In this document: piece by piece, positions 1 to 13,391 of the stretch
Layout of the letters: each line of letters begins with the position of its first letter
How positions within the stretch are numbered: position 1 is the stretch's first letter
Source of the DNA: Nitrospinota bacterium
Lineage (GTDB): Bacteria > Nitrospinota > Nitrospinia > Nitrospinales > VA-1
Assembly (NCBI GenBank): GCA_038108555.1
Contig: JAYNIA010000045.1
Location: 1-13,391, forward strand
Direction of reading: 5' to 3'
Length of the DNA stretch: 13,391 nt
Translations under genes and position numbers: made by a program
Notes under the pieces: model-generated
The model's database searches: none
What the model was told of the DNA's origin: nothing
Seen by the model: the letters and a program-made list of their open reading frames with translations, nothing else

Positions 1-2
1 AT

Positions 3-80
3 ATCGACTGCAACCCTACGCGAGAAGATGTACATCTTTTTGACATTGAGATAGGGGATAAAAAAATTCCTGAAGGATGA
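3..80 (+). CDS. Possible 3' end of a gene entering the window (…IDCNPTREDVHLFDIEIGDKKIPEG*)
   Basis: Frame 3 is open from the window edge to TGA at 78-80 and abuts the convergent stop of the cytochrome c gene at 81-83. Too short to assign a product. Confidence 0.3.
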   Translation: MDCNPTREDVHLFDIEIGDKKIPEG

Positions 81-452
81 CTATAAAGGATTAGGCTTGT
101 AGGTGTATTTGTGGCCCAAGGGATTTTGATTTGTGGAGTTCTTGGGTCCCTGATAGGTAGAAAGGTAATCGAGGATTTTTTTTCTGAGCGGTGGTTCCAA
201 ATCCCACAATCCCTGTTTTTCCTGCATCCAGGTCAAGGTCTGGTCCCATTTTTTTCTAGTCATGTGGTTTTGTAAAATTATGGCGGCGGAATGGCAAACG
301 GTACAATTTTCTAAAACCTGGTCACGTCCTTGTCCGGGTTTTAGCCCCTGAAAATCCGGATCATCACTGTAGCTCAAAGTTGGCCTGAAAAACATTAAAG
401 TAAAAAGTATTAAAACAAACAAAGATCCTTTTTCTTTAATGAGGTTTATCAT
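81..452 (-). CDS. sorB: Monoheme cytochrome c, SorB-like subunit of sulfite:cytochrome c oxidoreductase
   Basis: N-terminal hydrophobic signal, CxxCH heme motif (CTVCH), WxxTxxWMQxxQGLW segment with a candidate Met axial ligand, and a position 15 nt downstream of a sulfite-oxidase-family gene. Confidence 0.75.
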   Translation of the reverse strand: MINLIKEKGSLFVLILFTLMFFRPTLSYSDDPDFQGLKPGQGRDQVLENCTVCHSAAIILQNHMTRKKWDQTLTWMQEKQGLWDLEPPLRKKILDYLSTYQGPKNSTNQNPLGHKYTYKPNPL

Positions 453-467
453 TGGGAATGTGATTTT

Positions 468-1691
468 TCAGGTTATGGAAACGGCAATTCGGTGCATGGC
501 GTTGTTTAAATAACCTTTTGGGTTCCATCCGGGAACCACCATGGGTTGCATCACTCCCGCAGAGTCCATAGCTCTTGCCCATACTTCATAATAACCTTTT
601 TTCGGAAACTCAATCATAGCGCTCCAGTTTTGCCAGGCAAATGGATTGACAGCTGGAGCTAACTTTGTTTCCAGCCAGTTTGCTCCAAAATCAATTGATA
701 GATGAACACTCTGCACGCTTCGATCTCCCGCCCAGGCATGCCCTCTCACCATGAGTGCTTTTCCAAGTTTCCATTTGAGGCGAGACTTGGGAAAAGTGAT
801 CAGTGACTTTACCGGCATGGATTCAATAATTTTCATATCTTCTTCAGGGACATGCGCGCCGGGGGGAACTGGATTACGAGGTACCCGATAAGAATAACCC
901 GTCATTTTGGGTCCATCGTGTTCCCGGTCACGAACAAAAATTCGTCGCAACCATTTTATTGAGGTTGATCCGGGCCAACCGGGAGTAACCACTCGCAATG
1001 GATATCCGTGCAAGAGCGGAAGAGGCCTGCCGTTCATTTCCCAAACGATCAGGGTGTGTTCATCCATTGCTTTGCTGATGGGGGTTCCCCGCGAAATGGG
1101 TACTTTGTTTGGGTCCCCACTCAAGTGTAGGTCGTTTCCATAATAACCAGTGTATACGGCGGAATCTTTCAAACCGGCGGAGCGCAGTACATCTCCCAGT
1201 CGAACCCCTTTGTAGGTTGAACAACCTATGGCACCATAAGTCCATTGATTGCCTTTTGCAGTAGGGCTGAATCCCGCTCTTCCGTTTCCTCCGCATTCTA
1301 TCTGCAAAGCGTAAGTGTATTGTTTGAACCGTTTGATTTGTTCAAGAGTCAAGACCAATGGATTATGAACTTCTCCGTCCACAGTGAGTGTCCACTCTTT
1401 TGTTTCCATATCACTTTCGAAAGATGGGGGAAGTCCATTGTTCCTGACAAAATGCCTGTCGGAAGGTGTTATTTCATCATCGAGAAAGTGAGGTGGAGTT
1501 TCAGCGTTTAAGGGTCGGTTATTTAAAATTCTTAAACCATTTTTACCGGGAATGGACAATTCGCCTAAAGGATCGGCTTCAGCGGAGGTTATCCAATTTG
1601 ATGCCGAGGGATTAAGAAAAGCAAGAGTAGCTAAAGTTCCATATTTTAAAAATTCCCTGCGAGAAGCGATAGATTTCTTTCTTTTATTCAT
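468..1691 (-). CDS. sorA: Sulfite oxidase family molybdoenzyme (SorA-like sulfite dehydrogenase), Tat-exported
   Basis: Twin-arginine motif SRREFL, PLNAETP, FVRNN, Mo-ligand Cys in IECGGNGR, HGYPLR, and a C-terminal dimerisation domain (GHAWAG…WARAMD…WNPKGYLNN). Confidence 0.88.
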   Translation of the reverse strand: MNKRKKSIASRREFLKYGTLATLAFLNPSASNWITSAEADPLGELSIPGKNGLRILNNRPLNAETPPHFLDDEITPSDRHFVRNNGLPPSFESDMETKEWTLTVDGEVHNPLVLTLEQIKRFKQYTYALQIECGGNGRAGFSPTAKGNQWTYGAIGCSTYKGVRLGDVLRSAGLKDSAVYTGYYGNDLHLSGDPNKVPISRGTPISKAMDEHTLIVWEMNGRPLPLLHGYPLRVVTPGWPGSTSIKWLRRIFVRDREHDGPKMTGYSYRVPRNPVPPGAHVPEEDMKIIESMPVKSLITFPKSRLKWKLGKALMVRGHAWAGDRSVQSVHLSIDFGANWLETKLAPAVNPFAWQNWSAMIEFPKKGYYEVWARAMDSAGVMQPMVVPGWNPKGYLNNAMHRIAVSIT

Positions 1692-1747
1692 AATAAAAGT
1701 TTTGAATCTTTGGTTTCTAAGGGAGAACTTGAAATAAATAGTAGCAT
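1688..1747 (-). CDS. Candidate 19-aa upstream ORF (MLLFISSSPLETKDSKLLL) overlapping the sorA start codon
   Basis: AAAGGAG Shine-Dalgarno (1754-1760, minus strand) lies 6 nt before the ATG. The TGA stop overlaps the sorA ATG as ATGA. Confidence 0.35.
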   Translation of the reverse strand: MLLFISSSPLETKDSKLLL

Positions 1748-1912
1748 TTTTGTCTCCTTTACATAGAAAAATTTAAAAATAATTTTTGACCAAAAGCTAT
1801 GTATTTGAATTACAGGGTGAAAAGGTTTTGAATTTTAAGCAAGTAGTTGGGCAGGAGATTTTTTCTTTCCTGAATAACTGACACCCAGAAGGCTACTACC
1901 GTTTCAGTGTTA

Positions 1913-3379
1913 TCAGGTTCCGCAAAAAGTTCGGTAGGGAATGTTGCTTTTTGGAGCAGGCTCCGCATAGGCTTCGTTTCCTGGAACCTCTTCGAAGGGG
2001 TTGCTAACCACTTCCAACATTTTTGAGAATGGCACCAAATTTTTTTCATTCGCAGCAGCAGCAAGGGCTTCCTCTACTTTATGGTTCCGAGGGATGTAGA
2101 TCGGATTGACCTTATTCATTTCCCTGGCCTTTGTTTCTGTATCAATGCCATCCTGCTCGACTCTTTTTTTCCATCGCTTCTCCCAATCATCAAAAGCCTC
2201 GGGTTCTTTAATAAGGCCTCGAACGGGTTCATTGTTACCGAGTAGCGATTGTGAGAGGTTTCTAAAGACCAAGGTGAAGTCAGCCCCTTCCATTACTTTT
2301 AACAAATCGTTAACAAGTTGTTGGTCGGAAGAATCTTCTGTCGTTAATCCAATTTTGCATCGCATTCCAGCCAGCCAGTGAGATTCGTATAGGGGTTGGA
2401 TGCATTCGATGGTCTCGGTAAGTAATTCAATGGCCCTCTTTTGATCGGGATCAACAAGGGGAATCAGCGGTTCGGCCAGTCGAGCCAGGTTCCAGATTAA
2501 AATTTGAGGTTGATTGGCATATGCATAACGGCCCCCATGGTCGATAGAGCTAAATACGGTGCCTGGGGAATAACTGTCCATAAAAGCGCAAGGTCCATAG
2601 TCGATGGTTTCACCAGAGATGGTCATGTTATCGGTATTCATCACACCGTGGATGAATCCAATGCACATCCATTGAGCCACCAGTTTGGCCTGGACATCAG
2701 CAACGGCTGCGAAGAATTCCAAATAAGGATTTTCAGCTTTTGCCGCGTCCGGGTAATGTCGGGCAATGGCATAGTCAGCAAGTTTTCGCACTTTCTCTTC
2801 ATCACGGCGGGCCGCCGCGTACTGGAAAGTTCCTACACGAATATGGCTTGCAGCAACCCGGGTAAGAATGGCCCCTGGCAAAACCGTTTCACGAAAAACC
2901 TGTCCTCCGGTAGAAACTGCGGCCAGGGCTCGTGTGGTAGGAACCCTCAGGGCATGCATGGCCTCGCCAATCAGGTACTCTCGAAGTACAGGACCCACAG
3001 CGGCTTTACCATCGCCTCCACGGGAAAATGGAGTGCGACCGGAGCCTTTCAACTGAATATCACGACGTTTTTGGTTTTTGTCGATCACCTCGCCGAGAAG
3101 GAGTGCGCGTCCATCGCCTAATTGTGGGGAGAATCCTCCAAACTGGTGGCCTGCATATGCTTGTGCAATGGGTTGTGATCCTTCTGCTTTAACATTGCCT
3201 GCGAAAATTGCCAGCCCGGCTTCTGAATCTAGAGAAGTCGCATCTAGCCCGAGTTCCTCAGCTAATGAATGATTAAACTGCAACCATTCCGGAGAAACCG
3301 CCGGTTCAGCATCGACGTAGGAAAACATGCCCTCCAGACTACGGGCATAAGTATTGTCAAATGAAAATTGTGGATTCAC
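1913..3379 (-). CDS. selO: Protein adenylyltransferase SelO (YdiU/UPF0061 pseudokinase)
   Basis: AQAYAGHQFG, LGDGRA, QLKGSGRTPFSRGGDG, GFIHGVMNTDNM, TIDYGP and C-terminal YRTFCGT are all family hallmarks. GTG start. Confidence 0.95.
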   Translation of the reverse strand: MNPQFSFDNTYARSLEGMFSYVDAEPAVSPEWLQFNHSLAEELGLDATSLDSEAGLAIFAGNVKAEGSQPIAQAYAGHQFGGFSPQLGDGRALLLGEVIDKNQKRRDIQLKGSGRTPFSRGGDGKAAVGPVLREYLIGEAMHALRVPTTRALAAVSTGGQVFRETVLPGAILTRVAASHIRVGTFQYAAARRDEEKVRKLADYAIARHYPDAAKAENPYLEFFAAVADVQAKLVAQWMCIGFIHGVMNTDNMTISGETIDYGPCAFMDSYSPGTVFSSIDHGGRYAYANQPQILIWNLARLAEPLIPLVDPDQKRAIELLTETIECIQPLYESHWLAGMRCKIGLTTEDSSDQQLVNDLLKVMEGADFTLVFRNLSQSLLGNNEPVRGLIKEPEAFDDWEKRWKKRVEQDGIDTETKAREMNKVNPIYIPRNHKVEEALAAAANEKNLVPFSKMLEVVSNPFEEVPGNEAYAEPAPKSNIPYRTFCGT

Positions 3380-3513
3380 TCGTTATCTTTATCGCTATGT
3401 GACGGAAAATTTTTTGAAGAACCAAGACGTTTGGCAATGTTAAACAAAAGCATCAGCAAAATAAAAACGAATAAGATTCCATATAAGATGTATGTTTCAT
3501 CAGGGGCCTGCAT

Positions 3514-4185
3514 TTACCTGGCCTCAATCAGAACAACATTGTTTCTGGATTTCGAAATAAACGCTTCTCTTGTTAGATTCTCTTTTTGGTGTGGGGTTGC
3601 ATCAATTTTTGCTTTCTTTAAAGTGTTTTTTAACAATCTTGCTGGAATGGCATAAGGGTGAGTGCCTTCAACCGGAAATATGGATTTGGCATGGGAATCC
3701 ATCAGGACCATGCCGACAATTTCATGTTTGGAATTGAACACGGGACTTCCACTATGTACAGGCTCAATTTCCATATTTAAATCAATCAATAGGGGTGCTT
3801 GAATCGCCGAACCTTCAATTAATACATGTTGGTCTTGAAGTGTATTGGTCCAGGGGTAGCCCAGGGTAAATACCGTTTCGCTTTTGGACCCCAAACCGTT
3901 GGGGCTGATATTGAGAGGTTGCCGTTTTACTTTCACTTTATTCTGAAGTTCCAATATTGCGAGGTTGCTGGAAGGGTCAATTAGTAATACCTCAGCCAAA
4001 ATATCGTCTTCGTTGGGAAACTTTACGGTAATGACATCTGCCTCTTTTATCAGATTTGCATAGGTGAAAACATGTTTTCCATCTCCTATGAGGAAGCCGG
4101 AGCCGAGAAGGGTAAAATGGGTGTTTAAGAAAAGAACGGTCAATAAAACACCCAGAAGAATAAAGCCACCAATGGTTTTGAACAT
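3514..4185 (-). CDS. Membrane-anchored or secreted trypsin-like (S1, Trypsin_2) protease homologue, probably catalytically impaired
   Basis: N-terminal hydrophobic stretch, GSGFLI, VFTLGYP, SGSPVFN…IVGM. The triad His and Asp positions read Asn (FTYANLI, DPSSNLAIL). Confidence 0.75.
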   Translation of the reverse strand: MFKTIGGFILLGVLLTVLFLNTHFTLLGSGFLIGDGKHVFTYANLIKEADVITVKFPNEDDILAEVLLIDPSSNLAILELQNKVKVKRQPLNISPNGLGSKSETVFTLGYPWTNTLQDQHVLIEGSAIQAPLLIDLNMEIEPVHSGSPVFNSKHEIVGMVLMDSHAKSIFPVEGTHPYAIPARLLKNTLKKAKIDATPHQKENLTREAFISKSRNNVVLIEAR

Positions 4186-4293
4186 TTTACCTATCCATTT
4201 TTTAATAGATTATCGGGAAAAGTTTGCGGATTTACTTATGATAGAGTAAAGGACTTGATTCTTGGATAGTATTCCATAATAAAGGAGATCTGG

Positions 4294-4784
4294 ATGCGAA
4301 TATTTCAAATTCTATCAGCCATATTTTTTTAGTGATTGTTGTTTCTCCACTTCAAGCAACCGAACCGATGGAAAATCGGCCATTGATGACTCCACAGACT
4401 ATGGTCGAAATTCTTGGAAGTTTAGCAGATGAATCTAAAGCCGTTCCTGGTATGGTGATGTTGAAATTCAAGAGTGTGGAACTGACCTGCATCTATGACG
4501 AAACCCACGACCGCATGAGAATCATTGTACCTATCGCTGCGCAGGGAAATATCACCTCCGAGCAATTTGAAAAAGCCATGAACGCAAATTTTCACTCCGC
4601 CTTAGATGCCCGCTACGCTTTGAATAAAGGAATTTTATACGCTGCATTTATTCATCCTTTAAGTCCACTTACACGGGAACAACTTGAAAGTGCTTTTTAC
4701 CAAACACTGACCCTTGCGGTTACCTTCGGCTCGGAATACACCAGTGGTTCCTTAACATACAAGGGTAGTGGAAAGCCTTTATAA
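4294..4784 (+). CDS. Conserved hypothetical, probably secreted protein (YbjN/T3SS-chaperone-like fold tentative), frameshifted in the signal-peptide region; the open part is 4332-4784
   Basis: AAGGAG at 4282-4287 precedes ATG 4294, and that frame stops at TAG 4330-4332. One extra T in the T7 run (4324-4330) fuses it to the 4332-4784 ORF and gives a signal peptide. The body contains DRMRII…ANFHSALDARYA…FIHPL…TFG, which I recall from a hypothetical-protein family. Confidence 0.65.
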
Positions 4785-4901
4785 AAGGGGGGAATGTTGG
4801 GGGCTATTTATTTTGTTGAAAATTGGAGATGAAGTGGAGTGTCCCTCCGGTGTGGCAGAAGTGGAATAAAATTTTCCAACCTCTAACCTTAAAAGGTTCT
4901 A

Positions 4902-5816
4902 TTGAATAAACATCATTCCATGACATTGTTTGAATGGACGATGTTGATTGGGCTCGCCATCATATGGGGAGGTTCCTTCTTTTTCATTGCACTGAGCACA
5001 AAAGAACTTCCTTCGTTTACCATTGTCTTTTTAAGGGTCGGGTTGGCCTCTGTCATTCTTTGGTTGGTTTTGATGTTGACCGGTCAAAAAATGTCCGGGG
5101 ACAAAGCCATCTGGAAAATGTTTTTCAGTATCGGCCTGATCAACAATGTTTTACCCTTCTCACTCATTACCTGGGGCCAGCATCATATTGCGAGTGGATT
5201 GGCTTCAATTTTAAATGCCACCACTCCATTTTTTACCCTCCTGCTAGCTCACTTTTTAACAAAAGATGAACTTATCAGTAAGAACCGGCTCTTGGGCCTT
5301 GTTATAGGGTTTTTAGGGGTGACCTTAATAGTAGGCTTGGATTTTGTAGAAGGGGTGAGTGTTAATACTTGGGCGCAACTTGCCGTTTTAACTGCTGCTT
5401 TTTTATATGGAATTGCTATTGTTTATGGGCGAAGATTTAAAACGATGGGAATAAATCCCATCACAGCTGCCACAGGCCAGTTGACCGCATCGATGGCCAT
5501 TCTTTTCCCACTGGTTTTGTTTGTCGACTCCCCATGGACACTTCCTCTCCCGAGCCTAACTACCTGGGTGGCTATTTTTTGCTTGGGGGCTCTCTCAACA
5601 TCGTTGGCCTTCATTCTTTATTATAAACTTTTGGCCTCTGCTGGAGCGGTGAACATCAGTCTTGTTACTTTTATGATTCCGGTCAGCGCGATTGTCCTGG
5701 GTGCTTTGTTCTTAAACGAACGTTTGGAGGTTAGGCAATTTGCAGGAATGGCTGTGATTTGGTTGGGATTGGCAATAATCGATGGAAGACTTTTTAAAAC
5801 TCGGATTGTTCCTTAA
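4902..5816 (+). CDS. EamA/DMT family drug/metabolite transporter
   Basis: About 10 hydrophobic segments in two repeats, with IWGGSF, ASILNATTPFF and GALFLNERL. Start is TTG 4902 or ATG 4920. Confidence 0.92.
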   Translation: MNKHHSMTLFEWTMLIGLAIIWGGSFFFIALSTKELPSFTIVFLRVGLASVILWLVLMLTGQKMSGDKAIWKMFFSIGLINNVLPFSLITWGQHHIASGLASILNATTPFFTLLLAHFLTKDELISKNRLLGLVIGFLGVTLIVGLDFVEGVSVNTWAQLAVLTAAFLYGIAIVYGRRFKTMGINPITAATGQLTASMAILFPLVLFVDSPWTLPLPSLTTWVAIFCLGALSTSLAFILYYKLLASAGAVNISLVTFMIPVSAIVLGALFLNERLEVRQFAGMAVIWLGLAIIDGRLFKTRIVP

Positions 5817-5868
5817 TGTAACTACTTGTATTTGCGAAATTACGATTTATCCGATCGATCAGGGGCAA

Positions 5869-5935
5869 AAATAATTTAGTGATAAATCCTCTCGTGTTTT
5901 TCATTTCAAGCTGGCATTTCGCCAAGGAAACTCCC
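5869..5935 (+). repeat. Left, decayed copy of a ~68-bp direct repeat
   Basis: Manual alignment to 8610-8677 gives 56 identities in 68 columns with one gap; shared core GCATTTCGCCA(A/G)GGAAA. Confidence 0.85.
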
Positions 5936-5961
5936 CCTCAAATGTTCTTAATTCCAACTAA

Positions 5962-7977
5962 TTAATAGCGAAACTCCAGCCCAGCACCTGCGCCAAAATC
6001 TGAATGGTATTGACCGATCATTGAAATATTTTTAGAAAGGATATATTTACTTCCCAACAACCACTCTTCTTTTAGTTCTGTGTCATACTCAGTTTCTCCA
6101 AATACCATAATTCGTTCTGTTAAATATAAATTTTGCCCCAGTTCTATGCGGAGTTCACCCTTAGTATCTATTCGAAATGAACTTTCAATATTAAAGGGTA
6201 GCAAATACCGAATTCCAAAAATGCCCCGTTCGTATTCATTTAAAGTGTTTAATCCCAGATAAAGATTGAAAAAGCGATTAAAATACCGGTCATAAGCCAG
6301 TTCTACATCAAAATCCGGTTTCTTTACTCGTTGCCAACCCAATTGCCAATCAACACTAAGGATATTTCGGGTATTACTCAATACAGCTAGTCCATCTGTC
6401 ATATGAGATTGGAATTTTCCAATACTATTTCCATACCATGTATCTTTATAAAGTTTGTGACGGATTTTCCTCAAATCTATATCCAGCTCCTTGTCTTCAT
6501 AACGAACAACTCGCGCCATTCCAGATTTTGCATGGTAAAGAATATGGCAATGAAAAAACCAATCGTTATATTCCTTGGCCTCAAATTCAATTACCTGGGT
6601 TCCTAAAGGAGGAACATCTATCGTGTGTTTTAGAGGAGAGTAATCTCCCTGACCATTAAGCACTCGAAAGAAATGACCATGCAGATGCATTGGGTGGTGC
6701 ATCATTGTTTTATTAATCAACACAAACCGTATATTTTCTCCGTGGCGAATTTTAATGGTATTGCCTTTTGAAAGAGTTTCTCCATCCATAGACCATACAT
6801 AGCGTTCCATATCCCCAGTCAGAGTAAGAACGATTTCCCTTTGGGGATTTTCCCGGGGCAAACTGGATTTATTAATAGAACGCAACTTTTTATAGGGAGA
6901 CAAAGGGCGTACATTTATTTTAGATATGGAGCCCACCTTTTTGTCCATGCTTTTTTGCATAGGCATTTTCATTTTGTAGAGGTTTGGTTTCGGGACATCG
7001 GGTGCCAATATTCGCTTCCCACTGCCTAAAAAAATGGATGTGTGTCCTGATCCATCCTGGGCGGTTGCGCGTAGTTCATGAAAACCTTCTTTGGGAATTG
7101 TAACTAGCAGATCATAAGTTTCTGCTATGGCCATAAGAAAACGATCGACCTTTACAGGTTTCACATCTTTCCCATCCGTAGAAATAATTTGAACCGGACC
7201 CCCAGCAAATTGAAGATAAAAATAGGTTGCAGTAGCAGAGTTTATAAATCGTAACCGAACTTTTTCCCCCGGGTTGGCTGGAATTTTTATTTCTCTTTTT
7301 CCATTGGCTAAAAAAGCGTCGTAAGCTACATCGGAAATATCCATCGGTGGCATTCTCATTGAGCTTCTCTTAGCCACATCCCAGATTGCATTTCGTTTTA
7401 TTGCGCCCAACAGGCTTTGGTTCGTTCCTTTTTTAATACTGTAAAAATCGTTACCGCTTTTTAAAGTTCGTAAAACTTCATTTGGGTTCTCATTCGTCCA
7501 ATCCGACAGGACAATTACTTTGTCTTGATCCGAAGAGATCCTTTCACCGTCTTTTGGGGTAATAACAATGGATCCGTAAACTCCTCGTTGTTCTTGCAGA
7601 CTTGTATGGGAGTGATACCAGTAGGTTCCTGACTGTTTAATTGGAAATTCATATAAATTTGATTTCCCAGGCTCAATGGGCGGATTGGTTACATAAGGAA
7701 CACCATCTTGACGATTTGGCAAAAGAAGACCGTGCCAATGAACAGATGTTTCAACATCCATCCCGTTTTTAATGCTAATTCTGGCTATGTCTCCTTCTCG
7801 AAATCGAAGAGTGGGGCCAGGTATTGAGTTATTAATGGCCATGGCTTTTGCTTTCTTACCACTAATGTTTATGGTTTTATAATTAATATCCAATTCATAT
7901 TCGACAATGGCCCCAAAAGCCGAAGATGCAGTAATCCCAATAATTACAAATATAATGAATGAAATGATTAACTTCAT
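5962..7977 (-). CDS. CopA/PcoA-type multicopper oxidase with a C-terminal outer-membrane beta-barrel-like (CopB-like) extension
   Basis: Four Cu-binding motifs (VHWHG, YWYHSH, HHPMHLHGH, FHCHILYHAKSGM), Met-rich inserts, a Sec-type signal peptide, and about 160 C-terminal residues of amphipathic beta pattern ending GAGLEFRY. Confidence 0.9.
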   Translation of the reverse strand: MKLIISFIIFVIIGITASSAFGAIVEYELDINYKTINISGKKAKAMAINNSIPGPTLRFREGDIARISIKNGMDVETSVHWHGLLLPNRQDGVPYVTNPPIEPGKSNLYEFPIKQSGTYWYHSHTSLQEQRGVYGSIVITPKDGERISSDQDKVIVLSDWTNENPNEVLRTLKSGNDFYSIKKGTNQSLLGAIKRNAIWDVAKRSSMRMPPMDISDVAYDAFLANGKREIKIPANPGEKVRLRFINSATATYFYLQFAGGPVQIISTDGKDVKPVKVDRFLMAIAETYDLLVTIPKEGFHELRATAQDGSGHTSIFLGSGKRILAPDVPKPNLYKMKMPMQKSMDKKVGSISKINVRPLSPYKKLRSINKSSLPRENPQREIVLTLTGDMERYVWSMDGETLSKGNTIKIRHGENIRFVLINKTMMHHPMHLHGHFFRVLNGQGDYSPLKHTIDVPPLGTQVIEFEAKEYNDWFFHCHILYHAKSGMARVVRYEDKELDIDLRKIRHKLYKDTWYGNSIGKFQSHMTDGLAVLSNTRNILSVDWQLGWQRVKKPDFDVELAYDRYFNRFFNLYLGLNTLNEYERGIFGIRYLLPFNIESSFRIDTKGELRIELGQNLYLTERIMVFGETEYDTELKEEWLLGSKYILSKNISMIGQYHSDFGAGAGLEFRY

Positions 7978-8130
7978 ATCCCGATGCCTTTATATTGAAA
8001 TCAAATGAGGCGCAATGCAGTCGTACCTCTTCCAACTAAGGCAAACAGGACAAACCTATAGACTCAAATTTGCTGAGCCCAGGCACAACTCATGCGCGTA
8101 ATTTAAATAAGTGACAAACTTAAAGGCAAT
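7978..8130 (-). promoter_or_regulatory. Structured intercistronic leader with an anti-SD/SD pairing
   Basis: On the mRNA, UGCCUUUA (8128-8121) is exactly complementary to UAAAGGCA (7992-7985), which contains the AAAGG RBS of the oxidase. An internal hairpin GGCUCAG-CAAAU-UUGAGUC is also present. Confidence 0.55.
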
Positions 8131-8400
8131 TTAACCTTTTGGAGGAGGAAAAGGAGGAGCATCCAAGCAGGATTGCAAAGAAATAGGCTCGCGAAAAATT
8201 TGCGAGGTCTTCGAAAAGAAGAGTTTTAAACCTGAAGAATTTATGGTTGCAGGTATAAAACAATTATTACAAGTGGTTTGAGTCATGCATTTTGAGTCAT
8301 CCATGTGATTCATAGATGCTGCGGATATATTTGCAGAAACCAGACTTACAAAAAAGACAAATAAAACTAAATAAATTTTTCTTTTTTTGGAATGAGTCAT
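8131..8400 (-). CDS. CutF/CruR(DUF2946)-like small leader protein (signal peptide, CxxC, polyproline C-terminus)
   Basis: KKRK followed by a hydrophobic signal, then MNHM…C…CNNC and C-terminal DAPPFPPPKG. Lies directly upstream of, and co-oriented with, a multicopper oxidase. Confidence 0.7.
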   Translation of the reverse strand: MTHSKKRKIYLVLFVFFVSLVSANISAASMNHMDDSKCMTQTTCNNCFIPATINSSGLKLFFSKTSQIFREPISLQSCLDAPPFPPPKG

Positions 8401-8609
8401 TTTTTTACGGCCTACATATGTACATTTAACAATCTTACTACCTTAGAAAATAAATCACAGTTAAAATTTTTTAATGTTTATTTTCAATTACTTTATTGGT
8501 TGTTATCCAACCCCTTGAAATTCAATAACTGCTATGGCACACCCGTGCCGGGCACGAATTCATAGGGAAAATATCACGCATACTCTCTGATTATGTGTGC
8601 AAAAAGGTG

Positions 8610-8677
8610 AAATATTTTAGTGATATAATTCCCTTGTGGTTTACTTTTCAATCTTGCATTTCGCCAGGGAAAATCCC
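8610..8677 (+). repeat. Right, intact copy of the ~68-bp direct repeat; promoter/5'UTR of the glycosyltransferase
   Basis: Matches 5869-5935 and ends 1 nt before the probable TTG start at 8679. Confidence 0.85.
8621..8629 (+). promoter_or_regulatory. Extended -10 promoter element (TGnTATAAT)
   Basis: Perfect TG-A-TATAAT about 50 nt upstream of the glycosyltransferase start. Confidence 0.6.
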
Positions 8678-8678
8678 T

Positions 8679-9806
8679 TTGAAAATTTGTCTTACAATCA
8701 ACTCTTCTCCGTGGTCGGAGTTTAAAGGTGGCGGTCAGCTTGCGGTAAATCACCTTGCCTGTGCCCTTTCTAAAAAGGGCCATGAGGTACACGCGTTGTA
8801 TTCTAAAAAACCTTATGAAAAATTCGAGGTGGAAGTTCCTTATAAAGTGCATTGGGCCGAGCATCATGATTTTGCAACCGTCAACCTGAACATTTTTTCC
8901 TATCCGAAAGTTCTGGCTCCATTGGCCAGGAAGGAAAAGTTTGATGTGATTCATGGCAATGCAGAAGAAGCTTATGCGGTAGGAAATATTGCAGCAAGAA
9001 CAAAAGCGGCTTATATATTTACGTCACATGCTCCAAATATTCCCACCACGGGAATGTTTTCGGGAATGCGCAATCCCATAAAGTTTTTAAAAAGTATCAA
9101 TACTTACTTATTAAGACAGGCGATGTTGGAAGCCGATCGTGTGGTGGCGTTCAGTCAATTTTCACGAGACCTGATTGCCAGAGGGATGGGAAACGCTGAA
9201 AAGGTACAAGTGATTTCTCCGGGAATTGAAAATTCCTGGTTTGAGGTGGAAAGAAACAATGTTGACCCAAACCGAATTTTGTTCTGGGGACGAATTGAAG
9301 ATGAAAAAGGTCTGCCGGAACTTTTTGTCGCTTTAAAAACGGTCACACAAAAGTTTAAAGAATTGAAACTGACTTTGGTTGGCGAGGGCCACCGGTTGCA
9401 GGAATATAAAGCCCGTGTAATCGATCTTGGTCTCAATGAAAATGTTGAATTTACCGGTTGGTTGGGTGAACAGGAAATTCAAAACCTGGCGGCTAAATGC
9501 GGTTTGGGAGTTTTCCCATCGCGGATCGAGAGTTTTGGTTTGTCCGTGGTGGAGGCAATGGCTTCCGGATTGCCAGTAGTAGCAGCCCAAGGAGGAGCTA
9601 TCCCGGAAAATATTGAAGATGGAGTGACCGGGAAACTGGTTCCTGTGAATAACTCCGATGCGTTGGCTGCAGCTATTTTGGATGCCATTGAGGACCCGCA
9701 AGGTGCTGAGTTCCGAGCCCAGGCGGCCAAATCGGCAGTCCGGGAGAAGTTTTCCTGGGAAAAAGCAGCAGACAGAATGATAGAACTCTATAATTCTTTA
9801 GCTTAG
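8679..9806 (+). CDS. Glycosyltransferase family 4 (GT-B fold)
   Basis: MKICL…GGGQ N-terminus (TTG 8679, in frame with the ORF-track start at 8595), GRIEDEKG, and the EX7E motif FPSRIESFGLSVVEAMASG. Confidence 0.93.
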   Translation: MKICLTINSSPWSEFKGGGQLAVNHLACALSKKGHEVHALYSKKPYEKFEVEVPYKVHWAEHHDFATVNLNIFSYPKVLAPLARKEKFDVIHGNAEEAYAVGNIAARTKAAYIFTSHAPNIPTTGMFSGMRNPIKFLKSINTYLLRQAMLEADRVVAFSQFSRDLIARGMGNAEKVQVISPGIENSWFEVERNNVDPNRILFWGRIEDEKGLPELFVALKTVTQKFKELKLTLVGEGHRLQEYKARVIDLGLNENVEFTGWLGEQEIQNLAAKCGLGVFPSRIESFGLSVVEAMASGLPVVAAQGGAIPENIEDGVTGKLVPVNNSDALAAAILDAIEDPQGAEFRAQAAKSAVREKFSWEKAADRMIELYNSLA

Positions 9807-9832
9807 AGAAGGATAAATTATTAATTCTTCTC
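9806..9832 (+). terminator. Hairpin directly after the glycosyltransferase stop codon
   Basis: GAGAAGGAT…ATTCTTCTC forms a 9-bp stem with one G-U pair. There is no clear U-tract, so terminator function is uncertain. Confidence 0.3.
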
Positions 9833-9890
9833 CTCCCACGCCAGTGGATTGTCTCTCACGCTAGTGAGTTGCTCCCCACGTTAGAGGGTG
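9831..9890. repeat. Three tandem 20-nt imperfect repeats, each a small palindrome
   Basis: tcctcccacgccagtggatt / gtctctcacgctagtgagtt / gctccccacgttagagggtg. Confidence 0.75.
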
Positions 9891-9995
9891 GTAGAATTGC
9901 CGGACCTCATGGGAATCCCTTCAGGGGAATTTGCATCTAAACCATATTAACCCAGTAATTTAGCAAAATTTTAAGGAAAGGCTGTAAGACAGCAG

Positions 9996-10802
9996 ATGGC
10001 GATTCAATTTACAAAAATGAGTGGAAGCGGGAACGATTTTGTTGTCATCGACAACCGAGTGCCGGTGATGGAAGACTCCCAAAAGGTCGATTTTGTCAAA
10101 CGCGTTTGCGACCGCAAAATGTCTGTGGGTGCCGATGGCGTAATATTTGTTGAGAATTCCGATAAAGCCGATATCAAATGGGATTTTTATAATGACGATG
10201 GTTCCTCTGCCGAGATGTGCGGAAATGGAGGACGCTGTGTGGCCCGCTATGCCGTTGAGAAGGGAATAGCACCCAACGAATTAACACTGGAGACCATTGC
10301 CGGAATCATCGAAGCAAAAGTGGATGGAAAGATGGTGAGGGTCAAACTCACAGCACCGGAAAACCTCAAGCAGGATATTGTGGCCGACTTTAATGGAACG
10401 CAATATGAAATCGACAGTCTAAACACCGGGGTTCCACACGCTATCATTTATTCTGACAATGTTGAAAACGTGAATGTCAAAGAAGTGGGCAATGGAATCC
10501 GTTTCCATGATGTGTTTGCTCCCGCAGGAACCAATGTGAATTTTGTCGAGAAGGTTGGCGACCACGATTTGAAAATCCGAACCTACGAGCGGGGAGTGGA
10601 AGACGAAACCTTGGCTTGTGGTACGGGAACGGTAGCTTCGGCGTTACTTTCTTCTTATAAAAATATGGTAAAACCCCCTGTAAAGGTAGAAACCCGGGGC
10701 GGTGAGATATTGAAAGTAGATTTTGATCCTTCTAACGGATCAGATGTTTTTCTTGAAGGGTTGACCCGTATTTCCTATGAAGGAACCCTCGGCGAATATT
10801 AA
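9996..10802 (+). CDS. dapF: Diaminopimelate epimerase
   Basis: KMSGSGNDF, catalytic EMCGNG and ETLACGTG, GVPH, TNVNFV, RTYERGVE. Confidence 0.97.
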   Translation: MAIQFTKMSGSGNDFVVIDNRVPVMEDSQKVDFVKRVCDRKMSVGADGVIFVENSDKADIKWDFYNDDGSSAEMCGNGGRCVARYAVEKGIAPNELTLETIAGIIEAKVDGKMVRVKLTAPENLKQDIVADFNGTQYEIDSLNTGVPHAIIYSDNVENVNVKEVGNGIRFHDVFAPAGTNVNFVEKVGDHDLKIRTYERGVEDETLACGTGTVASALLSSYKNMVKPPVKVETRGGEILKVDFDPSNGSDVFLEGLTRISYEGTLGEY

Positions 10803-10821
10803 TTTCAGTTAAAATAAAATT

Positions 10822-11694
10822 ATGTTTGAAGGATCATTTGTTGCAATAATCACTCCGTTTAAAAACGGTAAGGTGGATGCGAAAGCCCTAAAAGGTTTGA
10901 TCGAATTCCACATTGAAAATGGAACCAACGGTATAGTTCCATGTGGAACCACAGGAGAGTCCGCCACTTTAAATCATCAGGAGCACGAAGAGGTTATTCG
11001 TATTACTGTGGAAACCTGTGAGGGAAGGGTACCTGTGCTTGCCGGAACCGGTTCGAACTCAACACAGGAAGCCATTGAGTTGACATTGAGTGCGCAAAAC
11101 ATTGGTGCCGATGGCGCATTGCTGATAACGCCTTATTACAATAAGCCCACACAGGAAGGTCTTTACCAGCATTTTGCAGCAGTTGCGAAAGAAACAAAGC
11201 TTCCCATAGTACTTTATAATGTTCCCGGGCGAACGTCGGTCAATATGCTACCCTCGACGGTTGCGCGACTTTCCAAAATAAAAAATATTGTAGGAATAAA
11301 AGAAGCTTCCGGAAATCTGGTTCAGGTCAGTGAAATCATTCAGTCGTGTGGACCTGATTTCGAAGTTATTTCAGGGGAAGATGCGCTCACCTGGCCGATA
11401 TTGGCTTTAGGGGGCAAAGGTGTGATCTCAGTCACGGCAAACCTGGTTCCCGATAAAATGGCCCGGCTTTGCAAGGCTGCCCTTGAAGGGGATATGGAGA
11501 CTGCCAAAAAAGAACATTATAATTTGTTGAAGCTCAGTGACATCATGTTTATTGAGACCAATCCCATCCCTGTTAAAGCAGCGCTGGCAATTATGGGTCG
11601 CATCGACAATGAATTCCGTGCGCCACTTTGTCCTCCCTCAGAAAACAATCTGGCCGCCTTGCAAACGGTTCTTGAAGAGTACTCATTGGTATAA
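10822..11694 (+). CDS. dapA: 4-hydroxy-tetrahydrodipicolinate synthase
   Basis: GTTGES, PYYNKP, LYNVPGRT, GIKEASG (Schiff-base Lys), ETNPIPVK. Confidence 0.97.
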   Translation: MFEGSFVAIITPFKNGKVDAKALKGLIEFHIENGTNGIVPCGTTGESATLNHQEHEEVIRITVETCEGRVPVLAGTGSNSTQEAIELTLSAQNIGADGALLITPYYNKPTQEGLYQHFAAVAKETKLPIVLYNVPGRTSVNMLPSTVARLSKIKNIVGIKEASGNLVQVSEIIQSCGPDFEVISGEDALTWPILALGGKGVISVTANLVPDKMARLCKAALEGDMETAKKEHYNLLKLSDIMFIETNPIPVKAALAIMGRIDNEFRAPLCPPSENNLAALQTVLEEYSLV

Positions 11695-11766
11695 CTCCCT
11701 ATCGGGAGTGGCATATTAGCAAATTAAAGTAAAAAGTTTTACCGTATCCGTTTGTTGTAACGGGTA

Positions 11767-11780
11767 TTGATTATTATCAA
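11767..11780. promoter_or_regulatory. FNR/CRP-family consensus box TTGAT-N4-ATCAA
   Basis: TTGATTATTATCAA is a perfect match and lies in the dapA-dapB spacer. Confidence 0.4.
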
Positions 11781-11809
11781 GCGGCGGTCGCCGTACAGGA
11801 GTAAAGACA

Positions 11810-12610
11810 TTGACTAAGATTTTAGTAATAGGGATAGCCGGGCGTATGGGCAAAACGATTGCCGAATGCATTGAAGATACGGAAGGTGTCGAACTGGGTG
11901 GCGGAACCGAGCGCGCGGGCAGCGATTTGATAGGAGAAGATGCTGGAGAAGTCGTAGGTATTGGTAAGAAAGGAATTTCCATTGTAGATGATCCCGCAGT
12001 GGCCCTCGAATCCTGCGATGTTGCTATTGATTTTACAACCCCGGCTTCCAGCATGTTTACTCTCAACGCAGCCGCACAAAGTGGGAAGTCCGTTGTGGTA
12101 GGAACAACTGGATTTTCTGCAGAACAAAAAAAAGATATTTCTGAGATTGCAAAAAAAATTCCTCTCGTAGTTGCACCCAATATGAGTATCGGGGTGAACG
12201 TATTGTTTAAGCTCGTTGCAGATGCAGCACGTGTTTTGGGTGACGATTATGATGTTGAAATTGTCGAAGCCCACCATAAGTTTAAAAAAGATGCGCCCAG
12301 TGGAACTGCCGTCCGAATCTCTGAAATCGTAGCCGATTCTTTAAATCGCAATCTCGAAGAGGTGGGGGTGTATGGCAGAAAAGGACTTACCGAACGAACT
12401 CCAAAGGAAATTGGTGTCCATACCGTGCGCGCTGGGGATATAATAGGAGAGCATCGGGTTTTGTTTGGCGGTATGGGAGAAAATTTTGAAATTTTTCACC
12501 GCGCCCAAAGCAGACAGACCTTCGCCAGAGGGTCTATCCGTGCAGCACAATGGATACTCAATCAACCTAAAGGGATTTATGATATGCAGGATGTCCTGGG
12601 GTTGAAATAG
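11810..12610 (+). CDS. dapB: 4-hydroxy-tetrahydrodipicolinate reductase
   Basis: GIAGRMG nucleotide-binding motif, IDFT, VVGTTG, EAHHKFKKDAPSGTA. AGGAG RBS at 11797-11801 precedes the TTG start. Confidence 0.97.
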   Translation: MTKILVIGIAGRMGKTIAECIEDTEGVELGGGTERAGSDLIGEDAGEVVGIGKKGISIVDDPAVALESCDVAIDFTTPASSMFTLNAAAQSGKSVVVGTTGFSAEQKKDISEIAKKIPLVVAPNMSIGVNVLFKLVADAARVLGDDYDVEIVEAHHKFKKDAPSGTAVRISEIVADSLNRNLEEVGVYGRKGLTERTPKEIGVHTVRAGDIIGEHRVLFGGMGENFEIFHRAQSRQTFARGSIRAAQWILNQPKGIYDMQDVLGLK

Positions 12611-12624
12611 AATGAAATAAAGCT

Positions 12625-13391
12625 ATGAAAAACGACAAGCCAAATGAAGTGGAGGAAAAAAAAGGCTTGAGTTTTGTGCGTCGTGACTTTTTAAGGCTCC
12701 TTTCTTTTGCTGGTCTTTCTACTTTTCTTCCCGGTCGGGCCTCTGCCGAAGTAGACTACCGCAACGATAAAAACGTTCCCAGGCAATACATTCAAAACCG
12801 CGATGTTCCAGGGTTCCATATTCGCAGCGCGAATCCCTTTCTAGGGGTGGACATGGGAAACTGGGGACTCGCCGTTGGGGGGATGGTCAAGAATCCCATA
12901 GGACTCGGTTACGAGGATTTGTTCGGATTCAAAATGCAATCCCAAGTCTCCCGGCTCAAATGTGTGGAATGCTGGTCGGCGAAAGCGGAATGGGAAGGAT
13001 TCAGTTTTTCCGAGTTGGTTGAAAAAGTACAGCCGGACCCTACAGCAAAATATGTTTATATCCAATCCGCCGACTCTTACTATGAAAGTTTTTCCGTAGA
13101 GGAATTATTGCGTCCCCGGGTTTTGTTTGTGCTACGTATGAATGGAAAGTCTTTGAGCAAAGACCATGGTTACCCGTTGCGATTGATTATTCCCTATAAA
13201 TACGGGTACAAGAATATCAAGTACATCACGAGCATCAAATTCCTGGATACCCGAAAAAGGAATTATTGGTCTAACAGCGGGCCTTACTCGGTAGATGGAA
13301 CCATTCAACCGGGAATTGACCACCCTCTCGATTTCAAGAAAAAGCCCTTGCCCATCAACGGTGGTGAAGTTTTTCATTTCTTCGACAAACG
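12625..13391 (+). CDS. Tat-exported molybdopterin oxidoreductase, MsrP/YedY-like (runs off the window; absent from the ORF track)
   Basis: Manual translation from ATG 12625 has no stop before the window end: VRRDFL Tat motif, GRASA cleavage site, RLKCVECWSAKAEWEG, DHGYPLRLIIPYKYGYKNIKYI, NYWSNSG. Confidence 0.88.
   Translation, partial: MKNDKPNEVEEKKGLSFVRRDFLRLLSFAGLSTFLPGRASAEVDYRNDKNVPRQYIQNRDVPGFHIRSANPFLGVDMGNWGLAVGGMVKNPIGLGYEDLFGFKMQSQVSRLKCVECWSAKAEWEGFSFSELVEKVQPDPTAKYVYIQSADSYYESFSVEELLRPRVLFVLRMNGKSLSKDHGYPLRLIIPYKYGYKNIKYITSIKFLDTRKRNYWSNSGPYSVDGTIQPGIDHPLDFKKKPLPINGGEVFHFFDK

Follow-up and report, generated by a model that had tools for sequence, protein, structure and literature searches.

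A candidate copper-sensing leader peptide upstream of a multicopper oxidase-barrel fusion gene in Nitrospinota

An 89-aa open reading frame (ORF) precedes a multicopper oxidase gene on the minus strand of the window (the whole 13,391-nt stretch of Nitrospinota DNA that was analyzed), which raises the question of whether this small ORF controls the gene behind it. The original prediction was that the ORF is a copper-sensing leader resembling CutF and CruR, and that a ribosome stalled on its C-terminal prolines frees the oxidase ribosome-binding site (RBS). We consider it likely (probability about 0.55) that the leader acts in cis as a CutF-type copper-induced leader that unmasks the oxidase RBS by the full mechanism set out below. 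That it is a metal-sensing leader of some form is highly probable. The leader and its parts are:

8400-8131, minus strand: leader ORF, 89 aa, CutF-like, of an unnamed Nitrospinota family (ORF reading, dN/dS, family alignment, profile matches)
8317-8400, minus strand: predicted Sec signal peptide, residues 1 to about 28, with KKRK, a hydrophobic core and ANISA/A (read by eye)
8260-8313, minus strand: Met/His/Cys cluster MNHMDDSKCMTQTTCNNC, residues 30-47, putative Cu site (family alignment, dN)
8140-8157, minus strand: PPFPPP Pro codons, residues 82-87, putative arrest motif; RNA CCUCCUCCA (alignment)

The leader ends in APPFPPPKG and a TAA stop at 8133-8131 (codon positions: P85, 8148; P86, 8145; P87, 8142; K88, 8139; G89, 8136; stop, 8133). 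The signal peptide, the Met/His/Cys cluster with its CxxC and the proline-rich end were all found as first described. Compared to its five closest homologues, the leader showed dN/dS values of 0.22-0.37, and the Met/His/Cys block had the lowest dN within the ORF (0.05-0.11 across the five closest pairs). Judged by these substitution rates, the leader ORF is a real gene under purifying selection. Conservation of the CxxC and the proline pair had been proposed as a check, and C44-x-x-C47, P86 and P87 were invariant among 21 aligned members, as was C38. A basic-then-hydrophobic N-terminal pattern, read by eye, was present in 21/21 aligned leaders. The genome of the window (G000) encodes both EF-P and Rho, and no second leader copy was found in it.

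We assessed the spread of the leader family by profile search. The family was matched in 48 of 120 genomes of the phylum Nitrospinota, and it had only 49 representatives among 1.84 billion proteins. We examined 71 distinct leader loci, 68 of which carry both the Cys and the PP motifs. The cysteines are spaced C-x5-C-x2-C in 62/68 leaders and C-x6-C-x2-C in 6/68. The distance from the CxxC to the last PP is exactly 38 residues in 60/68 leaders and 37-40 residues in 68/68, and the PP stands 1-2 residues from the stop in 62/68. The linker between the two motifs drifts in sequence and is fixed in length, with no indels tolerated, and it therefore looks like a ribosome-to-translocon ruler. Tails in the family include YHPP, TPPP, SPPP and DHPP, with xPPPK or YHPPx around the PP. 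The conserved Cys and PP motifs, in the 21 aligned members and in the 68 loci, support the proposed likeness to CutF and CruR.

Some loci depart from the usual tail. In the L142, L015, L234 and L269 leaders the frame continues 7-13 residues beyond the PP, and C or A runs at their PP-K codons are either natural variants or assembly errors. Intermediate tails, with PP plus a hydrophobic end (e.g., EHGPPNIQVLHSTFLI and HPPPNIVLATQRFRL, each before the stop), occur at L071:2004-2384 (Deltaproteobacteria), L213 and L198.

We then compared the leader to named families. PF11162 (DUF2946) did not match the window leader, the 21 aligned members or anything in G000, and the 24 further relatives examined, out of 49, likewise gave no match. 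An hhalign comparison of the leader with four PF11162 hits gave a probability of 7.6%, confined to the signal region. The CXXC of DUF2946 is present (C44-x-x-C47) and its 45-residue spacing is absent, as is its RAPP tail (0/68 leaders; the window leader has FPPP). By sequence, the leader is not detectably DUF2946. A Pfam/NCBIfam search of the leaders returned sub-threshold noise and nothing above cut-off; the noise included an AtDEF-like match, and a defensin identity was rejected. In the ESM Atlas, the clusters nearest to the leader are unnamed (0.93-0.94), and a DUF6660 cluster (0.92; 122 features in common) serves only as a lead. Set against the published filters for CutF-like proteins (PMC9973294), the leader is shorter than 150 aa and has PP within its last 15 residues. 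The filters also ask for a same-strand gene within 1,000 nt, typically of metal homeostasis, and the oxidase lies 153 nt on; a Sec/SPI pattern was seen by eye in the 21 aligned rows. The CxxxC motif of CutF is absent from the family, which has C-x5-C-x2-C or C-x6-C-x2-C. This comparison used the published filters and motif descriptions.

CutF of Rhodobacter capsulatus, as described in the available parts of PMC9973294 and bioRxiv 10.1101/2025.02.05.636593, has a Sec signal, a CxxxC motif and a PEPEGPPPRL end, acts only in cis, and needs a stem-loop in a 40-bp spacer and EF-P-sensitive stalling. Like CutF (cutFOG; PMC9973294, PMC8456105), the present leader is a small ORF with a predicted Sec signal and a Cys motif, directly upstream of a multicopper oxidase. 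It shares the arrangement of PPP, two residues and a stop (PPPRL in CutF, PPPKG here; bioRxiv 10.1101/2025.02.05.636593), intergenic RNA predicted to hide the Shine-Dalgarno (SD) sequence, and the presence of EF-P. Unlike CutF, it has C-x5-C-x2-C with MxHM in place of CxxxC, is 89 aa instead of 118 aa, places its last Cys 38 residues from the last PP (41 in CutF, from C73 and P109EPEGPPPRL118), and has a 153-nt spacer with a 128-nt enclosed domain instead of a 40-bp spacer. Its putative target has a Sec-type signal and a fused PcoB-like barrel, whereas that of CutF is a Tat oxidase plus CutG. On present evidence, the leader probably works like CutF.

The leader shares with CruR (Bp2923, Bordetella pertussis, DUF2946/PF11162; PMC9426467) the first position in a copper-related operon, an export signal (predicted for the leader), a CxxC, a fixed Cys-to-PP spacing and a long spacer (162 nt in CruR, 153 nt here). 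In the available part of that report, a fixed spacing of 45 residues (within one or two) from CXXC to RAPP is the DUF2946 hallmark, and CruR works via Rho and represses in copper (PMC9426467). Unlike CruR, the window leader has FPPP, and its family xPPPK or YHPPx without RAPP; its CxxC lies 36 residues from the four-residue motif compared to 45 in CruR, it has no PF11162 match, and the family would target an oxidase or an efflux system and not a TonB importer. By description, the leader also resembles CopL (Xanthomonas/Stenotrophomonas, upstream of copA-copB; PMC9973294), a cis-acting small ORF before a CopA oxidase. In export-monitoring arrest peptides a stalled ribosome likewise disrupts an SD-sequestering stem, and arrest while the stop codon occupies the A site has a precedent among them, in keeping with the leader geometry. 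Unlike the leader, these peptides lack a metal motif and serve to monitor protein export.

The gene behind the leader had been read as an oxidase-barrel fusion, and its features are:

5962-7977, minus strand: multicopper oxidase, probably CopA-type, 671 aa, with a fused C-terminal barrel (Pfam, TIGR01480, Cu-ligand motifs)
5965-6462, minus strand: predicted 12-strand outer-membrane beta-barrel, PcoB/CopB-like, residues 506-671 (AlphaFold2, Foldseek)

We observed the Pfam domains Cu-oxidase_3, Cu-oxidase and Cu-oxidase_2, and all four Cu-ligand motifs (HWHG 80, HSH 122, HPMHLHGH 428 and HCHILYH 476). The TIGR01480 score was 431.7 bits, below the cut-off of 478.95. The N-terminus is Sec-type and lacks a twin Arg. 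For the last 166 residues, AlphaFold2 predicted a 12-strand barrel (pLDDT 94.3), whose top Foldseek match was the copper transporter PcoB (7pge; E = 8.3e-7, TMq 0.59, 12% identity); the Pfam CopB match was weak and below cut-off (E = 0.061). The predicted barrel and its PcoB match thus bear out the proposed fusion. Because Cu-oxidase domains are joined to a predicted barrel closest to PcoB, the protein is, by this model, a CopA-CopB-like single chain. In CopL systems, CopA and CopB are separate genes; the CopB function is a fused domain in the window oxidase. Named relatives of the oxidase at 61-83% identity come from Nitrospina, Nitrospinaceae and Nitrospinales records, and no paper on this oxidase-barrel fusion was found in open-access text.

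To place the leader in its operons, we considered 18 genomes with a full-length oxidase orthologue. The leader lies directly upstream of the oxidase in 12 of them, and in two (G003, G077) it heads the operon with other genes between it and the oxidase. The oxidase upstream region ends at a contig end in two more (G096, G016), and two (G026, G087) have a full-length oxidase without a leader. In the operons examined the leader occupies the first position, even where genes are inserted. A second leader branch, mostly ending in YHPPx and the stop, precedes genes of about 420 aa (~424 aa), and PF02321 (OEP) was present in 7/7 of those tested.

Several further arrangements were observed. Paralogous leaders at L241-L276, mostly ending in YHPPx or DHPPQ before the stop, head TolC/OEP efflux operons phylum-wide and show the cleanest predicted RBS switch, for example at L245, L255 and L270. 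A copper island at L280 (G077:C26:39000-56500) contains the leader in triplicate, with a gene flanked by two divergent copies; one leader heads an OEP-adaptor-CusA-like-oxidase operon (adaptor and CusA named from size and sequence), and another heads a DUF2231-like gene. At L146, L144, L152, L220, L226, L229 and L003, a 45-46 aa His-tailed lipoprotein-like ORF (MKKxISVL...GC) lies between leader and oxidase, and a DUF2231 gene is often inserted too. Leader copies at L252, L256 and L224 have no close metal gene behind them, and the L224 spacer is replaced by unrelated, repeat-like sequence. The leader is intact at L013 (G005), where the oxidase is in pieces, and at L068 (G025), where the oxidase is apparently frameshifted near its start.

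We assessed whether the oxidase could have a promoter of its own in the spacer, which would count against control by the leader. No promoter-like site was found in the 153-nt spacer of the window, and such sites occurred in the spacers of 1/55 loci compared to 4.6 expected. Upstream of the leaders they occurred in 30/55 loci compared to 10.3 expected; the best site upstream of the window leader matches only 8 of 12 positions. An independent spacer promoter was therefore rejected, and from this clustering of sites ahead of the leaders we infer one transcript. No intrinsic terminator was found in the window region.

Elsewhere in the window, positions 81-3379 (minus strand) encode a SelO adenylyltransferase and, behind it, a SorAB-like pair made up of a molybdoenzyme of the sulfite oxidase family, which carries a twin-Arg signal, and a small cytochrome c. 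Positions 9996-13389 (plus strand) hold a dapF-dapA-dapB-like cluster, read from sequence, and then a twin-Arg molybdopterin oxidoreductase that is truncated where the contig stops. A 150-aa ORF without a Pfam match (4332-4784, plus strand) lies between a trypsin-like gene and an EamA transporter gene, which converges on the oxidase.

The RNA between leader and oxidase was examined by folding, which throughout is equilibrium prediction. Its features in the window are:

8121-8128, minus strand: anti-RBS arm UGCCUUUA (DNA TGCCTTTA), 5' strand of the closing helix P1 (sequence, folding, shuffles)
7985-7992, minus strand: RBS arm UAAAGGCA (DNA TAAAGGCA) with a weak AAGG SD core, 3' strand of P1 (sequence, folding)
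8081-8093, minus strand: conserved inner helix, 5' strand (RNAalifold on five close sequences)
8015-8028, minus strand: conserved inner helix, 3' strand (RNAalifold on five close sequences)
8038-8043, minus strand: second UGCCUU copy, predicted to capture the SD once P1 is masked (masked folds)

The anti-RBS arm begins two nt past the leader TAA, and the RBS arm ends seven nt short of the oxidase ATG (7977), with 128 nt of the spacer between the arms. The exact complement reported to cover the oxidase RBS from just behind the stop is thus present (8128-8121 with 7992-7985), as are the further hairpins reported for the intervening RNA, of which the inner helix 8093-8081/8028-8015 is kept in the five closest sequences. 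P1 (8 bp) was present in both the MFE and the ensemble, with pair probabilities of 0.75-0.96 at 37 °C. An 8-mer exactly complementary to the RBS region arose within the first 18 nt of the spacer in 0.37% of 200,000 shuffles, and when the 15 nt behind the stop were shuffled, 0/20 versions reached an equally high RBS opening energy. The fold of the whole region was modestly better than that of shuffles (z = -1.60; 12/200 as good). With P1 formed, opening the RBS and start codon costs about 12 kcal/mol (11.4-11.7). The AAGG core itself is weak (-2.6 kcal/mol against an assumed 16S tail). Rfam had no match at gathering score for the window and four further loci.

We next determined which nucleotides a ribosome would have to cover. 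Masking through 8128 left P1 intact (P 0.99), and masking through 8127 lowered the opening cost from 11.4 to 7.2 and, at the next step, to ~6.4 kcal/mol. Once P1 was masked, the second UGCCUU (8043-8038) paired with the SD (P 0.55-0.77 at 37 °C) and the RBS stayed largely paired. Since this copy retakes the SD, the gain is ~5.5 kcal/mol (from 12 to 6.5) and not a free RBS. Such masked folds had been suggested as a check on the switch; P1 was lost once 8127 was covered, but the RBS was recaptured. With the given codon in the P site, nt 8127 lies at +19 from Pro86, +16 from Pro87 and +10 from Gly89. During elongation, the ribosome extends to about +11 (helicase) or +16 (toeprint). The related LPPP arrest peptide stalls with its second Pro in the P site, according to the available part of PMC10987492, and in the window such a stall falls short of the helix. 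Because 8127 is at +19 from Pro86, a ribosome stalled on PPP would end just short of P1; with 8127 at +10 from Gly89, P1 would come under cover once the ribosome had moved on to the final codons or the stop. The original claim that a PPP-stalled ribosome covers the anti-SD and frees the RBS is therefore not supported in the window.

Across the family, a clear predicted switch was observed in 25 of 55 loci, with the last nucleotide needing cover at a median of 3 nt after the stop, a position that favors a pause at the last codons or termination over a textbook PP stall. On a reach of +13, the switch nucleotide of these 25 loci was covered in 0 with the penultimate Pro in the P site, 14 with the last Pro and 20 with the last sense codon; on a reach of +16, the numbers were 14, 20 and 23. 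By these models, a PP stall is within reach for the efflux branch on the generous (+16) estimate, and not for the window.

To assess whether pairing between the post-stop arm and the RBS is a family trait, we used 57 of the 71 loci (25 oxidase-type and 32 efflux-type), with downstream starts chosen by hand. The 14 loci left out were a near-duplicate (L173), contig ends (L224, L278 and one L239 copy), a masked locus (L266), extended or broken tails (L142, L015, L234, L269, L275) and unclear downstream starts (L068, L014, L252, L256). Folding tests covered 55 loci (23 oxidase-type, 32 efflux-type), two with a spacer over 220 nt being omitted. The anti-RBS signal peaked directly after the stop in both branches, and the own pair beat 95% of 400 ordinary post-stop 18-mers in 7/25 oxidase-type and 12/32 efflux-type loci. 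When post-stop and RBS partners were permuted, 0 of 20,000 permutations were as good as the own partners of the 32 efflux-type loci (p < 5e-5), and the 25 oxidase-type loci gave p = 0.033. When each 65%-identity cluster was represented by a single locus, significance held for the efflux-type leaders (median p < 0.002, 16 clusters) and not for the oxidase-type ones (median p about 0.25, 12 clusters); with branches pooled in 55%-identity clusters, p was 0.006 (12 clusters). Four control windows showed no partner-specific pairing signal. The long-range anti-SD/SD pairing first proposed for the window is thus upheld as a family trait, with significance in the efflux-type loci and none in the oxidase-type clusters.

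Masking 15 nt after the stop cut the opening cost by at least 2 kcal/mol in 20/32 efflux-type and only 5/23 oxidase-type loci, and the SD paired mainly with the post-stop arm in only 5/23 oxidase-type loci. Arms matching an RBS flank were observed at L007 (TGACCTC with GAGGTCA) and L270 (TTTCTTTCC with GGAAAGAAA), and the L146 arm TTCTCCTT matches AAGGAGAA of the inserted lipoprotein gene rather than the oxidase. The three closest orthologues (L059, L034 and L138; oxidase 82-85% identical) have a weak arm only, with duplex energies of -4.4, -0.5 and -3.9 kcal/mol, respectively, compared to -10.5 kcal/mol in the window, and on masking they showed no drop in opening cost and no switch. L140 switches further downstream. 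At the place of the second UGCCUU, GCCTT is kept in L138 and changed in L059, L034 and L140. RNAalifold on the five closest spacers returned the inner helix only (13 pairs, one changed on both sides) and no P1, and on 16 oxidase-type spacers it found no consensus. Pairing in homologues had been named as a check on the prediction: of the four closest orthologues, three have a weak form of the perfect helix or none, and it is the efflux-type own pairs that beat permuted ones.

We propose the following sequence of events. Leader and oxidase would be transcribed together, as the distribution of promoter-like sites suggests, and the spacer would fold into the 128-nt domain closed by P1, at the predicted opening cost. 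The leader would be exported co-translationally, as in CutF. With the last prolines at the peptidyl-transferase center, C38 and the MxHM stretch would be the first parts to emerge on the periplasmic side, because C47 lies 38 and C38 lies 47 residues from those prolines. In the absence of copper, pulling force and EF-P would let the ribosome finish quickly and the helix refold. Copper bound to the nascent Met/His/Cys cluster would lengthen the ribosome dwell at the ORF end. By the geometry, this dwell would be productive over the final one to three codons or during termination, when Pro87, Lys88 or Gly89 occupies the P site, whereas a dwell on the Pro86/Pro87 pair would not be. Cover or unwinding through 8127 would then remove P1, lower the RBS opening cost by ~5.5 kcal/mol and yield more oxidase-barrel fusion, which would oxidize Cu(I) at the outer membrane.

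Parts of these data could be read differently. The same copper-sensing leader may have used its Pro codons (CCU-CC, giving CCUCC) as the ancestral anti-SD, covered by a PPP stall, with the post-stop octamer a local addition in the window genome. The RNA over the window Pro codons, CCUCCUCCA, is anti-SD-like in its own right, CCT is the first codon of the last PP in 23/25 oxidase-type leaders compared to 41% of PP pairs genome-wide (other Pro codons of the same tails are CCT in only 32/95), and the SD core pairs mainly with the leader coding end in 10/23 oxidase-type loci. However, related sequences share codons by descent, the Pro-codon window showed no partner specificity (p = 0.18 and 0.41), and the window Pro codons were unpaired with the AAGG core on folding. 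We regard this reading as unlikely. Still less likely is CruR-like transcriptional control, in which a paused ribosome would hide a C-rich, G-poor Rho site and RBS pairing would be secondary. The composition of oxidase-type loci is suitable (over the final 30 nt of the leader ORF, C makes up 0.42 and G 0.06; over the 20 nt that follow, 0.27 and 0.06, respectively), the spacer is nearly as long as that of CruR (153 versus 162 nt), and Rho is encoded while an intrinsic terminator was not found. Composition alone, however, cannot explain the partner-specific pairing of efflux-type loci, and detoxifying or efflux targets fit copper induction, whereas CruR represses an importer.

A metal input may not be needed at all if the leader is a constitutive long-range translational coupler or a secretion monitor, with termination opening P1 briefly. 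A reach of +13 from the last sense codon takes in the switch point at 20 of the 25 switching loci, so ordinary termination would get that far. This account leaves unexplained both the three invariant cysteines at a fixed distance from the PP and the link to oxidase and efflux operons, and we consider it improbable. It is very improbable that the product is a free periplasmic copper-binding mini-protein, such as an oxidase chaperone, with no regulatory role and a chance octamer match. A signal peptide with a Met/His/Cys cluster would suit such a protein, the octamer is not kept in three close orthologues, and two genomes have the oxidase without the leader. Against it stand the first position of the leader in the operons examined, even with inserted genes, the lack of indels between Cys and PP and the PP fixed beside the stop. 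CutF itself was first read as a chaperone and later found to act only in cis, as the available parts of PMC9973294 and PMC8456105 describe. Copper-induced unmasking of the oxidase RBS in cis remains our preferred reading.

We extended the search to 121 more distant oxidase loci, 110 of which have at least 600 nt upstream. Upstream of these oxidases, we observed 57 distinct small ORFs that combine a Cys pair with a hydrophobic N-terminus, a few of which are other genes. PP was absent from the last 15 residues in 51/57, and most are Verrucomicrobia leaders ending in VRLxVLFCSFLN and the stop. These stand before the same oxidase-barrel gene as in the window, yet look unrelated to the Nitrospinota leader. 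At L069, L076, L085-L106, L154-L172, L189 and L203, such leaders lie 90-200 nt upstream of the oxidase and have a signal, CxxxCC, a proline-free HVRLxVLFCSFLN end and a conserved structured spacer; they had no Pfam or Rfam match. In 27 of the Verrucomicrobia loci, chosen for the tail motif and a ~100-nt spacer, UGAGUC, which starts in the stop codon, pairs with GACUC before the oxidase ATG in a six-pair helix, with 86% of cells paired and four G-C to A-U double changes. A three-helix structure, itself drawn from these 27 related sequences, beat 500/500 shuffles, and RNAalifold on the 27 spacers returned only one hairpin. The stop-codon helix points to termination as the shared switch position. 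It is conceivable, though doubtful, that these leaders sense copper at termination and not by a polyproline stall, the long-range helix at or after the stop being the switch and the prolines dispensable. If true, they would form a proline-free, stop-codon class of metal-sensing arrest peptides, which the published PP filter excludes by construction. No paper on proline-free Verrucomicrobia leaders was found in open-access text.

The class to which the Nitrospinota leader would belong is already known from the literature, where it is predicted to occur widely (5,334 proteins; PMC9973294), which caps the surprise of finding one more. In open-access text, we found no description of such a leader in Nitrospina or Nitrospinota. 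Neither Pfam nor NCBIfam models this family, which is set apart by its Cys pattern and 38-residue ruler. A putative target is named for it, a CopA-type oxidase joined in one chain to a PcoB-like barrel. The leader also offers a test of one unsettled point of the CutF model, the ribosome position needed to open the stem. If the proposed reading is true, copper-sensing leaders would extend to Nitrospinota, marine nitrite oxidizers.
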